From a virus (taxonomy: Duplodnaviria > Caudoviricetes), in the IMG/VR virus record IMGVR_UViG_3300020161_002487, positions 1 through 63,347 of that record: 63,347 nt of DNA. The stretch is one strand, 5' to 3'. The notes below the pieces were generated by a model. It searched no databases. It saw only the letters and a program-made list of their open reading frames with translations, and was not told the origin of the DNA. Below, one piece after another: positions 1 to 63,347 of this stretch. The position numbers were made by a program, and so were the translations under genes. Within the stretch, counting starts at the first letter, position 1; each line of letters starts with the position of its first letter.

Positions 1-2
1 AA

Positions 3-1022
3 CTAACAACTCAACAATTAGGTTACTTTTGGAGACCAGAAGAAGTGTCTCTGCAAAAGGATCGTGGAGATTATCAATCTCTTCGTCCTGAACAGAAACA
101 CATTTTTACGAGTAATCTTAAGTATCAGGTAATGTTAGATTCCGTTCAGGGTCGTGGACCGGGCATGGCATTTGCCCCATACTGTTCACTTCCTGAACTG
201 GAAGCGTGTATGAAAGTATGGGAGTTTATGGAGATGATTCATTCTCGCTCATACACTTATATTATCAAGAATGTTTATTCGGATCCATCTGAAGTTTTTG
301 ATACGATTCTGAAAGAAGATCGTATTATGGAACGTGCTGTGAGTGTGACTCAGGCATATAATGATTTCATCAATAGTGCCCATCAGTATGATAATTCAAG
401 TGAGTGGATTCACGCTTTAGAACAAGTACCATACGCAAAGGAAGCAAGGTATGAACTCAAACGCAAATTATTCAGAGCAGTCGCAAACGTTAATATTCTT
501 GAAGGTATTCGCTTTTATGTCAGTTTCGCTTGCAGTTTTGCATTTGGCGAACTCAAACTTATGGAGGGAAGTGCAAAAATCATCTCATTGATTGCTCGTG
601 ATGAGAACCAGCATCTGGTAATTACTCAGAACATTTTAAATAAATGGAAAGATGGTGATGATCCAGAGATGGTAAAAATCGCCAAAGAAGAGGAACAGTG
701 GTTCTACAAGACTTTTGAGGATGCTGTAAATCAGGAAAAACTTTGGGCAGAGTATTTGTTTAAAGATGGTTCAATGATTGGTCTGAATGATAAATTGTTG
801 CAACAGTATGTTGAATGGATTGCAAATCGTCGCATGAAAGCAATTGGACTCAATCCAATTTATGATATTCCGGCAAAGAATAATCCACTTCCTTGGACTG
901 AGCATTGGATTAGCTCTAAGGGTCTTCAGGTGGCACCACAGGAAACGGAAATCGAGAGTTATGTAATCGGTGGAATTAAGCAAGATGTTAATGCTAATAC
1001 ATTCAGTGGATTCAAACTATAA
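3..1022 (+). CDS. nrdB: Ribonucleotide reductase class Ia beta subunit (5'-truncated by window edge)
   Basis: Frame open from base 3 (LTTQQLGYFWRPEE); EMIHSRSY, LEGIRFYVSF, RDENQH di-iron motifs; APQETEIESY C-terminus. Confidence 0.97.
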   Translation, partial: LTTQQLGYFWRPEEVSLQKDRGDYQSLRPEQKHIFTSNLKYQVMLDSVQGRGPGMAFAPYCSLPELEACMKVWEFMEMIHSRSYTYIIKNVYSDPSEVFDTILKEDRIMERAVSVTQAYNDFINSAHQYDNSSEWIHALEQVPYAKEARYELKRKLFRAVANVNILEGIRFYVSFACSFAFGELKLMEGSAKIISLIARDENQHLVITQNILNKWKDGDDPEMVKIAKEEEQWFYKTFEDAVNQEKLWAEYLFKDGSMIGLNDKLLQQYVEWIANRRMKAIGLNPIYDIPAKNNPLPWTEHWISSKGLQVAPQETEIESYVIGGIKQDVNANTFSGFKL

Positions 1023-1041
1023 GGTTTGAATCCTTTTTTTT

Positions 1042-1049
1042 TATAAATA
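1042..1049 (+). promoter_or_regulatory. T4-type late promoter TATAAATA
   Basis: Exact consensus about 30 nt upstream of the ATG at 1080. Confidence 0.75.
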
Positions 1050-1079
1050 TATACAGGAAATTACAAGTACTATACTACC

Positions 1080-2294
1080 ATGTCAAGATATTATTTGACC
1101 GAAGCATACGGTGATCTTTATAATCCAAGAAAAGCTGACGAAACATTTTATAGAAATCTAAAATTTGTAGATTATCTTCAGTCAGAAGAGATTGAAGAAG
1201 TCATGGAATCTCTTCTTTGGGAATTCATGGACTATGGAAATACTTTAGATGAGTCTTATAATCTCATTGATGGTGTTTTCAGTGATGGTATTTTAGAAGA
1301 AGTTTTGGCTGAGGCATATGAAGATAGATATCCTGAATTAAAAAAACAAGAAAAAATAGCAAAACAAGCAAGAACTCAAGAGAGAATTGCTAGACTAACT
1401 GGAGCAGCCAAAAAAGCAAAAGAAACAGTTGTATCCGCTGCTTCTGGAGTCGGTAAAAATACTATGAGCACCCTTAAAAGAGGCAAGGAAGCTGCTGCCA
1501 GTGCTTATGAAAGAGCCAAGGGAACTGCAGGGACAGCAATGGCTGCTCTTAAGGGCCTTGTTCGTAAAGGTGCGTTTGCTGTAGGTAGCAAAATGAGACA
1601 AGCTGGTGAAAAAATTGAAAAATCCGGAAAAGAAGCAGCATCTGCCCCAGCAGTTACTAGAAGTGCTAATATAGGTGGAAGGAGACATACTTATATTTCC
1701 GAACCAACACCAGAAACTGGAAGAAAAAGACGTGCTATTGGATCTGCCATAATGAGAACTGCTGATCGTCTTATAAAATCACGTCTTACTTCAGCATCTA
1801 GAGTTCCATCTACTCTCCCCGATCCTTGGGATAATCAGACTAAAACAGCATCTAGACCATCTACTTCATCTAGATCTTCTTCCCCATCTAGATCTTCTTC
1901 CCCATCTAGAAAGGCATTACCTCCAGCTCCAACTAGAAGGGCATTACCTCCAGCTCCAACTAGAAGGGCATTACCTCCCGGTAGATCACTTGGACTTAGA
2001 ACATTAGGTAAAGGAGGCCCATCTAAAGAAATTAGTTTTAGTAGACATGCCCAAAAAAGAGTAGTTCCTATTGGTTCAAACAAAAAAGAATTGGAAGGTT
2101 CAGCTAGAGAGGTTTCCATCCGTGCTGCTCGTAAGAGAGCACAAATGGCAGAGGAATTGGAACTTATCACACAAGAAATTCTTGATGATTTAATATCAGA
2201 AGGATATGCAGATAATATTGATAATGCTGCAACTATTCTGGAAAATCTTTCCGATGAGGTAATTGAAAATTTAATTTCCGAATATTTAAACTGA
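1080..2294 (+). CDS. Hypothetical late protein with acidic termini and basic low-complexity middle; shares LxxEGYAD block with 23562 and 26314 ORFs
   Basis: 404-aa ORF behind a late promoter; N-term YLTEAY and C-term DLISEGYADNIDNAATILENLSDE motifs. Confidence 0.8.
   Translation: MSRYYLTEAYGDLYNPRKADETFYRNLKFVDYLQSEEIEEVMESLLWEFMDYGNTLDESYNLIDGVFSDGILEEVLAEAYEDRYPELKKQEKIAKQARTQERIARLTGAAKKAKETVVSAASGVGKNTMSTLKRGKEAAASAYERAKGTAGTAMAALKGLVRKGAFAVGSKMRQAGEKIEKSGKEAASAPAVTRSANIGGRRHTYISEPTPETGRKRRAIGSAIMRTADRLIKSRLTSASRVPSTLPDPWDNQTKTASRPSTSSRSSSPSRSSSPSRKALPPAPTRRALPPAPTRRALPPGRSLGLRTLGKGGPSKEISFSRHAQKRVVPIGSNKKELEGSAREVSIRAARKRAQMAEELELITQEILDDLISEGYADNIDNAATILENLSDEVIENLISEYLN
1867..1978 (+). 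repeat. In-frame tandem repeats: 18-bp x~2.4 (SRSSSP) then 27-bp x~2.7 (RRALPPAPT)
   Basis: catctagatcttcttccc and ctagaagggcattacctccagctccaa units read directly. Confidence 0.9.
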
Positions 2295-2310
2295 TAAACC
2301 ACTAATTACT

Positions 2311-2466
2311 ATGGTACACAATACTGATATTTTTGAATTGAAAGCAAAATTGAATAAACTAAAAAACGAATTATACAGAGAATCCACCAGTCCAGTAGAA
2401 AAAACACTAGCGAATAAGTATTTGAATAAAGCTATAGATTTTGTAAATGCACTTCCTCTGACTTGA
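2311..2466 (+). CDS. Small hypothetical protein (51 aa, not in ORF track)
   Basis: ATG..TGA open frame MVHNTDIFELKAKLNKLK...; follows previous gene. Confidence 0.6.
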   Translation: MVHNTDIFELKAKLNKLKNELYRESTSPVEKTLANKYLNKAIDFVNALPLT

Positions 2467-2866
2467 TCACAATACCATAAATGTTTTCTTTTTCGCTAGT
2501 AAAAAATTTACCTTCTATATTAGTGTTATAATAATCTTCTCTCAATAGAGCATCTCTTTTAAATTGTTCATAAGTTTCATAATAAGACATAGACTTTTTA
2601 TGAGGACACAAATACAAAATTTCTCGGAGAAATTTATCTTCTCCGAGTTTTTTTACGTCTTCAATTAGTTCATCGCATGAGCCAAAATAATCTTGCCAAT
2701 TACTTTCTTTTTTCTTTCGGCGTCCGGTCTTTCTATCTTTTCTTCTTTCCCAAAAAGTTTTCTTTCCAATGTATTTTTTCCCATTCTCAAGATTGGTAAT
2801 ACAATAAACAAAACCTTCCATTTTTTCTGGTATTGATAAGAACTCCTTATCATTTATCATCCACAC
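2432..2866 (-). CDS. GIY-YIG endonuclease, T4 endonuclease II (DenA)-like
   Basis: FVYCITNLENGKKYIGKK and ESNWQDYFGSC motifs; start uncertain (GTG 2866 or ATG 2860). Confidence 0.75.
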   Translation of the reverse strand: MWMINDKEFLSIPEKMEGFVYCITNLENGKKYIGKKTFWERRKDRKTGRRKKKESNWQDYFGSCDELIEDVKKLGEDKFLREILYLCPHKKSMSYYETYEQFKRDALLREDYYNTNIEGKFFTSEKENIYGIVIKSEEVHLQNL

Positions 2867-2918
2867 TTGACACCCCCCCTTGGGTATGGTACAATAATCT
2901 TGTATACATTTAATATTT

Positions 2919-3116
2919 ATGGAAAACATTACAGAAACTGAATTGATGGTGAAGGAAATCCGAGAATGGTGTCTAGAGCGTCATTCCAAACTAATTCGCA
3001 GTGATCGGGTCGAAGATGCAATTGCATTGGATTCTGAATTTTATGAGTGGCTAAGCACTGATGAAGATGAGGGAGACACTCTAGAAATCCTTAGCATCAG
3101 TTCTTCTGATGGTTGA
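2919..3116 (+). CDS. Hypothetical protein
   Basis: 65-aa ORF after a TTGACA...TACAAT promoter-like sequence. Confidence 0.65.
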   Translation: MENITETELMVKEIREWCLERHSKLIRSDRVEDAIALDSEFYEWLSTDEDEGDTLEILSISSSDG

Positions 3117-3194
3117 GGGGGTTGACAAATCCTAAATAATCACTTATAATTGAAATTTATTTTTATCATAATAATTTAAAAAAAATAAAAAAAA

Positions 3195-3297
3195 CATAAA
3201 TAATAATACCTGTTAGGTTGGCGCTTTTCAGGCAGAAAGGTGCATTTTTGCACCTTTTCTTTTATAAATAATAATGCCAACCTAATAGAATAGAATT
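3195..3297 (+). ncRNA. Endonuclease-associated cassette copy 1: late promoter, putative small hairpin RNA (~3208-3262), terminator, late promoter, complementary mRNA leader
   Basis: CATAAATA 3195; CCTG..CTTTTCAGG stem; terminator 3235-3258; TATAAATA 3263; 3210-3222 complementary to 3276-3288; recurs at 55143-55249 (-) and 62976-63086. Confidence 0.7.
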
Positions 3298-3951
3298 ATG
3301 ACTTTTCAAAGTCCAAGAATTTACACGTATAAAATTACTTTTGAAGAAGTTCCTTATTATTACTATGGAGTACACAAGGAAAAAAGATTTGACGAAGACT
3401 ATTGGGGTTCACCGAAGACAAATAAATGGTGTTGGAAACTTTATACACCAAAGAAACAAATATTAGAAATATTTGACTATACTGATGAAGGTTGGATACA
3501 AGCACAGGAAATTGAGAAAAGATTGATACAACCAATCTTTAATAATGATAAGTGCTGCCTGAATGAAAGTTGTGGAGGAAAAATATCACTTAAAGTATTG
3601 AGGGAAAATGGAAGAATAACTGGAAAAATCACTGGGAAAGTAAATGGAAAACTAACATATAATAAAAAAATTGGGGTTCATGGGAGATCAAGGGAAAAAA
3701 TGGTTGACGATGCTATAAAGGCTGGAAAAAGAACATATGAACTTGGGGTTGGAATTTTTAGTAGATCTAATGAAAAATGGAGTGAAGACTCGATAAAAGG
3801 AGGAAAAATAGGAGGAAAAAAAGGCGGAAAATCAGTAAACCTTCAAAAATGGCAATGCACTAGAACGGGATATATTTCTTCTCCAGCAGGACTTTCTAAT
3901 TATCAAAGAGCAAAGGGAATTGACACATCAAATAGAATAAGAATTAAATAG
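3298..3951 (+). CDS. Free-standing GIY-YIG-like (Seg-type) homing endonuclease
   Basis: IYTYKITF...YYYYGVH...YWGS, conserved E and N; Gly/Lys-rich repeats in C-terminal half. Confidence 0.7.
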   Translation: MTFQSPRIYTYKITFEEVPYYYYGVHKEKRFDEDYWGSPKTNKWCWKLYTPKKQILEIFDYTDEGWIQAQEIEKRLIQPIFNNDKCCLNESCGGKISLKVLRENGRITGKITGKVNGKLTYNKKIGVHGRSREKMVDDAIKAGKRTYELGVGIFSRSNEKWSEDSIKGGKIGGKKGGKSVNLQKWQCTRTGYISSPAGLSNYQRAKGIDTSNRIRIK

Positions 3952-3970
3952 ACACTTTACAAACTGTCCA
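3951..3970 (+). promoter_or_regulatory. Palindromic CA(C/G)TT-N4-AACTG motif upstream of a sigma70-like promoter (one of 8 copies)
   Basis: gacactttacaaactgtcca; TTGCAT 11 nt downstream. Confidence 0.6.
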
Positions 3971-4130
3971 CACTTACTTGCATTATTAAAATATTCATGA
4001 TATATTTCTTTATGTCACAAATCAACTATATAACTTATTGGTTATGTGATTTGTGATTTAGAGCTGGTGGTATTGCCGTTAGAACGGATGTGACCAATAT
4101 TTTACCAGATGTAGAATTCTATTAATTTAA

Positions 4131-4772
4131 ATGCAAAATTTCTTTACAGTAACCCTGCCCCTTCTGGCAACGGTTACAACCACAACGGCAACGATGCCTT
4201 CTGTATTTCCTCCTCCGCCAGTAAATGGTCCTCAGCCATTTTTTATTATTCAAGAGGAGCTTACGACAAAGACAGCGACCAGAATGGTTGCTCCCGAACG
4301 ACCCAAAGAGACAAGGTTAATTTGTAGAGGGTGTAATGAGCAAGAAAATGCTACTCTGGAATTTTTTCAGAAACGTGGCATTAAAGACAAAAACGCCCTT
4401 GCTACCATTATGGGTAACATTCGTCAGGAATCAACTTTTGTTCCTAACATTTGCGAAGGTGGTAGTAAAACTAGTTACGGTAACTGCGGAGGTGGTTACG
4501 GTCTGATTCAATGGACATCTGCTAATCGTTATTATGGATTGGGTAACTTTGCTCGGAGATATGGTGGTTCTCCATCATCACTTCATACTCAACTTCGTTA
4601 TCTTACCAATGAAGTTCAGTGGCAAGATATTGAACATAGAATGAAAACCCCCGGTAAATCTATTGATCGGTATATGAATTATGCTTATGACTGGATTTCG
4701 TGGGGACATCATGGTGCAAGGACTGCTTATGCACATGATTATGCTAAACGATTGGTTCTGGTAAACGCATAA
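4131..4772 (+). CDS. Cell-wall hydrolase, phage tail lysozyme (lysozyme2)-like, with hydrophobic N-terminus
   Basis: ALATIMGNIRQES and GYGLIQWT motifs. Confidence 0.7.
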   Translation: MQNFFTVTLPLLATVTTTTATMPSVFPPPPVNGPQPFFIIQEELTTKTATRMVAPERPKETRLICRGCNEQENATLEFFQKRGIKDKNALATIMGNIRQESTFVPNICEGGSKTSYGNCGGGYGLIQWTSANRYYGLGNFARRYGGSPSSLHTQLRYLTNEVQWQDIEHRMKTPGKSIDRYMNYAYDWISWGHHGARTAYAHDYAKRLVLVNA

Positions 4773-4831
4773 ATTTAAATAAAGAGAAGAACTCCCAATT
4801 CTTCTCTTTTCTTTTCTAAATAGTTAAAAAA

Positions 4832-5296
4832 ATGTATTTTAACTTTAATTTTGGAAAGAAACCAAAATCCATTTTAAAATGGGCAGCAATTAGTCTTATG
4901 TTGTCCGGAACAATAAGTATTCTCTCTGAGTGTACAAAAATACCAGAAGAAAAACTATGGAATTCAATTATTGATTATAATAGAATCTTTAAAGGTAAAT
5001 TTTTTCCACAAGACATAAATGATTATATCAATAATACTCCAGAATTACTAAAAATAAAAATAGAAAGAGAAGTGAGTTCTGCGATTTATGATTATGAAAA
5101 ATGGGAAACAAAAAACAGAAAAATAAACATGACAAATTCTGTCATACTACAAGAAATTAAAAAGACTAAATATTCAGACAATCAAAGAATCATAGTGGAG
5201 AATGCCATTTATTATGAGCTTCCGCCAGATGGTTCTTATGCTCAATCTCTTCTTGGTGGAGAAATGGGCATCCGGGGCTCCTGGGTCAGCAAATGA
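4832..5296 (+). CDS. Hypothetical protein
   Basis: 154-aa ORF after CTAAATA; hydrophobic N-terminal segment. Confidence 0.65.
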   Translation: MYFNFNFGKKPKSILKWAAISLMLSGTISILSECTKIPEEKLWNSIIDYNRIFKGKFFPQDINDYINNTPELLKIKIEREVSSAIYDYEKWETKNRKINMTNSVILQEIKKTKYSDNQRIIVENAIYYELPPDGSYAQSLLGGEMGIRGSWVSK

Positions 5297-5316
5297 AAAC
5301 ATCTCCCCTAGGGGGG

Positions 5317-5345
5317 TTGACAAGCTGAGAGGACTATGGTATATT
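5317..5345 (+). promoter_or_regulatory. Sigma70-type promoter for tRNA cluster
   Basis: TTGACA-17 nt-TATATT with extended TG. Confidence 0.75.
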
Positions 5346-5395
5346 ATATGAGTCAAGGGGAGAGGGAAACCGAGTTCTTTGATTTTTGTTTATTT

Positions 5396-5468
5396 GCCGC
5401 AGCAGCATGACGGATCATGCACCATCCTTCTAAGATGTAAGATATAGGTTCAAATCCTATCTGCGGTG
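5396..5468 (+). tRNA. tRNA-Arg(UCU)
   Basis: GCCGCAG/CTGCGGT acceptor, CT-TCT-AA loop, ATAGG-TTCAAAT-CCTAT T arm. Confidence 0.88.
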
Positions 5469-5518
5469 TTTGAAGTAGTTATAATACTCTTCATAAAATT
5501 GAATATATAAAAAAGTAA

Positions 5519-5590
5519 CGGGATGTAGCTCAGAGGAAGAGTACTGATTTTGGGAATCAGGGGCCGAGATTTCGAAATTCTCCATCCCGA
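5519..5590 (+). tRNA. tRNA-Pro(UGG)
   Basis: CGGGATG/CATCCCG acceptor, CTGAT-TT TGG GA-ATCAG anticodon arm. Confidence 0.88.
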
Positions 5591-5621
5591 CTTGAGAATG
5601 GTCCAAACATTCTCCATTGAT

Positions 5622-5658
5622 GCGGTTCGGCTCTACCGCTTTAACAAAAGGGTCGCCA
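5622..5658 (+). ncRNA. Compact H-type pseudoknot ending in CCA, directly abutting tRNA-Ala
   Basis: S1 GCGGT/ACCGC, 1-nt L1, S2 CGGCTCT/AGGGTCG, A-rich 9-nt loop, then CCA. Confidence 0.5.
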
Positions 5659-5731
5659 GGGGTCTTAGCTCAATTGGTAGAGCGTTTGCTTTGCAAGCAA
5701 GATGTTAGGAGTTCGAGTCTCCTAGATTCCA
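5659..5731 (+). tRNA. tRNA-Ala(UGC)
   Basis: GGGGTCT/AGATTCC acceptor with G3-U70, TT-TGC-AA loop, canonical T arm. Confidence 0.92.
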
Positions 5732-5753
5732 TTCCACTTTTAGTGGATATTTT

Positions 5754-5830
5754 GGGTCAATTGGATGGGAAAATATGAATAGGCGCTCTATGTTCTATTT
5801 TATTCAGGAGTTCGATTCTTTTGTGATCCA
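5754..5830 (+). pseudogene. Degenerate tRNA-like sequence (acceptor stem and T arm, poor D arm, 12-nt anticodon loop)
   Basis: GGGTCA/TGATCC-A, AATAG/CTATT stem, AGGAG-TTCGATT-CTTTT. Confidence 0.5.
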
Positions 5831-5862
5831 TTGGTTCTTATGTCTATAATGAGAATCAATTT

Positions 5863-5936
5863 GCGGAGTTAGTTCAGTCAGGTAGAACGCTATCCTTCCA
5901 AGTTAGATGTCGTCGGTTCGAATCCGATATTCCGCT
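5863..5936 (+). tRNA. tRNA-Gly(UCC)
   Basis: GCGGAGT/ATTCCGC acceptor, CT-TCC-AA loop, GTCGG-TTCGAAT-CCGAT. Confidence 0.92.
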
Positions 5937-5986
5937 CTTGGAGATTCATCTCCATATTCCTCCACTTATTAAGTGTGAGTACAGTT

Positions 5987-6056
5987 GATTAAGGTAAGGA
6001 AAGTAAACGGAGCATGGGAACCAATATAAATTGGAGATACCGCACCGACCTTAATC
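5987..6056 (+). ncRNA. Structured RNA candidate between tRNAs
   Basis: 9-bp closing stem GATTAAGGT/ACCTTAATC, inner CGGAGC/GCACCG and CCAAT/ATTGG helices, purine-rich bulges. Confidence 0.45.
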
Positions 6057-6060
6057 TTAA

Positions 6061-6177
6061 TGGGGCATAGTTCAGTTGGTAGAACGAGCGACTGTGGTAA
6101 GAATGGTTTTTAATTTTGGTTCGATTCCTTAACTTATCTTAATCGCTATGTCGTAGGTTCGAGTCCTACTGCCCCAG
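6061..6177 (+). tRNA. tRNA-Asn(GUU) interrupted in the anticodon by a 44-nt insert (6096-6139)
   Basis: TGGGGCA/TGCCCCA acceptor, perfect D and T arms, AGCGA/TCGCT anticodon stem; removing 44 nt restores CT-GTT-AA and a 73-nt tRNA. Confidence 0.85.
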
Positions 6178-6317
6178 TTGGTAGTCGTTAGGCAGATAGC
6201 CTAGAAAGATGCCATCGGAGATTCACCTCCTTCGTTAGGATACTTCGGTTAGTTGGTGATAGGCTTTTCAGTCCGAAAACTGAAAGTAGTAAAAGATTCT
6301 AAAGTCTTTTACTTTTT

Positions 6318-6600
6318 GTCGGTATGGTGGAATGGTAGACACACCAGACTTATAAAATTGAGCCTCATTTGGGAAACCTTATGAGTGTAATTCCTCAAAT
6401 TCGGGGAAACCTTTAAAATGGCAATCCCGAGCCAAGCTAGAGAAATCTTGAAGGTGTAACGACTAGACGGGGAACACCTAAGCCCAAAGGTATGGTGAAG
6501 GGATAGTCTAGACCACAAACTAAAAAAAGGTAGCGAAAGCTATAGTGGTAAGAAAATCTGTTGGGCATTGCCCGTGGGAGTTCGAGTCTCCCTACCGACA
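6318..6600 (+). tRNA. tRNA-Leu(UAA), exons 6318-6351 and 6553-6600
   Basis: GTCGGTA/TACCGAC acceptor, long variable arm, spliced loop CT-T^AA-AA. Confidence 0.93.
6352..6552 (+). mobile_element. Group I intron in tRNA-Leu(UAA) anticodon, cyanobacterial trnL type
   Basis: U^AA insertion site; AATTGAGCC, CAAATTCGGGGAAAC, GGCAATCCCGAGCCAAG, GAAGGTGTAACGACT, GATAGTCTA core; terminal G. Confidence 0.93.
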
Positions 6601-6648
6601 CTCTAACTGGTAAACATGCATAAATATTTATACATTAAGTTTATCGGT

Positions 6649-7365
6649 ATGGATCATTCATATACTCTGGAAGAGTTCAAAATTGCAGTAGAAACCAGTT
6701 TTTCTATATCACAATCTTTAACAAAATTGGGATTGTCCCCAAGGGGGGGAAATTATAGGGTATTTAAAAAATTTCAAAAACTTTATGATATAGATACTTC
6801 CCATTTTACTGGTCAAGGTCATAGAAAAGGAAAAAGTAATACTTCTCTATTAAAACCTTTGAGTGAAATTTTAATAATGGGATCCGAATATAGTTCTAAT
6901 AAGTTGAGAAAAAGATTAATAGAAGAAGGATTAAAGGAACATAAATGTGAATCTTGTGGTTTAAATGAATGGTTAGGAGATAAAATACCTTTAGAATTGG
7001 ATCATATCGATGGGGATCATTATAATAATCAAATTAATAATTTGAGGATATTATGTCCAAATTGTCATGCTAAAACGCCAACTTATCGAGGTAAAAATAA
7101 AAAAAATAAAAATTCACAAGCAATTAAAAATAAAAATCAAATAAACATAACAAAAAAAATATATAATTGTTCTTTTTGTGGAATTGAATTGAAAGGAAAA
7201 TGTAAAACTGGATTGTGTAATGTTTGCTATTCAAAATCTCAGAGAAAAGTCGAAAGACCACCAAAAGAAAAATTATTAATTGAAATCCAACAAACTTCTT
7301 ATGTTGCGGTTGGTAAAAAATATAATGTTAGTGACAATGCCATTCGCAAGTGGTTAAAATCTTAA
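6649..7365 (+). CDS. HNH endonuclease downstream of tRNA-Leu
   Basis: CESC...LELDHIDGDHYNN...NLRILCPNCH, second Zn finger, C-terminal HTH; start ATG 6649 preferred because CATAAATA lies at 6619. Confidence 0.88.
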   Translation: MDHSYTLEEFKIAVETSFSISQSLTKLGLSPRGGNYRVFKKFQKLYDIDTSHFTGQGHRKGKSNTSLLKPLSEILIMGSEYSSNKLRKRLIEEGLKEHKCESCGLNEWLGDKIPLELDHIDGDHYNNQINNLRILCPNCHAKTPTYRGKNKKNKNSQAIKNKNQINITKKIYNCSFCGIELKGKCKTGLCNVCYSKSQRKVERPPKEKLLIEIQQTSYVAVGKKYNVSDNAIRKWLKS

Positions 7366-7447
7366 TTTTAATATTTTAATAAAACTAAAATTTTCTTCAA
7401 TTCAAATAAATATCGAATCTCATAAATAGTTCATATTTCAAAATAAT

Positions 7448-7885
7448 ATGGAAATCTTATTTAAACTTTTAAGTGATACTCAATCTTCTTTATTTGTTTT
7501 ATTTCAAAAAACTTGGGTATATCATTGGAACGTAGTTGGATCTGATTTTCATCAACTTCATAATATGTTTGGTGATCAATATGAAACAATGTTCGAAGAA
7601 ATAGACAGAATATCTGAGCACATGAGATACTTAGGGATGAGACCCCTATCTTCATTGGCTCGAATGATTGAAGTTTCAGGTATATCTGAGGCATCAAGTG
7701 GAATCTCAGCAAATGAAATGGTAGCACAATTAATGAACGATAATAAAGCATTAATTGAAATGTTAAAGGAAATATCAAAAGAAGCAGAAAGTCAAAACTC
7801 AATGGCTACTGCTAATTTGGTTCAAGATCTTATGGAAACTCACGGTAAATTTGAGTGGATGTTGAGATCTTTCTTATCTCTTTGA
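7448..7885 (+). CDS. dps: Dps / ferritin-like DNA protection protein
   Basis: HWNVVGSDFHQLH and DRISEH ferroxidase motifs. Confidence 0.9.
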   Translation: MEILFKLLSDTQSSLFVLFQKTWVYHWNVVGSDFHQLHNMFGDQYETMFEEIDRISEHMRYLGMRPLSSLARMIEVSGISEASSGISANEMVAQLMNDNKALIEMLKEISKEAESQNSMATANLVQDLMETHGKFEWMLRSFLSL

Positions 7886-7939
7886 TTTGGGACTTCACTC
7901 AAGTAGAATGTCATGGGGTTCAATCCCCTAGATTACATT

Positions 7940-8013
7940 TCGGGATTAGCTCATCTTGGTAGAGCAAAAGTTTTCCAAACTTTAGGTGAGGGGATCGTGG
8001 CCCTTATCCCGCT
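7940..8013 (+). tRNA. Non-canonical second tRNA-Gly(UCC)
   Basis: AAAGT-TT TCC AA-ACTTT arm and normal D arm, but U1/C72 mismatch and T loop ATCGTGG. Confidence 0.65.
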
Positions 8014-8048
8014 TGTTCACATTAATTATAACTTATAATAAATTTTTT

Positions 8049-9014
8049 ATGAAACTGCAATATTTTATTATTCCTGCTTTAATTTCTGCTCCAATCTCTG
8101 CTTATGCTGGGCAATCTCTAAATGGAGCAGGCGCAACTTTTCCGGCCCCATTGTATCAACGTTGGCTTTCTAATTATAGCCAAACTTCTGGTAACAAAAT
8201 CAACTATCAATCGGTTGGCAGCGGCGCCGGAGTTCGTCAATTTATTTCTGGCACAGTTGATTTTGCTGCATCTGATGAACCAATTAAAGAATCTGAGGTA
8301 GCCAAAGTAAAACGTGGCGTAGTTCAAATTCCAGTTACTGGAGGAACTATTGCAATTGCATATAACAAACCAGGATGTAATCTTAAGTTGACTCAACAAC
8401 AAACAGTTGACATTTTTACTGGAAAAATTAATAACTGGAGTCAACTTAAGTGTGGATCTGGTAAAATTAATGTTGTCCATCGTTCAGATGGTTCTGGTAC
8501 TACTTTTGCCTTTACCAATTCACTGAAATCATTTTCTTCGACTTGGACTTATGGTGTAAATAAATCTGTAAATTGGCCAGTTGGAGTTGGAGCAAAAGGA
8601 AACGAAGGTGTATCTGCACTAATTAAACAACAGACCGGAACAATTGGGTATGTAAGTTATTCGTTTGTTCAGGGACAACGTTTACAGGCTGCTGCAATTC
8701 AAAATAAAGCAGGTAAGTTTGTTCTTCCTAATTCTACTTCGGGTTCTGCCGCACTAAATCAAATCTCTCTTGATGCAAATCTTGCTGGAGAAAATCCAAA
8801 CCCAGGAAATGCCAGATCATATCCCATTTCTACTTTGACTTGGATTCTAGCATATAAGACTGGAAATGGAGCTAAAACAGAAACAATCAAAAATATGTTA
8901 CAGTATATGCTCAGCGGAAAAGCTCAAATGATTTCTGATGATCTTGGTTATGTTCCTCTTAGTGGATCACTTTTAAATAAATCAAGAATTTCTGTTTCTC
9001 GTATTGGTAAATGA
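8049..9014 (+). CDS. pstS: Phosphate ABC transporter substrate-binding protein
   Basis: GAGATFPAPLY, YQSVGSGAG, HRSDGSGTT motifs; signal peptide from ATG 8049. Confidence 0.96.
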   Translation: MKLQYFIIPALISAPISAYAGQSLNGAGATFPAPLYQRWLSNYSQTSGNKINYQSVGSGAGVRQFISGTVDFAASDEPIKESEVAKVKRGVVQIPVTGGTIAIAYNKPGCNLKLTQQQTVDIFTGKINNWSQLKCGSGKINVVHRSDGSGTTFAFTNSLKSFSSTWTYGVNKSVNWPVGVGAKGNEGVSALIKQQTGTIGYVSYSFVQGQRLQAAAIQNKAGKFVLPNSTSGSAALNQISLDANLAGENPNPGNARSYPISTLTWILAYKTGNGAKTETIKNMLQYMLSGKAQMISDDLGYVPLSGSLLNKSRISVSRIGK

Positions 9015-9070
9015 TAAATATTTGAGAAGAAATTAATTTTTCTTCTCTTTCTTTATATTTAATATATCCA

Positions 9071-9235
9071 ATGAAAATATATTTATGGTATTCTGATAAT
9101 ATGAAACAATGGAGATGGACTCTCACTGAGGGTTCAGGACCAAATATTAAACAAGAATCTGGAAGTCAACCTTTTCTTCGTGATGCCATGAGCGATGTTG
9201 CAAATACTGTTGAATATCTTATGAGTCAACCTTAA
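9071..9235 (+). CDS. Small hypothetical protein (54 aa, not in ORF track)
   Basis: Open frame MKIYLWYSDNMKQWRWTL...VEYLMSQP. Confidence 0.6.
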   Translation: MKIYLWYSDNMKQWRWTLTEGSGPNIKQESGSQPFLRDAMSDVANTVEYLMSQP

Positions 9236-9244
9236 CTTAAACTT

Positions 9245-9385
9245 ATGCAATATTCGGACTTTGTAAAAGAAGCAAAAAATTGCAAAAAAATAGCATACAA
9301 AAATGCAGTTGCCAATCCCAGCTTGGGGACTCAAACTGGCCAAGCATGTGCCAAAAGATCATCGTCTAGTGCAGGCGGAGATTAA
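9245..9385 (+). CDS. Small basic protein (46 aa) with capsid-targeting-like N-terminus
   Basis: Open frame MQYSDFVKEAKNCKK...; not in ORF track. Confidence 0.5.
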   Translation: MQYSDFVKEAKNCKKIAYKNAVANPSLGTQTGQACAKRSSSSAGGD

Positions 9386-9433
9386 TTCAATATATTCAGT
9401 ATAAATATTCATTATATTATATGTGAATATAAA

Positions 9434-9688
9434 ATGGAACATATCAAAATAAGATGTAAAGTTTGTAACACTGAATTAGAAAATCATCCATCTCAACTAA
9501 GAACTTGTGGATGTCCAAATATGACAAGCATTCGTGTGGATAAAATATCCGCAGTAGATTTAAGTAAAGTCATTATAATTAGCGGTTACAATACAAAATC
9601 TAATAATTATCTAACTAATCAGGATCTTCAGTTTCAAGAAGAAAGAAGAAAAAGAAAAGTTAGAAAATTAGATTTTGAAATTAGATAG
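9434..9688 (+). CDS. Hypothetical Zn-binding protein
   Basis: CKVC...CGC motif; late promoter TATAAATA upstream. Confidence 0.7.
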   Translation: MEHIKIRCKVCNTELENHPSQLRTCGCPNMTSIRVDKISAVDLSKVIIISGYNTKSNNYLTNQDLQFQEERRKRKVRKLDFEIR

Positions 9689-9778
9689 GGTAGCGTGGCA
9701 GAGCCTGGTTTATTGCGTTTGTCTTGAAAACAAATGAGGGGGAACACCCCTCCGTTAGTTCAAATCTAACCGCTACCG
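9689..9778 (+). tRNA. tRNA-Ser(UGA)
   Basis: GGTAGCG/CGCTACC acceptor, CT-TGA-AA loop, long variable arm. Confidence 0.93.
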
Positions 9779-9815
9779 CTTACCAAATAACTAAATAAAA
9801 ATAAAGAACAGAAAA

Positions 9816-10187
9816 ATGAAATTCAAAGAATTTCTTCATGAGTCAAAAAAAGTACAAATAAAAGACTTTGCAAATTTTGTCAAAGATCAATTGGGATTAT
9901 CTGAGTTACCAAAAATTACAGTAATAGATGATCCCCAATTTTCTATCGACAACAAAACTTTTGGTTGTTTTAATTTAGGGACAAACGAAATAAAACTTCA
10001 AATTGCACAAAGGCATCCAATGGATGTTTATCGAACTCTTGCACATGAACTTGTTCATTATCACCAAAAACAAAGTGGAAAGGAGATGAGTGGAGAAACA
10101 GGAAGCGAATGTGAAGATGAGGCAAATCGAGAAGCTGGAATATTTTTAAGAAAATATACGCAAACTATACCAAATCACGGATATTGA
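9816..10187 (+). CDS. Zincin-like metallopeptidase domain protein
   Basis: RTLAHELVH and downstream EDEAN; N-terminus MKFKEFLHE. Confidence 0.75.
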   Translation: MKFKEFLHESKKVQIKDFANFVKDQLGLSELPKITVIDDPQFSIDNKTFGCFNLGTNEIKLQIAQRHPMDVYRTLAHELVHYHQKQSGKEMSGETGSECEDEANREAGIFLRKYTQTIPNHGY

Positions 10188-10305
10188 TTATGAGAGATTT
10201 AATTGTTTCGCTAATGGAAAACCAGGGATTTGATTATTTTCTTGGTCTTTCTATTGTTATGGTTCCAATCATTGGATTTCTTTCCATGGGTCATGGTGAC
10301 GATTA

Positions 10306-10365
10306 GGACACTTTCTCGACTGTCACATGGTCCATTGACATTTCAGTAAATTTGGGGTATTATAT
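10306..10365 (+). promoter_or_regulatory. Palindromic motif plus sigma70 promoter for tRNA-Ile
   Basis: CACTT-TCTC-GACTG, then TTGACA at 10335 and TATTAT 17 nt later. Confidence 0.7.
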
Positions 10366-10379
10366 TAAAGTCAAGTCAA

Positions 10380-10453
10380 GGGAGCGTAGCTCAAGTGGTT
10401 AGAGCACAGACCTTATAAGTCTGGGGTTGTGGGTTCAAGCCCCACCGTTCCCA
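10380..10453 (+). tRNA. tRNA-Ile(UAU)
   Basis: GGGAGCG/CGTTCCC acceptor, CAGAC-CT TAT AA-GTCTG arm. Confidence 0.92.
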
Positions 10454-10492
10454 TTGGACATAACATGTCCTTATTGTTAACCTATTCGTGTA

Positions 10493-10717
10493 ATGTCAGA
10501 CCAAACTTTCTGTTCTAAATTTCGTAAGTCAACACAAACTCTAAATCGTGCAATCAAGCGAGAAGTGATTCTTGCCATTGATCAACCCAAACTCTACAAA
10601 AAAATTGTGAAGTATTTTGAAAGCGAAGGAGTTGAATTTTATGGAGACATTGAAGCTGATTATGAATTAATTCTCAGTCTCATTTCAGAAGAACTTCAAT
10701 CTAATGTTCTCGTATGA
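10493..10717 (+). CDS. Hypothetical protein
   Basis: ORF in tightly packed operon. Confidence 0.7.
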   Translation: MSDQTFCSKFRKSTQTLNRAIKREVILAIDQPKLYKKIVKYFESEGVEFYGDIEADYELILSLISEELQSNVLV

Positions 10718-10950
10718 CTAAAGTTTTATTTCAAGTCGAGCAGTATCGATTTATTGAAAAGGGACTAATTCCATCAAATAATTGTCCAGATTATCGTATT
10801 CAAAAGAAAAACGATTATACAAAGCTCTGGCATGATGCATATTTACTTGACAATTCAATTCAATGTTCTTATGCTATGGAGGATTTGGAATATGCGAAAT
10901 TTCTTTGTGGAGATCCAGCATATGGAAAGAAAGAATGTGAGGAAGAATAA
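10714..10950 (+). CDS. Hypothetical protein
   Basis: ATGA overlap with the previous gene. Confidence 0.7.
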   Translation: MTKVLFQVEQYRFIEKGLIPSNNCPDYRIQKKNDYTKLWHDAYLLDNSIQCSYAMEDLEYAKFLCGDPAYGKKECEEE

Positions 10951-10973
10951 ATAATTGGGTTAGAATCCAATAG

Positions 10974-11198
10974 ATGGAAAAGAAGACAATTTTGCGCTAC
11001 ATTGGAAATCTATTGATAATGATTGGATACTACATTTTATTGTGGGGTGATCCAGAGTTGGGATTGTTGATCAAATGTACTGGAGGATTACTTGTTATTC
11101 CTTCTTTGGTATTGTTAAAAATGTGGGATGCACTCTTTATTTGTGGATTCTTTACAACAGTAGAAATATCAAAAATAATACAATTACTACTGTCTTAG
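10974..11198 (+). CDS. Small membrane protein
   Basis: Multiple hydrophobic segments. Confidence 0.65.
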   Translation: MEKKTILRYIGNLLIMIGYYILLWGDPELGLLIKCTGGLLVIPSLVLLKMWDALFICGFFTTVEISKIIQLLLS

Positions 11199-11249
11199 GA
11201 AGACACTAAACTCATCTTGGTGGAGCCAAATTTGACCCATGATAGAAAG

Positions 11250-11275
11250 GAGAGTTCTAGTAACTCTCTTTTTTT
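11250..11275 (+). terminator. Intrinsic terminator
   Basis: GAGAGTT-ctagt-AACTCTC followed by a T run. Confidence 0.75.
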
Positions 11276-11302
11276 GTTAAAAAATATAAAAAAGTATTAT
11301 AT

Positions 11303-11471
11303 AAAAAGGCACTAATTACAGGAATTTCGGGACAAGATGGGTCATAATAAAACTCCCAGAAAAGTTCTTAATGTAGATAAAAATAAGGCACTTGGAGGGG
11401 AACCAAAAATTAATCTTCGGGAAGGAATAAAATTAAATTACAAATGGTATAAAAATAATGATATCTTTTAA
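11303..11471 (+). pseudogene. Deletion scar: N-terminus of GDP-mannose 4,6-dehydratase joined to C-terminus of GDP-fucose synthase
   Basis: 11303-11347 KKALITGISGQDGS*; 11352-11471 TPRKVLNVDKNKALGGEPKINLREGIKLNYKWY. Confidence 0.8.
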
Positions 11472-12261
11472 TTCTCTTGGTAATCTTGGTAGGTTGGGAA
11501 ATCAAATGTTTCAATATGCTTCGCTGAAGGGTATTGCACATAATAGGGGAATGGAATTTAGTATTCCACCAAAAACTATTTTTGGTCATATTGATTTAGC
11601 AGTTAAAAATTCAGACGCAACACTTTATGATTGTTTTGATTTGTCTGGAGTAAATCAAAATATTTGTAATTACGGTAGATTAGTAGAATCTATCTTTTGT
11701 TTTGATCAAAATATATTTGATACTTGTCCATCTAGTGTAGATTTATTTGGATATTTCCAAACAGAAAAATATTTTCAAAATATTGAATCTCAGATAAAAG
11801 AAGATTTTAAATTTAATGAAGAAATTTATACCTTAGCAAAAGATACTTTTACTGAATTATTCTTAGATCAAGAAGTAATCTCTCTACATATTCGTAGGGG
11901 AGATTATTTAACCAATTCTAGTCATCCAGTGCAATCATTGGAATATTATGAACAAGCATTATCCCATTTTGATAATAACACTTTGGTCATAATTTTTTCT
12001 GACGATCCATATTGGTGTAAGGAGCAAAAAATATTTGAATCAGATCGTTTTATAATCTCATATGGAAAAGATACTAAAATTGATCTTTGTTTGATGACGA
12101 TGTGTACATATCACATAATTGCAAATAGTTCTTATAGTTGGTGGGGATCGTATCTTGCGGATAGTAAAAAAACTATTGCGCCAAAAAATTGGTTTAGTGG
12201 AGAATTAAATAAAATACATAACACAAAAGATCTATATCGTAACCATTGGACAATTATATAA
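11458..12261 (+). CDS. Alpha-1,2-fucosyltransferase (GT11)
   Basis: GRLGNQMFQYA, HIRRGDY, FSDD, IIANSSYSWW motifs. Confidence 0.92.
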   Translation: MISFNSLGNLGRLGNQMFQYASLKGIAHNRGMEFSIPPKTIFGHIDLAVKNSDATLYDCFDLSGVNQNICNYGRLVESIFCFDQNIFDTCPSSVDLFGYFQTEKYFQNIESQIKEDFKFNEEIYTLAKDTFTELFLDQEVISLHIRRGDYLTNSSHPVQSLEYYEQALSHFDNNTLVIIFSDDPYWCKEQKIFESDRFIISYGKDTKIDLCLMTMCTYHIIANSSYSWWGSYLADSKKTIAPKNWFSGELNKIHNTKDLYRNHWTII

Positions 12262-12264
12262 AAC

Positions 12265-12936
12265 ATGTCAAAATATAATACATATTACAAGCAAAATCAA
12301 GAAAGACTCAAGTATAAATTTAATAAATCTGACACAATTGAAAGAAACTATTCTCAGGCGTTTCAGGATTTATTTGTACTAAGCATTTTGAATGGAAAAG
12401 AAAACGGAACTTATGTTGAAATCGGTGGGGATCACCCAATCAATATAAGCAATTCATATTTACTTGAAACTGAATTCAATTGGAAAGGAATTTCACTGGA
12501 AATTGATTCTAGTAAAGTTGATTATTATAATTCAATAAGAAAAAATAAATGTATTTCTACTGACGCCACTAGAGCAGATTACTCTAGACTTTTTTCTGAT
12601 TGCAATTTTTTACCTCAAATTGATTATCTTCAAGTTGACATTGAACCATCTTGGCAAACATTAAAAGCACTAAAGCAAATTCCATTAAATCAATATAGAT
12701 TTTCTGTCATTACATTTGAAACTGATCTATATAAAGATGGCAATGAGTCGGCAGAAGAATGTCATAATATATTAACACAATTTGGATATAAATTAGTAAT
12801 AAAAAATGTTGCTAATGAAGGATGTCCATATGAAAATTGGTATGTGGATCCAAATTCGGTAGATTCCAATATTGTTAGTATTTTTGAAGACGTTTCTGAT
12901 GCACCAAAAGAAGCTATAACTTGTTTATTAAATTAG
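12265..12936 (+). CDS. FkbM-like SAM-dependent methyltransferase
   Basis: YSQAFQD, YVEIGG, IDYLQVDIE motifs. Confidence 0.75.
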   Translation: MSKYNTYYKQNQERLKYKFNKSDTIERNYSQAFQDLFVLSILNGKENGTYVEIGGDHPINISNSYLLETEFNWKGISLEIDSSKVDYYNSIRKNKCISTDATRADYSRLFSDCNFLPQIDYLQVDIEPSWQTLKALKQIPLNQYRFSVITFETDLYKDGNESAEECHNILTQFGYKLVIKNVANEGCPYENWYVDPNSVDSNIVSIFEDVSDAPKEAITCLLN

Positions 12937-12946
12937 GATATTTTAA

Positions 12947-13726
12947 ATGACAGAAAAATGGGCTATTGATAAAACTGCAATTCAAAAATATATTGAATCC
13001 TGCAATGACTTCGTTAAAAATGATGATTTATTTGATACATTTAAACAAGACTCTAGATATACTCCTATATTAGAGCACGTTGGAAAAGAAGAATCTGAAC
13101 TTCTTATTTCCGAAATGAAATCAAAAGAACTACTTACAAATGATATATTAGAGTCAATAAAAGAAAATGATAGGTATGGTTCTCCTACTGTTTTTAATTA
13201 TAGTAGTTTTGGAACTATTTCTCCCTCCTCACTTAGATATACAAAAAACTGTTTAGATATCTTAACTTATCTTGGTGATAAAATAAAATTTAAAAATGTA
13301 TTGGAGATAGGTGGTGGATATGGTGGGTTATGTAAAGTATTCAGTTCTTTTGTAAATTTTTCAAATTATTACTTGGTTGATTTACCAGAAGTAAGTGAAT
13401 TATCAAAAAAATATTTGAATAAATTTGATAAGATCAAAGACAAGATTAATTACATCACTACTGAAAATATTATTGAAGTGGGCAAATTAGATTTAGTAAT
13501 CAGCAATTATGCATTTTCAGAATGTAGTGCAGAATGCCAACAAAAATATTATGATTTGATGATAAGTAATTCTAAATCATTTTACATGGTTTATAATAAT
13601 TTTACAATTGGCAATTTAAATAGTGAAGCATTCATTGAACTTGCATCTAAAGATTTTAATATAACTGTTGAAGATGAGATACGATCAACTCACAATAATT
13701 GTATAATTTATGGAATTAAAAAATAA
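12947..13726 (+). CDS. Putative sugar O-methyltransferase
   Basis: VLEIGGGYGG, LVDLPE, ISNYAFSE motifs. Confidence 0.75.
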   Translation: MTEKWAIDKTAIQKYIESCNDFVKNDDLFDTFKQDSRYTPILEHVGKEESELLISEMKSKELLTNDILESIKENDRYGSPTVFNYSSFGTISPSSLRYTKNCLDILTYLGDKIKFKNVLEIGGGYGGLCKVFSSFVNFSNYYLVDLPEVSELSKKYLNKFDKIKDKINYITTENIIEVGKLDLVISNYAFSECSAECQQKYYDLMISNSKSFYMVYNNFTIGNLNSEAFIELASKDFNITVEDEIRSTHNNCIIYGIKK

Positions 13727-13728
13727 TC

Positions 13729-14388
13729 ATGAAAATTAATTTAACAGAAACTCAAGTATATTATATTAATCTTCCACATCATTTAGAAAAAAATGAAAAG
13801 ATAACAGAAATGTTTTCTGAATTAAATTATAAAAAAGTTCAACGATTGGATGGTGCAATATACCCAGAAAATCCAATTGCGGGGTGCTCTAGGGCACATT
13901 ATCATTCATTGGATCCTGATAAAGTTCCATTTATTTTATTTGAAGATGATGCATTTTTATTAGACTCAGAAAGAAAACTTGATATAATTGAAGTTCCAGA
14001 TGATGCAGATGCAGTTTATTTGGGGACATCTACTTGGGGACGAATGAATGGTCATAATGGTGAATATATTCAATATGACAGAGTAGATGGATATCCAGAA
14101 TTAGTAAGAGTATATAATATACTGGCTACTCATGCAATTTTGTATATTTCAAAAGAATATACTGAAATGTGCAAAAGAGTAGGTTATCATACTGGTTATG
14201 TGATAGAAAACTATAATGATGTTGGATTTGCGGAAATTCAAAGATACTTTAATGTATATGCATTTGATACTCCAATTTTTGCACAAAGTAGTAATATTAT
14301 AGGGACCAACAGATCAATATCCTCGGTTAATCATACTGAATGTATGCACCATTCTCCATTACAATTTTATCCATATAAAGTAAAATGA
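13729..14388 (+). CDS. Glycosyltransferase family 25-like
   Basis: YYINL...GCSRAH...LFEDDA; paralog of 15086. Confidence 0.7.
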   Translation: MKINLTETQVYYINLPHHLEKNEKITEMFSELNYKKVQRLDGAIYPENPIAGCSRAHYHSLDPDKVPFILFEDDAFLLDSERKLDIIEVPDDADAVYLGTSTWGRMNGHNGEYIQYDRVDGYPELVRVYNILATHAILYISKEYTEMCKRVGYHTGYVIENYNDVGFAEIQRYFNVYAFDTPIFAQSSNIIGTNRSISSVNHTECMHHSPLQFYPYKVK

Positions 14389-15089
14389 AAATTTGTATTT
14401 TAAATATTGCAACCAATAATTATCTTCAATTTGTAAATCCATTACTGGACTCAATTGATGAAAATTTTTTAAACGGACATGAGATATCTTCCTTAGTATT
14501 TACGAATCATGACTTGGAAGTAGAGAGCGATAGGATTAAAATTTCTAAAATAGACCATGAACCATGGCCTATCCCAACACTAAAAAGATATCATTATTTT
14601 GTATCCGAAAAAGAATATATTTCTCAATTTGATTATTGTTTTTATCTTGATGTTGATATGAGAATTGAAAATAAAGTTGGAGATGAAATTTTAAGTGATT
14701 TAGTTGCAACTCAACATCCAGGATTTTGGTTCAAGGAATCAAATTGGTATACATATGAGAGAAGACCACAATCGACCGCATACATTCCTTTTGGTCAAGG
14801 TAAGATGTACTATGCTGGTGGATTCAATGGAGGAAAGCCAGAGCATTTTCTAAAAATGTCAGAAACAATTGTAAATAATGTAGAAGAAGACTTTAGGAAT
14901 AATATCATTGCAGAATGGCATGATGAAAGTCACATGAATAGATATCTCTTAGATAATCCCCCAACACTAGAACTAAATCCTTCTTATTGCTACCCAGAGG
15001 CAGTTAGGTTCAATCCAAATGGGTGGAATGTTCCATTTCAACCAAAAATAGTTGCACTAGAAAAGGATCACAGAGAATTTAGAAAATGA
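14385..15089 (+). CDS. Glycosyltransferase family 6 (alpha-1,3-Gal/GalNAc transferase)
   Basis: IATNNY, YLDVD (DXD), YYAGGFNGG, WHDESHMNRY. Confidence 0.9.
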   Translation: MKICILNIATNNYLQFVNPLLDSIDENFLNGHEISSLVFTNHDLEVESDRIKISKIDHEPWPIPTLKRYHYFVSEKEYISQFDYCFYLDVDMRIENKVGDEILSDLVATQHPGFWFKESNWYTYERRPQSTAYIPFGQGKMYYAGGFNGGKPEHFLKMSETIVNNVEEDFRNNIIAEWHDESHMNRYLLDNPPTLELNPSYCYPEAVRFNPNGWNVPFQPKIVALEKDHREFRK

Positions 15090-15838
15090 GATTAAATTTA
15101 ATTGATATTCCAGTATATTATATTAATCTAGATTCTGCAGAAGAAAGAAGAAAATCAACAGAGACTCTTCTTAAAATGATTGGATTTAGGAATGTAAATA
15201 GAATAGCTGGAATATTTCATCCGAAAGGAAGAATTGTAGGATGTGCCAGATCTCATTATGAAATCTTAAGACAAGTAGAACCACCTTTTATTATTCTAGA
15301 AGATGATTGCACTCTGAATAAAGAATTTATAAATGAGATTGATGTACCAGAAAATGCAGATTCTCTTTATTTGGGAATCTCGCATTGGGGAAGATATTTG
15401 AATCACTCTGGGCCTTATGTTCATTATAATAAAATTAATGATGAATTAATGAGAGTATATAATATGCTTGCAACACATGCGATCACATACTTGTCCAAAT
15501 CTTATGTTGACATTTGCAAGAAAATAGCATATCATTATGGATATGAAGTAGAAGGTCATCTAGATATTGGATTTGCCGAAATTCATAAATTTTATAATGT
15601 TTATAGTTTAGATGAGCCACTGTTTCGTCAATATGACTGGAGTGCAGTTACATCTGGAAGATTAAGTGATGTATCAATCGATAAAAACAAATCAGAAATA
15701 TTATTCAATAATATATTAAAATCTGATGAAAATTACTATAAATTAAATTCCGAATTTAAATCTCCAATTAAACCTTTAATTGAATGTAGAGATGTAAATG
15801 GAATTCCTGGATATTTTTTACCAACGAGGATTATGTAA
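15086..15838 (+). CDS. Glycosyltransferase family 25-like
   Basis: YYINLD...GCARSH...ILEDD; paralog of 13729. Confidence 0.7.
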   Translation: MRLNLIDIPVYYINLDSAEERRKSTETLLKMIGFRNVNRIAGIFHPKGRIVGCARSHYEILRQVEPPFIILEDDCTLNKEFINEIDVPENADSLYLGISHWGRYLNHSGPYVHYNKINDELMRVYNMLATHAITYLSKSYVDICKKIAYHYGYEVEGHLDIGFAEIHKFYNVYSLDEPLFRQYDWSAVTSGRLSDVSIDKNKSEILFNNILKSDENYYKLNSEFKSPIKPLIECRDVNGIPGYFLPTRIM

Positions 15839-16732
15839 ATGAAAAGTTTAGTTACTGGCGGAGCAGGATTTATTGGATCTAATCTTGTAGATAGGTTACT
15901 GGAATTGGGACACGAAGTTATCGTAATAGATAATGAGTATTCTGATGTACATGAGAGTTTTTATTGGAATTCTAAGACAAAAAATTATAAATTAGATATT
16001 CGTGATTATGAAAAAACTCGGCCACTGTATGACGGAGTTGATTATGTATTTCATTTTGCGGCAGAGGCACGAATTCAACCGGCAATTTTGAATCCTATTG
16101 AGGCAGTAAGTATTAATGCACTTGGTACTTGTACCGTCCTTCAATGTTCAAGAGAAGCCGGAGTAAAAAGAGTCATGTATTCCTCTACTTCTTCTGCATA
16201 TGGTATGAATGATTCTCCAAACGTAGAAACTCAATATGAAGATTGCTTAAATCCATATTCTGTATCTAAAGTTTCTGGGGAAAAACTTTGTAAAATGTAT
16301 ACGAATTTGTATGATTTGCCTACTGTAGTTTTCAGATATTTTAATGTATATGGAGAAAAGCAACCATTGAGGGGTCAATATGCTCCGGTAATTGGAATTT
16401 TTCTACGTCAACGTTTTAATAATCAACAACTGACTATTGTTGGTGATGGTGAACAAAGAAGAGATTTTACTTATGTTGGGGATGTTTGTCAAGCAAATAT
16501 TCTTGCGGCAATAACTGAAGTTGATTCTTCTGCTTTTGGTCAAGTCTATAATGTTGGAACTGGAAAAAATTATTCTGTAAATGAAGTCGCAAAAATGATT
16601 TCCGATAATACCATAAATATTCCACCTAGATTAGGTGAAGCCAGAATAAGCTTAGCGAACAATCAAAAACTTCGCACTACTTTTGGCTGGGAACCAAAAA
16701 TGCAATTAGAAGACTGGATTAAAATGCAATGA
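15839..16732 (+). CDS. NAD-dependent nucleotide-sugar epimerase/dehydratase
   Basis: VTGGAGFIGS, YSVSK, RYFNVYG motifs. Confidence 0.92.
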   Translation: MKSLVTGGAGFIGSNLVDRLLELGHEVIVIDNEYSDVHESFYWNSKTKNYKLDIRDYEKTRPLYDGVDYVFHFAAEARIQPAILNPIEAVSINALGTCTVLQCSREAGVKRVMYSSTSSAYGMNDSPNVETQYEDCLNPYSVSKVSGEKLCKMYTNLYDLPTVVFRYFNVYGEKQPLRGQYAPVIGIFLRQRFNNQQLTIVGDGEQRRDFTYVGDVCQANILAAITEVDSSAFGQVYNVGTGKNYSVNEVAKMISDNTINIPPRLGEARISLANNQKLRTTFGWEPKMQLEDWIKMQ

Positions 16733-16736
16733 TATT

Positions 16737-17495
16737 ATGATTCATATTTTTACAACGGTAGTAAATAGACCAGATTTTGTTTCACTTCAGAGTAAATTAT
16801 TTGATAAATTTTTAGGAGATTCATATCAATTTCATGTTGTAGATGATTCTATAGATGATGAAATGACAGAGCAGTTTAAAAATATTTGTTCAGATAATAA
16901 CATAAAATACTACAGAAAACCGATAAGGTTTGTGGGAGCTGATGCGGCAAAAGCATGTGCAGTTGCCATACAATGGACATTCGACGAAATACTAAAGAAA
17001 AATCATCAAAATGACATTGTATTTTTATGTGACTCTGATATGTTTTTAGTTGACAATTTTAATATATCGGATTATATGAAAGATTCCATTATTGCTGGGT
17101 TACCACAATATAGGGATCATGTAAAATACATCTGGAATGGTATAATGTTTTTTGACATGAAAAAGATAATTGAATTGGATGAGAATTTAAATTTTGATTG
17201 CGGTATTGTAGATGGTATTCTAACAGACGTTGGTGGATATACTTATTATTATTTTAAAAAAAATAATATTGAAATGAAAGAAACAGATGTTGAGTATCCG
17301 ACTCATTTTAATGATATTGAGTTGCAGAATCAAGAAGTGACCAGAGGATATAATTTTGAATTGCATCTAACTGGAAAGTTTCTTCATTATCGTGCAGCAA
17401 CAAATTGGCATACAAATTGGAGAGGTAACAATGACCCTCTAATTAAAAAAACAGAAATATTTAATTCAATAATGAAAAATATTCTTGGGGAATGA
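16737..17495 (+). CDS. Probable GT-A fold glycosyltransferase
   Basis: VVDDS and CDSDMF (DXD) motifs; island context. Confidence 0.55.
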   Translation: MIHIFTTVVNRPDFVSLQSKLFDKFLGDSYQFHVVDDSIDDEMTEQFKNICSDNNIKYYRKPIRFVGADAAKACAVAIQWTFDEILKKNHQNDIVFLCDSDMFLVDNFNISDYMKDSIIAGLPQYRDHVKYIWNGIMFFDMKKIIELDENLNFDCGIVDGILTDVGGYTYYYFKKNNIEMKETDVEYPTHFNDIELQNQEVTRGYNFELHLTGKFLHYRAATNWHTNWRGNNDPLIKKTEIFNSIMKNILGE

Positions 17496-18295
17496 TGGAT
17501 AATAATAAATCTATATACAAGTTAAAAAATTTTGGTCCCTTATACTATATTAATCTAGATGGTCAACCAGAAAGAAAAAAATATATGGAAGATCAATTTA
17601 AATATTGGGAAATAGAAGATTATACTCGTATTTCCGCATATGACGGAAGACAGGATGATCTCAGCGACATCATAAAGGGTTCGTATCCGTCTGATGTTAC
17701 TTCGGGTGAAATTGGATGTATTACTAGCCACTTAAAAGCAATTTATCATTGGTATACAACATCTAATACTCCATATTCTATTATTATGGAAGATGATTGC
17801 AACATAGATATTGCAAGATATTGGAATTTTACTTGGCAAGATTTTATTGCCCGTGCTCCGTATGCATGGGATGTAATTCAATTAGCAATTATATCAACTG
17901 GTGATATTAGTGTTCCAATTCATAATAGATTTGTGAATAACTTTTCCACTGCTTGTTATGTCATAACAAGACATCATGCAAAAAAATTAATAGATTTGCA
18001 TATTTCAGATGATAATAGATATAAATTGGATGTTGGAGTAAAACCAAGATGTGTTGCTGACGATGCGATCTACAATTCTGGAGTTACTTATTCTGTACCA
18101 TTATTTCTTTATAGTTTAAATCTTGGATCTAGTATTCATCCAGAACACATCAATGCTTTTCATAAGAATAGTCACGATGGAATTTTAAACTTCTGGCAAC
18201 AAATGGGATCTCAAATTTCACTAGAAGCAATCACAGCATATAACCCGTATCATGGTAGAGTTTCTGAACCGTCTGGGGTTCAAGATAAATCTTGA
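17492..18295 (+). CDS. Glycosyltransferase family 25
   Basis: YINLD, GEIGCITSH, IMEDD motifs. Confidence 0.85.
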   Translation: MMDNNKSIYKLKNFGPLYYINLDGQPERKKYMEDQFKYWEIEDYTRISAYDGRQDDLSDIIKGSYPSDVTSGEIGCITSHLKAIYHWYTTSNTPYSIIMEDDCNIDIARYWNFTWQDFIARAPYAWDVIQLAIISTGDISVPIHNRFVNNFSTACYVITRHHAKKLIDLHISDDNRYKLDVGVKPRCVADDAIYNSGVTYSVPLFLYSLNLGSSIHPEHINAFHKNSHDGILNFWQQMGSQISLEAITAYNPYHGRVSEPSGVQDKS

Positions 18296-18342
18296 CACGG
18301 AACCAAACCTATGCTATTATACTTATGTCGTTGGAGGAAAAA

Positions 18343-18552
18343 ATGACAGTCACAAAAAATGAACAGGGACAACTGAATATGTTTGCAAAAGAACCAGAAA
18401 TGTACATCACTGATCAAGATATGCTCAGGTATCACACAATGAATCACAATCAATTTGCAGAAATTTTAAATTCTCGTATGGCAATGCTTGGGATTGTTTC
18501 TGCTATCGTATCATATGCCATGACGGGTAAACTTTTCTTTGGTGTACTATGA
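18343..18552 (+). CDS. hli: High-light-inducible protein
   Basis: NMFAKEP and AEILNSRMAMLG...TGKLFFG; GGAGG RBS before ATG 18343. Confidence 0.88.
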   Translation: MTVTKNEQGQLNMFAKEPEMYITDQDMLRYHTMNHNQFAEILNSRMAMLGIVSAIVSYAMTGKLFFGVL

Positions 18553-18646
18553 TTAAAGATTCAATTTATAATATTCCTCTGTTTATTATATTTGTATCTT
18601 TTTGTTTATTTTATCTTTACGTTTTACCTACGAGGAACAAATCAAA

Positions 18647-18769
18647 ATGAAAAAAATTGGATGGACTGAATATAGCGAAAAGCTAAATGGAAGAATCTGT
18701 ATGATTGCCCTTCCTATTATGGTAATTGTTTATTTTTCAACCGGCAGCCTAATTCCAGGAGTTTGGTGA
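18647..18769 (+). CDS. hli: High-light-inducible protein, short form (not in ORF track)
   Basis: MKKIGWTEYSEKLNGRICMIAL...TGSLIPGVW. Confidence 0.85.
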   Translation: MKKIGWTEYSEKLNGRICMIALPIMVIVYFSTGSLIPGVW

Positions 18770-18770
18770 A

Positions 18771-18860
18771 ATGGTAACTGAAATCGTCTTTACTGTAACT
18801 GGAATTACTCTATTGGTAATTCTTGGGTATGCTATCGAACAACTAGCAAAAACATACTGA
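18771..18860 (+). CDS. 29-aa hydrophobic peptide (not in ORF track)
   Basis: MVTEIVFTVTGITLLVILGYAIEQLAKTY directly after hli. Confidence 0.5.
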   Translation: MVTEIVFTVTGITLLVILGYAIEQLAKTY

Positions 18861-18907
18861 TGAGTTAATAGATCTTTGAATAAATAATATCAGTCGTTGT
18901 TATTATT

Positions 18908-19606
18908 ATGTCAATAGATCTACACAACTTTTTTCTAAATTATGATCCAAAAAATCCAAAGCATGTTGCTGCGGTTGCCCAATTCGAACAAGATCTTCTT
19001 CATAAGTCACCAGATTTATTGGAAGATTTTGCAAACTGGGTAAGAATTTTTAGGACAAAAATAGAAGAACCAAAAGCTTCAATTTTAAATGTTCCTTATT
19101 ATCCACAAACTGATAATTATAGGGATGCAAATCGTACTTGTAATAGTTCATCATGTGCTATGTGTCTTGAGTTTTTAAAACCAGGAACTCTTAAGGGAGC
19201 AAAAGGAGACGATGCATATGTACAAAAAGTATTTGCAATCGGTGACTCCACCGATCATGAAGTCCAAACAAAAGTTCTCGCTTCATATGGAGTTAAATCT
19301 ACTTTCAGTTATACTCTTTCTTTTTCTGATTTGGATAGAGAGCTTGCTGCGGGAAGGCCAGTTGTAATAGGAATTTTACATAGAGGAACATTACAAAATC
19401 CAACCGGAGGACACATGATTGTCTGTATTGGAAAATCGCCAGATGGAAAATCTTACGTTATAAATGATCCCTATGGTAGTTTAAATGACGGATATTCTGG
19501 TCCAGTTACAAACGGAAAAGGTGTTTTATATTCCAAAGAAGTTCTAACTTATCGTTGGTTAGAAAGGGGAAAAGACAAAACTGGTTGGGGAAGAATTTTT
19601 AGTTGA
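18908..19606 (+). CDS. C39-like cysteine peptidase, possible endolysin
   Basis: VPYYPQTDN, CNSSSCAM, GGHMIV, INDPYG motifs. Confidence 0.8.
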   Translation: MSIDLHNFFLNYDPKNPKHVAAVAQFEQDLLHKSPDLLEDFANWVRIFRTKIEEPKASILNVPYYPQTDNYRDANRTCNSSSCAMCLEFLKPGTLKGAKGDDAYVQKVFAIGDSTDHEVQTKVLASYGVKSTFSYTLSFSDLDRELAAGRPVVIGILHRGTLQNPTGGHMIVCIGKSPDGKSYVINDPYGSLNDGYSGPVTNGKGVLYSKEVLTYRWLERGKDKTGWGRIFS

Positions 19607-19615
19607 TATTGGAGT

Positions 19616-19879
19616 TTATTCTTTAAGGTTTGTTTTCAATGCAATTATAGTAGTAAGTACTGCTAATAATGTTTCATATCCTTTTCTTTCAGATTCTTTG
19701 CAATCCAATTGAGGAGGATTTTTTAATATTCCCAATGAACTTGCGGAATTAATTGATCCAGGTAGCATAAAGTTGCAGCCGAAAAATGTTATTCCGACAT
19801 AACCAATGATGGAAAAACAAATTGCAGCAATTAATTGATTGAATCCAAATTTGGACTTGTTTTCTTTTTCTTCTTGCAT
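19616..19879 (-). CDS. Small two-TM membrane protein
   Basis: Two hydrophobic segments. Confidence 0.6.
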   Translation of the reverse strand: MQEEKENKSKFGFNQLIAAICFSIIGYVGITFFGCNFMLPGSINSASSLGILKNPPQLDCKESERKGYETLLAVLTTIIALKTNLKE

Positions 19880-19880
19880 T

Positions 19881-20093
19881 TTATTTTAGTGAATTGTTCT
19901 TTGATTCTAACTCTTTTGAATGTATCCATCGTTTGAGGTCAGATACATATTTTCTCAATATCACTGCTTGATCTCGATGCCAACTATTTCCAGTAGTTAG
20001 CCATAAATTATTATGATTATCGATTGCTTTTAGTATTTGATGGATGGGAGCATTCCATTCTTTTCTTTCGTCCGTATTCCATTCCCTTGGCAT
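19881..20093 (-). CDS. Hypothetical protein
   Basis: 70-aa ORF; CATAAATA upstream on minus strand. Confidence 0.65.
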   Translation of the reverse strand: MPREWNTDERKEWNAPIHQILKAIDNHNNLWLTTGNSWHRDQAVILRKYVSDLKRWIHSKELESKNNSLK

Positions 20094-20501
20094 TTGTCTG
20101 ACGAATTAATTGTATATAATTTTATTTATGAAAAAGTAACACAAATGGCATAAGGTTAAATAGTGAGTATTTATAAAAATAAAATGGATACTCATACTTA
20201 CAATAATTGGGTAAAGATCAAAGAAACCTTTGAGGCTTCTGGAAATACAAATAATATGTTTTATAAAAGAGCATGTGAGATAGTAAAGACAAAAAGAGAT
20301 CCATTAGAAAAATTTCTTAATGATTACAAATGACAACTGAAGAAATACAAAAAATGATCGATGATTCTATTGCAAAAGCGATAGATCATCATAATAAAAC
20401 TGCATCTTTAATTAGTTTTATTATTGGCTCAATACTTTTATTTTTTTATGCACATGGCGTGATTGCGTTGGTTTATAGGTTAAAAATGTAGGAGATTTTT
20501 T

Positions 20502-21521
20502 ATGAATGTTGGTATTATTGGTTTAGGTAGAATGGGCGAAGGAATGTCTCGTAGACTTCTTAGAGCTGATATTCAAGTCTGGGGGTATAGAAGGGATTAC
20601 GAAAAAACAAAAATTGCATATAATAATGGTTATATTTCTGGTGCAGCAAAATCACTAGAAGATCTAGTATCACAAGTTAAGTATGATGGACAGAGAGGAG
20701 TTTTCCTTCTAGTTGTTCCTGCCGCAACAGTAGACAAAACAATCAATGATCTTGTACCACTATTAAGTCCAGGGGACATTATCATCGATCATGGAAATTC
20801 AAATTTCAAGGACAGTAAAGATAGAGCAAACTATCTCTCTGAATGGGGAATTGAATTTCTTGATTGTGGCACAAGCGGTGGAGTATATGGACTAGAACGT
20901 GGATATTGTCTTATGGTTGGAGGAAACAAATCAACAGTAGATTTCTGTTCTCCCATCTTTGATTCTCTGGCTCCCCTCACTACATCCAGTCCACGTACAG
21001 ATCCTAATTCTGATATTACTCCAGCAGAAAAAGGATGGCTTCATTGTGGACCAGCGGGAGCAGGGCATTTTGTAAAAATGGTTCACAATGGAATTGAATA
21101 TGGAATCATGCAATCTTATGCAGAAGGATTCAATATTCTAAAGGCTGCTAATCTTGGTAAAGAATCGGTTGATAATGATGCTGAAACTGCACCAATGGCA
21201 AATCCGCATTATTATGAATATGATATTGACGTAGCAGAAGTCGCAGAACTTTGGAGGCGTGGAAGTGTGGTTGGATCTTGGTTGCTCGATTTGACTGCCG
21301 CAGTTCTACGAGAAAGTCCAGATCTTGATAATTTCTCTGGTAGTGTTTCGGATAGTGGTGAAGGTAGGTGGACAGTTTCTACTGCTGTGGATCTTGGAGT
21401 TCCCGCACCTTGTATCACTTCATCTTTGTTTGCTCGCTTTGATTCTAGGAATCTTAATACATTTGCAAATAAGATTCTTTCTGGTATGAGGTACATGTTT
21501 GGTGGTCACCATGAAAAATAA
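20502..21521 (+). CDS. gnd: 6-phosphogluconate dehydrogenase (short form)
   Basis: GLGRMG, DCGTSGG, KMVHNGIEYG, DSGEGRW, FGGH. Confidence 0.96.
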   Translation: MNVGIIGLGRMGEGMSRRLLRADIQVWGYRRDYEKTKIAYNNGYISGAAKSLEDLVSQVKYDGQRGVFLLVVPAATVDKTINDLVPLLSPGDIIIDHGNSNFKDSKDRANYLSEWGIEFLDCGTSGGVYGLERGYCLMVGGNKSTVDFCSPIFDSLAPLTTSSPRTDPNSDITPAEKGWLHCGPAGAGHFVKMVHNGIEYGIMQSYAEGFNILKAANLGKESVDNDAETAPMANPHYYEYDIDVAEVAELWRRGSVVGSWLLDLTAAVLRESPDLDNFSGSVSDSGEGRWTVSTAVDLGVPAPCITSSLFARFDSRNLNTFANKILSGMRYMFGGHHEK

Positions 21522-22845
21522 ATCGATTGTGATCTTCGGTGCAACCGGAGATCTATGTCGTAGGAAATTAATTCCTGCACTATATGAACTTCACAAAAGA
21601 AATTTGCTTCCTTCTGATTTTAAAATCACTGGAGCATCAAGAACTCAACATACTAAACAAAGTTGGTTGAGTTCATTGAATTTTCATTATTCCAGTGATT
21701 TTGTGAAAAGATTGAATTATGTTGCTTGTGATTTATCAGATTCCGAAAGCCTCAAAAAACTGAATCCAGGTGAAGACGTAACCTTCTTTCTTTCTGTTCC
21801 ACCAGATAGATATGGAGATGCAGTTTTAAGTTTAAAATCTACTGGCTTTATGGATGATCCAAAAACCAGTAGAGTCATTATCGAAAAACCTTTTGGTTAT
21901 GATTTTCAATCCGCAGAAAAACTACAAAAGATTGTTTCCGAAAATCTCCGTGAAAATCAAGTTTACCGGATTGATCACTATCTGGGAAAAGATACAGTTA
22001 ACAATATTCTTGCGACGAGATTTAGTAATATTCTTCTCGAACCTCTTTGGAATCGTGATTATGTAGAAGAAGTGCAGATTTTTGCAACTGAGACTATTGG
22101 TTGTGAGGGGAGAGCACAATATTATGAAACGGCAGGTGCTGTTCGTGATATGTTACAGAATCATATGCTTCAGCTACTTGCTCTAATTGCAATGGAAGCA
22201 CCATGCAAGAATAATGCAAAGGAAATTCGTAGAGAAAAAGTTAAAGTTCTTTCTGCCGCACGACTGGGAGATAAACTGGTTTGTGGTCAATATGATGGAT
22301 ATAAGTCAGAACCGGGAGTAGGTGCAGAATCACAAACACCAACTTTTGTTGCTGGCGATATTTACATTGACAACTGGAGATGGAAAGGTGTTCCTTTTTA
22401 CTTTATGACTGGTAAGAAACTTCCTGTTGGTTGTGTTGAAGTAGTCATTAAACTTAAGGCACCTCCATTGAATTTATTTGATGGGCATAAGTGCAATGAC
22501 CGCATTGTGATGAGATTTCAACCAGATCCTCATTTTGATATTCAAATTGACATCAAAGCACCTGGATTGGATGATAGAATTGAAACTGCAATTCTGAAGC
22601 ACAATTACCCAGAAGGGTATATTGATGGCTACGTAAAACTCTTTTATGATGCCATCAACCAAGATCAATCACACTTTGTTCATTCAGAAGAGGTATTGGA
22701 ATCTTGGAGAATTGTGGATGATTTGCTTTGTGTAGGAAATTCTTGCCCAATCAATACGAAGCCACATAATTATTCTGGAACTTGGGGACCAGAAAAAATA
22801 GTTGATAGTATAACAAAATGGGATTATCCATTAAAACTTGTATAG
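21511..22845 (+). CDS. zwf: Glucose-6-phosphate 1-dehydrogenase
   Basis: IFGATGDL, EKPFG, RIDHYLGK, RDMLQNH. Confidence 0.97.
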   Translation: MKNKSIVIFGATGDLCRRKLIPALYELHKRNLLPSDFKITGASRTQHTKQSWLSSLNFHYSSDFVKRLNYVACDLSDSESLKKLNPGEDVTFFLSVPPDRYGDAVLSLKSTGFMDDPKTSRVIIEKPFGYDFQSAEKLQKIVSENLRENQVYRIDHYLGKDTVNNILATRFSNILLEPLWNRDYVEEVQIFATETIGCEGRAQYYETAGAVRDMLQNHMLQLLALIAMEAPCKNNAKEIRREKVKVLSAARLGDKLVCGQYDGYKSEPGVGAESQTPTFVAGDIYIDNWRWKGVPFYFMTGKKLPVGCVEVVIKLKAPPLNLFDGHKCNDRIVMRFQPDPHFDIQIDIKAPGLDDRIETAILKHNYPEGYIDGYVKLFYDAINQDQSHFVHSEEVLESWRIVDDLLCVGNSCPINTKPHNYSGTWGPEKIVDSITKWDYPLKLV

Positions 22846-22854
22846 GAGAAATAT

Positions 22855-23502
22855 ATGAAAATCTTTTTAGACACAGCAGATGTCGATCAAATCAAATCTG
22901 CATACGATACTTCGTTAATTGATGGCGTAACTACAAACCCAACAATTATTCTTAGAAGCGGAAGACAACTCAAAGAAGTCATCACAGAAATCTCAGATTC
23001 ATTTCCATTACTTGAAAGTATCTCTGCTGAAGTAGTTGCGGATACTGCAGAGGAAATGTTGAGGCAGGCAGCAGAATACACAGAAATTCCAAATGTAACC
23101 ATAAAAGTTCCGTGTACTCCAGAGGGATTGAAAGTTTGTAAGGAGCTTTCTTTGGTTGGTATTAAAACTAACGTGACTTTGGTATTTACTGTGGCTCAGG
23201 CTATTCTTGCATCGAAAGCGGGTGCAACTTATGTCTCACCTTTTGTTGGTCGCTGGATGGATCAATCAATTGATGGTATCGAATTGATTAAAAACATTCG
23301 TAAAGTTTATGATCATGCATTCTCCGAAACTGAAATTCTTGCCGCATCTATTCGTGATGTGAGACAAGTCGAGCAGTGCATTCTTGCCGGTGCTGATGTG
23401 GTTACAATTCCACCAGTAGTATTCTTCGGAATGTATAAGAATGTTATGACAGAAAAAGGATTGGAGCAATTCAATAAAGATTGGGCTTCTGTAAATAAAT
23501 AA
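22855..23502 (+). CDS. talC: Transaldolase (TalC/FSA family)
   Basis: FLDTAD, GVTTNP, IKVP, YVSPFVGR, LAASIR. Confidence 0.96.
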   Translation: MKIFLDTADVDQIKSAYDTSLIDGVTTNPTIILRSGRQLKEVITEISDSFPLLESISAEVVADTAEEMLRQAAEYTEIPNVTIKVPCTPEGLKVCKELSLVGIKTNVTLVFTVAQAILASKAGATYVSPFVGRWMDQSIDGIELIKNIRKVYDHAFSETEILAASIRDVRQVEQCILAGADVVTIPPVVFFGMYKNVMTEKGLEQFNKDWASVNK

Positions 23503-23509
23503 TCAATTG

Positions 23510-23540
23510 CTCCCTTCGGGGAGTTTTTTTTTTATAAATA
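23510..23540 (+). terminator. Intrinsic terminator immediately followed by late promoter TATAAATA (23533)
   Basis: CTCCC-TTCG-GGGAG then T run. Confidence 0.85.
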
Positions 23541-23857
23541 ATAGAAAAAGTAATAATTACTATGTACAATTTACAAGAAGCATATTTGGGTGTTTATTAT
23601 GATCTTGATGAGGCGGAGAAGGTATTTCCATATGGCAAAGTTGGAGATAAATTGAGATCACTCCATAGCAAAAGACAAGAAGCAAAAACCCCAGAAGAAG
23701 AAAATAGAATTGCTAACAGGCAAAAAAAAATTAATAAAGAATATAATGTTCCCATGGAACAACTAGATCTCTACGATCTAATCTTCGACTATCTTCTCGA
23801 TGAAGGCTATGCTGATACCGAAGAATCAGCAACCGTAATTATGGCGAACATGAGCGA
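23534..23857 (+). repeat. Two dispersed near-identical blocks (23534-23611 = 26286-26363; 23757-23857 = 26611-26711)
   Basis: Direct comparison: 2 mismatches in 78 nt and about 5 in 101 nt; intervening segments unrelated. Confidence 0.9.
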
Positions 23858-24095
23858 AGAGTGGGTCGATAGTATTGCAGATGCATATGTTCCTTATGAG
23901 GGAAAGCCCCAAGAAAACGTAAGAAGAAAACAAGATAAACTTGCAGATAGATGGGGCCAGCCCGGAGTAGAAAATAGATTCCATAAGATGGGAAAAGTTG
24001 ATTCTGAAATGTCAAACCCAGATAAGGCAAAATATCGTAAAGCAATAAATAGACTACGAGATACCGCAGTTCAGAGAAGAGGATCAAATCCATAA
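23562..24095 (+). CDS. Modular late protein, paralog of 26314; putative internal head protein
   Basis: MYNLQEAY and DLYDLIFDYLLDEGYADTEESATVIMANMSEEW blocks. Confidence 0.8.
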   Translation: MYNLQEAYLGVYYDLDEAEKVFPYGKVGDKLRSLHSKRQEAKTPEEENRIANRQKKINKEYNVPMEQLDLYDLIFDYLLDEGYADTEESATVIMANMSEEWVDSIADAYVPYEGKPQENVRRKQDKLADRWGQPGVENRFHKMGKVDSEMSNPDKAKYRKAINRLRDTAVQRRGSNP

Positions 24096-24101
24096 TATAA
24101 C

Positions 24102-24128
24102 GGGGGCAATTAACTGCCCCCCTTTTTT
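24102..24128 (+). terminator. Intrinsic terminator
   Basis: GGGGGCA...TGCCCCC then T run. Confidence 0.8.
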
Positions 24129-24186
24129 ATGTTTCTTTACTTTAAATTTTCATAAATAATAAAAAGTAATACTCGTGATATTATAA

Positions 24187-25023
24187 GTGTCTATCGAAAA
24201 GTCAAAAAAAATCATAAACGAGGAAATAATTAATCAGGATCTATCTGATTTTTTTAAATTATTATCTCAAGAAAAACGCAGAAAAAAAGAAGAAATTGAT
24301 TCCATTATTGGGGACTTACAATTGGAATCTGTATTTGATGAAGTCAGTAATATCAAGAGACAGACAAAAAGAAAGAAAAAAATACCAGAACCACTTAATA
24401 TAATACAGGAAGAAATAATAACTCAAAAGAATGAACTCATTGAAAAATCTTTAGGTCTTCTTGCTGAACCATCAGATGTCAAACAACAAAATGACCCATT
24501 GACTCCATTGGATCAGAAGTTTGCAACTCACGAAGATTTACAGAAGCACTATACTTTATTTCTTTCTCGCATTCAACAACAACTTTCCACTCTTGGTGGT
24601 GGAGGCGAAACTCGTCTTGAGTTCTTAGATGATGTTGATAGAAATTCTGTTAAGGTAAATAATAAATTTTTAAAATATAATGCAGCAATTGGAAAATGGG
24701 TTGGTTCTAATGCTGGAGGAGGTGGTCCAGTCTCTTATGCCACGACTTATATAACTTCATCATCATATACGATTACGCAAAATGACTATTATATTGGAGT
24801 TAATTATCCAGGAGCAGTTACAATCACTCTTCCGAATGGTATTGATGATGGTTCATGTTACATAGTAAAAGATGAACTTGGACAAGCATCCAAGGGAACG
24901 AATAGATATATAACAATACTTCCATCTGGATCTGATCTGATTGATGGTAGAGATAGAGCAATTCTTGCTTTTGATTATGGTTCACTTACTTTTGTTTATA
25001 GAAACGGTTGGAGGGTAGTCTAA
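24187..25023 (+). CDS. Probable virion structural/fibre-associated protein
   Basis: CATAAATA upstream; coiled N-terminus, GGGGETRLEFLDDVD, beta-rich C-terminus. Confidence 0.65.
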   Translation: MSIEKSKKIINEEIINQDLSDFFKLLSQEKRRKKEEIDSIIGDLQLESVFDEVSNIKRQTKRKKKIPEPLNIIQEEIITQKNELIEKSLGLLAEPSDVKQQNDPLTPLDQKFATHEDLQKHYTLFLSRIQQQLSTLGGGGETRLEFLDDVDRNSVKVNNKFLKYNAAIGKWVGSNAGGGGPVSYATTYITSSSYTITQNDYYIGVNYPGAVTITLPNGIDDGSCYIVKDELGQASKGTNRYITILPSGSDLIDGRDRAILAFDYGSLTFVYRNGWRVV

Positions 25024-26243
25024 TGTCACATTTATATCAACCAAGTTTAGACCAACATGATGCATTTGGTCGTTTAAGAATTTCACAACCTCTTACACTT
25101 TTTGATTCGTCTCACAGATATAGAGATAATAATCTGTGGAATAGTTTGATTGTGGGAACAGGATCAACGGTTGGATTTGTAACGACACAAGGATTAGTGC
25201 AGATTGGTATTGGAACTACTGCTGGTTGTTCTGTTATTAGGGAAACAACAAAGGTATTCTCATACCAGCCAGGAAAATCTCTGGAAGTGATGAATACCTT
25301 TGTAATGAATCCACAAAAGACAAATCTGCGTCAGAGAGTTGGATACTTTGGTGCAGATAATGGAATTTATTTTGAGGTTGATGGAAATACAGTTAACTTC
25401 ATTGAAAGAAGTATTGTATCTGGAATGATGTCTGAAACTCATGTTCCACAATCACAATGGCTATACGACAAGATGGACGGAACTGGGCCTTCTGGGTATA
25501 CATTAGATACTTCTCAGGCACAAATCTTCTGGATGGATATTGAGTGGTTGGGAGTCGGAACCGTAAGAGTTGGCTTTGTAATTGACGGACAATTTGTTCA
25601 TTGTCATTCATTCCATCATGCAAATAGAATTCAATCAACTTATATTACTACAGCATCATTACCATTAAGATATGAGATTGCAAATACTGGAATCACAACA
25701 AGTCCAAGTGTTCTTAAACAGATTTGTTCTACTGTAATCTCAGAAGGTGGTTATGAACTTCGTGGATTGCAACAGGCAGCAGCAACGGAAATAGGAACAC
25801 CAGTAGATTTAACAACCGCAGGCACATACTATACACTTGTTTCAATTAGATTAAAAACAACTCCAAATCGTTTGGATGCAATTGTAATTTTGACTGCTCT
25901 TTCTATTATGGGTGTTACTAATAATGCAAACTATAATTGGCAAGTCAGAGCAAGTGGAACTTCTAATGGAGGAACTTGGGTAGATGCTGGTGCTGATAGT
26001 GCAGTTGAATATAAACTTGATGGTGGAACTTATACTGGTGGAAGAGTATTAGCATCTGGTTTTATTAATGGTTCTAATCAGGGTTCTACACCTGTAGATA
26101 TTCTCAAAGAAGCATTATTTAAGTTTCAATTAGAAAGAAATGGATTAACTGGAACTCCTTATGAACTTTCCGTCGTTGCAGCAAGTAATACTAACGGTGC
26201 TGATGTTTTTGCTTCTATGGACTGGGAAGAAGTTAGCAGATAA
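25023..26243 (+). CDS. Probable virion structural protein (beta-rich, G/T/S-rich)
   Basis: Long ORF coupled by TAATG overlap; DAFGRLRISQP N-terminus. Confidence 0.7.
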   Translation: MSHLYQPSLDQHDAFGRLRISQPLTLFDSSHRYRDNNLWNSLIVGTGSTVGFVTTQGLVQIGIGTTAGCSVIRETTKVFSYQPGKSLEVMNTFVMNPQKTNLRQRVGYFGADNGIYFEVDGNTVNFIERSIVSGMMSETHVPQSQWLYDKMDGTGPSGYTLDTSQAQIFWMDIEWLGVGTVRVGFVIDGQFVHCHSFHHANRIQSTYITTASLPLRYEIANTGITTSPSVLKQICSTVISEGGYELRGLQQAAATEIGTPVDLTTAGTYYTLVSIRLKTTPNRLDAIVILTALSIMGVTNNANYNWQVRASGTSNGGTWVDAGADSAVEYKLDGGTYTGGRVLASGFINGSNQGSTPVDILKEALFKFQLERNGLTGTPYELSVVAASNTNGADVFASMDWEEVSR

Positions 26244-26313
26244 TCTCTTGAACTTCCAGATATTGGAGTATGGAGTTTTTTTTACATAAATAATAGAAAA
26301 AGTAATAATTACT

Positions 26314-27063
26314 ATGTACAATTTACAAGAAGCATATTTGGATGTTTATTATGATCTCGATGATGAAGTTTTTGATGAAGGATACCAGGGGATGGATCAT
26401 GGAAAGATTCAAAGACAAGCAAAAAGACTTGGTGGGAAAAGAGGTGATCTTCTTAGTAATATTTCCAAAATGTTGAGTAATCCTGGTTGGGCACAAGCGT
26501 CTACAAGAGCAGCAAGACAAAATAGAACACAATCTGGTCCTTATAGACAAGCAAAAGCACGGCAAGCAAGAGACGATGCAAGAGCAGACATCGAAAAATA
26601 TGGATTTCATGAACAAGTAGATCTCTACGATCTAATCTTCGACTATCTTCTCGATGAAGGTTATGCTGATACTGAACAATCAGCAACCGTAATTATGACG
26701 AACATGAGCGAGGATTGGATTGATGATATTTGTGAAGAAGTTATTGATGAGGCAAATCGAGCAGAAAGAGAACTCGGATATTCTCCGAGAGAACGTGAAA
26801 GAGCGAGAAATCTCAATCAACATACAGATAGACCCATATTTTATAAAACAACCAAAAAAGGTAGAGGTGACAACAGCGATCCACTCCTAAATAAAGCACA
26901 CAAAGGAATGACCGCAAATAGACAAGCATCTCATAAAGCAGGAAGACATCTTAGAGGTGATACTGGAGGATCTGGCAATGTAGTGAGATCACGCTATCAA
27001 GCAAATAAAGATCATGAGGATGGTTATCCATCAATCAAAAAAAGAGGTGGGGGTACTTTCTGA
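26314..27063 (+). CDS. Modular late protein, paralog of 23562
   Basis: Same leader and conserved blocks; different basic segments. Confidence 0.8.
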   Translation: MYNLQEAYLDVYYDLDDEVFDEGYQGMDHGKIQRQAKRLGGKRGDLLSNISKMLSNPGWAQASTRAARQNRTQSGPYRQAKARQARDDARADIEKYGFHEQVDLYDLIFDYLLDEGYADTEQSATVIMTNMSEDWIDDICEEVIDEANRAERELGYSPRERERARNLNQHTDRPIFYKTTKKGRGDNSDPLLNKAHKGMTANRQASHKAGRHLRGDTGGSGNVVRSRYQANKDHEDGYPSIKKRGGGTF

Positions 27064-27084
27064 AATAAGTTTTAACTAAAATGA

Positions 27085-27112
27085 AAAGAGGGTCCAACCG
27101 ACCCTCTTTTTT
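27085..27112 (+). terminator. Intrinsic terminator
   Basis: AAAGAGGGTC/GACCCTCTTT then T run. Confidence 0.8.
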
Positions 27113-27116
27113 ATGC

Positions 27117-27717
27117 TGTGCCACTTGATCAACTGAACCCCTTGACAAAAATGAATTATGATGGTATTCTTAAGAAGTCAACTTTATTTGATTATTATGA
27201 AAACCAAAGGACAAGACATTCCCAACACTAAATTTGTATTTCGTGAGAATGGGGAATTTGTAACTCGTAGTGTATTGGAACTTTTTGCGGGAAAGCGTGT
27301 TGTAATTTTCTCTCTTCCTGGTGCATTCACTCCTACTTGCTCTGCATATCAACTTCCTGGTTTTGAAGAGAAGTATGATGAATTCAGGGCACTTGGTATT
27401 GATGAGATTTATTGCATCTCTGTGAATGATGGATTTGTAATGAATGCCTGGACAAATGACCAAAATATTCAGAACGTAAAACTCATTCCTGATGGTAATG
27501 GAGAATTTACTGGCGAAATGGGAATGTTTGTTGATAAATCAAATCTTGGTTTTGGGTATCGCTCTTGGCGATATGCTGCTGTCGTAAAAGATGGTATGAT
27601 CGAAGAAATGTTTGTTGAGGATGGTATTCGTGATAATGCCGATACTGATCCTTATGAGGTTACGACTCCTGCTAATGTTCTGGCGTACTTGACTTCTTGT
27701 GCCACTTGATCAACTGA
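27117..27717 (+). repeat. 20-bp direct repeat TGTGCCACTTGATCAACTGA (27117-27136 and 27698-27717) flanking the peroxiredoxin gene
   Basis: Exact match; each copy precedes a TTGACA promoter. Confidence 0.88.
27197..27709 (+). CDS. Peroxiredoxin, type II (Prx5-like)
   Basis: PGAFTPTCS, SVNDGFVMNAW, RSWRYA motifs. Confidence 0.93.
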   Translation: MKTKGQDIPNTKFVFRENGEFVTRSVLELFAGKRVVIFSLPGAFTPTCSAYQLPGFEEKYDEFRALGIDEIYCISVNDGFVMNAWTNDQNIQNVKLIPDGNGEFTGEMGMFVDKSNLGFGYRSWRYAAVVKDGMIEEMFVEDGIRDNADTDPYEVTTPANVLAYLTSCAT

Positions 27718-27727
27718 CACATAAACC

Positions 27728-27761
27728 TTGACAGATCCATCATAATCTGTTACTATAAATA
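27728..27761 (+). promoter_or_regulatory. Overlapping sigma70 and T4 late promoters for psbA
   Basis: TTGACA-17-TGnTACTAT overlapped by TATAAATA at 27754. Confidence 0.75.
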
Positions 27762-27789
27762 CATCAACAAATCAGGAACCCCTGACGTT

Positions 27790-27905
27790 GTTCTTGTCCG
27801 ACCGAGACTAATGGGCAAGTAAAATCCGTCTCTCATGCCTACACTGGAGGGTGGTGTAGGATATACTGTAACTGTTCAGTTCCCCCTGAATTCTTATTTA
27901 CCCTT
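27790..27905 (+). ncRNA. Structured psbA leader, probably PhotoRC-II motif
   Basis: GAGAC/GTCTC and CCTACACT-GGAGG-GTGGTGTAGG helices upstream of phage psbA; family assignment from recall. Confidence 0.6.
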
Positions 27906-27915
27906 TAACGAAAAA

Positions 27916-30322
<2,407 letters not shown>

Positions 30323-30331
30323 TATAACAAT

Positions 30332-30366
30332 GGGGAACTCTTCGGAGTTCCTTTTTTGTATAAATA
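30332..30366 (+). terminator. psbA terminator followed by late promoter TATAAATA (30359)
   Basis: GGAACTC-TTCG-GAGTTCC then T run. Confidence 0.85.
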
Positions 30367-30389
30367 ATTAAGCACGAAAGGAAACACGA

Positions 30390-30830
30390 ATGACTAAACT
30401 ATACTCCGATCTTTATAGAACTTGTATGACTTGTGGTGAAGAAAAACTTTCCACTGACTTTTATGTAAGAAATAAAAAATTGAATAGAAGACATTCTGAA
30501 TGTAAAATCTGCACTGGAAAACGGGTAAAAAAAAGACACAAAGACAATCCAGAACGCACAAGAAATAATGACCTAAAAAGACTTTATGGCATTACTCTTG
30601 ATGAACATACACAAATGTATGAGGAACAAAATGGTCTTTGTGCTATTTGTAAAGGAGATGGTGATGGAAAATGGAAAAAACTTTGCGTAGATCACGACCA
30701 TAAGACAGGAAAAGTTCGTGAATTACTTTGTAGAAATTGTAATATAGTATTGGGACAAGTGAAAGATAATACAAATCTTTTGGAAGAAATGATCAAATAT
30801 CTAAACAAACACAACCCCCCATTGACATAA
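30390..30830 (+). CDS. Endonuclease VII-family homing endonuclease, F-CphI-like
   Basis: CAIC...VDHDHKTGKVRELLCRNCN; position directly downstream of psbA. Confidence 0.88.
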   Translation: MTKLYSDLYRTCMTCGEEKLSTDFYVRNKKLNRRHSECKICTGKRVKKRHKDNPERTRNNDLKRLYGITLDEHTQMYEEQNGLCAICKGDGDGKWKKLCVDHDHKTGKVRELLCRNCNIVLGQVKDNTNLLEEMIKYLNKHNPPLT

Positions 30831-30872
30831 GACCCCAACCCCACTATAATACTCACAAGGAAGCAAAACATT

Positions 30873-31070
30873 ATGACTAAACCACTCATCACACTAGAAG
30901 AACATAATAAACAAAAACTCACAATTTACGAAACACAAGGAAATGGCATTGCCTGTCCAAATTGTGGAAGTGAATTATTTGATGTAAATAATATGATGGC
31001 ACTTGCATCATATCCTCCACAATTTGCCGTCTTTTGTAGAAAGTGTAAATACCAAGGAACAAGATACTAA
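30873..31070 (+). CDS. Small Zn-ribbon protein
   Basis: CPNC...CRKC; TTGACA-TATAAT promoter upstream. Confidence 0.7.
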   Translation: MTKPLITLEEHNKQKLTIYETQGNGIACPNCGSELFDVNNMMALASYPPQFAVFCRKCKYQGTRY

Positions 31071-31226
31071 ATTAACATGCTGGGAATTCTCATCTTCTTC
31101 CAACTCTTCGGAGTGTTCCTCTTCATAATGTCTATTCTGTAGGACACATAAAAAACTGTCACATAAGGACTTGACTATTGAAAAATTTTCATATATACTA
31201 CTATTAGTAATTTTTACTCTAAAAAA

Positions 31227-31607
31227 ATGATTAAATCAATTCTTGTTGCTACTGCCGTTGTATTGACTACGATGCCTGCTTTTTCGGAAGAAATTCAGAT
31301 TACTCCGCTTACCAAAAAATCTTCTGCAGTATTTGGTCTCGTATCTAGTTATGATGGACCACCTACAATTTCACTTGCATCTAATGATGTTCCATCTGCA
31401 ATTCATTGTCGCAGTCGAGCACATTCAAAGTTCCTGGAACTTGGCGCTAAAAATATGTCAGAACCAGATAGTAATTCTCAGTGGGGAACATTGGGTAGCA
31501 TTAGGGCAGTTGTTTGGTGCCGTGGAACTCAAGCAATCATCGCTACTGCCGGAACTAATTATACTTCAGCAACTGAACTACGTGATGAGATCAGAAAGGC
31601 ATTCTGA
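31227..31607 (+). CDS. Hypothetical exported protein
   Basis: Signal-peptide-like N-terminus; palindrome and TTGACT promoter upstream. Confidence 0.7.
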   Translation: MIKSILVATAVVLTTMPAFSEEIQITPLTKKSSAVFGLVSSYDGPPTISLASNDVPSAIHCRSRAHSKFLELGAKNMSEPDSNSQWGTLGSIRAVVWCRGTQAIIATAGTNYTSATELRDEIRKAF

Positions 31608-31667
31608 TTTGCTCATTACAATTTCATAATGTCGCTCACCCAAGAACATTTATAAAAGTTGGATAAA

Positions 31668-31811
31668 ATGATTACATCGGAAACTCCAGATAAACTTGCA
31701 GAAATCATCCGAGATACTTGGCCAAATCTTTATCGACCACATAAAGATTATGTTCCACCTGCATTGTACTGGAAATCGAAGATTTCTCGGGATAAAGAAA
31801 ATGAATCATAG
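31668..31811 (+). CDS. Small hypothetical protein (47 aa, not in ORF track)
   Basis: Open frame MITSETPDKLAEIIRDTWPNLYRP... Confidence 0.55.
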   Translation: MITSETPDKLAEIIRDTWPNLYRPHKDYVPPALYWKSKISRDKENES

Positions 31812-32007
31812 AAAAAGAAAACAATCCGAAAATCTAAAGAAATCAAGAAAAGTAACATACAATCCATTTGTAAATGACCCATTGAATTCAAAATGTCCTT
31901 ATTGTGGAAAAATAAAGAAGATATGTTCTCATATAGATAGTTTAAGTCGTGCCTGGGGAAGAAAGGCATGTGCAAACAAACATAATCATATTAAAAAAGA
32001 TAATTAA
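31801..32007 (+). CDS. Small basic Cys-containing protein
   Basis: ATG 31801 within ORF 31696-32007; CPYC motif. Confidence 0.5.
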   Translation: MNHRKRKQSENLKKSRKVTYNPFVNDPLNSKCPYCGKIKKICSHIDSLSRAWGRKACANKHNHIKKDN

Positions 32008-32011
32008 ACTT

Positions 32012-32485
32012 ATGACGCAATTTCGTAACTTTATGAGACGATCCGCCGGAGAATGGAATTCCTATCGTCGATATTTGTACCCAAAAACAAATCAAATTTC
32101 AAATTTAAGAAGTGATTTGCTAGTTGAATTTGTTAGTGAAAATAAAGAAAATTTTCAGGTAGATCTATCCTGGAAAACTCATAATGAAAAAGATAAGGTA
32201 GTATCGCACGGCAAGATGATTACCATTGGAACTGAAGAAGAACTCCAAAGAAGTGTGGGGTATATGACAGAAGATTCTACTGTATGTTCAGTCAATATGG
32301 TAGATGATGATTGTGTAGTTTTTGAAACTTGTTATTCTAAAATGAGATTTCGAGAAGAGATTCGATTGATTGAAAACGATACGATTCGTCTCCGACAAAC
32401 TCTGGGATTTGAGGATGACTCAACTTCTCCATTTCTTTGTGGTCAGTACATGGAAACCAGAAAGATCCCAGGGCTTGACAAATAA
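32012..32485 (+). CDS. Phycobiliprotein lyase, CpcS/CpeS family
   Basis: FMRRSAGEWNSYRRY N-terminus; FREEIRL...RLRQT. Confidence 0.75.
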   Translation: MTQFRNFMRRSAGEWNSYRRYLYPKTNQISNLRSDLLVEFVSENKENFQVDLSWKTHNEKDKVVSHGKMITIGTEEELQRSVGYMTEDSTVCSVNMVDDDCVVFETCYSKMRFREEIRLIENDTIRLRQTLGFEDDSTSPFLCGQYMETRKIPGLDK

Positions 32486-32555
32486 AAAAGGTGTGATAAA
32501 ATGAAGATGGTTTGATGAAAACCATCAAAGTAAAACGATAAGTTAGATAAAATAT

Positions 32556-32954
32556 ATGAATAGTTTTCAATCAGAAAGTAAAAAATCTGGTGATGAATTT
32601 GAATTAATTGTCGAGAATGACATTATATCAAGAGATCTTCAGATCACAGGAAAAAATATACACATTAAAGGAATTGGAGTTGAGTTAGATTTTATTGCAA
32701 AATCAACTGATAATAATAAAATAGAATTAATTGAAGCTAAGGGTGGAAAGGCAGGGGGAATTAAAAGACCTGGGGCACAAAGAACTGATAGTGTTAAAAA
32801 AGCAATTTGCAATGGAGCATTGTTAAAGTTTAATGATCCAGCATCATATTATGTGGTTTATTTTTCTTCTCCACCAAAAGAAAATTCATATTCTCATGAA
32901 ATGATAGAAACGGCATTAAAATATAAATTAATTGATGAAGTTAGATATTGCTAA
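32556..32954 (+). CDS. PD-(D/E)XK nuclease-like protein
   Basis: GDEFE...ELDF...IEAKGG. Confidence 0.65.
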   Translation: MNSFQSESKKSGDEFELIVENDIISRDLQITGKNIHIKGIGVELDFIAKSTDNNKIELIEAKGGKAGGIKRPGAQRTDSVKKAICNGALLKFNDPASYYVVYFSSPPKENSYSHEMIETALKYKLIDEVRYC

Positions 32955-33081
32955 TAAATAGATAAAATTATTTTTATTTTATGAAAGAAAAAGATGGTAG
33001 TATGATGCCAATACTTAACGAAGTATTGGCATTATTAATTTCAATTTGTACAATATTAGTTCCAGTAATGATGATAATTAT

Positions 33082-33255
33082 ATGAAAGGTTTTATTACTC
33101 AAGATTTTTATGCAGCAGTTCCATTTGGAAAAAAACAATTAATGATCATTCACAATGGAAAACAACTTGAAGTTGTGAATACACAAAAACAAGCGGATAA
33201 ATTTATTCAGAAACATAGAGCCAGTACAGGAATTGGCACAGTGTTTGTGGCATGA
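33082..33255 (+). CDS. Hypothetical protein
   Basis: ATG 33082 within ORF 33046-33255. Confidence 0.6.
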   Translation: MKGFITQDFYAAVPFGKKQLMIIHNGKQLEVVNTQKQADKFIQKHRASTGIGTVFVA

Positions 33256-33296
33256 TCAAATTATTGTGCTATACTAAAACAATCTAATACAAACTT

Positions 33297-33611
33297 ATGC
33301 TCTCAACTAAAATCAGACTGATGTTGCAAGAGATTGCAAATAAAATAGAAAACCAACAAACTGTTAGTCTAGAAGAAATGATTCTAGCAGAAAAGTGGGC
33401 AAAATCAAATAGATCCGCAGCAGAGATACTCAGAAAGGCACGGCGAATTTCTATTCAAGGGAAAGGAGAACCAGGAAGCCTAGATGAGCTACTTCAGGCA
33501 ATGGATTTAGGTAACCCAGATCCATCAACTTATAAATCGGGTCCAATGTCACCAGATGATCTTGCGGATTTTTTTCGTAATGATAACGATGAGTGGCTTA
33601 AACGAGATTAA
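33297..33611 (+). CDS. Hypothetical protein
   Basis: 104-aa ORF after extended -10. Confidence 0.75.
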   Translation: MLSTKIRLMLQEIANKIENQQTVSLEEMILAEKWAKSNRSAAEILRKARRISIQGKGEPGSLDELLQAMDLGNPDPSTYKSGPMSPDDLADFFRNDNDEWLKRD

Positions 33612-33626
33612 TTTATTTTAAAACTA

Positions 33627-33863
33627 ATGACACCGTATTACTTACTTTGCTTATTTTTGGGCATCATATTGTACATGGCAGCAGTAGATCAAAATGTATT
33701 AGATTACATCACGATTCAACTAAATATTGCTAAAGTCACATTTGAAAAATTTATATGGATGGTCAGATTCCACCCCAGAAATCCTATCACCAATCTTATT
33801 ATGAAATTTAAATATGATAAGATCGCAAGGGAATTGCAAAAAGAATTTGAAAACAAAAACTAA
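33627..33863 (+). CDS. Hypothetical membrane-anchored protein
   Basis: N-terminal hydrophobic helix. Confidence 0.65.
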   Translation: MTPYYLLCLFLGIILYMAAVDQNVLDYITIQLNIAKVTFEKFIWMVRFHPRNPITNLIMKFKYDKIARELQKEFENKN

Positions 33864-33880
33864 AAAAAGGAATTTTTATT

Positions 33881-34519
33881 ATGAATGATGAAATTAATTT
33901 TTCAGACCTATCTTCTCTCCAATCTAGGATAAATGAGATCAAAAAAGAAGGAGAAGAATGCACAGATTTTACTTTACGTTACATTGAATGTTTAATGTAT
34001 CGGCATTCCCTACCCGAATGTATCCCAAGTGATGTCGAATTAGATTTTGTTTCTGATAACATTTTAGATCAAATTAAAAATGGAACTGTTCCGACCAAGG
34101 AAGAGCTGATTATCATGTCACCAGATGAACAAAACCAACTAATTTTTGAATTAATTTGGTTTTGTGGTATGGGAGCATTGGTTGCATATGGTGCAGATGA
34201 AGACAAATTAATGGTAGAAGGAGAAGAGGACAACGAAGAGAATGATGTGAGTAGTTTTGATGTAATTCTTGCCATGAGAAATGAATCAATGGCACACTAT
34301 TCTGCTACTTACATCATTGCTGCTCTTTCTCTGTTGATGGCACAGATTCCTTCTCAAGCATTAGTTTTAGCGATCACTAATAATTATGAAGATAGTGAGG
34401 AAAATATTCAATCCAATATGAATATTTTTATTGAGTTGGCGTCCGCAATTTTAGATCGACACCATGAAGATATGGCATACTTTGCCAGGGATATGCCAGT
34501 TGATGAACTGGTACATTAA
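33881..34519 (+). CDS. Acidic hypothetical protein
   Basis: 212-aa ORF with AAGGA RBS. Confidence 0.75.
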   Translation: MNDEINFSDLSSLQSRINEIKKEGEECTDFTLRYIECLMYRHSLPECIPSDVELDFVSDNILDQIKNGTVPTKEELIIMSPDEQNQLIFELIWFCGMGALVAYGADEDKLMVEGEEDNEENDVSSFDVILAMRNESMAHYSATYIIAALSLLMAQIPSQALVLAITNNYEDSEENIQSNMNIFIELASAILDRHHEDMAYFARDMPVDELVH

Positions 34520-34581
34520 ACCCCAACTTGGGTTTAATTTTTGTTATACTATTAATGTAAATCGAATACTCACAAAAAACT

Positions 34582-34815
34582 ATGACTATTTCTTCGATGG
34601 TAAATGATTATCTAGATGAAGCAAAATCAAATCTTCGTTCTGCCCTAGTTGCTGCAGCTAGGAATGAAAATCCAGATGTCGTAATTTACATTTCTAAAAT
34701 TATTAAAGATATTGATAATCTAGAAAAAATTGAAACTAAAAAAGAATTTGAACAAAAGATGCAAGATCAGTTTATGAAAAAGTTTATGAATGGCAATGGG
34801 TCTATGTTTATGTGA
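34582..34815 (+). CDS. Hypothetical protein
   Basis: ORF after palindrome and extended -10. Confidence 0.7.
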   Translation: MTISSMVNDYLDEAKSNLRSALVAAARNENPDVVIYISKIIKDIDNLEKIETKKEFEQKMQDQFMKKFMNGNGSMFM

Positions 34816-34853
34816 TTTCATCTATAATAAATATTTTGCATCTAGTTAAAAAT

Positions 34854-35024
34854 ATGAAATTAACCCAAGAAGAGTGGGATGAACTTGTAAGTATTAAAAA
34901 CGCAATCAATTATAGCCCATCAAGTGTAGTTCCAGATGAAATGGAAAGATTTACTGAGTTATTTGTTAAATCTATCGAAGGAAGAGGAAATAGGTCTACG
35001 TTTACAAATCCAACTAATTATTAA
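34854..35024 (+). CDS. Hypothetical protein
   Basis: MKLTQEEWDEL...; start uncertain (track gives 34812). Confidence 0.6.
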   Translation: MKLTQEEWDELVSIKNAINYSPSSVVPDEMERFTELFVKSIEGRGNRSTFTNPTNY

Positions 35025-35029
35025 TTATT

Positions 35030-35266
35030 ATGAAATTTACAATTTATTCCAAACAAGGTTGCCCATATTGCAATCAAATTAAGCAAGTAATGGAAATTAA
35101 AAATTTCGAACATGTTGTTTATACTTTGGATGAACATTTTACCAGAGAACAATTTTACTCACAATTTGGAAATGGAAGTACATTCCCTCAAGTTGTTATG
35201 GGAGAAACAAATCTAGGTGGATGTACAGATACGGTCAAATATCTACGAGAGCAGGGAATGGTATAG
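35030..35266 (+). CDS. nrdC: Glutaredoxin
   Basis: CPYC, TFPQV, GGCTD. Confidence 0.92.
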   Translation: MKFTIYSKQGCPYCNQIKQVMEIKNFEHVVYTLDEHFTREQFYSQFGNGSTFPQVVMGETNLGGCTDTVKYLREQGMV

Positions 35267-35619
35267 TGGACCAATATTGTAGTGATGTCGAACTGGCAAT
35301 TGATTATGCATTTAACGACAATAAATTTGTAATCAATTTTTATCAATACTTAAAGGGAAAGGACGCAACTAGAAATGATGCAAAATCATTCTTGAATAGT
35401 TCAACTGCAAGTAACATAAAGGAACAAATAGAAGAACTGGATGAATATTTAAAAGGAGGTCAAGATGACCTACATAAAATGTTCAGAGAGGCATATGGAC
35501 ATCTTCCCAAACCTTATGCAAGAAAAATTCGCAATTACCTATCTCAAATTATAAGCGACGCAGAAAAATATATCTATGATAAACGACCAGGAAGACGAAA
35601 GAAGGTTGAATCTAAATAA
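35266..35619 (+). CDS. Hypothetical protein
   Basis: ORF 35221-35619; likely GTG start near 35266. Confidence 0.7.
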   Translation: MDQYCSDVELAIDYAFNDNKFVINFYQYLKGKDATRNDAKSFLNSSTASNIKEQIEELDEYLKGGQDDLHKMFREAYGHLPKPYARKIRNYLSQIISDAEKYIYDKRPGRRKKVESK

Positions 35620-35767
35620 AGGTGTGGAGTTAATGCTCCGACAACGAAACAAAAGAAAAAAGGAGGAACCAAGTTTATTCTTTTTTAATTTTGGGAAAAT
35701 GGTTACCTTTTTTAATAGAGAGTTTCATTTTCATATTGAATTTCAAATAAAAAAAAGAAATTCTTAG
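35576..35767 (+). CDS. Hypothetical protein
   Basis: LNKGVELMLR; packed operon. Confidence 0.6.
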   Translation: MINDQEDERRLNLNKGVELMLRQRNKRKKEEPSLFFFNFGKMVTFFNREFHFHIEFQIKKRNS

Positions 35768-35776
35768 GAGAAAAAA

Positions 35777-36019
35777 ATGTTAAATTCAGCAATATTAATG
35801 ATAACTATATTATTAACTTTATTGTTCTTTGTGGTTGGTGGAATTGTCGGGTGGTTAGCCAATCAGCACTTGCTGGAAAACAAACCTCCATATTTGCACC
35901 CAGAAATGTTCGATAAGAACGGAAACATATTACCAGATGAAATAGTTGCAGTATCTTTTAGTCCAGATTATTTTGATGATGATGAATATGAAGACGAAGA
36001 TGATGATGACGACGACTGA
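35777..36019 (+). CDS. Small membrane protein with acidic tail
   Basis: TM helix, HPEMFD motif, poly-D tail; AGGAG RBS. Confidence 0.75.
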   Translation: MLNSAILMITILLTLLFFVVGGIVGWLANQHLLENKPPYLHPEMFDKNGNILPDEIVAVSFSPDYFDDDEYEDEDDDDDD

Positions 36020-36079
36020 TAAAAATACTTCAATCTATGAGCTAAATAAAAATATAATCATTTTAAATTTTTAAATATT

Positions 36080-36682
36080 ATGACTATTGCAACAACAAAG
36101 ACGACAGTGAAAAGGAAAAGTGCCACTAAACCAAACCCAGTGGCACAAGTACAAGAAGAAAACATAGAACTTCAGCCCAATCCATTTCAATATGAAATTC
36201 TGGAATTGGTTTCACGACAAGCAACAAATGATAAGAAGGTAGAACTCCTACAGAAATATCGAAATCCAGCATTGGTTTCATTGCTTATTTGGAATTTTGA
36301 TGATACTGTAATTTCTATTTTGCCAACTGGAGCAGTTCCATATTCTAGTGTTAAAGAACAGACACCTGGAAATGATGATCTATCAACCAGTATCGAAAAG
36401 CAATTAAATACACCACAAAAAGTGGATACTTATGTATCGGAAAAGCAGACAACATTGAGAAATGAAGTTGGTCTTTTTTATAATTTTATTCGAGGCGGAA
36501 ATGATAGTCTATCAAAGATTCGTAGAGAAACCATATTTATCAATCTTCTAGAAGGACTTCATGCCAAAGAAGCAGAAATTATAATTTTGGTAAAGGATAA
36601 ACTACTTCAATCTAAGTATAAAATTACAAAGACTATTGTTGGTGATGCATACCCAGATATCGTTTGGGGAGGTCGCTCTTGA
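36080..36682 (+). CDS. Conserved T4-like hypothetical protein
   Basis: RRETIFINLLEGLHAKEAE motif. Confidence 0.8.
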   Translation: MTIATTKTTVKRKSATKPNPVAQVQEENIELQPNPFQYEILELVSRQATNDKKVELLQKYRNPALVSLLIWNFDDTVISILPTGAVPYSSVKEQTPGNDDLSTSIEKQLNTPQKVDTYVSEKQTTLRNEVGLFYNFIRGGNDSLSKIRRETIFINLLEGLHAKEAEIIILVKDKLLQSKYKITKTIVGDAYPDIVWGGRS

Positions 36683-36702
36683 GTATATCTACGGAGAAAA
36701 CA

Positions 36703-37011
36703 ATGTCACATTGGACTAACGAAGAAAAAAAAGATCTTCCTATGAAGTATGGATGTGAACTAATATATTCTTCGACAAGTATCCAACAAGCAAAAGACTC
36801 TTCTTTGCCCAATGACGGATATCTAGTTTATTATAAAGTAAATAATGAACTTCATATGGATGTTTGTAGAGGTAATAAAAGAGTAGATATCTTTGATCTA
36901 TACTATGATAAGTTTGGTCCAAACTCAGTTCAAAAAATTGATTTTGGATATGGAAGAACAAATCCAAAGTTATGGAATTACAAGTCACCAGATAAAAAGA
37001 AAAAGAAATGA
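36703..37011 (+). CDS. Hypothetical protein
   Basis: GGAG RBS before ATG 36703; DIFDLYYDK...GRTNPKLW. Confidence 0.7.
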   Translation: MSHWTNEEKKDLPMKYGCELIYSSTSIQQAKDSSLPNDGYLVYYKVNNELHMDVCRGNKRVDIFDLYYDKFGPNSVQKIDFGYGRTNPKLWNYKSPDKKKKK

Positions 37012-37180
37012 GCGGATTTGCAAAAGTAATCATCAATAAAGATGAAGTAGACACACTTTTAAAGAAGTATAAAAAAATCAAAAAATATATGTCATCTTCT
37101 TACTATGATATCAAAAAGATGGACAATTCAGAAACCATCGTTAATAATTTAATTCAAGACTATCCACCAACAGAATAATA

Positions 37181-37507
37181 ATGGGAAAGCATTACTTACT
37201 TAACTTATATGGTTGCTCATTTGCTCTTTTAGACGATGAGCAATTTCTTTTAGATTTATTAGAGAATGCTGCGATTGCTAGTGGTGCAACAGTAATTCAA
37301 ACAATTTCAAAAAAGTTTGAACCTCAAGGATGTACTGTTTTATCTCTTCTTGCGGAAAGCCATTTTTCAATTCATACTTGGCCCGAAGAAGGTAAGGCTG
37401 CCATAGATTGTTATACCTGTGGAGATTGCAATTCTAGAATAGGATGTGATATTATTATATCACAATTACATCCACAGAGATATAAGTTAGAGTATATAGA
37501 AAGATGA
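37181..37507 (+). CDS. speD: S-adenosylmethionine decarboxylase proenzyme
   Basis: LAESHFSIHTWPE, DCYTCG. Confidence 0.93.
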   Translation: MGKHYLLNLYGCSFALLDDEQFLLDLLENAAIASGATVIQTISKKFEPQGCTVLSLLAESHFSIHTWPEEGKAAIDCYTCGDCNSRIGCDIIISQLHPQRYKLEYIER

Positions 37508-37588
37508 AAGAACATTCACTTTATAGAGGTTATATTGTTATTGAATATGGTAAGGTTTTTAGTGAAAAAAGAGGATAGAAGATAATCC

Positions 37589-37819
37589 ATGAACGAAAAA
37601 ATTTTAAAACAAGTATTGATTTCAATTGATCATCAGATAAAATCAATACAAAGTTCGATTGATGTAATAAAAACTTTGATCGGAGAATCTAATGATGATG
37701 ATGATGTAATTGGTTCATCGGAAGAAATGAGAAAAAATAATATCTTGGAAATAAAATTAGAAGATTTTGTTGCAAAAATAGAAGATACATACGAACCAGA
37801 ATATTTGGAGAATGAATAA
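37589..37819 (+). CDS. Hypothetical protein
   Basis: 76-aa ORF in operon. Confidence 0.6.
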   Translation: MNEKILKQVLISIDHQIKSIQSSIDVIKTLIGESNDDDDVIGSSEEMRKNNILEIKLEDFVAKIEDTYEPEYLENE

Positions 37820-37821
37820 TT

Positions 37822-38010
37822 ATGTACGATGATTTGTCTCAATTTGAACGATCACTTGCCAGATTTGGCGATAAAGTTGGTCTTATTGCTGGATTAGAAA
37901 TTACAAATAAAATTTCACCAGAACAAGCGTATCAAGAAATTAAAGAATTATATAAAGAATTAAAATTACTTCGTAAACTAGAAAAACCTTCTTGGGGGCA
38001 ATTAGAATGA
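37822..38010 (+). CDS. Hypothetical protein
   Basis: ATGA overlap with thyX. Confidence 0.7.
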   Translation: MYDDLSQFERSLARFGDKVGLIAGLEITNKISPEQAYQEIKELYKELKLLRKLEKPSWGQLE

Positions 38011-38759
38011 GGCCAGTTAAAGCAAAAGATCTTTTAGAACTTGATAAAAATCTTCAAGTTGTGATGCTTCAATGTTATCCAATTCCTGAGCAAGTCATTT
38101 ATCAAGCAGGTAAAAATGATTACTCTGAGATTCCCATTCACGAACAAAACATTCCAACTGCTACAAAATGTGGTGAATGGATTGTGGAGCAACTTCTGAG
38201 CAACGACAAAGGCCACTGGGGGCCTCTAGAACACCCAGGAATTACCTTTTCTGTGTCTGGGTACGTTCACAGCGTAATGGTGCAAGCAAGGACGCATAGA
38301 GTGGGCATTAGCTTTGATGTTCAATCGCAAAGATACACTGGAAAACGAGTAGTAAAAGTTGCAAATGAACAATTAAAGCCAGAAGATGTTTTCTATGTTC
38401 GTCCTCCAGGTTTCTATGTAAATCGTACTGGTAAAAAGTATGATTGGACACAAGAAGATTATGAGGATGAACTGAAGTTTATTGTTGAAGGTTGTAAGCG
38501 GTATGCTGTGAAATATGAAAAGGGTATGTGCGAAGAGCATATTCGTGATTATCTGGTGCAAGCGATTCGTCAAAATTTTGTGGTCTCTTTTAATCTTCGT
38601 TCAGTGCTACATCTTATGGATCTCAGAGCAAAACTAGATGCTCAATTGGAAATACAAGCATTTTGCGAACAAATGTCCCCTCTTGTTGAAAGGTGGGCTC
38701 CTAATGTTTGGAAATATTATGAAGAAAAAAGATTGCATAAAGCACGTCTCTCACCTTGA
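38007..38759 (+). CDS. thyX: Flavin-dependent thymidylate synthase
   Basis: HWGPLEH, QARTHRVGISFDVQSQRY, NLRS, AQLEI. Confidence 0.92.
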   Translation: MRPVKAKDLLELDKNLQVVMLQCYPIPEQVIYQAGKNDYSEIPIHEQNIPTATKCGEWIVEQLLSNDKGHWGPLEHPGITFSVSGYVHSVMVQARTHRVGISFDVQSQRYTGKRVVKVANEQLKPEDVFYVRPPGFYVNRTGKKYDWTQEDYEDELKFIVEGCKRYAVKYEKGMCEEHIRDYLVQAIRQNFVVSFNLRSVLHLMDLRAKLDAQLEIQAFCEQMSPLVERWAPNVWKYYEEKRLHKARLSP

Positions 38760-38789
38760 TCTAAATAATCACACATATCATTAATCTTT

Positions 38790-39029
38790 ATGGCAATATA
38801 TCCAATTTATAATCCAGAAACTGGAGAAAAAAAAGTAATTGAAATGAGTGTTCATGAAATCATGGAATGGTATAAAAATAACAATCCATGGATTCGTGAT
38901 TGGTCTCAAGGTTGCGCTACTCCCGCAGAAACGGGAGAATGGCGTGACAAGCTAGATGCCAAACATCCAGGGTGGAAAGAAATTGTAAACAAAGCATCAA
39001 AATCGGGCGGAAGCAAATCTAAACTTTAA
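38790..39029 (+). CDS. Conserved small protein (FmdB-like position)
   Basis: MAIYP...ETGE; located between thyX and phoH. Confidence 0.65.
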   Translation: MAIYPIYNPETGEKKVIEMSVHEIMEWYKNNNPWIRDWSQGCATPAETGEWRDKLDAKHPGWKEIVNKASKSGGSKSKL

Positions 39030-39040
39030 AAAAAATTTCT

Positions 39041-39808
39041 ATGACAAGAAAAAGAAGGGAATCGAGCAACAATCAACAATTCTTTGCTGGAACTAGCTCC
39101 AGACAAATGAAAAGAAAGAGACCAATTAATTCTGGTCTTTTAAAAGAAATTGAGCCACTTACCGACAATCAAGAATTATTGTGCAAACACTATGATTTGC
39201 AACAGAATATAGTTGCTTATGGTATGGCTGGTACGGGAAAAACTTTCATGGTATTGTACAAGGCCCTTAAGGAAGTTATGGATGAGAGAACACCCTACCA
39301 AAAAATATATATTGTTCGTTCTTTGGTTCCAACTAGAGAAATAGGTTTCCTTCCTGGTGATCATGAAGATAAGGCATCATTATATCAAATACCATATAAG
39401 AACATGATGCGATACATGTTTAATATGCAAAGTGAAGAAGAATACGAAATGCTTTATGGTAAACTAAAAGAGCAAGGAACTATTAGTTTTTGGAGTACTT
39501 CTTTTATTCGTGGCGTCACTATTGATGATGCAATTATTATCGTAGATGAATTTGCCAATTTAAATTTTCATGAACTCGATTCTATTGTTACCCGTGTAGG
39601 AGAAAACTCTAAAATTATGTTCTGTGGTGATGCTTCTCAATCGGATTTAATCAAAAGTAATGAAAGAAATGGTATTATAGAATTCATGAAAATATTAAGA
39701 AAAATGAAATCTTTTAATATTATTGAATTTGGTGTAGATGATGTTGTTCGCTCTGGATTTGTTCGTGAGTATCTATTAACCAAATATCAGGTAGAAAATG
39801 CTTCTTAA
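39041..39808 (+). CDS. phoH: PhoH-family ATPase
   Basis: GMAGTGKT, IGFLPG, FIRG, IVDE, CGDASQSD. Confidence 0.95.
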   Translation: MTRKRRESSNNQQFFAGTSSRQMKRKRPINSGLLKEIEPLTDNQELLCKHYDLQQNIVAYGMAGTGKTFMVLYKALKEVMDERTPYQKIYIVRSLVPTREIGFLPGDHEDKASLYQIPYKNMMRYMFNMQSEEEYEMLYGKLKEQGTISFWSTSFIRGVTIDDAIIIVDEFANLNFHELDSIVTRVGENSKIMFCGDASQSDLIKSNERNGIIEFMKILRKMKSFNIIEFGVDDVVRSGFVREYLLTKYQVENAS

Positions 39809-39878
39809 TTATAATTTTTGAATGGGGGGTTGACAAGGGATCCGATCTATGCTATGATTACTGGAGTGAGGTGCTGAT

Positions 39879-40640
39879 ATGACAAACCCCCTAATTGAAA
39901 AATGGAATGAAAAAATTGAGCAAAAGAATAAAAAGAAATTTACTCATATTGATGTAGAATTACCAAACCTAAAACGTGAAACTATTGATGGAATTAGATA
40001 TTATGTAATTCCATCAAAAGATGAGGAGGGCGAAAAAGAACTTAGAAAATTTGTCTCTGTTACTTCAGTCACTTCTCATTTTAATAAAGAAAAATTTATA
40101 GAATGGAGAGAACGAGTTGGCGACGAAAAAGCAAATTTAGTCACCAAATTTGCTACTGCCAGAGGAACAGCAATGCATACTCTGGCAGAGCATTATCTAA
40201 GCAACACAAATCGTCCTATCGTCGCTCCACTACCTCAATTATTATTTGATGTAGCTAGACCAGCACTTGATAAAATTGATAATATACATGCATTAGAAAA
40301 ATCCATGTATAGTGAATATTTCAGCATTGCCGGTACTGTCGATTGTATTGCAGAATATGGTGGTGAACTATCTGTAATCGACTTTAAGAGTTCAGAAAAA
40401 CCAAAGCCAAGAAAATGGATTGAGAATTATTTTGTTCAAGCTGCAGCATACGCATTCATGTATGCAGAGCTTACCGGAAAAAGAATTAATCAAATTGTGA
40501 TTATTATGGCATGTGAAAATGGAGAACTTGAGGTTTACATCGAAAAAGATCTTAAAAAATACATCTCACTATTAGTCCAGTATGTTGAAAAATTTACCTT
40601 AGATAAACTTAAAGAATATGAACAACTCAAACGAGCTTGA
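39879..40640 (+). CDS. PD-(D/E)XK exonuclease (Cas4-like phage exonuclease)
   Basis: SVTSV, RGTAMH, AGTVDC, IDFKSS, QAAAY. Confidence 0.88.
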   Translation: MTNPLIEKWNEKIEQKNKKKFTHIDVELPNLKRETIDGIRYYVIPSKDEEGEKELRKFVSVTSVTSHFNKEKFIEWRERVGDEKANLVTKFATARGTAMHTLAEHYLSNTNRPIVAPLPQLLFDVARPALDKIDNIHALEKSMYSEYFSIAGTVDCIAEYGGELSVIDFKSSEKPKPRKWIENYFVQAAAYAFMYAELTGKRINQIVIIMACENGELEVYIEKDLKKYISLLVQYVEKFTLDKLKEYEQLKRA

Positions 40641-40881
40641 AATAGAATTAAAGAAAAAGTTTCTTTGTCCAGATAAATTTGCACAACAAATTGAAGCAAA
40701 AGTAAAAGAAAACCCAGGTCAAAATTATATCACAGCAATTGTAGAATATTGTGATGAAAATAATATTGACATTGAATCAGTATCAAAATTGATTACTAAA
40801 CCACTCAAAGAAAAATTAAAATTTGATGCTACAGAATTAAACTTTCTTAAGAAGACATCTACTGCAAAGCTAATGCTGTGA
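40618..40881 (+). CDS. gp33: Late transcription coactivator gp33
   Basis: YITAIVEYCDEN...LKEKLKFDATELNFL; synteny. Confidence 0.88.
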   Translation: MNNSNELEIELKKKFLCPDKFAQQIEAKVKENPGQNYITAIVEYCDENNIDIESVSKLITKPLKEKLKFDATELNFLKKTSTAKLML

Positions 40882-41468
40882 ATGGATTTGAAGCATACAA
40901 AACCTATCTTGGATTGAAACTTCATTTTTCTCAACCAAGTTATGACTTTTCAAAATATAATGGTAAAGTAAAAGCATCAGTATCTTCTTTCAATAAACGT
41001 AAAGATAGATTATTCTTTGAACGATTGTCCACTCAGAAAAAAGATAACGAGATTATTGATTTTTTTGTTTCTAATTTTACTTCTCTCGATGACCCATCTA
41101 AATTATGGATAGGTGATATTATACGAGATGGAAATACCAATTACGCCGAATGGCAAAAAAGAATTCAATCTTTGTCTTATATCTTTGAGCAAGAATTGAG
41201 GGCTGTATTTGAGGGTAAAAATTTTCTTGACTTTATAGAAGTAAAAGGAAATAAACACCCACAGATATTCAAAGAATACCTAATAAAAAATTTATCTTTA
41301 GAGACATTAGTAATACTAGATAAAATACTTCACATTACTGATAAATTTGATCCTGTATTGTTAGATCCAGTTTGGGAATTGAATTCAAATAAGATAAAGA
41401 AATATTCTCTACTGCTAAAAGTAGAACCACAAAAATACAAAAACATTATACGAAAAATATTATTATGA
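40878..41468 (+). CDS. gp59: Helicase loader gp59
   Basis: YLGLKLHF...YDF.KY.GK...RKDRLFF. Confidence 0.9.
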   Translation: MNGFEAYKTYLGLKLHFSQPSYDFSKYNGKVKASVSSFNKRKDRLFFERLSTQKKDNEIIDFFVSNFTSLDDPSKLWIGDIIRDGNTNYAEWQKRIQSLSYIFEQELRAVFEGKNFLDFIEVKGNKHPQIFKEYLIKNLSLETLVILDKILHITDKFDPVLLDPVWELNSNKIKKYSLLLKVEPQKYKNIIRKILL

Positions 41469-41773
41469 GCTACTTTGAATCTGATATTGTAAAAAAAGAA
41501 TTTGAGGACCTGTTTAAATTAGAAGATGAACTTATTTCTAAAATGATGAGTTCTAAATTAGATACAAAAGAAGAAATTGCAGAACTCAGAGAGTTAATTA
41601 CCAAGCAAAAAATTGTTTATACCAGGCTAAGTCTTTCTGATGATCCAGAAGCAAAAAAATATAAGAAAAATTTTGACATTGGTGTTTCTTGTATTTTTCC
41701 CGAAAATGATTCCGTAATGAATATTTACAATTCAATGGAAGATTATCTAGAAGAACTGGAACAATCACTTTAA
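41465..41773 (+). CDS. Conserved cyanophage hypothetical protein
   Basis: YTRLSLSDDPEA motif; lies between gp59 and gp32. Confidence 0.75.
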   Translation: MSYFESDIVKKEFEDLFKLEDELISKMMSSKLDTKEEIAELRELITKQKIVYTRLSLSDDPEAKKYKKNFDIGVSCIFPENDSVMNIYNSMEDYLEELEQSL

Positions 41774-41833
41774 TCCTAGGCTTTGGAACCTTTAAGCCGC
41801 CAATTAAAATCAACCGTATCTACCGTAAAACAA

Positions 41834-42760
41834 ATGAACTTTAGCGATCTTAAAAAGCAGTCTTCACTTGGCGCACTTACAGAAAAGCTTCTTAAAGAAG
41901 CAGAGAAACTGGGCGGTGCTCCAAATGTAGAAAATCAAAACGTATTTAAACTAGAAACCGATAAAGCTGGCAATGGTCGTGCTGTAATTCGTTTTCTCTC
42001 TTCTCCTCCTGGCGAAGATATTCCATTCGTGAAACTATACAATCATGGGTTTCAGCACAATGGCAAATGGTTCATTGAAAATTGCCCTACCACTTTAGGT
42101 AAGGACTGTGAGCTTTGCTCACGAAACAGTGAACTATGGAACTCAGGATTTGATTCTGATAAAGATATTGCTCGTACTCGCAAGCGTAAACTGAGCTATT
42201 ACTCAAACATTTATGTTGTTAGTAATCCCTCAAACCCAGAACTTGAAGGTAAAGTAATGCTCTTCCGTTATGGCGCAAAGATTTTTGATAAAATCAAAGC
42301 AGCGATGAAGCCAGAATTTGAAGATGATACTCCAATTGAAGTCTTTGATTTTTGGAAAGGAGCAAACTTCCGCCTTCGTGTCAAGCAAGTTGCTGGATAT
42401 CCTAATTATGATGATAGTAACTTTGAGGCAATCTCCCCACTTCTCGGTGGTGACGATAGTAAGCTGGAAGAAATCTGGAAATCTGAACTTTCCCTACAGG
42501 AACTAGTTTCGCCAGATAAGTTCAAGCCAGAAGAAGAGTTTAAAAAGCGTCTTGATTATGTCCTTGGTACCAGAAGTGCTTCAGGCGGTTCCGCAGTTGC
42601 TGAACAAGAAGAAGAACTCACTAATATGTTTGCCAAGAACAACACTGGAGAAGAAGATATTATGAAAGAACTTGTAGATACTTACTCTCGTAGTAAGGAA
42701 TCTAGTTCCGAAGATAATGATGATGCCTATTCTTATTTCGAAGAACTGGCAAATGCATGA
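41834..42760 (+). CDS. gp32: Single-stranded DNA-binding protein gp32
   Basis: GNGRAVIRFL, ENCPTT, KGANF, NYDDS, acidic tail. Confidence 0.95.
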   Translation: MNFSDLKKQSSLGALTEKLLKEAEKLGGAPNVENQNVFKLETDKAGNGRAVIRFLSSPPGEDIPFVKLYNHGFQHNGKWFIENCPTTLGKDCELCSRNSELWNSGFDSDKDIARTRKRKLSYYSNIYVVSNPSNPELEGKVMLFRYGAKIFDKIKAAMKPEFEDDTPIEVFDFWKGANFRLRVKQVAGYPNYDDSNFEAISPLLGGDDSKLEEIWKSELSLQELVSPDKFKPEEEFKKRLDYVLGTRSASGGSAVAEQEEELTNMFAKNNTGEEDIMKELVDTYSRSKESSSEDNDDAYSYFEELANA

Positions 42761-42761
42761 T

Positions 42762-42789
42762 AAAGGGGGAGCCGAAAGGCTCCTTTTTT
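42762..42789. terminator. Bidirectional terminator between convergent gp32 and gp53
   Basis: GGAGCC-GAAA-GGCTCC flanked by A and T runs. Confidence 0.85.
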
Positions 42790-43510
42790 ATTGGTAAAGT
42801 CGTATATTGTCTGCTCTCTTTAGATTTTTATTGACGTATTGATCCCCACCGGGTTTATAATAACTATATTTTTCTGCATCATTTAATATCACACCAAGAT
42901 ATTCTGATTTTAGAAGATAAATGTTTCTTTTCTTTTCTTCCAATTCGAATTCATAATCATAGTTGGTAACTTCTTCTATGAAATCTACAGATGGAACCCG
43001 AATTAATTGTCTTAGCATGTTATCATAATATTCATAATATAACTGGCCATCTATATTGATATAGCCAACATTTGAACTAATTTGAGCTTCCCAGGTATCA
43101 CTGATAATTTGATTTCCTGGTAATACCAAATAGTTTCTTGAATCTCTTATTTCAATTGTTTTTCTATGATGAATTCCATATAAGTTTTCGTAACTTCCAT
43201 ATTTTTTAAGTAGGTAATTATTGAATGCAGTTTCTGGGTATGGCCATTCGCTGTAGATATCGATAATGTTATTTGATAGCAAAACTACCCAATCTAATTC
43301 TGCATCATCGTAGAATTTATATGCAATATTATCTGGCCTTTCATCGCCAATAACATTATACTTAGTAAAGAAAGTTAAATTTTGAAAGATGTCACTTCTT
43401 AATATTGATTTTCTAAATAAATTTTTTGCGGTGACATAATCAGATATTTTTGCGTCTTTGGTAAGACTTACATATTCAAAGTTTGGAATGGTGCTAAAAT
43501 AAGATGTCAT
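42788..43510 (-). CDS. gp53: Baseplate wedge subunit gp53
   Basis: YFSTIPNF, ERPDNIAYKFY, WVVLLSNNI, WP. Confidence 0.88.
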   Translation of the reverse strand: MTSYFSTIPNFEYVSLTKDAKISDYVTAKNLFRKSILRSDIFQNLTFFTKYNVIGDERPDNIAYKFYDDAELDWVVLLSNNIIDIYSEWPYPETAFNNYLLKKYGSYENLYGIHHRKTIEIRDSRNYLVLPGNQIISDTWEAQISSNVGYINIDGQLYYEYYDNMLRQLIRVPSVDFIEEVTNYDYEFELEEKKRNIYLLKSEYLGVILNDAEKYSYYKPGGDQYVNKNLKRADNIRLYQ

Positions 43511-43511
43511 A

Positions 43512-44909
43512 TCAGTAACCTATTGTTATTTTTTCGTTAGCTGAGTTTGTATTTAATTCTGTATCTGCAAATTCACCCAAGTAATCCTCATCATAAATCG
43601 GCAGTAACTCTTGGAACTGTAACATCAATTCATATGATGTCATGGTACCATCCTTAAATGGCATGTAGTTATTTGCTGGAGTATAATTTACGCTGCAACT
43701 CATCAGGGCTGATTTTTTTATTTTGTTTAGACCTTTAATGTTTGTTTCTTCATTATTTAACACATAATCAATACTGAATACGTTTGGTGTTTTTAAAAAA
43801 TAATTATTTGCTGCAAGTCTAGGCGCCATATTTTGTTTGAATGCACGTATAATCTTTCTTACCATATTCCCTTCAGCTTGGGATCTAGGAGTCAATTTAA
43901 TTGTATAAGTGAATTGTCTCAACTTTGGACCTTTGAATAATAGTTCCAAGTTTGGATTCAACATTGCTCCAGTCACACGAGTAACCACATTACTTCCACT
44001 TTTGGCTAATGTATCAGAGATTAGGGCTCTTGTTGCCTTTATTATATCATCTCTATTTGCCGCACCTTCAAGACTAATCTGATCTGCTATATTTTCTATT
44101 GTTGCTGCACCTCCTCCGGTAATTGCCAATGATATGTTAGCCGCTGTCATTTGCAATAATCCCATAGTATCTTCTCCCCAATCTACGGCATTTGTATCAT
44201 TTATGCTCGGTTGGATAGGTAAATAAATTGTTCCTATTGATTTTGCATATTCTTTATTAGTAAATTGTGCTATTCTTCCTTGAATTTTTCCATCTTTGTC
44301 TGGATAACCACCAAATTTGCTTGGAACTGATTCAAATATTCCAAATTTTATATAATCTAAATTTGTACCTCCACTGTTTAGTGGATATCGCATCATTCCA
44401 AAATTTTGTGATTCTTTGGATGCTTTTATTTCTAAATTACTTAATTCTTGTACTGAAAATACTCGACCTCCTGTATTTTGTGCTGGTGTACTTGTAGCTA
44501 CACCTTGATAATATGGTGAATTTAAAATTTTATTTTGCTCGTTTGCATCAAGGGTGTTATTTTGTAGGACTAAATTTTTTGTTTCTTGCTTATCTTTTTC
44601 TGATGCTCTTTTGATTGCTTCCACTAGTTCCGGATTACTAAGAAAAGTTTTAACTGTAGCATTATCTTCTGGATTGAATGTCAATCCTGCAACTGGATTT
44701 CCAACTGCATATACATAAGTTACTCCAAGATCATAAGATTCATATTGAAAAGTTCCTTTATTAATGTCTCTAACTACAGTTAACTCTCTTTCTATGTTTG
44801 TTCCCCGGGAATTAATATATTTAACTTTAATAGTACCAAAAAAAACTCCACTATCAAATGTTTTTTCATTAAATCCAGGTGGAACAGGAGGTCTAGTTCT
44901 TTCTGCCAT
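43512..44909 (-). CDS. gp48: Baseplate tail-tube cap gp48
   Basis: NPNLELLFKGPKLRQF, VNYTP, LQFQEL. Confidence 0.85.
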   Translation of the reverse strand: MAERTRPPVPPGFNEKTFDSGVFFGTIKVKYINSRGTNIERELTVVRDINKGTFQYESYDLGVTYVYAVGNPVAGLTFNPEDNATVKTFLSNPELVEAIKRASEKDKQETKNLVLQNNTLDANEQNKILNSPYYQGVATSTPAQNTGGRVFSVQELSNLEIKASKESQNFGMMRYPLNSGGTNLDYIKFGIFESVPSKFGGYPDKDGKIQGRIAQFTNKEYAKSIGTIYLPIQPSINDTNAVDWGEDTMGLLQMTAANISLAITGGGAATIENIADQISLEGAANRDDIIKATRALISDTLAKSGSNVVTRVTGAMLNPNLELLFKGPKLRQFTYTIKLTPRSQAEGNMVRKIIRAFKQNMAPRLAANNYFLKTPNVFSIDYVLNNEETNIKGLNKIKKSALMSCSVNYTPANNYMPFKDGTMTSYELMLQFQELLPIYDEDYLGEFADTELNTNSANEKITIGY

Positions 44910-44933
44910 TTTTATTTTTTATATTATATCTAT

Positions 44934-45548
44934 TTATCGTTTTCCTATAAAAATAGGACGAAATGATGGCACTTGAAGTATATATTCTAACTCATGCATT
45001 TCTATGTTATAAAATCTACTTCTTACTCCAGTAAATACATAACTTCGAATTGGATTTTCGATATACTCCGGATTTCTTTCCCAATGATAATTCAATCCTC
45101 TCCATCCATTATCAAACTTTGATGTGACTATAGTGACTGGATGCATATCGTACCATTTTCCCTCTGTAGTTGCAACATACTTAAAAGTATAAAGTTTGCC
45201 TATTCTCATGGTTGATTCTTCTCTACCCATTTTGTAGAGAATTCTAGTCAAAATATTAAAATAATATTCTGGTGTTTTATTTGGTGGAATGTTATCTAAT
45301 AAAGTTTTGAACGTGTAGAACTCTTCTTTTTCTTTCTGTAAATTTAATTTTTTTTTCTTTATGTCTTCGACTAGATAAATTTTTTGTTGTGGGTATTGCG
45401 CTATTTTTTTCTCTTCAAATTCTATTTGCTTTTCTTGTACTTTAAATGAATCTTCTTGTGCCTTTCCTGCATTAGAAAATATTGCTTTTAACTCTAAAAA
45501 TATTCCCCAGATTCTACGAGCAACATTACTTAATGGTTTTATATTCAT
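44934..45548 (-). CDS. DNA end protector gp2-like
   Basis: GKLYTFKY, YDMHP, GLNYHW; synteny with gp4. Confidence 0.6.
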   Translation of the reverse strand: MNIKPLSNVARRIWGIFLELKAIFSNAGKAQEDSFKVQEKQIEFEEKKIAQYPQQKIYLVEDIKKKKLNLQKEKEEFYTFKTLLDNIPPNKTPEYYFNILTRILYKMGREESTMRIGKLYTFKYVATTEGKWYDMHPVTIVTSKFDNGWRGLNYHWERNPEYIENPIRSYVFTGVRSRFYNIEMHELEYILQVPSFRPIFIGKR

Positions 45549-46003
45549 TTCAATCCTAGTTCATCTTCGGTTACAATCATAAACTCTATTCCTTTTCCAT
45601 CGCAGAACTGTTTTGCAGCGGTCCACTTACATTGATTTTTCTGATAAGTTGCCATTTCTGTCAGCCATGTTTTTGTTTTCTTTTTGGGAGTTTGTGTTGG
45701 CATCAAAGTCTGTCGTTTTGGTTTTATCTCGATCATATATTTCTTCGTGACTCCATTTTTATCCAATACTTCGATGATAAAGTCTGGATAATATCTTCTG
45801 TTCTTTCCTGTGCTTGCATCAAAATAAGGAATAGCAATCTCTTCTGATGCATATTTTAATATATTTGGATCATTATCGCACCATTTTAGAAATCTTCTTT
45901 CCCAGTCGGATCGAAATACAATATTGTTTGGATTTCCAACATACTTTTCGGGATGCATGGGACGATAGATCCCTTGATTATATTTTGTTTCTCGTTTTTG
46001 CAC
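45545..46003 (-). CDS. gp4: Head completion nuclease gp4
   Basis: PEKYVG, FRSDWE, RYYPDF, EIKP. Confidence 0.92.
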   Translation of the reverse strand: MQKRETKYNQGIYRPMHPEKYVGNPNNIVFRSDWERRFLKWCDNDPNILKYASEEIAIPYFDASTGKNRRYYPDFIIEVLDKNGVTKKYMIEIKPKRQTLMPTQTPKKKTKTWLTEMATYQKNQCKWTAAKQFCDGKGIEFMIVTEDELGLK

Positions 46004-46033
46004 GCTAAATAATAGATAACATACAGTTTATTT

Positions 46034-46738
46034 ATGGCTCAACACACATCAAAACCAAGATCAATGTCTGATGTTGTGAGGACTCTATTGACTCCAGCCA
46101 TGACATCTCATTATGAGTGTGTGGTTATACCAAATGATAATACAGTAAAGTGGATCAAAGGTAACAGACAAGTTAATTATGATGAAGAATTGACTACTTT
46201 ATCTTGTTCATCTGCCAGTTTACCGGGATCTACATTGTTTACTCATGAAGTTTCAAATGATTTTACTGGCGTCACAGAAAAAATGGCATACAGAAGATCA
46301 TTTGATGATCGATTGGATCTCACTTTTTATGTTGATTCCAATTATAATATGATTAAATTTTTTGAATATTGGATGCAATATATTGTAGATGAACAAAAAC
46401 CAGGAAGCGATACTCCATATTATTCATATAAAGTAAATTACCCAGAGGCATATAGGGGAACATTAATTGTAGATAAATTTGATCGTGATTATAGTATGGA
46501 AAAATCAATGAGATATACTTTCATTGATGCTTATCCAATTAATATTTCGTCAATGCCTATTAGCTATGAACGTTCTAATGTCTTGACTTGTACTGTCGGA
46601 TTTACATATTCTCGTTATATCATTGGTAATCAGGCGACAGTAGAAAAACTAAACCCAAATATTCAAACCGATTTTAACATTAAGCCACCGGAAATTTCAC
46701 AAAAAGTATTTAATTTCTTTTCTACTCCCCAAAGATAA
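46034..46738 (+). CDS. Tail tube-like baseplate protein (gp54/gp19 fold)
   Basis: CSSASLPG, LTFYVD, AYPINISS, VGFTY. Confidence 0.7.
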   Translation: MAQHTSKPRSMSDVVRTLLTPAMTSHYECVVIPNDNTVKWIKGNRQVNYDEELTTLSCSSASLPGSTLFTHEVSNDFTGVTEKMAYRRSFDDRLDLTFYVDSNYNMIKFFEYWMQYIVDEQKPGSDTPYYSYKVNYPEAYRGTLIVDKFDRDYSMEKSMRYTFIDAYPINISSMPISYERSNVLTCTVGFTYSRYIIGNQATVEKLNPNIQTDFNIKPPEISQKVFNFFSTPQR

Positions 46739-46797
46739 ATTTTATTATGGTTAACAAAAGACTACTAAATAATCAATAATCATATTATTAATTGAAT

Positions 46798-47517
46798 ATG
46801 CCATTACCTAAAATCATTGCACCAACATTTGAGTTGGAGTTACCATCAACAAAAGAAACAATAAAATACAGACCATTTCTCGTAAAAGAAGAAAAGCTAC
46901 TTCTACTTGCATTGGAAAGTGAAGATCCTAAGCAAATAACAAATGCAATTAAAACTGTAATTAAAAATTGCTTAGAAACAAAAGATATTAAGATTGAGAA
47001 TTTGCCAACTTTTGATATTGAATTCTTGTTCCTTAATATCAGAGCAAAATCAGTTGGAGAAGAAGTAGAAGTATCTATTATCTGTCCCGATGACAATGAA
47101 ACGACGGTTCCAGTAAAAATTGATATCGAGTCGATTCGAGTTATTGAAAATCCAGAACATAATAATAAAATCAAAATTGATGATAATATTATGATGGAAA
47201 TGAAATATCCATCTTTGGATCAATTCATTAAAAATAATTTTGACTTTTCAAATCAAAATGTAACTGAACAATCATTTGAAATGATCGCAAATTGTATAAG
47301 TAAAATTTATACTGAAGAAGAAGTTTGGTCAGATTCAGACGTAACGAAGAAAGAATTGACTGATTTCCTTGATCAAATGAATTCATCTCAATTTAAACAA
47401 ATTGAAAAATTCTTTGAGACTATGCCAAAATTATCACATACAATAACTGTAAATAATCCCAAAACAAAAGTTGAATCTGAAGTTACGCTCGAAGGGTTAT
47501 CAAGTTTTTTCTCATGA
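46798..47517 (+). CDS. gp26: Baseplate hub subunit gp26
   Basis: MPLPKI, YRPFLVKEEKLLL, RAKSVGE. Confidence 0.92.
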   Translation: MPLPKIIAPTFELELPSTKETIKYRPFLVKEEKLLLLALESEDPKQITNAIKTVIKNCLETKDIKIENLPTFDIEFLFLNIRAKSVGEEVEVSIICPDDNETTVPVKIDIESIRVIENPEHNNKIKIDDNIMMEMKYPSLDQFIKNNFDFSNQNVTEQSFEMIANCISKIYTEEEVWSDSDVTKKELTDFLDQMNSSQFKQIEKFFETMPKLSHTITVNNPKTKVESEVTLEGLSSFFS

Positions 47518-47702
47518 GCATGAATTATATGGATCTGGAGAATTATTATAAATTAAATTTCTCTCTGATGCAGTTCCATAAATATTCATTAAGTGATATC
47601 GAAAATCTTATTCCTTGGGAAAGAGAGATTTATATTACAATGTTAAATCAACATTTAGAAGAAGAAGAAGCCAAAGCCAAACAAGCAAAACCAAGGATAT
47701 AA
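47514..47702 (+). CDS. gp51: Baseplate hub assembly protein gp51
   Basis: YYKLNFSLMQFHKYSL...IPWEREIY. Confidence 0.88.
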   Translation: MSMNYMDLENYYKLNFSLMQFHKYSLSDIENLIPWEREIYITMLNQHLEEEEAKAKQAKPRI

Positions 47703-50324
47703 ATGGTAAAAGAATGGTCACTGGATAATTTAAATTTAAATGCAACCCAAAAGAAGGCAGTAGAGAAGTTTCTTTACTATTTGCTGCCTTCGACTCTTAG
47801 TGACGAAAAATTTAAATATTATGCTGCTAGATGGTTTCTGAGTAAATCTTTTGACAAAACAGAGTATCAAAAATTTTTAGATGGATACTTCAACGATAAG
47901 ATCCATAAGGCTTATATTGAATATATTAATGCTTATATAAAAAAAGAAGAAGCAGATAATAAAATTCCCGTACCTGAACCCAAAGCAAGATTAAAAAGAT
48001 TCTTAACTGGAAATGATAGATTAGAAAACAATGCAATATCATCTGATTTAACTAATGTTAAACCAGTAAGTGATTTAAAAAAATTACTTAGAGGAAACAG
48101 ATTTATTAATGACTCCCTACCGGATGAATTACAATTTCCAAAGCTAAATTGGTGGAATATAGAACTTCAGTTTGAATCTGATTTTGATAGAGCATGTTAT
48201 ATTGTAAGAAATAAAAAAAAACAATCGAAAAAAGAACAAGAATTTGTAGATTGGATAAAACAAGTTAGTGGTCAGTCTTTATCGGATATTCGTCAAAAAC
48301 ATTGTGAAAAAGTAATTAAAGTTATAATACTACTGATTAAAAAACAGTATGGAGATAAGGGCCATTGGAAAAATGGTCCTCGTGGTAAAATTGTAGTTCC
48401 AAAAATACCTCTTGATTTTACTCCCACAAAGGCTTCGGCATCGATTTCTAATAGATCGGGAACAACAAGAAGAACTGGAAGAGGAGCAACAACAGGAGCA
48501 AGAATTACTGGAAGAACAACCACAGTAAGTAGAGCAAATATAGTTTCAAATCAAAATAAATCAGATTGCTGTACTGAGCAAGTAGAGATATTAGAAAAGA
48601 TATTAAAATCAATAAAAAATATAGGAGAGTTGTTTTTAACTCAACAAACTCTTTCTTATTCTGGGCAGAAAAAAAGTTATATTACAGATGAAGAAAGAAG
48701 AAGAAAAGATGCAGAAAAAGAGTTTGAGCAATCTACAAAAAATTTAAAGAAATCATTCGCTAAATTATTCACTCCAATACAAGGCATCATGGATTCCATT
48801 ATTGGATTCTTTATTGCGAATATTTTAGGGAAAGCATTTATTGATATTTTGAAATGGGCAACTGATCCAAAAAATCAGAAAATGATGTCCAGTCTTGGAC
48901 GGTTTTTTAAAGATTGGTGGCCTGCTTTACTTGGTGCGTTCGTTTTATATTGCACCAGTTTTGGTAAGTTTGTTAGATCTAGTGTTGGTTTTGTAATTAG
49001 TTTAGGTAAATATATTGCGACCAATGGATTTAAAGCATTACGTGCAATACTAGCCAGCGCAGGAAAAAATGCACTTATTGGTGGAGCTATTCTTGCTGGT
49101 ACAGTTGGTACTGGATACTTGGTAGGAAATGCAATGAGGGCTTCGGAAAATAACTCTGGGGCACCGACAACTCCTAATTTTAGTATACCAACAGCAAAAC
49201 AATCATTTGCTAATGGTGGCCTAGTTAAATTTTTAAGACAAAGAAAAACAAATATTAATAATATTGCATTTGATGGTGGTGGTCATGTAGATAAATCATC
49301 TGGAATGCCAATTACTGGTGCTGGACCAGATACTCAATTGGTTGCATTGAGTCCAGGTGAATATGTTATGACTAGATCTGCGGTTAATAGATATGGATCA
49401 AATTATTTTGAATCTTTGAATAAATCTGTTGGTAAAATATCAAGACCAGGAAAGGCAAATAATATTCAATTAGCAAATCAAGGTGGTGAAGTTGGAACTG
49501 CAGTTAAGCATTTAATAGAAGATGAAAAGTTATCTTCATTGACGCCGGGAGTCAATGATTATATTTCTCCCGGTTTAAGAAGTTCTATTAGTAATACACC
49601 ATGGGCTTCAATATCAAAAAATCCAAATACAAAAATTTATCCATATCGAGTAAGGTCAGGGGATGCTCCAATTATAGGATGGGGATCCACTTTTTATGAT
49701 AGTCTGAGGAAGGGAAATAAACCAGTCAAAATGTCTGACGTTATAACAAAATCAAAAGCAGATAGTATATTAAAATTTCAAGTTCAAGATTTATCTGATT
49801 ATTATAGTAAAAATATTCCATATTGGAAATATATGTCTGCGAACCAGAGAGCTGGTTTGGCCATGTTTGGCTATAATGCAGGTACTTATGCTCCTTTGGG
49901 ACAATATAAAAAAATAAGTGCTGGACTAAAATCTGGAAACATGCAAATTGTTGCCAAAGAATTACAAAGAGGTGGAGTAAGCACAAAAAGAGTTGCACTC
50001 GAAAGGAGTTTGGTTCTTAGTGGACCCATAGACTTAAGGTCATTGGCGGAAAAGGATAAAACAAATGTAAATACAAATAGAACAAATAGACAGAAAGTCG
50101 CATTTGCAACACAGAATAATCCATCTTTATCTGCTCCAGGTCCAAGACCGCAATCTGGAAGTTTTGACATATCAACCCTACCACCAATTTATGCTGGTAA
50201 TAAAAATACCCCATCTCCTGTAGCTGGAGATACTATGGTAGAATCTTTTTCTGCAACTGCACCATCATCTGTTTCTAGTAGAAAACAGAATGCCGAACTA
50301 CTTGGAATTAAAGGTATCGGATAA
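47703..50324 (+). CDS. Large tail/baseplate-hub protein with C-terminal lysozyme-like domain
   Basis: GPDTQLVALSPGEYVM; IGWGST...FGYNAG lysozyme-like motifs; position after gp51. Confidence 0.7.
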   Translation: MVKEWSLDNLNLNATQKKAVEKFLYYLLPSTLSDEKFKYYAARWFLSKSFDKTEYQKFLDGYFNDKIHKAYIEYINAYIKKEEADNKIPVPEPKARLKRFLTGNDRLENNAISSDLTNVKPVSDLKKLLRGNRFINDSLPDELQFPKLNWWNIELQFESDFDRACYIVRNKKKQSKKEQEFVDWIKQVSGQSLSDIRQKHCEKVIKVIILLIKKQYGDKGHWKNGPRGKIVVPKIPLDFTPTKASASISNRSGTTRRTGRGATTGARITGRTTTVSRANIVSNQNKSDCCTEQVEILEKILKSIKNIGELFLTQQTLSYSGQKKSYITDEERRRKDAEKEFEQSTKNLKKSFAKLFTPIQGIMDSIIGFFIANILGKAFIDILKWATDPKNQKMMSSLGRFFKDWWPALLGAFVLYCTSFGKFVRSSVGFVISLGKYIATNGFKALRAILASAGKNALIGGAILAGTVGTGYLVGNAMRASENNSGAPTTPNFSIPTAKQSFANGGLVKFLRQRKTNINNIAFDGGGHVDKSSGMPITGAGPDTQLVALSPGEYVMTRSAVNRYGSNYFESLNKSVGKISRPGKANNIQLANQGGEVGTAVKHLIEDEKLSSLTPGVNDYISPGLRSSISNTPWASISKNPNTKIYPYRVRSGDAPIIGWGSTFYDSLRKGNKPVKMSDVITKSKADSILKFQVQDLSDYYSKNIPYWKYMSANQRAGLAMFGYNAGTYAPLGQYKKISAGLKSGNMQIVAKELQRGGVSTKRVALERSLVLSGPIDLRSLAEKDKTNVNTNRTNRQKVAFATQNNPSLSAPGPRPQSGSFDISTLPPIYAGNKNTPSPVAGDTMVESFSATAPSSVSSRKQNAELLGIKGIG

Positions 50325-53167
50325 TGGCAATACAAAGCACAACGACTCCAATTGTAAGACCAAGAACTACATTGATTCCTAGAACCATAGTATCCACAAG
50401 AATATCCACTAATAATTGCTGCCCAATATCAGACAAGTTGACAGCAATTTATGTTGAAGTAAAGAAAATAGAATCTTTATTAAAAACAAATGCTGACATA
50501 GTTAGAGCATTACAGAGAAGGCAACAAATAGAGACCGAAACACAGAATAGAAAATCGAAGGAAAAAAATAAAGAAAAGTCAACTTCAAATAAAGGTAAAG
50601 GTAAAGATAATATTTTAACTCCCCCAACCGGAGGTGGGGGAATATTTCAATCAATAACCCAATTTTTATTGATGAATATATTGGGCTTGGCTGCTCCCAA
50701 GATAATTCAATATGCCCCACAAATATCCTGGGTAATAAAAAATATAATTTATTTGTCTAAATTTTTATCGATGTTTACAACGGAGGTTTTTAAAAATTTT
50801 GTAAGGTCTATTCACATTGCATATCGAGCTTATGATACAACAAGAAAAATAGTAAAAGATATTGGTGGGGAAAACTTCCAAAAAACATTTGATGATACTT
50901 CTTCTATTTTAAATAAATTTTTAAATGCTGCTGTTATTGTTGGATTGACAGTTGCTAGTTCTGGTTCTGGTGGATCTCCGGGAGATGGAAGAAGAGGAAG
51001 GGGCAGAGGAAGAAGTGGACGAGGAAGAAGTGGAAGAGGTGGGGGAGGTAGTGGTTTTGGTTCTGCTAGAAATGCTGGATCACTAGGAACAGCAAACCCA
51101 GGAAATGCAGGAAGTGGTGGGACAAAGTTAGTTAGCTCTGGGTTTAGGAAGATATTAGGAAAAATTCAAATTGTTGGTCCCCTTATTGGATTCATTCTTG
51201 ATTTGATTATGGGAGAACCAGTCGGAAGAGCTGCTGCTGGTGCAGTTGGATCTTTGATTGGTATGGGAATTGCTGGTGCATTAGTTGGTGCTGGAACATT
51301 TGGTATTGGCGCTATTGCTGGTGGAATGATAGGTGGTTGGATTGGAGATCTTATTGGAACTTCTTTGTACGATGCCGTGGCTCCTATGGCTGGTTGGCAA
51401 GTTACAACACAAGCTCAAGGCGGAGCAGTTGGAAATAAAAAAACTAATGTGAGTGTCTCAACAAGAAGAACAAAAACCAGAACAAAACCATCAATACAAA
51501 GATTTAATAAAGTTCAACCCGGCAAAAATGTTGGTGGAGAACAAGAAATCAAAAAGTTATATTCAGATCCAGATAGCGGAAAACAAGCAAGTCCATATAA
51601 AGCATTGGTCAGAACATCTGAAATATTGAAGAAAAATTCTTTCAGTGCTCTCATGGCTGCTGGTGTTGATTTGGCATTGGGACAGAATGTTGATAAGAAG
51701 ATATTTAGAAACTTTGCAGATCAGTTGAATTACATGGTTGAGTCATCATATGATCCAGACTCAAACTATGGTATATCTTCTGTGAATCGACAGGTATTAA
51801 CTGCTGCAACCGGAGGAAAAATTCCTGTTGGTAGAACTGGTGGATTAGCAAAAAATAATTTTTCTGATCAACTTTATGATTCTATGATTTCTATGATGAA
51901 CATAAAATCAAATGATATTTTTTCTGAGATTAGAAAAAATTTAAGTTTAGCTGGACCAGATGAAACATCTCCCGGTGGTCCAACTTCTGGGGGAGATAAT
52001 GGCGGAGGAAGCCCAAATCTAATTGGACATGCCAATGCGACAGAAGTTTATAATTATCTTGTTAACGATTTGCACTTTACTCCAGAAGCTGCATCTGGTG
52101 TTCTTGGAAATCTATTGCAGGAGAGCGGGGCAATAGACCCAAGACAAGTCCAACATGGTGGAGGAAACGGAAAGGGAATATTACAATGGGATCCAGTCAG
52201 ATGGGGAAGAATGCTATCATGGGCAAGAGAAAATAATAAAGATCCATATAAATTAAGAACTCAATTGGAATGGATGACCATTGAAATGAAACAACGTGGA
52301 ACTTTTAACCGACTTAAAGGACTTACGGACGTAAGAAAAGCAGTTGATTTGTTTGAAGAAGACATGCAAGATGCTGGTGTTCCAATGATGGAAAAAAGAT
52401 ATGGATATGCAGCAAATGCTTATGCGAGTTTTGCTCCAAGTGCAGTTAATTTTGGTCGAATGATAGGCACTACTGTTATAGATGAAGCTGATGTGGCGAA
52501 TGATAGAAATCCTCTTATTGGTCTAACTCCAGGTGAAGGGTTTCGGCAAAATAGACGATCTCATACTGGAATTGATATTGGAACTTATAATAAAAGGGGA
52601 TGGTATGTTGGATTTAGAATGTCAGGAAAAGTAACATACGCTGGGACTTCAAGTGGTTACGGAAATTTGGTTATCATTAAGTGTGGAAATATTGAATTTT
52701 ATTTTGCTCACCTCGCTAGTATAATGATAAAAAACGGGCAACAATATAATGGAGAAACTATAGGAGAAATTGGAAAGACGGGAGGAACAGATGACATTCA
52801 TTTGCACTTTGAAGCCAGACCAAATGGAACTCCAGTAGATCCAAGACCATATCTCAAATTATTATCATTAGGAAGAAGACTTTCTGGTTCTGCTGGACAA
52901 CAACCACCGGGAGCTAGACAACCTACCGGAACTACTTCAACTGGAAATAATAGACCAAGAAGTAATGCACTAGGAGAATATCAAGGAAATAATGATGGCG
53001 CATCGACCTCTACTACTCCACAATCGACCAATATCGCACAATTGGCACCCCCAGGGCAGCAACCTCAATCCGGCTCATCCGCAGTGACATCAGTTATATC
53101 AAATAAAACTTATAGCGATGTAGCAACCAAAACCACACTGACTGTTCTGCCAGTTGTCTTTGGGTAA
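50324..53167 (+). CDS. Large tail protein with lysozyme2-like and M23 peptidase domains
   Basis: GVLGNLLQES/GILQW; HTGID, GYGN, FAHL, HLHFE. Confidence 0.8.
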   Translation: MAIQSTTTPIVRPRTTLIPRTIVSTRISTNNCCPISDKLTAIYVEVKKIESLLKTNADIVRALQRRQQIETETQNRKSKEKNKEKSTSNKGKGKDNILTPPTGGGGIFQSITQFLLMNILGLAAPKIIQYAPQISWVIKNIIYLSKFLSMFTTEVFKNFVRSIHIAYRAYDTTRKIVKDIGGENFQKTFDDTSSILNKFLNAAVIVGLTVASSGSGGSPGDGRRGRGRGRSGRGRSGRGGGGSGFGSARNAGSLGTANPGNAGSGGTKLVSSGFRKILGKIQIVGPLIGFILDLIMGEPVGRAAAGAVGSLIGMGIAGALVGAGTFGIGAIAGGMIGGWIGDLIGTSLYDAVAPMAGWQVTTQAQGGAVGNKKTNVSVSTRRTKTRTKPSIQRFNKVQPGKNVGGEQEIKKLYSDPDSGKQASPYKALVRTSEILKKNSFSALMAAGVDLALGQNVDKKIFRNFADQLNYMVESSYDPDSNYGISSVNRQVLTAATGGKIPVGRTGGLAKNNFSDQLYDSMISMMNIKSNDIFSEIRKNLSLAGPDETSPGGPTSGGDNGGGSPNLIGHANATEVYNYLVNDLHFTPEAASGVLGNLLQESGAIDPRQVQHGGGNGKGILQWDPVRWGRMLSWARENNKDPYKLRTQLEWMTIEMKQRGTFNRLKGLTDVRKAVDLFEEDMQDAGVPMMEKRYGYAANAYASFAPSAVNFGRMIGTTVIDEADVANDRNPLIGLTPGEGFRQNRRSHTGIDIGTYNKRGWYVGFRMSGKVTYAGTSSGYGNLVIIKCGNIEFYFAHLASIMIKNGQQYNGETIGEIGKTGGTDDIHLHFEARPNGTPVDPRPYLKLLSLGRRLSGSAGQQPPGARQPTGTTSTGNNRPRSNALGEYQGNNDGASTSTTPQSTNIAQLAPPGQQPQSGSSAVTSVISNKTYSDVATKTTLTVLPVVFG

Positions 53168-53188
53168 ATAAAATAAAGGAGCACCGAC

Positions 53189-54487
53189 ATGATAAATCTA
53201 CCTCAGATAGAACCAAAAGTATTTGAAGTATTTTCCTCCGACGGAAAGCACAAAGCAGACATCAAAAATGGTGTCCATTCTTTGTACTATTATGAAAGTA
53301 TATTGGAAGATTCTGTCATAGTTTCTTTTAATTTATTGGATACTGGATTTAGATTGGGCGAAGGAAAGACGACTGAAATTACTGAGTATGGAAAAACCGA
53401 TTTGCAGTTTGGTGAAAAAATATATCTTAATTTGGAAGATGATGCTGGAAACAAAATATTATTTTCGACAGAAGAAAGACAATTTAGATTTGCAGCAAAG
53501 CCAAGTAAAATAAGAACAAATCAACTTGTCATAATGTCTGCCAATTTGGTTTCATATGAAACTATAGTAGAGAAAAATTTGGACAGCAGAGTTTCTTCTT
53601 TTTATGATGGAAGAGTATCCGACATAGCAAGTAATATATTTAAAAATCATTTAAAGACAAAAAAAGATATAGAAATTGATCCAACAATTAATACGTTAAA
53701 AGTAGAAGGAAGTATCGATCATACTGGATGCCCTTTTCATAGATTAAATTGGCTATCAAAAAGAGCAGTACCAGAGATTAAATCTTCATTTGGAAACACT
53801 GCTGGATATTTTTTCTATGAAACAGCAGATGGTTATAAATTTAAATCAATCGATGTATTGTTAAATCAGACGCCAAAGAAAAAATTAATATTGAATAATT
53901 CAACGGAAACTCCACCGGGATATGATGGAAAGATTCTTTCTAGTTCATCTTCTTCTGGTCTTCCCTATATTGAACACAAAAAACTTGGTACTTATGAATC
54001 ACAAAGAATAACGTTTAATCCTTACGATAATAAATATGAAACAAAAACAATATCATCAGAAGATCAAGATAGAGCTGCAATTAGAGCTGGAAGAGCTACT
54101 CCAGTTATTCCAAGTGAAGTAAAGGGAGCATCAAAAATTACATCTACAATTGAAGATATTGGAAGCAATATTCCCGGAAACATCTCAGATCAAATTAGGA
54201 ATTCTAAGAATCCCAATTTTGACGTAAAAGAAATTTTAAACCAATCCTTCATGAGATACAATCAATTATTTGCGATTCAAATGTCGATAACAATATTTGC
54301 GGATTTATCTCTTCATGCAGGTGATGTGATTGAATGCTATTTCCCGGAGGTTAGCTCTAAAATTACAAAATTGGCAAGTGGCAAAGAATCTGGAAAATAT
54401 TTAATTTCTGACCTGTGCCACTACGTGTCACCTGAGGGGCCAAATTACACGAAATTAAATCTAATCAGGGATTCATATGGCATTTAA
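53189..54487 (+). CDS. Probable baseplate hub (gp27-like)
   Basis: YYESI, GYFFYET..GYKFKSID, SGKYLISDLCH...LIRDS; upstream of gp5. Confidence 0.65.
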   Translation: MINLPQIEPKVFEVFSSDGKHKADIKNGVHSLYYYESILEDSVIVSFNLLDTGFRLGEGKTTEITEYGKTDLQFGEKIYLNLEDDAGNKILFSTEERQFRFAAKPSKIRTNQLVIMSANLVSYETIVEKNLDSRVSSFYDGRVSDIASNIFKNHLKTKKDIEIDPTINTLKVEGSIDHTGCPFHRLNWLSKRAVPEIKSSFGNTAGYFFYETADGYKFKSIDVLLNQTPKKKLILNNSTETPPGYDGKILSSSSSSGLPYIEHKKLGTYESQRITFNPYDNKYETKTISSEDQDRAAIRAGRATPVIPSEVKGASKITSTIEDIGSNIPGNISDQIRNSKNPNFDVKEILNQSFMRYNQLFAIQMSITIFADLSLHAGDVIECYFPEVSSKITKLASGKESGKYLISDLCHYVSPEGPNYTKLNLIRDSYGI

Positions 54488-55142
54488 TTTTTCCACGACC
54501 AGAAACCCAATTTGGTCCTGGGCATTCTTTGGAAAATTTTGTGTTTCCTTTTCCATCGTTCCACCATTTTTTATCTTTATTTGCCTCACTTTGTTTTCTT
54601 CTAGTTTCTTCAGAGTGCGATTTTCCATAATTAGGATGTTTTTCTCCTTTCTTTGCTTCACTTTGCTTTCTTCTAGTTTTTTCAGAATGTGATTTTCCAT
54701 AAAAAGGATGATTTTCTCCTTTATTTTTTTCACTTAATTTTCTTCTGGTTTCTTCTGAAGGTGATTTTCCTTTGTTTGCCTCACTACACTTTCTTCTGGT
54801 TTCTTCTGAGTGCGATTTTCCTTTCTTTGCTTCACTTTGTTTTCTTCTGGTTTCTTCACTTATTATGGCACCAGAAGAACCTTCTCCGCCATCGGTTTTG
54901 TTTCTTAAGATTCCGGTTCCCAAATCCTTTCTACCGAGAAACGCAATCATATACTTCTCGTGCTCGAATGCCTCTTCTTCTGTGAGATTTTGCTTAAGGA
55001 ATATAATTCTCGATTGGTCTTTTGGTTTGTTTATACTTCTATTTGAAGAAAATACTCTATATCCCTTACCTTTCCCGACATAATAAGGAGTTCGATCCTC
55101 ACGCAAATATGCGTAGGTATAATACTCTCTTGGAGTTTCCAT
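54465..55142 (-). CDS. GIY-YIG homing endonuclease with NUMOD3 repeats
   Basis: YYTYAYLR..PYYVGKG, RNKTDGGEG, repeated HSEETRRKQSEA; antisense to the structural operon. Confidence 0.9.
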   Translation of the reverse strand: METPREYYTYAYLREDRTPYYVGKGKGYRVFSSNRSINKPKDQSRIIFLKQNLTEEEAFEHEKYMIAFLGRKDLGTGILRNKTDGGEGSSGAIISEETRRKQSEAKKGKSHSEETRRKCSEANKGKSPSEETRRKLSEKNKGENHPFYGKSHSEKTRRKQSEAKKGEKHPNYGKSHSEETRRKQSEANKDKKWWNDGKGNTKFSKECPGPNWVSGRGKIKCHMNP

Positions 55143-55249
55143 AGTTCTGCTCTTAAATTGGTGGTTATTACTATTTATACAGGAAAAGCACCCAAAGGTG
55201 CTTTATCCCAACCTGAAAAGAACCACCAAATTAGGCATCACTATTTATA
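55143..55249 (-). ncRNA. Endonuclease-associated cassette copy 2
   Basis: Minus strand: TATAAATA-gtgat-GCCTAATTTGGTGGTT-CTTTTCAGG...AAAGCACC/GGTGCTTT-TATAAATA-gtaat-AACCACCAA...AGAACTATG. Confidence 0.7.
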
Positions 55250-55282
55250 AAAAAACTAAATAGTTCAAATTAAATTGGAACA

Positions 55283-55498
55283 ATGGAAACAAAACTTTAT
55301 GACAATGTTTTAAAAATTCAACAAGAATTGGATCTTGGGTTATGTTCAAGACAAAGAAAAAAATATCTGGAGAACGAACTGAGAATGTTATTGGCATACC
55401 AGGAAAAAAATCCAACTCAAGAAGAAACCCCAACTCCATTTCAACTATATTGTTTTGAAAATCCAGAAGCACTAGAGTGTAGAGTATTCGATGTATGA
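55283..55498 (+). CDS. cp12: CP12 Calvin-cycle inhibitor
   Basis: C-terminal FQLYCFENPEALECRVFD matches the CP12 Cys pair motif. Confidence 0.85.
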   Translation: METKLYDNVLKIQQELDLGLCSRQRKKYLENELRMLLAYQEKNPTQEETPTPFQLYCFENPEALECRVFDV

Positions 55499-57765
55499 AT
55501 GATCAACAATTTGGCGAAAATCCCATGCTGTGGATGGGACAGATAGTAGATGATAAGTATTGGAAGGATAATATTGCCTCGGAAAAATGGGACGACTATA
55601 AGAAATTAACAGGTTGGGGATATAGATATAAGGTTAGAATTTTTGGTAAACATAGCGAAGATAAAAGTATAGTTCCAGATGAACGTTTACCGTGGGCAGA
55701 AGTTCTTTATCCAGTAACTGCTGGTTCTGGTCATGGTGCATCTTATCAATCTTCAAATTTGAGAAAAGGTGCTTATGTTTATGGGTTTTACAAGGATGGA
55801 ATAGATCGGACTGGCCCTATTATTATTGGATGCTTACCAAATGCCGATCAGACAAAATTAGAAAATACAATACCTAATACCGGATTTGTTCCTTTTAGTG
55901 CATTCATTGGAGAGAGAGTTCCAGTATATTCTATACCTCCGGGGGGCTCCCCAGCCAAACCAATTGCACCTGGGCCAAGTGGAACCCCGACTCAGGGTGC
56001 AGTCGCAGCTCCAGGTGCCAATAGTACGGCAGATCAAAACCAGATCAACGATGCTAAAAATTCTACTACATTAGCTGTATCTTCTGATTGTCAACAGGTT
56101 CCATTGGGACAAATACAAAATGATATTAAAAAATTACTTAAAGATGTTCAAAATAAAAAGAAAGAATTATATTCTTGGGCAGACTCTATAAAGTCACCAA
56201 TTTCGGATGGCGGAAAACAATATAGTATATCAGAATATATAAAGTATAAAATAGATGGAGTTGCAAAAAATATATCAAAATGGCTAAAAGGTTCAATAAA
56301 AGGAATCGAACAGTTTATATTAGATAAGATAAACGATGCGGCAAAAAAACTTTATTATGCTTTATTCCCAGGAGAAGAAAGATCAAAATTAAAGAAACAA
56401 GTAGATACAGTAAATGATTTGATCGCTTGTCTGTTCAGAAAAATAGTATCAAATTTATTTAAGATGGTAGGAGAGTTTCTAAAAACCATTGTTGAGAGAT
56501 TTATAAACGCTCCTTTATGTGCAATTGAAAATTTTGTTTCTTCTCTTTTAGGAAAATTAACAGGATTAATTACTTCCGCTTTGGGTATAATACTAGCTCC
56601 ATTAAATGCTATTCTGGGAGTAGTCAATGTAGTTGGGGATATATTTGGATTAATTGAAAATATTCTTTCATTTTTAAGTTGTGATGACAAGCCAGCTTGT
56701 CCAGAAATAAAAAAATGGAGCATTTGGGATGGTCCGGAAAAATCACAGGACATTACAAATGCTAATTTTTCTTCCATTAGAGATAAGGCAAAAACATTTG
56801 CATCAAATATAGCGACTAGTGTAGATCCAAATACATTTAATTTTGATTTAAATTTTGATGATGTATTTACCGATACATGTAACGTTGGTCCACTGCTCTG
56901 TGGCCCTCCTACTGTAGATTTTTTTGGTGGATCTGGATCTGGAGCATCTGGCAATGCGATAGTAAGTGCTACTGGAAAAATAGTTGGAATAGATATAATA
57001 AATGGTGGATCTGGATATTCCTCTGCACCAATAGTTAAACTTACAGATAGTTGTGGAAAAGGAAGTGGGGCAGTTGCAAATGCAATTATAAATAATGGAC
57101 AAGTAACAGGAGCCATAATAAAAGAATCTGGCTCAAAGTATCTTCCAGCTCAAGATGGAAGTTTAGGTGGAGATGGAGATACTTGGGCAAAAAATAGCGA
57201 TACTACAGTCCAAAGAAAAGATGGAAAATTTGATGTTCCTTATCCACCAGGAGAAAATATTCAAATAAATGAGGGAGACAAAGTAAGATTTCCAACCGGC
57301 ACATCAGTAAATGTTGGTGGACAGATTATAAATGGTGGAAATTATATAACGTCAACAAAAACTGCATCAATTACTACTCCACCTCCATCAGATTCGGCAT
57401 CCATTTTTGGTACTTATGCAACATTAGGAACTGGGAAATATCCAGTGATATTGACATTATGTGAAGCAAGAGTTGGAAATGTCGGAATAAATTATTCTCC
57501 AACTGATAAAATTATAATTGAACCCGCCAATGGCGCAGAAGCAACTCCAGTATTTGGATCATTTGGTACTTTATCTGAGGTAAAAATTATTTCAACTGGA
57601 ACTGGATTTACGGAAAAACCTAAGATATACATTGAAAGCGAAACCGGATATAATTCAGAGATAATTCCAATATTATGTGTAACTAGAGTTGGAGAAAATG
57701 AAATAAAAGATCCAACATATCAAGATAAAATAATTTCAGTAATAGATTGTGTAGGTAAAGTATAA
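55495..57765 (+). CDS. gp5: Baseplate hub / spike gp5-like
   Basis: WMGQIVD...RYKVRIFG.H...LPWA OB-fold N-terminus; GSGY repeats. Confidence 0.8.
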   Translation: MNDQQFGENPMLWMGQIVDDKYWKDNIASEKWDDYKKLTGWGYRYKVRIFGKHSEDKSIVPDERLPWAEVLYPVTAGSGHGASYQSSNLRKGAYVYGFYKDGIDRTGPIIIGCLPNADQTKLENTIPNTGFVPFSAFIGERVPVYSIPPGGSPAKPIAPGPSGTPTQGAVAAPGANSTADQNQINDAKNSTTLAVSSDCQQVPLGQIQNDIKKLLKDVQNKKKELYSWADSIKSPISDGGKQYSISEYIKYKIDGVAKNISKWLKGSIKGIEQFILDKINDAAKKLYYALFPGEERSKLKKQVDTVNDLIACLFRKIVSNLFKMVGEFLKTIVERFINAPLCAIENFVSSLLGKLTGLITSALGIILAPLNAILGVVNVVGDIFGLIENILSFLSCDDKPACPEIKKWSIWDGPEKSQDITNANFSSIRDKAKTFASNIATSVDPNTFNFDLNFDDVFTDTCNVGPLLCGPPTVDFFGGSGSGASGNAIVSATGKIVGIDIINGGSGYSSAPIVKLTDSCGKGSGAVANAIINNGQVTGAIIKESGSKYLPAQDGSLGGDGDTWAKNSDTTVQRKDGKFDVPYPPGENIQINEGDKVRFPTGTSVNVGGQIINGGNYITSTKTASITTPPPSDSASIFGTYATLGTGKYPVILTLCEARVGNVGINYSPTDKIIIEPANGAEATPVFGSFGTLSEVKIISTGTGFTEKPKIYIESETGYNSEIIPILCVTRVGENEIKDPTYQDKIISVIDCVGKV

Positions 57766-58331
57766 TGCCAGATTCAAATTATAATACAATTAGATATGGA
57801 AATAGTGATGCAGAAATTAAATTTGGTCATATTAATGATGATGGAAAAATATCCTCATTTACAATAAGAAGTGGACATGAGGCGAATCATTATATTTCCC
57901 TAGAATCAGAAGGAGAACCACATAGAAAGCATGGAACAATTGCAAGATCAACTGGTTCATTTCAAGTAAAAGCTGGAGATAATGTTCCTTATGGTCAACC
58001 AGGAATTTATTATGATGCAGTGAATGGTGATATTGTATTAAATGCAAGAAATGGAAGAATAAGATTGATTGCAGAAAATATAGATATTTTGGCTCAGGGT
58101 GGAGATAATTCAAATGGAGTCATTACAATAGATTCAAATGAAAAGATAATCATAAAATCACCAATTGTAGACGTAAGATCGAGCGTCTCTACAAAAATAT
58201 TCTCAGAAAAAACAGTAGAGTTAATTGGAAAGGGAATACTAAATATGTACGGTGGATTAATAGATGCCGCAGATGGCGCAACAAAAATGAATAAATCCAA
58301 ATACGATTCATCCAATGAGGATAGATTTTAA
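57765..58331 (+). CDS. Beta-helix spike-like structural protein
   Basis: Repeating short beta strands; TAATG coupling to gp5. Confidence 0.6.
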   Translation: MPDSNYNTIRYGNSDAEIKFGHINDDGKISSFTIRSGHEANHYISLESEGEPHRKHGTIARSTGSFQVKAGDNVPYGQPGIYYDAVNGDIVLNARNGRIRLIAENIDILAQGGDNSNGVITIDSNEKIIIKSPIVDVRSSVSTKIFSEKTVELIGKGILNMYGGLIDAADGATKMNKSKYDSSNEDRF

Positions 58332-58334
58332 AAT

Positions 58335-58997
58335 ATGAAATTACCAGATGTAGAAATTGGAAAAAAATTAGTATGTGGATTGGGAAACGCCGAAATATTT
58401 GGTAGAGGTCCAAATGAAGTTCGTGGCTCTGCATATATTGAGGGACCAACGATAATAGGAGATCCTTCTCAGTTTGTTACTCCCACAGATACAGAATTAG
58501 GAACAGTCATGTGCGGAGAGACAAAAAACTCTGACATGAACCCAATTCCATTCTATTCTTTTTTTGCTAAAACTTATGCAAGAATCAAAAGCTTTCTTAA
58601 AGTAGATACTCTTCTTACTGTAAAATTAATAAAAGCCAAGATTATATACACTGAAGTATTAATGGCAAGATCTAAAAATTTTGCTATCGAACATCCTTCC
58701 GATAAAACTAAAATTCTTGTCTACTCATGTTTAGAGGGACCAGAAAATTCTGTCTATATAAGAGGGAGAATGAAAGGACGAGAAATCGCTCTTCCTGAAT
58801 ATTGGATAAATTTAGTTGATGAAAATAGCATAACAGTTGCTATTACTCCAATAAATGGACATCATTCAATTTATTTTGAAAGAATAGAAAATAATAAAGT
58901 TTATATGATGTCAGATACAATTGAGCCAGAATATTTTTATCACATATTTGCAGAAAGAAAAGATATAGAAAAGTTACAAGTAGAGGTGAATAAATGA
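58335..58997 (+). CDS. Structural protein, paralog of 58994
   Basis: FAIEHPS...LEGPE..VYIRG...LPEYW shared C-terminal domain. Confidence 0.7.
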   Translation: MKLPDVEIGKKLVCGLGNAEIFGRGPNEVRGSAYIEGPTIIGDPSQFVTPTDTELGTVMCGETKNSDMNPIPFYSFFAKTYARIKSFLKVDTLLTVKLIKAKIIYTEVLMARSKNFAIEHPSDKTKILVYSCLEGPENSVYIRGRMKGREIALPEYWINLVDENSITVAITPINGHHSIYFERIENNKVYMMSDTIEPEYFYHIFAERKDIEKLQVEVNK

Positions 58998-59788
58998 GTT
59001 TTTCTTTCGTTGATTATGGAACATTTACGGGACCAAATAGTGTAAATGGCGATTATAATTATGATGAGGTATCAAAAGAAGGATCATGGTGGTCTGACCT
59101 ACCAGTAGATGGCTCCTTTAAATTAATCGATTTAGCAGTTGTTTTATTTCATAACTCAAATGATTACATCGGATTTCATGTAAATGGAACAAATACTTCG
59201 TTAATAAACTTGGCAAGTTACACAGGAAATATTCCTTCTTTTATAGTTAAAGTAGATAATACTATCATAAACGGAAATATACTTGCAAATGGAAATATAA
59301 TTACAAATGGATCAATTACTGCGAATGGTTTAATGACATTGGCTGGAATTGGTGATGTTGCATCAAATATCAATCTGGCCAAATCTTTACCCGCTAAACC
59401 ATTTGATATTCCACATCCATCCAAACCTTTGACACATAGACTTAGACATGTTTCATTGGAAGGCCCAGAAATAGGAGTTTATTTTAGGGGAAAGTTGATT
59501 AATTCGAATGTAATTGAACTTCCTTCTTATTGGTCAGATTTAGTTGACCTAGATACCGTAACCGTTCAATTGACTCCAATTGGAACTCATCAAGAATTAT
59601 ATGCTGACGAAGATGTAGAGTGGGGAAGAAGAATTATAATTAAAAATAATTCCGGTACCTCAATAAAATGTTTTTATACGGTATTTGCAGAAAGAAAGGA
59701 TATGGAGAAATTAGTAGTAGAATATGAAGGGGCAACCATAAAAGATTATCCAGGTCAAGATTGGCTACGAGTTAAGGAAACAATATAA
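58994..59788 (+). CDS. Structural protein, paralog of 58335
   Basis: FDIPHPS...LEGPEIGVYFRG...LPSYW; NGNI repeats. Confidence 0.7.
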   Translation: MSFSFVDYGTFTGPNSVNGDYNYDEVSKEGSWWSDLPVDGSFKLIDLAVVLFHNSNDYIGFHVNGTNTSLINLASYTGNIPSFIVKVDNTIINGNILANGNIITNGSITANGLMTLAGIGDVASNINLAKSLPAKPFDIPHPSKPLTHRLRHVSLEGPEIGVYFRGKLINSNVIELPSYWSDLVDLDTVTVQLTPIGTHQELYADEDVEWGRRIIIKNNSGTSIKCFYTVFAERKDMEKLVVEYEGATIKDYPGQDWLRVKETI

Positions 59789-60588
59789 TGGCATTTGCAA
59801 ATACTTCACTAACAGCAGTTCAAATATTAGAATCGAAAAAGAGTGGACTTGAATCTTCAAATGGAGATCCTACTACTTATGCTTCTGGTGTTTCTGTTGA
59901 CAACATAAACAAATTTCTTACTCCATGTCAACAAATTGATTCATATTTACTTGCAAATTATATTGATCAAATTAATTCCAAGAAACAACAAATCGTAAAT
60001 ATTTGTCAAACTGCGTCTGGAACAGGAGTAGTCAGTCCATGTGGAGTTGCATCTACTGCTTCTGATGTTTATAACTTTTACTCTTCAATTGCAACTGGAA
60101 TTGGAACATCTGGACCTGGAGTTAATTTTGGATTTCAAGGAGCAATTGTTGGGGTGTGTACAGTAAAACAAGATACATTAAATGCACATGTATATCCAAA
60201 TTTAGAAAATGGGGTATATACAACAAATAATCCATTAGAAGGAGAAACTTATATTGCCATAACAAATTTAAATACTGGAATTGGACAATCAACGGTTCTT
60301 ATTCAAAATGATCCCAATGCATCTACGATAGGATTAGTAGTCAAAATAACTAGTACTGTTCCTGCGTGTGCAACTTATGCACAAAATATATCTACTTTAT
60401 TGTCAGAAATTGAAACACTAAGGCAAAATATAACAGATCATATTAATTCATCATGTTTGGTGAAAAAATACAAACATTCATACCAATTAGAGAATTGGTC
60501 TTATAATAGAATCAAACAACAAAATATAGATGAAATTGCTTCATTGACTGCGGCAATATCAGTTCTTAATAATCAAATTTATCAATAA
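59788..60588 (+). CDS. Hypothetical, probably structural protein
   Basis: 266-aa ORF coupled to the late operon; GIGT motifs. Confidence 0.7.
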   Translation: MAFANTSLTAVQILESKKSGLESSNGDPTTYASGVSVDNINKFLTPCQQIDSYLLANYIDQINSKKQQIVNICQTASGTGVVSPCGVASTASDVYNFYSSIATGIGTSGPGVNFGFQGAIVGVCTVKQDTLNAHVYPNLENGVYTTNNPLEGETYIAITNLNTGIGQSTVLIQNDPNASTIGLVVKITSTVPACATYAQNISTLLSEIETLRQNITDHINSSCLVKKYKHSYQLENWSYNRIKQQNIDEIASLTAAISVLNNQIYQ

Positions 60589-60610
60589 AAATTATCAATA
60601 GGAATTTACC

Positions 60611-60802
60611 ATGTACAGTTGGGGAGATGACGAATATCTGGATAGGTGTGTCGTAAATCCGATGTCACGAAAATTTACTTTATACTCTGATCAGGGGACA
60701 GAAGTGGAAGTGGCATGTGAGACTGCCGACCAGTTCATGAAAGTGCTAAAATTTACAAGACAACAATTAACAGAGGACCGCCTCGAATACGTTAGCATAT
60801 GA
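60611..60802 (+). CDS. Hypothetical protein
   Basis: AGGA RBS; 63 aa. Confidence 0.7.
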   Translation: MYSWGDDEYLDRCVVNPMSRKFTLYSDQGTEVEVACETADQFMKVLKFTRQQLTEDRLEYVSI

Positions 60803-60972
60803 GAAAGGAAACCCGAGAAGCCATGGAAAATCTATTTCATGCGAAATGGAATTTGCCGGAGGCGGCTAGTCATTGTGGGCTTACACATAAAGAAATGAAG
60901 ATCACGTTCAATGCATACTGTAGCTTGAACCCACAGACGTGGACAGTTCAACAACTGGCACAAGAATCTTGA
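60799..60972 (+). CDS. Small hypothetical protein (57 aa, not in ORF track)
   Basis: ATGA overlap; MRKETREAMENLFHAKWNLPEAASHCGL... Confidence 0.6.
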   Translation: MRKETREAMENLFHAKWNLPEAASHCGLTHKEMKITFNAYCSLNPQTWTVQQLAQES

Positions 60973-60997
60973 CAATCTAAATAGATTCTGATATTCT
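60941..60997 (+). promoter_or_regulatory. Palindromic motif plus sigma70 promoter
   Basis: CAGTT-CAAC-AACTG, TTGACA at 60969, TGnTATTCT -10. Confidence 0.7.
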
Positions 60998-61039
60998 TGT
61001 GCATGGTGATCCATAAATAGTAGATATTTTCAGTTTCAT

Positions 61040-61312
61040 ATGAAATATAAAATATCCACTTCTTATAATTGGTACTGCGTTGAAAATGAAGAGTTTATCG
61101 TAAAAATGTATTCTATCAATGGACTACCATTCACCTTCGACGATATAACAGATGATGAGAAAAATGATGAGCAAATATTACTCGAAGCATCGAGTAATCG
61201 TAGATATGATGAAGTTGATTTATTCAAATATTCATCATACTTAATTGAAGAAGAGGCACATCCTATGTTATTTCCAATTGACGTTGAAAATCCAGAAGAT
61301 ATGCCTGTCTGA
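61040..61312 (+). CDS. Acidic hypothetical protein
   Basis: 90-aa ORF; INGLPFTFDD. Confidence 0.7.
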   Translation: MKYKISTSYNWYCVENEEFIVKMYSINGLPFTFDDITDDEKNDEQILLEASSNRRYDEVDLFKYSSYLIEEEAHPMLFPIDVENPEDMPV

Positions 61313-61319
61313 TTAACTC

Positions 61320-61392
61320 GCCTCTATAGCATAATGGTTACTGCATTCGCCTTGTAAGCGAAAGATTCTCGGTTCGATTCCGAGTGGGGGCT
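61320..61392 (+). tRNA. tRNA-Thr(UGU)
   Basis: GCCTCTA/TGGGGGC acceptor, TTCGC-CT TGT AA-GCGAA arm. Confidence 0.92.
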
Positions 61393-61439
61393 TGCCCAAC
61401 ACAGGGCAACTGATAAACTTTATTCTAACTAATTTTCAC

Positions 61440-62918
61440 ATGAATTTTAAACAACTGATGCTTGCACCTGTTGCTCTTAGTATGGTTGCTCCTGCTGTTG
61501 CAAATGCGGCAGACATTAATATGGCAGCAGTCAATCGATATACTTCTGCAGAACAGGTCACAAGTGTTACACAATTTTCTGACGTAAAGCCTACTGATTG
61601 GGCATATCAGGCACTCGGCAATCTCGTTGAACGTTATGGTTGCGTTGCCGGATATCCTAACGGAACTTTTGTCGGTGGTCGCTCAATGACCCGCTACGAG
61701 GCTGCTGCTCTTCTGAATGCTTGTCTCGGCGGTGTAACTGAAGTGACTGATGAACTTCGTCGTCTTCTGAAAGAATTTGACGTAGAACTCGCCACCCTCC
61801 GTGGTCGGGTTGACGGTCTGGAAACCCGAGTCAATACTCTTCAGGCACAACAATTCTCCACCACTACCAAACTCAAAGGTGAAGCATCTTTCATTCTTGG
61901 TGGTGTAGATGGTGCTCGACTGGCTAACGGAACTAACGTTGGCAATACTGCATTCAACTACGATGTTCGTTTGAACTTTGACACCAGTTTCACGGGCAAA
62001 GATCTGCTCCGCACTCGTCTTCGTACTGGTAACTTCTCTAGTCAACCATTTGGTTCTTCTTCATCCCTCTTCAAACTGGACAAGGCAGAAACTTATGATG
62101 ATGTCCTGAAGATTGATCGTCTCTACTACCAAACTCCAGCCTTTACAAAAGGTGTCAGTGTAACGGTTGGTCCTCTGGTTCGTAATACTGAACTTGCCTG
62201 GATTCCCACTGCTTATAAGTCTGATATTCTTGACTTCTTTGCTGTTGCTGGCGCTCCTGGGGTTTATAACAAAGCAACTGGTGCTGGTTTCGGTGTTCAA
62301 TATGTTCAACCCGGAAAGCAAGGTATTGTTGCTGGTCTCAACTATGTTGCTCAGAGTGGTAGTAATTCTACCAAAGGAGAATTCAATGCCTCTGGCGCCC
62401 TGAACACGATGCTTCAAGTTGGTTATCGTGCTCCACAGTGGGGTGTGGCGCTGGCATACAGAAACGGAACAGAAAACACCCGTATTCGCACCTTCAATGG
62501 TGTTGGCGGAAATGCTGGCACTCTGATTGCTGATCAGGGTTCTAATAATTACGCTTTGAATGCCTACTGGCAACCTGCTACTTCTGGATTCATTCCTTCC
62601 GTGAGTGCTGCTTATGGTTGGAACAATGTGAACGGTCCTGCAACTCCTAATGGTGCCACCGATTCTCAAACTTGGATGGCAGGTCTTCAGTGGTCTGATG
62701 TGTTTACCAAGGGCAATGCCGCTGGTTTCGCCATCGGTCAACCTGGCAATGCTGCGGGTCTTTCTGCCAATGCAACAATGTGGGAAGCATTTTACAAATA
62801 CAGGGTTTCTGATAATATTTCTATCACTCCTGCGATCTTCTATGTTTCCAACAATCAAGGTCTGAATGGTGCATCCTCCAATTATGGTGGAGTTTTTCAA
62901 ACGACATTTAAGTTCTGA
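61440..62918 (+). CDS. Cyanobacterial outer-membrane porin (SLH + OprB, Som type)
   Basis: Signal peptide, FSDVKPTDWAYQAL..LVERYGC SLH domain, QFSTTTKL, terminal TTFKF. Confidence 0.93.
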   Translation: MNFKQLMLAPVALSMVAPAVANAADINMAAVNRYTSAEQVTSVTQFSDVKPTDWAYQALGNLVERYGCVAGYPNGTFVGGRSMTRYEAAALLNACLGGVTEVTDELRRLLKEFDVELATLRGRVDGLETRVNTLQAQQFSTTTKLKGEASFILGGVDGARLANGTNVGNTAFNYDVRLNFDTSFTGKDLLRTRLRTGNFSSQPFGSSSSLFKLDKAETYDDVLKIDRLYYQTPAFTKGVSVTVGPLVRNTELAWIPTAYKSDILDFFAVAGAPGVYNKATGAGFGVQYVQPGKQGIVAGLNYVAQSGSNSTKGEFNASGALNTMLQVGYRAPQWGVALAYRNGTENTRIRTFNGVGGNAGTLIADQGSNNYALNAYWQPATSGFIPSVSAAYGWNNVNGPATPNGATDSQTWMAGLQWSDVFTKGNAAGFAIGQPGNAAGLSANATMWEAFYKYRVSDNISITPAIFYVSNNQGLNGASSNYGGVFQTTFKF

Positions 62919-62970
62919 TTTCAAGTTCTGATTTCAAGTTCTGATTTCAAGTTCTGATTTCAAGTTCTGA
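62910..62970 (+). repeat. 13-bp tandem repeat AAGTTCTGATTTC x4.7 spanning the porin stop codon
   Basis: Read directly. Confidence 0.95.
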
Positions 62971-62975
62971 AGTAG

Positions 62976-63086
62976 TATAAATAAAAATGCCTGACTTGTT
63001 GGCGCTTTTCAGGTGGAAAGGATCGGGGAGCATTTCTGCTCCCCTTTCTTGTATAAATAGTATTGCCAACAAGTTAGAGTAGAACT
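62976..63086 (+). ncRNA. Endonuclease-associated cassette copy 3
   Basis: TATAAATA-aaaat-GCCTGACTTGTTGGCG-CTTTTCAGG...GGGGAGCA/TGCTCCCC-TATAAATA-gtatt-GCCAACAAGTTAG...AGAACTATG. Confidence 0.72.
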
Positions 63087-63347
63087 ATGGAAACTCCAAG
63101 AGAGTATTATACTTACGCATACTTACGTGAGGATGGAAGTCCTTATTATATTGGTAAGGGTAAGGGAGATAGAGCATTTATAAAAAATCGTAAAGGAATA
63201 AAACCACCAAAAGACTCATCAAGAATTATATTTCTAAAACAAAATCTTACCGAAGAAGAAGCATTTAAGCACGAAGTTTATATGATTGTGGTTCTTGGTA
63301 GAAAAGATTTAGGAACCGGAATCTTAAGAAACAAAACCGATGGTGGG
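63087..63347 (+). CDS. GIY-YIG homing endonuclease, 3'-truncated by window edge; close paralog of 54465-55142
   Basis: METPREYYTYAYLREDGSPYYIGKGKG...RNKTDGG. Confidence 0.9.
   Translation, partial: METPREYYTYAYLREDGSPYYIGKGKGDRAFIKNRKGIKPPKDSSRIIFLKQNLTEEEAFKHEVYMIVVLGRKDLGTGILRNKTDGG

Follow-up and report, generated by a model that had tools for sequence, protein, structure and literature searches.

The window, by which we mean the whole stretch of 63,347 nt that was analysed, is a 63-kb fragment of a T4-like cyanophage that represents a whole record of an estimated 30% completeness. Among named phages it is most closely related to the freshwater Synechococcus phage S-SRM01, and an Rfam search located a PhotoRC-II RNA, three group I introns and a tRNA cluster in it. 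Three cassettes of about 105 nt each, ending at the start codons of nuclease genes, lie in this window (Table 1), with the common layout and at the places given in a preliminary description of the sequence. In the direction of the nuclease gene, each cassette consists of a late-type box, 5 nt, an arm (R-CCU followed by 12 variable bases), CUUUUCAGG, a G+C-rich hairpin with A-rich and U-rich stretches on its flanks, TATAAATA, a further 5 nt, a segment that is the reverse complement of the variable part, an AGAG or AAGAG element, 7-12 nt, and the ATG. The first box (P1) has the form [N]ATAAATA and reads TATAAATA in copies 2 and 3 and CATAAATA in copy 1, for which TATAAATA had earlier been implied. 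The pairings quoted for the arms and leaders proved correct: copies 1 and 3 each have 13 bp, one of which is G-U, and copy 2 has 9 bp together with an extension that is interrupted. Exact matches of CTTTTCAGG in the window were confined to these three cassettes, and with one mismatch allowed the 18 matches in the window equal the chance expectation, suggesting that the layout, and not the 9-mer alone, carries the signal.

Table 1. Positions of the cassette elements, their nuclease genes and the genes around copy 2
Feature	Position	Strand	Remark
Copy 1 cassette	3195-3300	+	
Copy 1 P1 box, CATAAATA, late-promoter-like	3195-3202	+	predicted start A3208
Copy 1 anti-leader arm	3208-3223	+	
Copy 1 CTTTTCAGG	3224-3232	+	
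Copy 1 local hairpin H1	CCUG 3209-3212 with CAGG 3229-3232	+	within 3208-3232
Copy 1 terminator-like hairpin (3235-3258) and U-rich tail	3235-3262	+	
Copy 1 late promoter P2, TATAAATA	3263-3270	+	predicted start G3276
Copy 1 mRNA leader	3276-3297	+	3276-3288 complementary to arm
Copy 1 ATG and nuclease ORF	3298-3951	+	217 aa
Copy 2 cassette	55140-55249	-	
Copy 2 P1, TATAAATA	55249-55242	-	
Copy 2 arm	55236-55221	-	
Copy 2 CTTTTCAGG	55220-55212	-	
Copy 2 hairpin	55211-55180	-	
Copy 2 P2, TATAAATA	55179-55172	-	
Copy 2 leader	55166-55143	-	complementary part 55166-55152; ATG 55142
Copy 2 nuclease ORF	54465-55142	-	225 aa
Tail protein gene	53189-54487	+	flanks copy 2
PHROG 627 gene	55283-55498	+	baseplate side of copy 2; CTAAATA box ahead of gene
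Baseplate hub gene	55495-57765	+	flanks copy 2
Copy 3 cassette	62976-63089	+	
Copy 3 P1, TATAAATA	62976-62983	+	
Copy 3 arm	62989-63004	+	
Copy 3 CTTTTCAGG	63005-63013	+	
Copy 3 terminator hairpin core	63025-63044	+	
Copy 3 P2, TATAAATA	63052-63059	+	
Copy 3 leader	63065-63086	+	complementary part 63065-63077; ATG 63087
Copy 3 nuclease ORF	63087-63347	+	runs off window

The settings of the copies were also compared. Copy 2 lies on the minus strand, inserted backwards among tail and baseplate genes of the plus strand, and the minus-strand frame upstream of it gave no match to a PHROG or other family. A perfect sigma-70-type promoter (TTGACA-17-TATAAT, 3122-3150) is found 45 nt upstream of copy 1, and the promoter scan returned no site of this type inside the cassettes of copies 2 and 3.

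With regard to the genes themselves, the copy 1 nuclease was assigned to PHROG 314 'homing endonuclease' (E 3.8e-7) and to no Pfam family at E <= 0.01, the copy 2 nuclease carries NUMOD3 three times and also belongs to PHROG 314, and the copy 3 nuclease shares 81% identity with the copy 2 protein in the N-terminal part that aligns. The copy 1 and copy 2 proteins are unrelated by BLASTP (E 0.24), in agreement with the earlier remark that the nuclease starting at 3298 differs from the other two. All three had been named GIY-YIG genes, a name that has to be qualified for copy 1, since with PHROG 314 as its sole assignment the label is weak.

Spread of the module and the genes behind it

The search of virome contigs that had been suggested as a check was productive. 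By pattern scan the 5' motif was found in at least 120 viral contigs, and the module is widespread in uncultured freshwater cyanomyovirus contigs. Both pattern scans together with the window gave 162 core-motif matches, and among the matches listed 132 of the 162 are accompanied by a reverse-complementary leader of at least 7 nt. The number of unique cassettes among the matches listed is 91, falling into 52 clusters at 93% identity, which were taken as representatives. A covariance model built on the local hairpin only put the number of copies at six in S-SRM01, at five in a complete contig of 243 kb and at zero in three other large contigs; a BLAST search of the cassette against named phages returned S-SRM01 only.

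Using Pfam and PHROGs, the module was found to precede GIY-YIG-like, HNH-like/NUMOD3 and TnpB (OrfB_IS605) genes. One arm type is common to four or five unrelated nuclease families: GGTGGTT arms stand ahead of four ORF families, and GTTCGCA arms stand ahead of TnpB, GIY-YIG-like and HNH-like ORFs. When the proposed linkage to nuclease families was checked in this way, the arms turned out not to be tied to the nuclease. The target nucleases have lengths of 217, 225 and up to 398 aa, and no small toxic protein was found among the targets. Four TnpB paralogues in one genome share a unit of 1.35 kb, which begins 10-25 nt upstream of the P1 box and has its 3' end about 30 nt past the stop codon.

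Some modules do not accompany a gene. Eight distinct solo 5' modules were found at 13 loci, some of them cut inside the terminator and with an upstream flank in common with full cassettes (L084/L088/L100, L006/L015 and L067), and they look like remnants of gene loss. At a further locus, L110, a 5' module of one type is joined to the leader of another type, and the arms are mismatched.

Arm-leader helix and the two hairpins

For the 52 representatives, the mean energy of the cognate arm-leader duplex was -22.7 kcal/mol (sd 1.7) in comparison to -10.6 kcal/mol (sd 4.5) for non-cognate combinations, and the cognate partner was the best or tied best in 35 of the 52. The covariation of the arms that had been noticed in three copies was upheld in a wider, model-made alignment of 78 cassettes (74 distinct), in which the columns were picked by hand and the count was kept to ten core pairs, the part near the ribosome site being out of register. 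Changes on both sides were observed in 10 of the 10 core pairs, with 159 both-side-change cells in comparison to 53.7 in shuffles, and the covariation score was 0.459 in comparison to 0.161 for shuffled alignments (reached by 0 of 500), with slid controls at or below 0.109. The percentage of cells that pair in this helix is 84.6%, partly because registers differ between subtypes. RNAalifold on a MAFFT alignment gave the local hairpin only, because the arm registers and terminator lengths differ.

The position and polarity of the helix are also informative. Of 42 unique arm pairs, 37 form a better duplex on the coding strand and 5 a worse one. Counted from the predicted P2 start, the first leader base in the helix is -1/+1, and in all 52 representatives the helix ends within the AGAG/AAGAG element, 7-12 nt before the AUG, which is left unpaired. 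This AGAG-type element presumably has the role of a Shine-Dalgarno sequence, and the conserved CCU of the arm is its predicted counterpart, an anti-ribosome-site sequence. All 52 representatives have a box of the TATAAATA type between the arm and the leader. The results support selection of the arm-leader pairing at the RNA level, on the nuclease-coding strand. Paralogous cassettes within one genome have arms that differ by 1-3 bases with compensation, and with differences this small they would cross-pair.

In the three window copies, folds of the read-through RNA had z-scores of -7.4, -5.3 and -3.6 against shuffles, and in the predicted structure the terminator hairpin and the second box lie inside a long-range helix. 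The short RNA predicted from P1, as previously proposed, folds into two hairpins, one at each end, and its pairing with the P2 mRNA is predicted to be favourable, at -16.8 kcal/mol for copy 1, -15.8 for copy 3 and -11.7 for copy 2, net of opening the local hairpin. An attenuator, in which the local hairpin would alternate with an anti-terminator, was considered, and a short CUUUUC/GAAAAG alternative in one fold was all that was seen of it.

In all of the 51 cassettes compared, the local hairpin has its first base at the predicted +1 or +2, and it is built from 31 distinct stems, such as GCCUG/CAGGU, GCCUUAA/UUAAGGU, GCUUA/UAAGC, GUCUGU/ACGGAC and CUCUAA/UUAGAG. In an alignment that the covariance model had fitted to this same hairpin, 93.2% of cells are paired and five of six pairs have both-side changes, and the covariation score was 0.440 in comparison to 0.233 for shuffled alignments (0 of 500). 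The local hairpin competes with the lock formed by arm and leader and is flush with the predicted 5' end, as would be required of a small RNA that is free and stable; a cis lock has no use for a hairpin predicted at this position. The hairpin of the terminator type, folded sequence by sequence, is present in 52 of 52 cassettes with varied stems and a mean of -15.4 kcal/mol. A simple terminator scan flagged copies 1 and 3 and left copy 2 unflagged, and several subtypes have a short U-tract that runs straight into the P2 box, suggesting that termination may be leaky.

The first box as part of the module

Two sets of loci bear on the conservation of P1. A scan by CTTTTCAGG and a downstream TATAAATA, in which the box was not demanded, gave 119 loci, and 31 of these (27 unique) have covarying arms. 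One of the 27, L193, is a chance hit, and all 26 true cassettes, including L204, which was scored by eye, have [A/C]TAAATA followed by five bases and R before the CCU. The second set was fetched by protein. A single-sequence search with the copy 1 protein gave one marginal locus, L241, which was left out, and an alignment-based search was used instead, giving 80 loci with 76 unique upstream regions, among which 61 have the present cassette type. The P1 box was found in 60 of these 61 protein-anchored cassettes, the exception being L278, which has GATATATA. Nine of the box calls were made by eye, eight of them (L283, L287, L301, L309, L316, L318, L319 and L335) at loci where the duplex prediction over-extended and one, L281, where the ATG lies further downstream.

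Seven of the 76 protein-anchored loci have nothing recognisable upstream, and eight of the 76 have a sister architecture composed of an arm, a terminator-like hairpin and P2, with no P1 box, in which the anti-leader sits in the loop of the terminator-like hairpin. Folds of this sister architecture were not better than shuffles (z -0.17, -0.31 and -1.66). Its existence suggests that a dedicated promoter is not obligatory for control of this kind.

The borders of the module can be seen in one subtype that occurs in 13 independent upstream contexts, for which the pairwise identity rises from 0.24-0.33 upstream to 0.88 at the box, is at least 0.95 in the arm and hairpin, and is 0.35-0.44 in the ORFs. 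This sharp edge at P1, together with the shared TnpB unit that starts near the box, indicates that the box belongs to the module.

The likeness of the first box to late promoters, already pointed out in the preliminary description, is borne out by its conservation and by the placing of similar boxes elsewhere. Of the 42 [A/C]TAAATA boxes on the plus strand of the window, 18 are followed at a distance of 8-60 nt by the start of an ORF no shorter than 80 aa, in comparison to 2.1 expected. Late promoters of the T4 family lie at -13 to -6, the base at -13 is variable in relatives of T4, and those of Aeh1 use CTAAATA (PMC1524935). Of 51 protein-anchored cassettes, only 9 have the full TATAAATA as P1, which is mostly a relaxed box, whereas 47 have the full consensus as P2, from which it follows that the masking RNA need not be in excess. 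Since copy 2 is inserted backwards, its P1 box is the only visible source of masking RNA for this copy.

Proposed working, rival explanations and related systems

As judged from its sequence, the cassette is an RNA control module that is real, occurs widely and covaries strongly, and the core mechanism of which is already known. What appears to be new beyond the known lock is the conserved P1 box, the hairpin flush with the predicted start and the terminator, and the combination of these three leads us to predict a free RNA of about 55-62 nt. The whole would be best explained, with a probability that we put at roughly 0.5, by a portable cassette which combines a cis lock with a trans-acting P1 RNA. 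Such a cassette of about 105 nt would travel with selfish nuclease genes (GIY-YIG-like, HNH-like and TnpB) of freshwater T4-like cyanophages. P2, a consensus late promoter, would yield a translatable mRNA, the first 13-16 nt of which, up to the purine-rich AGAG-type element, would pair with the upstream arm, so that the leader would be masked. The hairpin of the intrinsic-terminator type would insulate the arm from P2, and P1 is placed for a predicted start at the first base of the local hairpin. Transcripts from upstream that read through the terminator would be locked in cis, on the principle of T4 I-TevI and Aeh1 mobE. During late infection P1 would give a free RNA of about 55-62 nt, with a 5' hairpin and a terminator hairpin, the loop and 5' strand of which would pair in trans with P2 mRNAs, and the nuclease dose would thereby be held down. 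Firing of P1, termination at the hairpin and translational repression by pairing are steps that we infer. The part of this explanation in which the P1 product is an abundant trans-acting antisense RNA of about 55-62 nt, acting as a self-limiting leash of mobile nucleases, is tentative and somewhat short of an even chance, and this one estimate also covers the loop-first, strand-displacement binding of that RNA to the very 5' terminus of the mRNA that it targets.

The trans-acting RNA has to be weighed first of all against a lock that acts in cis only, in which the arm would work only within read-through transcripts, the terminator would insulate, and P1 would have no regulatory role or some other purpose. 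A cis-only lock is the established paradigm for I-TevI, segB, gene e and Aeh1 mobE (PMC2988022, PMC3014915), and similar hairpins were interpreted in this manner by Dassa 2009 (PMC2677866). The P1-less sister architecture at 8 of 76 loci is consistent with it, and cis read-through would be available to most copies, given the sigma-70-type promoter ahead of copy 1 and the upstream setting of 133 cassettes, which by a coarse open-frame heuristic are co-oriented with the upstream ORF in 80 cases, face opposite-strand coding in 12 and are ambiguous in 41. However, a cis-only lock leaves unexplained the presence of P1 in 60 of the 61 protein-anchored cassettes and in all 26 of the other set, with fixed spacing and at a sharp 5' edge of the module, as well as a covarying local hairpin, a competitor of the lock, at the predicted transcript start; nor does it account for the backwards copies that have no co-oriented gene upstream, namely copy 2 and the 12 of the 133 cassettes. 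We regard it as rather unlikely. Still less probable, in our estimation, is that the cassette is mainly a module for shuffling at the DNA level, where the promoter-terminator-promoter repeat would be a dispersed homology that moves nuclease genes and RNA pairing would be secondary. Module borders that are sharp, at the P1 box as well as at the ATG, across 13 independent contexts, the same arms ahead of different nuclease families, the L110 hybrid of two types and the solo 5' modules at places where the gene is absent, some cut within the terminator, would all fit such shuffling, which has been proposed for the PeSL motifs of T4-like phages (PMC4122927). But it is the pairing rather than the sequence that is kept, with double changes in 10 of 10 pairs, in 37 of 42 arm pairs the asymmetry of G-U pairing is in favour of the coding strand, and the helix ends exactly at the ribosome-binding element, while homology for recombination needs neither pairing nor strand bias nor a defined helix end; shuffling is compatible with an RNA function and does not replace it.

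The preliminary description had further raised, as a more speculative possibility, a scaffold-plus-guide RNA, in which the P1 RNA would be bound by the nuclease and the variable loop would direct cleavage or autorepression. There is a superficial likeness in the fixed scaffold with its variable segment, and TnpB, an RNA-guided nuclease family, is among the associated genes. TnpB guide RNAs, however, derive from the 3' end of the element, which counts against a guide role here. The same module and arm types precede unrelated folds (GIY-YIG-like, HNH-like/NUMOD3 and TnpB), the variable segment has no conserved complement other than the leader of the gene itself, and gene-less alleles keep the 5' module with no target. 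The lack of a tie between arms and nucleases, the expected cross-pairing and the mismatched L110 make a nuclease-bound guide RNA very unlikely. For the same reasons the orthogonal, cognate-specific loops that had been proposed are unsupported, the same arms being shared by four to five families and those of paralogues differing by 1-3 bases only.

The preferred explanation, a cis lock with an added P1 RNA, can also be compared with known systems. The earlier statement that the motif is not a described one holds in so far as the cassette is absent from Rfam, with no match at the gathering score and none at E <= 1 over 7.9 kb around the three copies, and it does not hold for the hairpin with a nested late promoter, which is known (PMC2988022, PMC3014915, PMC2677866). 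Locks with a late promoter in a hairpin are described for T4 I-TevI, I-TevII, I-TevIII, segB, genes e and soc, and Aeh1 mobE (PMC2988022, PMC3014915). The cassette resembles these T-even and Aeh1 locks in its predicted helix over the ribosome-binding region and in the TATAAATA between the strands, so placed that late transcripts are without the 5' strand. It differs in that its loop also holds a hairpin of the intrinsic-terminator type, its 5' strand has a late-type box of its own with fixed spacing and a covarying local hairpin, its 3' strand begins at the predicted first base of the mRNA, and the whole is a sharply bounded module common to several nuclease families. Dassa 2009 described, in 'fractured gene' loci of GOS metagenomes, hairpins upstream of 15 of 16 free-standing endonuclease ORFs, ten of them with a late-promoter box (TATAAATA) and with a stem that consists of two conserved complementary motifs, and reported that the hairpin is retained where the endonuclease gene was lost (PMC2677866). 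Those loci are cyanophage-like and include a freshwater lake, and the motif is likened to ours by its description only; a first promoter, a terminator or a free RNA is not described in the portion of that paper drawn upon here (PMC2677866).

PeSLs are repeats of a stem-loop and an early promoter at the edges of variable genes, likely points of recombination (PMC4122927). They have early promoters and no arm-leader complementarity, whereas both cassette boxes are of late type, and cyanophages are not mentioned in the PeSL paper (PMC4122927). With respect to trans-acting RNA, the relevant portion of a 2010 review of T4 records no characterised trans-acting regulatory small RNA (PMC3014915), and that of a 2025 review of phage small RNAs names none either.

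Type I toxin-antitoxin pairs offer a further comparison, since in tisB/istR-1, zor/orz and shoB/ohsC the short RNA adjoins its target and is not encoded opposite to it. The RNA of type I systems pairs over about 15-20 nt with the 5' UTR of the target and blocks ribosome access. Unlike these systems, the cassette has as its target a nuclease of at least 200 aa and not a small membrane peptide, and its predicted RNA gene would be in tandem with the target, on the same strand and under the same temporal class of promoter.

Taken together, very different nuclease genes of uncultured lake cyanophages share one exchangeable RNA control unit, and how expression is negotiated between a phage and selfish genes such as homing endonucleases and TnpB is a live question. 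If the P1 RNA is real, T4-like phages would have in it their first class of small regulatory RNA that acts in trans, and the cassette would be a compact natural part, made of a promoter, a 5' hairpin, a programmable loop of 10-12 nt and a terminator, for tuning translation. If there is no free RNA, the module would be a clean and testable elaboration of the classic late-only lock of T4. In either case S-SRM01, with its six copies, offers a cultured system in which the module may be tested.

Leaders of a second type before the same nuclease family

Besides the cassette, a second type of leader was found before the same nuclease family, at eight loci on other viral contigs which were fetched through the nuclease protein (listed in the table), and the first box, the late-type promoter-like box of the cassette, is absent from the leaders of all eight. 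The anti-leader in these leaders is part of the loop of an inner hairpin, which is itself nested within a GGG...CCC stem, and this structure is followed in order by a U-run, TATAAATA, and the complementary leader directly before the AUG. When its folding was compared with that of shuffled sequences, this box-less leader folded no better than the shuffles.

Surroundings of the cassettes and other late-type boxes in the window

Several features were observed upstream of the first box. In copy 3, the window cassette at 62976-63089 (+), this box lies 5 nt past the end of the tandem repeat ATTTCAAGTTCTG. A perfect sigma-70-type promoter is directed into copy 1 (3195-3300, +), and the first box of that copy lies 45 nt downstream of it. 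In cassettes located before the YVYYSYEE nuclease family, TTGAC was found 5-6 nt upstream of the first box (L003, L004, L019, L069, L071, L092, L107 and L245).

The window also carries a fourth homing-endonuclease-like ORF, which lacks a cassette; a CATAAATA box lies immediately upstream of an internal ATG of this ORF, and its start overlaps the + strand ORF 2919-3116. At window 23495-23560, a box is followed by a terminator hairpin carrying a T10 run, after which come TATAAATA and a leader. The 21-nt leader ATAGAAAAAGTAATAATTACT with its ATG is identical here and at 26286-26317, and a CATAAATA box at 26286 precedes this second occurrence. At another TATAAATA box, the PhotoRC-II RNA motif begins 22 nt downstream.

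Coordinates of leaders and neighboring features
Feature	Location	Strand	Details
Tandem repeat ATTTCAAGTTCTG	window 62906-62970		13-nt unit, 5.1 copies, 98% matches
Sigma-70-type promoter	window 3122-3150		TTGACA, 17 nt, TATAAT; 12/12 matches
Box-less leader type	~100 nt upstream of ATG near position 451		8 loci: L258, L260, L289, L290, L312, L323, L325, L334
Homing-endonuclease-like ORF	window 2432-2929	-	PHROGs 314, 7363, 7168
TATAAATA box and PhotoRC-II RNA motif	window 27754-27874		box 27754-27761, motif 27783-27874

Paralogous cassettes and an apparent recombinant

In the natural cassette of locus L110 (around 600-720), the arm AATGGGTAGCA and the leader TGTCACCTGTTTAG are mismatched, and this cassette is apparently a recombinant of two cassette types. 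On the complete 243-kb contig G001, a cassette precedes each of four paralogous TnpB-like genes (L251-L254), whose 398-aa proteins carry the domains OrfB_IS605 and HTH_OrfB_IS605. The unit common to these four loci is ~1.35 kb in length, extending from 10-25 nt upstream of the first box to ~30 nt past the stop codon, and the arms of their cassettes are 1-3 bases apart, with the differences compensated.

What the first reader, a model, noticed from the sequence alone, without database searches (positions are those of the whole stretch)
6061..6177. tRNA-Asn with a 44-nt tRNA-minihelix-like insert inside the anticodon: candidate new tRNA intron type
Seen: an otherwise perfect tRNA-Asn is split at GU^U by 6096-6139. 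The insert can fold as GGTAAG/CTTATC (6 bp), an 8-nt AATGGTTT bulge with a D-loop-like GG, TTAA/TTAA (4 bp), a TTTT bulge, and GG/CC closing a canonical T loop TTCGATT, with one unpaired 3' base. That totals 12 bp plus a discriminator, the geometry of a tRNA acceptor/T arm. It is far too short for a group I or II intron and shows no obvious bulge-helix-bulge. Established: RNase P and RNase Z recognise the acceptor/T-arm domain; P leaves 3'-OH upstream and Z leaves 5'-phosphate downstream; T4-type RNA ligases join such ends in anticodon loops. Inference: host processing enzymes could excise the insert precisely and a ligase could restore GUU. Alternatively the unspliced RNA is a decoy or shield against anticodon nucleases. 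Nested tRNA-like introns have been noted in some large phage genomes, but I know no mechanism for them.
Basis: partly seen in the sequence, partly recalled or inferred. Interest (0 to 1): 0.85.

Follow-up and report, generated by a model that had tools for sequence, protein, structure and literature searches.

The report
Mini-tRNA-shaped intron in phage tRNA-Asn
A cyanophage asparagine tRNA gene is split inside its anticodon by a 44-base insert shaped like the top half of a tRNA; it belongs to a little-known family of inserts that cells probably cut out with ordinary tRNA-trimming enzymes and reseal, a splicing route nobody has demonstrated.

Summary
Window 6061-6177 is a real tRNA-Asn(GUU) gene with a clean 44-nt insert (6096-6139) between U35 and U36. 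The 4 closest orthologues found lack it, and an independent lake metagenome carries it.

The insert is not a one-off. It belongs to a family of 44-49-nt inserts at the same site in unrelated tRNA-Asn genes. The family folds as a 7-bp acceptor-like helix plus a T arm and shows strong covariation. A model built without the window still finds the insert at 44.5 bits. The window's copy is the shortest and weakest member (9 of 12 pairs).

This scan has found the same kind of insert many times on other DNA. In print I found only the 'enigmatic' Lak-phage tRNA introns (Devoto 2019).

What I did not find among earlier notes: the same inserts sit in chromosomal tRNA-Asn genes of three Chloroflexota MAGs. 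None of their 124 uninterrupted tRNA genes is Asn, so the insert must be removed there. All three carriers encode a divergent Rnl1-like RNA ligase. None encodes an archaeal-type splicing endonuclease.

Excision by RNase P and RNase Z followed by ligation is the best-fitting mechanism. It is unproven: no RNA data exist, no ligase lies in this 30% genome fragment, and some family members have boundaries that do not fit.

The parts
6061..6095 (+). Exon 1 of tRNA-Asn(GUU): acceptor 5' strand, D arm, anticodon stem 5' strand, and loop bases C32 U33 G34 U35
   Evidence: Sequence. Rfam tRNA 56.9 bits over 6061-6177. 93% identical to the uninterrupted S-CREM1 tRNA-Asn, with compensatory stem changes.
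6096..6139 (+). 44-nt mini-tRNA-shaped insert (candidate intron) between U35 and U36
   Evidence: Absent from 4 of 4 orthologues. Leave-one-out model R2 scores 6092-6142 at 44.5 bits, E about 1e-11; the next hit in the window scores 15 bits. The only copy in the window.
6096..6102 (+). Acceptor-like 5' strand. It pairs with 6132-6138: 6 standard pairs, then A6102-A6132 unpaired.
   Evidence: Family alignment columns 5-11 with 46-53. This helix is 91.4% paired across 10 sequences, and 5 of its 7 pairs show changes on both sides.
6103..6117 (+). Connector containing the conserved GG (6105-6106). It stands where the D and anticodon arms would be.
   Evidence: The G at alignment column 15 is nearly invariant. 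AATGGTTT is shared with L220 and L229. That this GG mimics the D loop is inference.
6116..6132 (+). T-arm-like hairpin with loop TTCGATT (6120-6126). G6118-C6128 and G6119-C6127 pair. In the family register there are two U-U mismatches and one U-A.
   Evidence: The GG/CC pairs and the TTCRANT loop are invariant in 10 of 10 sequences. The window has 3 of 5 stem pairs.
6139..6139 (+). Discriminator-like unpaired T, followed directly by exon 2 (TAA, not CCA)
   Evidence: A 12-nt 3' strand plus one unpaired base occurs in 9 of the 10 aligned members. The base is T in 7 and C in 3.
6140..6177 (+). Exon 2 of tRNA-Asn: U36 A37 A38, anticodon stem 3' strand, variable loop, T arm, acceptor 3' strand, and discriminator G. 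No encoded CCA.
   Evidence: 0 of 10 tRNA genes in the window are followed by CCA.

Best explanation
The 44 nt are a mobile, ORF-less intron that mimics the top half of a tRNA: an acceptor-like helix, a T arm, and a GG-containing connector. It is the smallest and weakest-pairing member I saw of a family inserted between U35 and U36 of tRNA-Asn(GUU) genes in phages and in some bacteria.

Most likely route, in steps:
1. The pre-tRNA folds so that the insert presents a 12-position acceptor/T stack.
2. RNase P cuts 5' of G6096, leaving exon 1 with a 3'-OH.
3. RNase Z cuts 3' of T6139, leaving exon 2 with a 5'-phosphate.
4. The two halves stay paired through the tRNA body, and an ATP-dependent Rnl1/Rnl2-type RNA ligase seals the anticodon loop to CUGUUAA.

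Shown here: family membership, covarying structure, fixed insertion site, presence/absence polymorphism, and that some carriers have no other tRNA-Asn gene.

Inferred: which enzymes act, the end chemistry, and whether this particular weak copy is still spliced.
For: Gene and insert:
- The tRNA gene is real and the insertion is clean.
- 4 of 4 orthologues are uninterrupted: S-CREM1, L121, L122, L123. L123 differs from the window's exons only by a compensatory 31-39 pair.
- The insert is present in an independent study's contig.

Family:
- Architecture scans found the same design at CTGT|..|TAA in unrelated tRNA-Asn bodies.
- On 10 aligned members, 90.0% of 120 pair cells are standard pairs, against 73.2 +/- 2.5 in shuffles. 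8 of 12 pairs show changes on both sides. 0 of 500 shuffles reach the covariation score. Slid controls give 45-62%.
- The leave-one-out model scores the window's insert at 44.5 bits.
- In-silico excision gives tRNA-Asn(gtt) in 12 of 12 genes. 0 of 12 are called Asn unspliced.

Boundaries:
- In the 10 aligned members the helix starts at the first insert base. 9 of 10 have a 12-nt 3' strand plus one unpaired base before TAA.
- The 3 members with a C discriminator have unambiguous boundaries.
- 0 of 10 tRNA genes in the window encode CCA, so this phage's tRNAs already depend on endonucleolytic 3' trimming (plus established knowledge of RNase Z).

Splicing must occur somewhere:
- Chromosomal contigs of three Chloroflexota MAGs carry such inserts. 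Their neighbours include glyA, rsmF and pspC.
- 0 of 124 uninterrupted tRNAs in those MAGs is Asn.
- DNA searches found no second full tRNA-Asn gene in them.

Enzymes:
- EndA-type endonuclease was found in 0 of 28 genomes of that order.
- A divergent ligase with a KLDGT motif resembles Rnl1 (PF09511) clusters by Atlas features at 0.97. It is present in 3 of 3 carriers, 6 of 28 in the order, and 5 of 401 in a phylum sample.
- The one complete phage genome with the 46-nt family member encodes Rnl1 (100.9 bits) and Rnl2 (104.4 bits).
Against: - No RNA data. No listed sequencing run is on record as RNA.
- No Rnl1, Rnl2 or RtcB match in the 63-kb window, although it is only about 30% of the genome.
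- The window's copy pairs worst: 9 of 12 positions against 10-12 in the others. It has two U-U mismatches in the T stem and 30% GC. Alone it folds no better than shuffles.
- Boundaries do not fit the rule in every Asn insert seen. L211 has a 5-nt leader and a 1-nt trailer. L244 has one extra 3' base. L227, L246 and L275 need a bulged base. L235, L245 and L214 were not fitted. The Lak-like class has a 5' leader of 20 nt or more. I aligned only the members whose helix visibly began at the first base, so '10 of 10' is partly selection.
- The ligase link is not independent of kinship. The ligase also occurs in G029 and G033, whose Asn exons are contiguous, and a 32%-identical homologue occurs in G067, which has an intact Asn gene.
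- S-CREM1 has an Rnl2-type ligase but no insert.
- The only strong RNA ligase in G007 and G030 is RtcB, whose end chemistry does not match RNase P/Z products.
- The MAGs are incomplete. Each lacks one or two other tRNA types.
Confidence: 0.5

Rival explanations
1. The family is a real intron, but this 44-nt copy is a decaying or recently crippled one. The phage's tRNA-Asn gene is then effectively dead and tolerated because the host supplies tRNA-Asn.
For: It is the shortest member, with the lowest GC and the fewest pairs (9 of 12), and has two U-U mismatches in the T stem. Alone it folds no better than shuffles. No ligase lies in the window. No nuclease gene lies directly beside it, unlike L208, where a weak-HNH ORF lies 34 nt away.
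Against: The exons are intact and score 56.9 bits. The window's 31-39 pair is A-U where all 4 orthologues have G-C, a change on both sides that keeps the pair. The same insert is present in a second study's contig. All 7 of that contig's differences that the output listed lie outside 6061-6177, but only 7 of its 14 differences were listed. The 12-position register, G+1/C pair, T loop and discriminator are all kept.
Confidence: 0.25
2. The insert is spliced, but not by RNase P and RNase Z. An unidentified endonuclease recognises the mini-tRNA and leaves a cyclic phosphate and a 5'-OH, and RtcB joins the halves.
For: RtcB is the only strong RNA ligase in carriers G007 and G030 (588.7 and 590.7 bits) and is present in 22 of 28 genomes of the order. 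Several family members have leaders or extra bases that simple RNase P/Z cuts would not remove.
Against: No EndA-type endonuclease was found in 0 of 28 genomes. The two predicted cut sites lie directly opposite each other, not in a bulge-helix-bulge. No RtcB lies in the window, and RtcB was not found in carrier G035. RtcB is too widespread to be informative. The tRNA-top-half shape has no obvious purpose in this scheme.
Confidence: 0.15
3. The RNA is not spliced. Either the unspliced tRNA-like molecule or the released mini-tRNA is the functional product, for example a decoy for anticodon nucleases or for tRNA-binding defence proteins.
For: The anticodon is physically interrupted. The mini-tRNA structure is conserved in its own right. 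Earlier notes of this scan describe non-decoding tRNA-shaped phage RNAs.
Against: Excision restores a perfect tRNA-Asn in 12 of 12 genes. Very different tRNA-Asn bodies all stay intact. In three bacterial MAGs the interrupted gene is the only tRNA-Asn found, which a non-decoding RNA cannot explain.
Confidence: 0.07
4. Assembly or sequencing artefact, or a chance insertion with no structure.
For: It was seen in a metagenome-assembled fragment. The insert alone has an unremarkable folding energy.
Against: Contigs from two studies hold it. The leave-one-out model gives E about 1e-11. 0 of 2,000,000 shuffles show both features.
Confidence: 0.01

Closest known systems
'Enigmatic' introns in Lak megaphage tRNAs (Devoto et al. 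2019, Nat Microbiol, PMC6784885). [quoted passage not shown] 4 legend and the methods. Supplementary Table 6 was not seen because supplements are closed.
   Same: A phage tRNA gene is interrupted in the anticodon loop by a short, ORF-less insert that itself looks like a tRNA. Alleles exist with and without it, and no mechanism is known. The Lak-B1 locus I fetched ends its insert with a T arm plus an acceptor-like 3' strand next to exon 2. It matches window 6116-6170 at 79%.
   Different: The paper gives no family, structure test, site rule or mechanism. The Lak-B insert is about 145 nt with a long 5' leader. The window's insert is 44 nt and consists of the mini-tRNA alone. Cyanophage and bacterial chromosomal cases are not in that paper.
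Group I introns in bacterial and phage tRNA anticodon loops. One example is the neighbouring tRNA-Leu(UAA) intron at about 6351-6561 in this window.
   Same: Inserted in the anticodon loop, mobile, sporadic among relatives, often near homing-endonuclease genes. This phage is intron-rich, with 3 Rfam group I hits.
   Different: Group I introns are ribozymes of 200 nt or more with a P1-P9 core. The 44-mer gives no Rfam Intron_gpI hit and cannot self-splice by that chemistry.
Archaeal and eukaryal bulge-helix-bulge tRNA introns, cut by EndA/Sen and joined by RtcB or Trl1
   Same: A short, protein-dependent tRNA intron in the anticodon loop.
   Different: The position is 35/36, not 37/38. The predicted cut sites face each other and are not staggered in two 3-nt bulges. 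EndA (PF01974) was found in 0 of 28 genomes of the carrier order, while the control rang in 4 archaea.
tRNA-like structures released by RNase P and RNase Z, such as MALAT1 mascRNA and mitochondrial 'tRNA punctuation' (recalled, not read here)
   Same: An acceptor/T-arm mimic directs the tRNA end-maturation enzymes to cut a longer transcript at both of its ends.
   Different: There the flanks are not rejoined. Here the flanks would have to be ligated to make a working anticodon loop.
Phage T4 anticodon-loop repair by Pnkp plus Rnl1 after PrrC cleavage (recalled, not read here)
   Same: An Rnl1-type ligase seals a 3'-OH/5'-phosphate break in an anticodon loop of an otherwise folded tRNA. That is the ligation step needed here.
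   Different: That is repair of damage at 33/34 in tRNA-Lys, not removal of an encoded insert. No Rnl1 lies in this window.

Membership tests
Mini-tRNA-shaped inserts at U35|U36 of tRNA-Asn(GUU) (undescribed; defined) | Insertion exactly between CTGT and TAA of the anticodon loop of an otherwise intact tRNA-Asn | tested here: met
Mini-tRNA-shaped inserts at U35|U36 of tRNA-Asn(GUU) | Acceptor-like helix of 7 positions that starts at the first insert base | tested here: met
   6 standard pairs plus one A-A mismatch. The family helix is 91.4% paired.
Mini-tRNA-shaped inserts at U35|U36 of tRNA-Asn(GUU) | T arm: 5-position stem closing a TTCRANT loop | tested here: inconclusive
   The loop and the two G-C pairs are present. 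Two U-U mismatches leave 3 of 5 pairs. An alternative TTAA/TTAA slip is possible.
Mini-tRNA-shaped inserts at U35|U36 of tRNA-Asn(GUU) | 12-nt continuous 3' strand plus one unpaired base before exon 2 | tested here: met
   6127-6138 plus T6139. The same holds in 9 of 10 aligned members.
Mini-tRNA-shaped inserts at U35|U36 of tRNA-Asn(GUU) | Recognised by a covariance model built without it | tested here: met
   R2 gives 44.5 bits, E about 1e-11. The next hit scores 15 bits. Part of the score comes from the CTGT/TAA flanks and the T loop.
Mini-tRNA-shaped inserts at U35|U36 of tRNA-Asn(GUU) | Removed from the RNA (a true intron) | not testable with these tools
   No RNA holder is listed. The only support is indirect: the sole-Asn-gene result in three MAGs.
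Group I intron (RF00028) | Conserved catalytic core and a size of about 200 nt or more | tested here: not met
   44 nt. No hit at E <= 10. The neighbouring tRNA-Leu intron scores 62.5 bits.
Small self-cleaving ribozymes in Rfam (hammerhead, twister, pistol, hatchet and others) | Match to any Rfam ribozyme model | tested here: not met
   Only 3 chance-level hits, to snoR30, MIR2655 and HYMAI, at E 5-8.
Bulge-helix-bulge intron | Two 3-nt bulges separated by a 4-bp helix, with an EndA-type endonuclease present | tested here: not met
   In the MFE fold the boundaries lie opposite each other at a 1x1 internal loop. EndA was found in 0 of 28 genomes of the carrier order. EndA was not searched for in the window itself.
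Lak-phage 'enigmatic' tRNA introns (Devoto 2019) | Short tRNA-like insert in the anticodon loop of a phage tRNA, polymorphic among relatives | tested here: met
   The published description is too brief to define more features.
tRNA (RF00005), the outer gene | Cloverleaf above the gathering score | tested here: met
   56.9 bits against a gathering score of 29.

The most novel reading that the evidence does not exclude
Bacteria and their phages have a third tRNA-splicing pathway that needs no dedicated splicing endonuclease. A mobile intron mimics the top half of a tRNA, so RNase P and RNase Z excise it precisely. An Rnl1-type ligase, possibly with its neighbouring phosphoesterase, then reseals the anticodon loop. 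In some Chloroflexota this pathway is essential, because the only tRNA-Asn gene carries the intron.
Probability: 0.4. Interest if true: 0.9.

Novelty: new variant of a known kind. Interest (0 to 1): 0.72.

Why it matters
Known tRNA introns are either self-splicing ribozymes (group I, rarely group II) or bulge-helix-bulge introns cut by a dedicated endonuclease in archaea and eukaryotes. A 44-49-nt intron in bacteria and phages that borrows the universal tRNA end-trimming enzymes would be a new splicing logic. It would also give Rnl1-type 'repair' ligases a housekeeping job.

The family offers directly testable substrates of about 120 nt. The chromosomal Chloroflexota cases show that the phenomenon is not confined to phages and is probably obligatory there.

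In practice, these genes are missed by default tRNA finders. Phage and MAG tRNA inventories therefore under-count tRNA-Asn.

Tried and rejected
- A loose exon-anchored pattern gave 116 loci. The best non-self match agreed with the window's exon flanks at only 22 of 55 compared bases, so I read them all as chance.
- Four stricter patterns tied to this phage's exon sequence found nothing, nor did the first metagenome scan. Only a pattern based on architecture worked.
- 80 relatives anchored on the lysozyme gene held no interrupted Asn like this one. The R2 hit in L124 is part of an ordinary tRNA.
- ARAGORN in intron mode mostly fused neighbouring tRNAs and mis-called the window gene as Lys, so I did not use it.
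- Rfam's gathering-level scan did not report the interrupted genes of L208 or L213. The RF00005 genome search likewise did not list the interrupted gene of G007. Long tRNA hits are therefore not a reliable screen.
- tblastn with the window's HNH (6616-7365) and GIY-YIG (3298-3951) proteins found no relatives beside other family members. I found no nuclease that travels with this copy.
- Ligase searches in the window found nothing.
- No RNA holder is listed for the window.
- The G007 ligase-like protein has no sequence match in the PDB, no NCBIfam match, and no blastp similarity to the phage G002 ligases.
- Of the 27 metagenome loci, I read 9 as regular Asn members (8 distinct sequences), 2 as irregular (L211, L235) and 6 as the Lak-like class. 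I left 10 unanalysed: several are adjacent tRNA genes, and L214 is an Asn gene with a 62-nt insert.
- Left out of alignment A2: the duplicates L206-L208 and L216; L211, L235, L214, L244, L245; and the Lak-like class.
Supplementary files of papers are closed, so Devoto's Table S6, which lists the Lak introns, was not seen.
- Literature searches turned up no description of tRNA-shaped introns beyond Devoto 2019 and its preprint. I saw search listings only, except for the Devoto passages.
Full report
**Where the window comes from.** The window is an IMG/VR virus record of 63,347 bases, estimated to be about 30% complete. Its genes include the RNR small subunit, PstS, ferritin and a tail lysozyme. 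It also has a PhotoRC-II RNA, and its DNA resembles Synechococcus and Prochlorococcus myoviruses. This points to a T4-like cyanophage. Public runs that hold it are labelled freshwater and lake metagenomes.

**The observation.** Positions 6061-6177 read as a tRNA-Asn(GUU) gene.
- Its loop, CTGT...TAA, is interrupted by 44 nt at 6096-6139.
- Rfam's tRNA model spans the whole 117 nt at 56.9 bits. Default ARAGORN misses the gene.
- After in-silico removal of the insert, ARAGORN calls tRNA-Asn(gtt).
- The boundary is ambiguous by one base because T6095 equals T6139.

**Is it more than chance?**
- Thermodynamics alone does not single the insert out. It folds at -5.9 kcal/mol with z = -0.53.
- Rfam sees no tRNA or ribozyme in the insert alone.
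- The combination of features is another matter. A terminal helix in that exact register together with a GGTTCRANTCC T-arm motif occurred in 0 of 2,000,000 shuffles.

**It is a clean, lineage-specific insertion.**
- Synechococcus phage S-CREM1 has the same tRNA-Asn without the insert. The exons are 93% identical, the stem changes are compensatory, and a 3' flank is conserved.
- Three IMG/VR contigs with matching exon 2 are also uninterrupted. So 4 of 4 orthologues lack the insert.
- L123 differs from the window's exons only in the 31-39 pair, G-C there and A-U here, which is a change on both sides.
- Contigs of two studies cover the insert. Run X1 is identical and is probably the source sample. 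Run X2 has a 667-nt contig with 14 substitutions and 14 gap letters over 5987-6383.
- The 7 X2 substitutions that the output listed all lie outside 6061-6177. The output lists only part of the differences.
- A third run (X6) holds a relative's uninterrupted tRNA-Asn.

**It belongs to a family.**
- Patterns tied to this phage's exons found nothing.
- A pattern describing only the architecture did find relatives. It specified CTGT, a gap, a T-arm motif, 10-13 nt, TAA, and the outer T arm at the right distance.
- It returned 5 IMG/VR loci, 27 metagenome loci and 8 loci in species-representative genomes (read).
- Many are tRNA-Asn genes with quite different bodies. All are split at the same CTGT|TAA site, by inserts of 46-49 nt.
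- These inserts share the window's T loop, its 5' GG..AAG/AA.GGTT motif and its 3' geometry.
- I aligned the window with nine distinct members whose helix visibly started at the first base (A2).

**The structure covaries.**
- For a 7-position acceptor-like helix plus a 5-position T stem, 90.0% of 120 cells are standard pairs. Shuffles give 73.2 +/- 2.5, and 0 of 500 reach the observed value.
- 8 of 12 pairs show changes on both sides.
- The covariation score is 0.552 against 0.216 in shuffles (0 of 500 reach it).
- Sliding the partners by 1-3 columns drops pairing to 45-62%.
- I derived the structure from these same sequences, which flatters the slid control.

**Leave-one-out test.**
- A covariance model built from the nine others scores window 6092-6142 at 44.5 bits, E about 1e-11 (rough).
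- The next hit in the window is an ordinary T arm at 15 bits.

**The window's copy is the poorest member.** It is 44 nt with 30% GC and 9 of 12 pairs, against 10-12 in the others. Its T stem has two U-U mismatches.

**Boundaries.**
- In the ten aligned members the helix begins at the first insert base, right after U35.
- Nine of ten have a 12-nt 3' strand followed by one unpaired base (T in 7, C in 3) and then exon 2. That is tRNA acceptor-plus-T geometry with a discriminator.
- The three members with C have unambiguous boundaries.
- Cuts 5' of +1 (RNase P) and 3' of the discriminator (RNase Z) would leave exactly CUGU-OH and pUAA.
- None of the ten tRNA genes in the window encodes CCA. Their normal maturation therefore already needs endonucleolytic 3' trimming. 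This is inference from established RNase Z biology, which I recalled and did not read here.
- The regularity is partly a product of my selection. L211 has a 5-nt leader and a 1-nt trailer. L244 has an extra 3' base. L227, L246 and L275 need a bulged base. L235, L245 and L214 were not fitted.
- The Lak-like class puts 20-100 nt before its mini-tRNA.

**Bacterial chromosomes carry it too.**
- Two hits of the genome scan lie on contigs with housekeeping genes. L246 has glyA, a GNAT gene, a HAD gene and a 7TM-HD gene. L244 has rsmF and pspC.
- Both belong to Chloroflexota MAGs of one order.
- Model R2 found a third carrier in that order, G030.
- So at least 3 of 28 genomes of the order carry an interrupted tRNA-Asn. 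Two share a 48-nt insert. The third has a different 47-nt insert in the orthologous gene.
- I listed every uninterrupted tRNA in the three MAGs: 41, 41 and 42. 0 of 124 is tRNA-Asn.
- The other gaps differ between MAGs: Cys in one, Asp and Ile in the other two.
- DNA searches with the interrupted gene found no second full copy. There is only an orphan 3' half in G032.
- Relatives G013, G029 and G033 have contiguous Asn exons.
- Unless three MAGs all happen to miss a second gene, these bacteria must remove the insert to decode Asn.
- Among the earlier notes I was shown, none mentions chromosomal carriers. One of them (e1-5336573) says the family occurs only in phage-like contigs.

**Which enzymes?**
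- An EndA-type splicing endonuclease was found in 0 of 28 genomes of the order, while the control rang in four archaea.
- RtcB is common, in 22 of 28 genomes including the three carriers. It joins 3'-phosphate or cyclic-phosphate ends, not the ends that RNase P and RNase Z leave.
- The three carriers share a 395-451-aa frame with a KLDGT motif, placed directly after a calcineurin-like phosphoesterase gene.
- Pfam gives this protein only 19 bits to RNA_ligase. Protein-language features place it with T4 Rnl1-family clusters at 0.97, with all ten best hits in one family.
- With this protein as the query, 6 of 28 genomes of the order have it: the 3 carriers plus G008, G029 and G033. In an even sample of the phylum, 5 of 401 have it.
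- The intron is thus found only inside the ligase-bearing subset. That subset is probably one clade.
- Two of its members have intact Asn genes. G067, which has a distant homologue, also has an intact Asn gene. This is a lead, not a demonstration.

**Phage ligases.**
- The one complete genome with the 46-nt family member (G002, 172 kb) encodes both Rnl1 and Rnl2.
- S-CREM1, which lacks the insert, has an Rnl2-type ligase.
- A complete 249-kb relative, G004, has neither.
- The window itself has none in its 63 kb.

**Mobility.**
- The insert shows presence/absence among close orthologues, in phages and in bacteria alike.
- The same site is used in unrelated tRNA-Asn bodies.
- Two different inserts occupy orthologous bacterial genes.
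- All this points to a mobile element that targets the invariant anticodon-loop DNA of tRNA-Asn.
- In L208 a 109-aa ORF with a weak HNH signature (E = 0.005) lies 34 nt from the gene.
- In the window the nearest nucleases are the HNH gene at 6616-7365, beyond the intron-bearing tRNA-Leu, and a GIY-YIG gene at 3298-3951. Neither has relatives next to other family members.

**Verdict.**
- It is a member of a covarying family of mini-tRNA introns. That family is barely noted in print (Devoto 2019, passages read). No other paper surfaced in seven literature searches.
- This scan has reported it repeatedly on other DNA.
- The RNase P / RNase Z / ligase route remains the best-fitting mechanism and gains indirect support here. 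It is still inference.
- This copy is the weakest of its family and may or may not still splice.

Noticed in passing
window 6318-6600: tRNA-Leu(UAA) interrupted at the cyanobacterial U^AA site by a group I intron of about 210 nt (Rfam 62.5 bits over 6342-6533). An HNH-like ORF (6616-7365) lies just downstream. Other samples hold an intron-less allele: contigs join 6342 to 6573 (table 5c).
   Followed up: partly
window 27783-30226: A PhotoRC-II RNA (27783-27874) is followed by two Rfam group I introns (29434-29668 at 89.5 bits; 29984-30226 at 85 bits), presumably in psbA. The phage is unusually intron-rich.
   Followed up: no
L120 (Prevotella phage Lak-B1) 149-360: The baboon Lak intron was published as lying in tRNA-Tyr(GTA). 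It can equally be read as tRNA-Asn(GUU) split at the same U35|U36 site. The body has a 5-nt variable loop (bacterial tRNA-Tyr has a long arm; recalled). Its D and T arms closely match the window's tRNA-Asn. The insert's mini-tRNA ends one base before TAA. L205, L209, L223, L226, L230 and L233 share this class.
   Followed up: partly
L246 (G007:C46:495-622), L275 (G030:C155), L244 (G032:C97): Chromosomal tRNA-Asn genes of three Chloroflexota MAGs carry 47-48-nt mini-tRNA inserts. They are the only tRNA-Asn genes found in those MAGs.
   Followed up: yes
L278 8-2403 (G007:C19): A two-gene cassette: a calcineurin-like metallophosphoesterase followed, with overlapping stop and start, by a divergent Rnl1-like ligase (KLDGT motif). 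It may be an RNA heal-and-seal system. It is rare in the phylum, in 5 of 401 sampled genomes.
   Followed up: partly
G008, G009, G013, G019, G021, G022, G029, G031, G034: RtcB lies in open frames of 875 to about 1,030 aa. The Pfam match is split into positions 1-50 and 46-426, about 1.5 kb apart, which suggests a large intein-like insertion in RtcB of these Chloroflexota.
   Followed up: no
L343 about 1500-1545 (G032:C105): An orphan 3' half of tRNA-Asn, 97% identical to exon 2 of the interrupted gene, with no 5' half. It looks like an attachment-site duplication left by an integrated element.
   Followed up: no
window 6178-6193; L001 1540-1556: The 16 nt after tRNA-Asn (GTTGGTA.TCGT.A) are conserved between the window and S-CREM1. 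In S-CREM1 an abiF-type small RNA is annotated about 30 nt downstream. 7 of 10 tRNA genes in the window are followed by TT.
   Followed up: no
L124 about 7740-7800: In the closest lysozyme relative, an ORF ending in an HNH-like CxxC...H motif runs up to the start of a tRNA gene. Nuclease genes seem to sit next to tRNA genes often in these phages.
   Followed up: no
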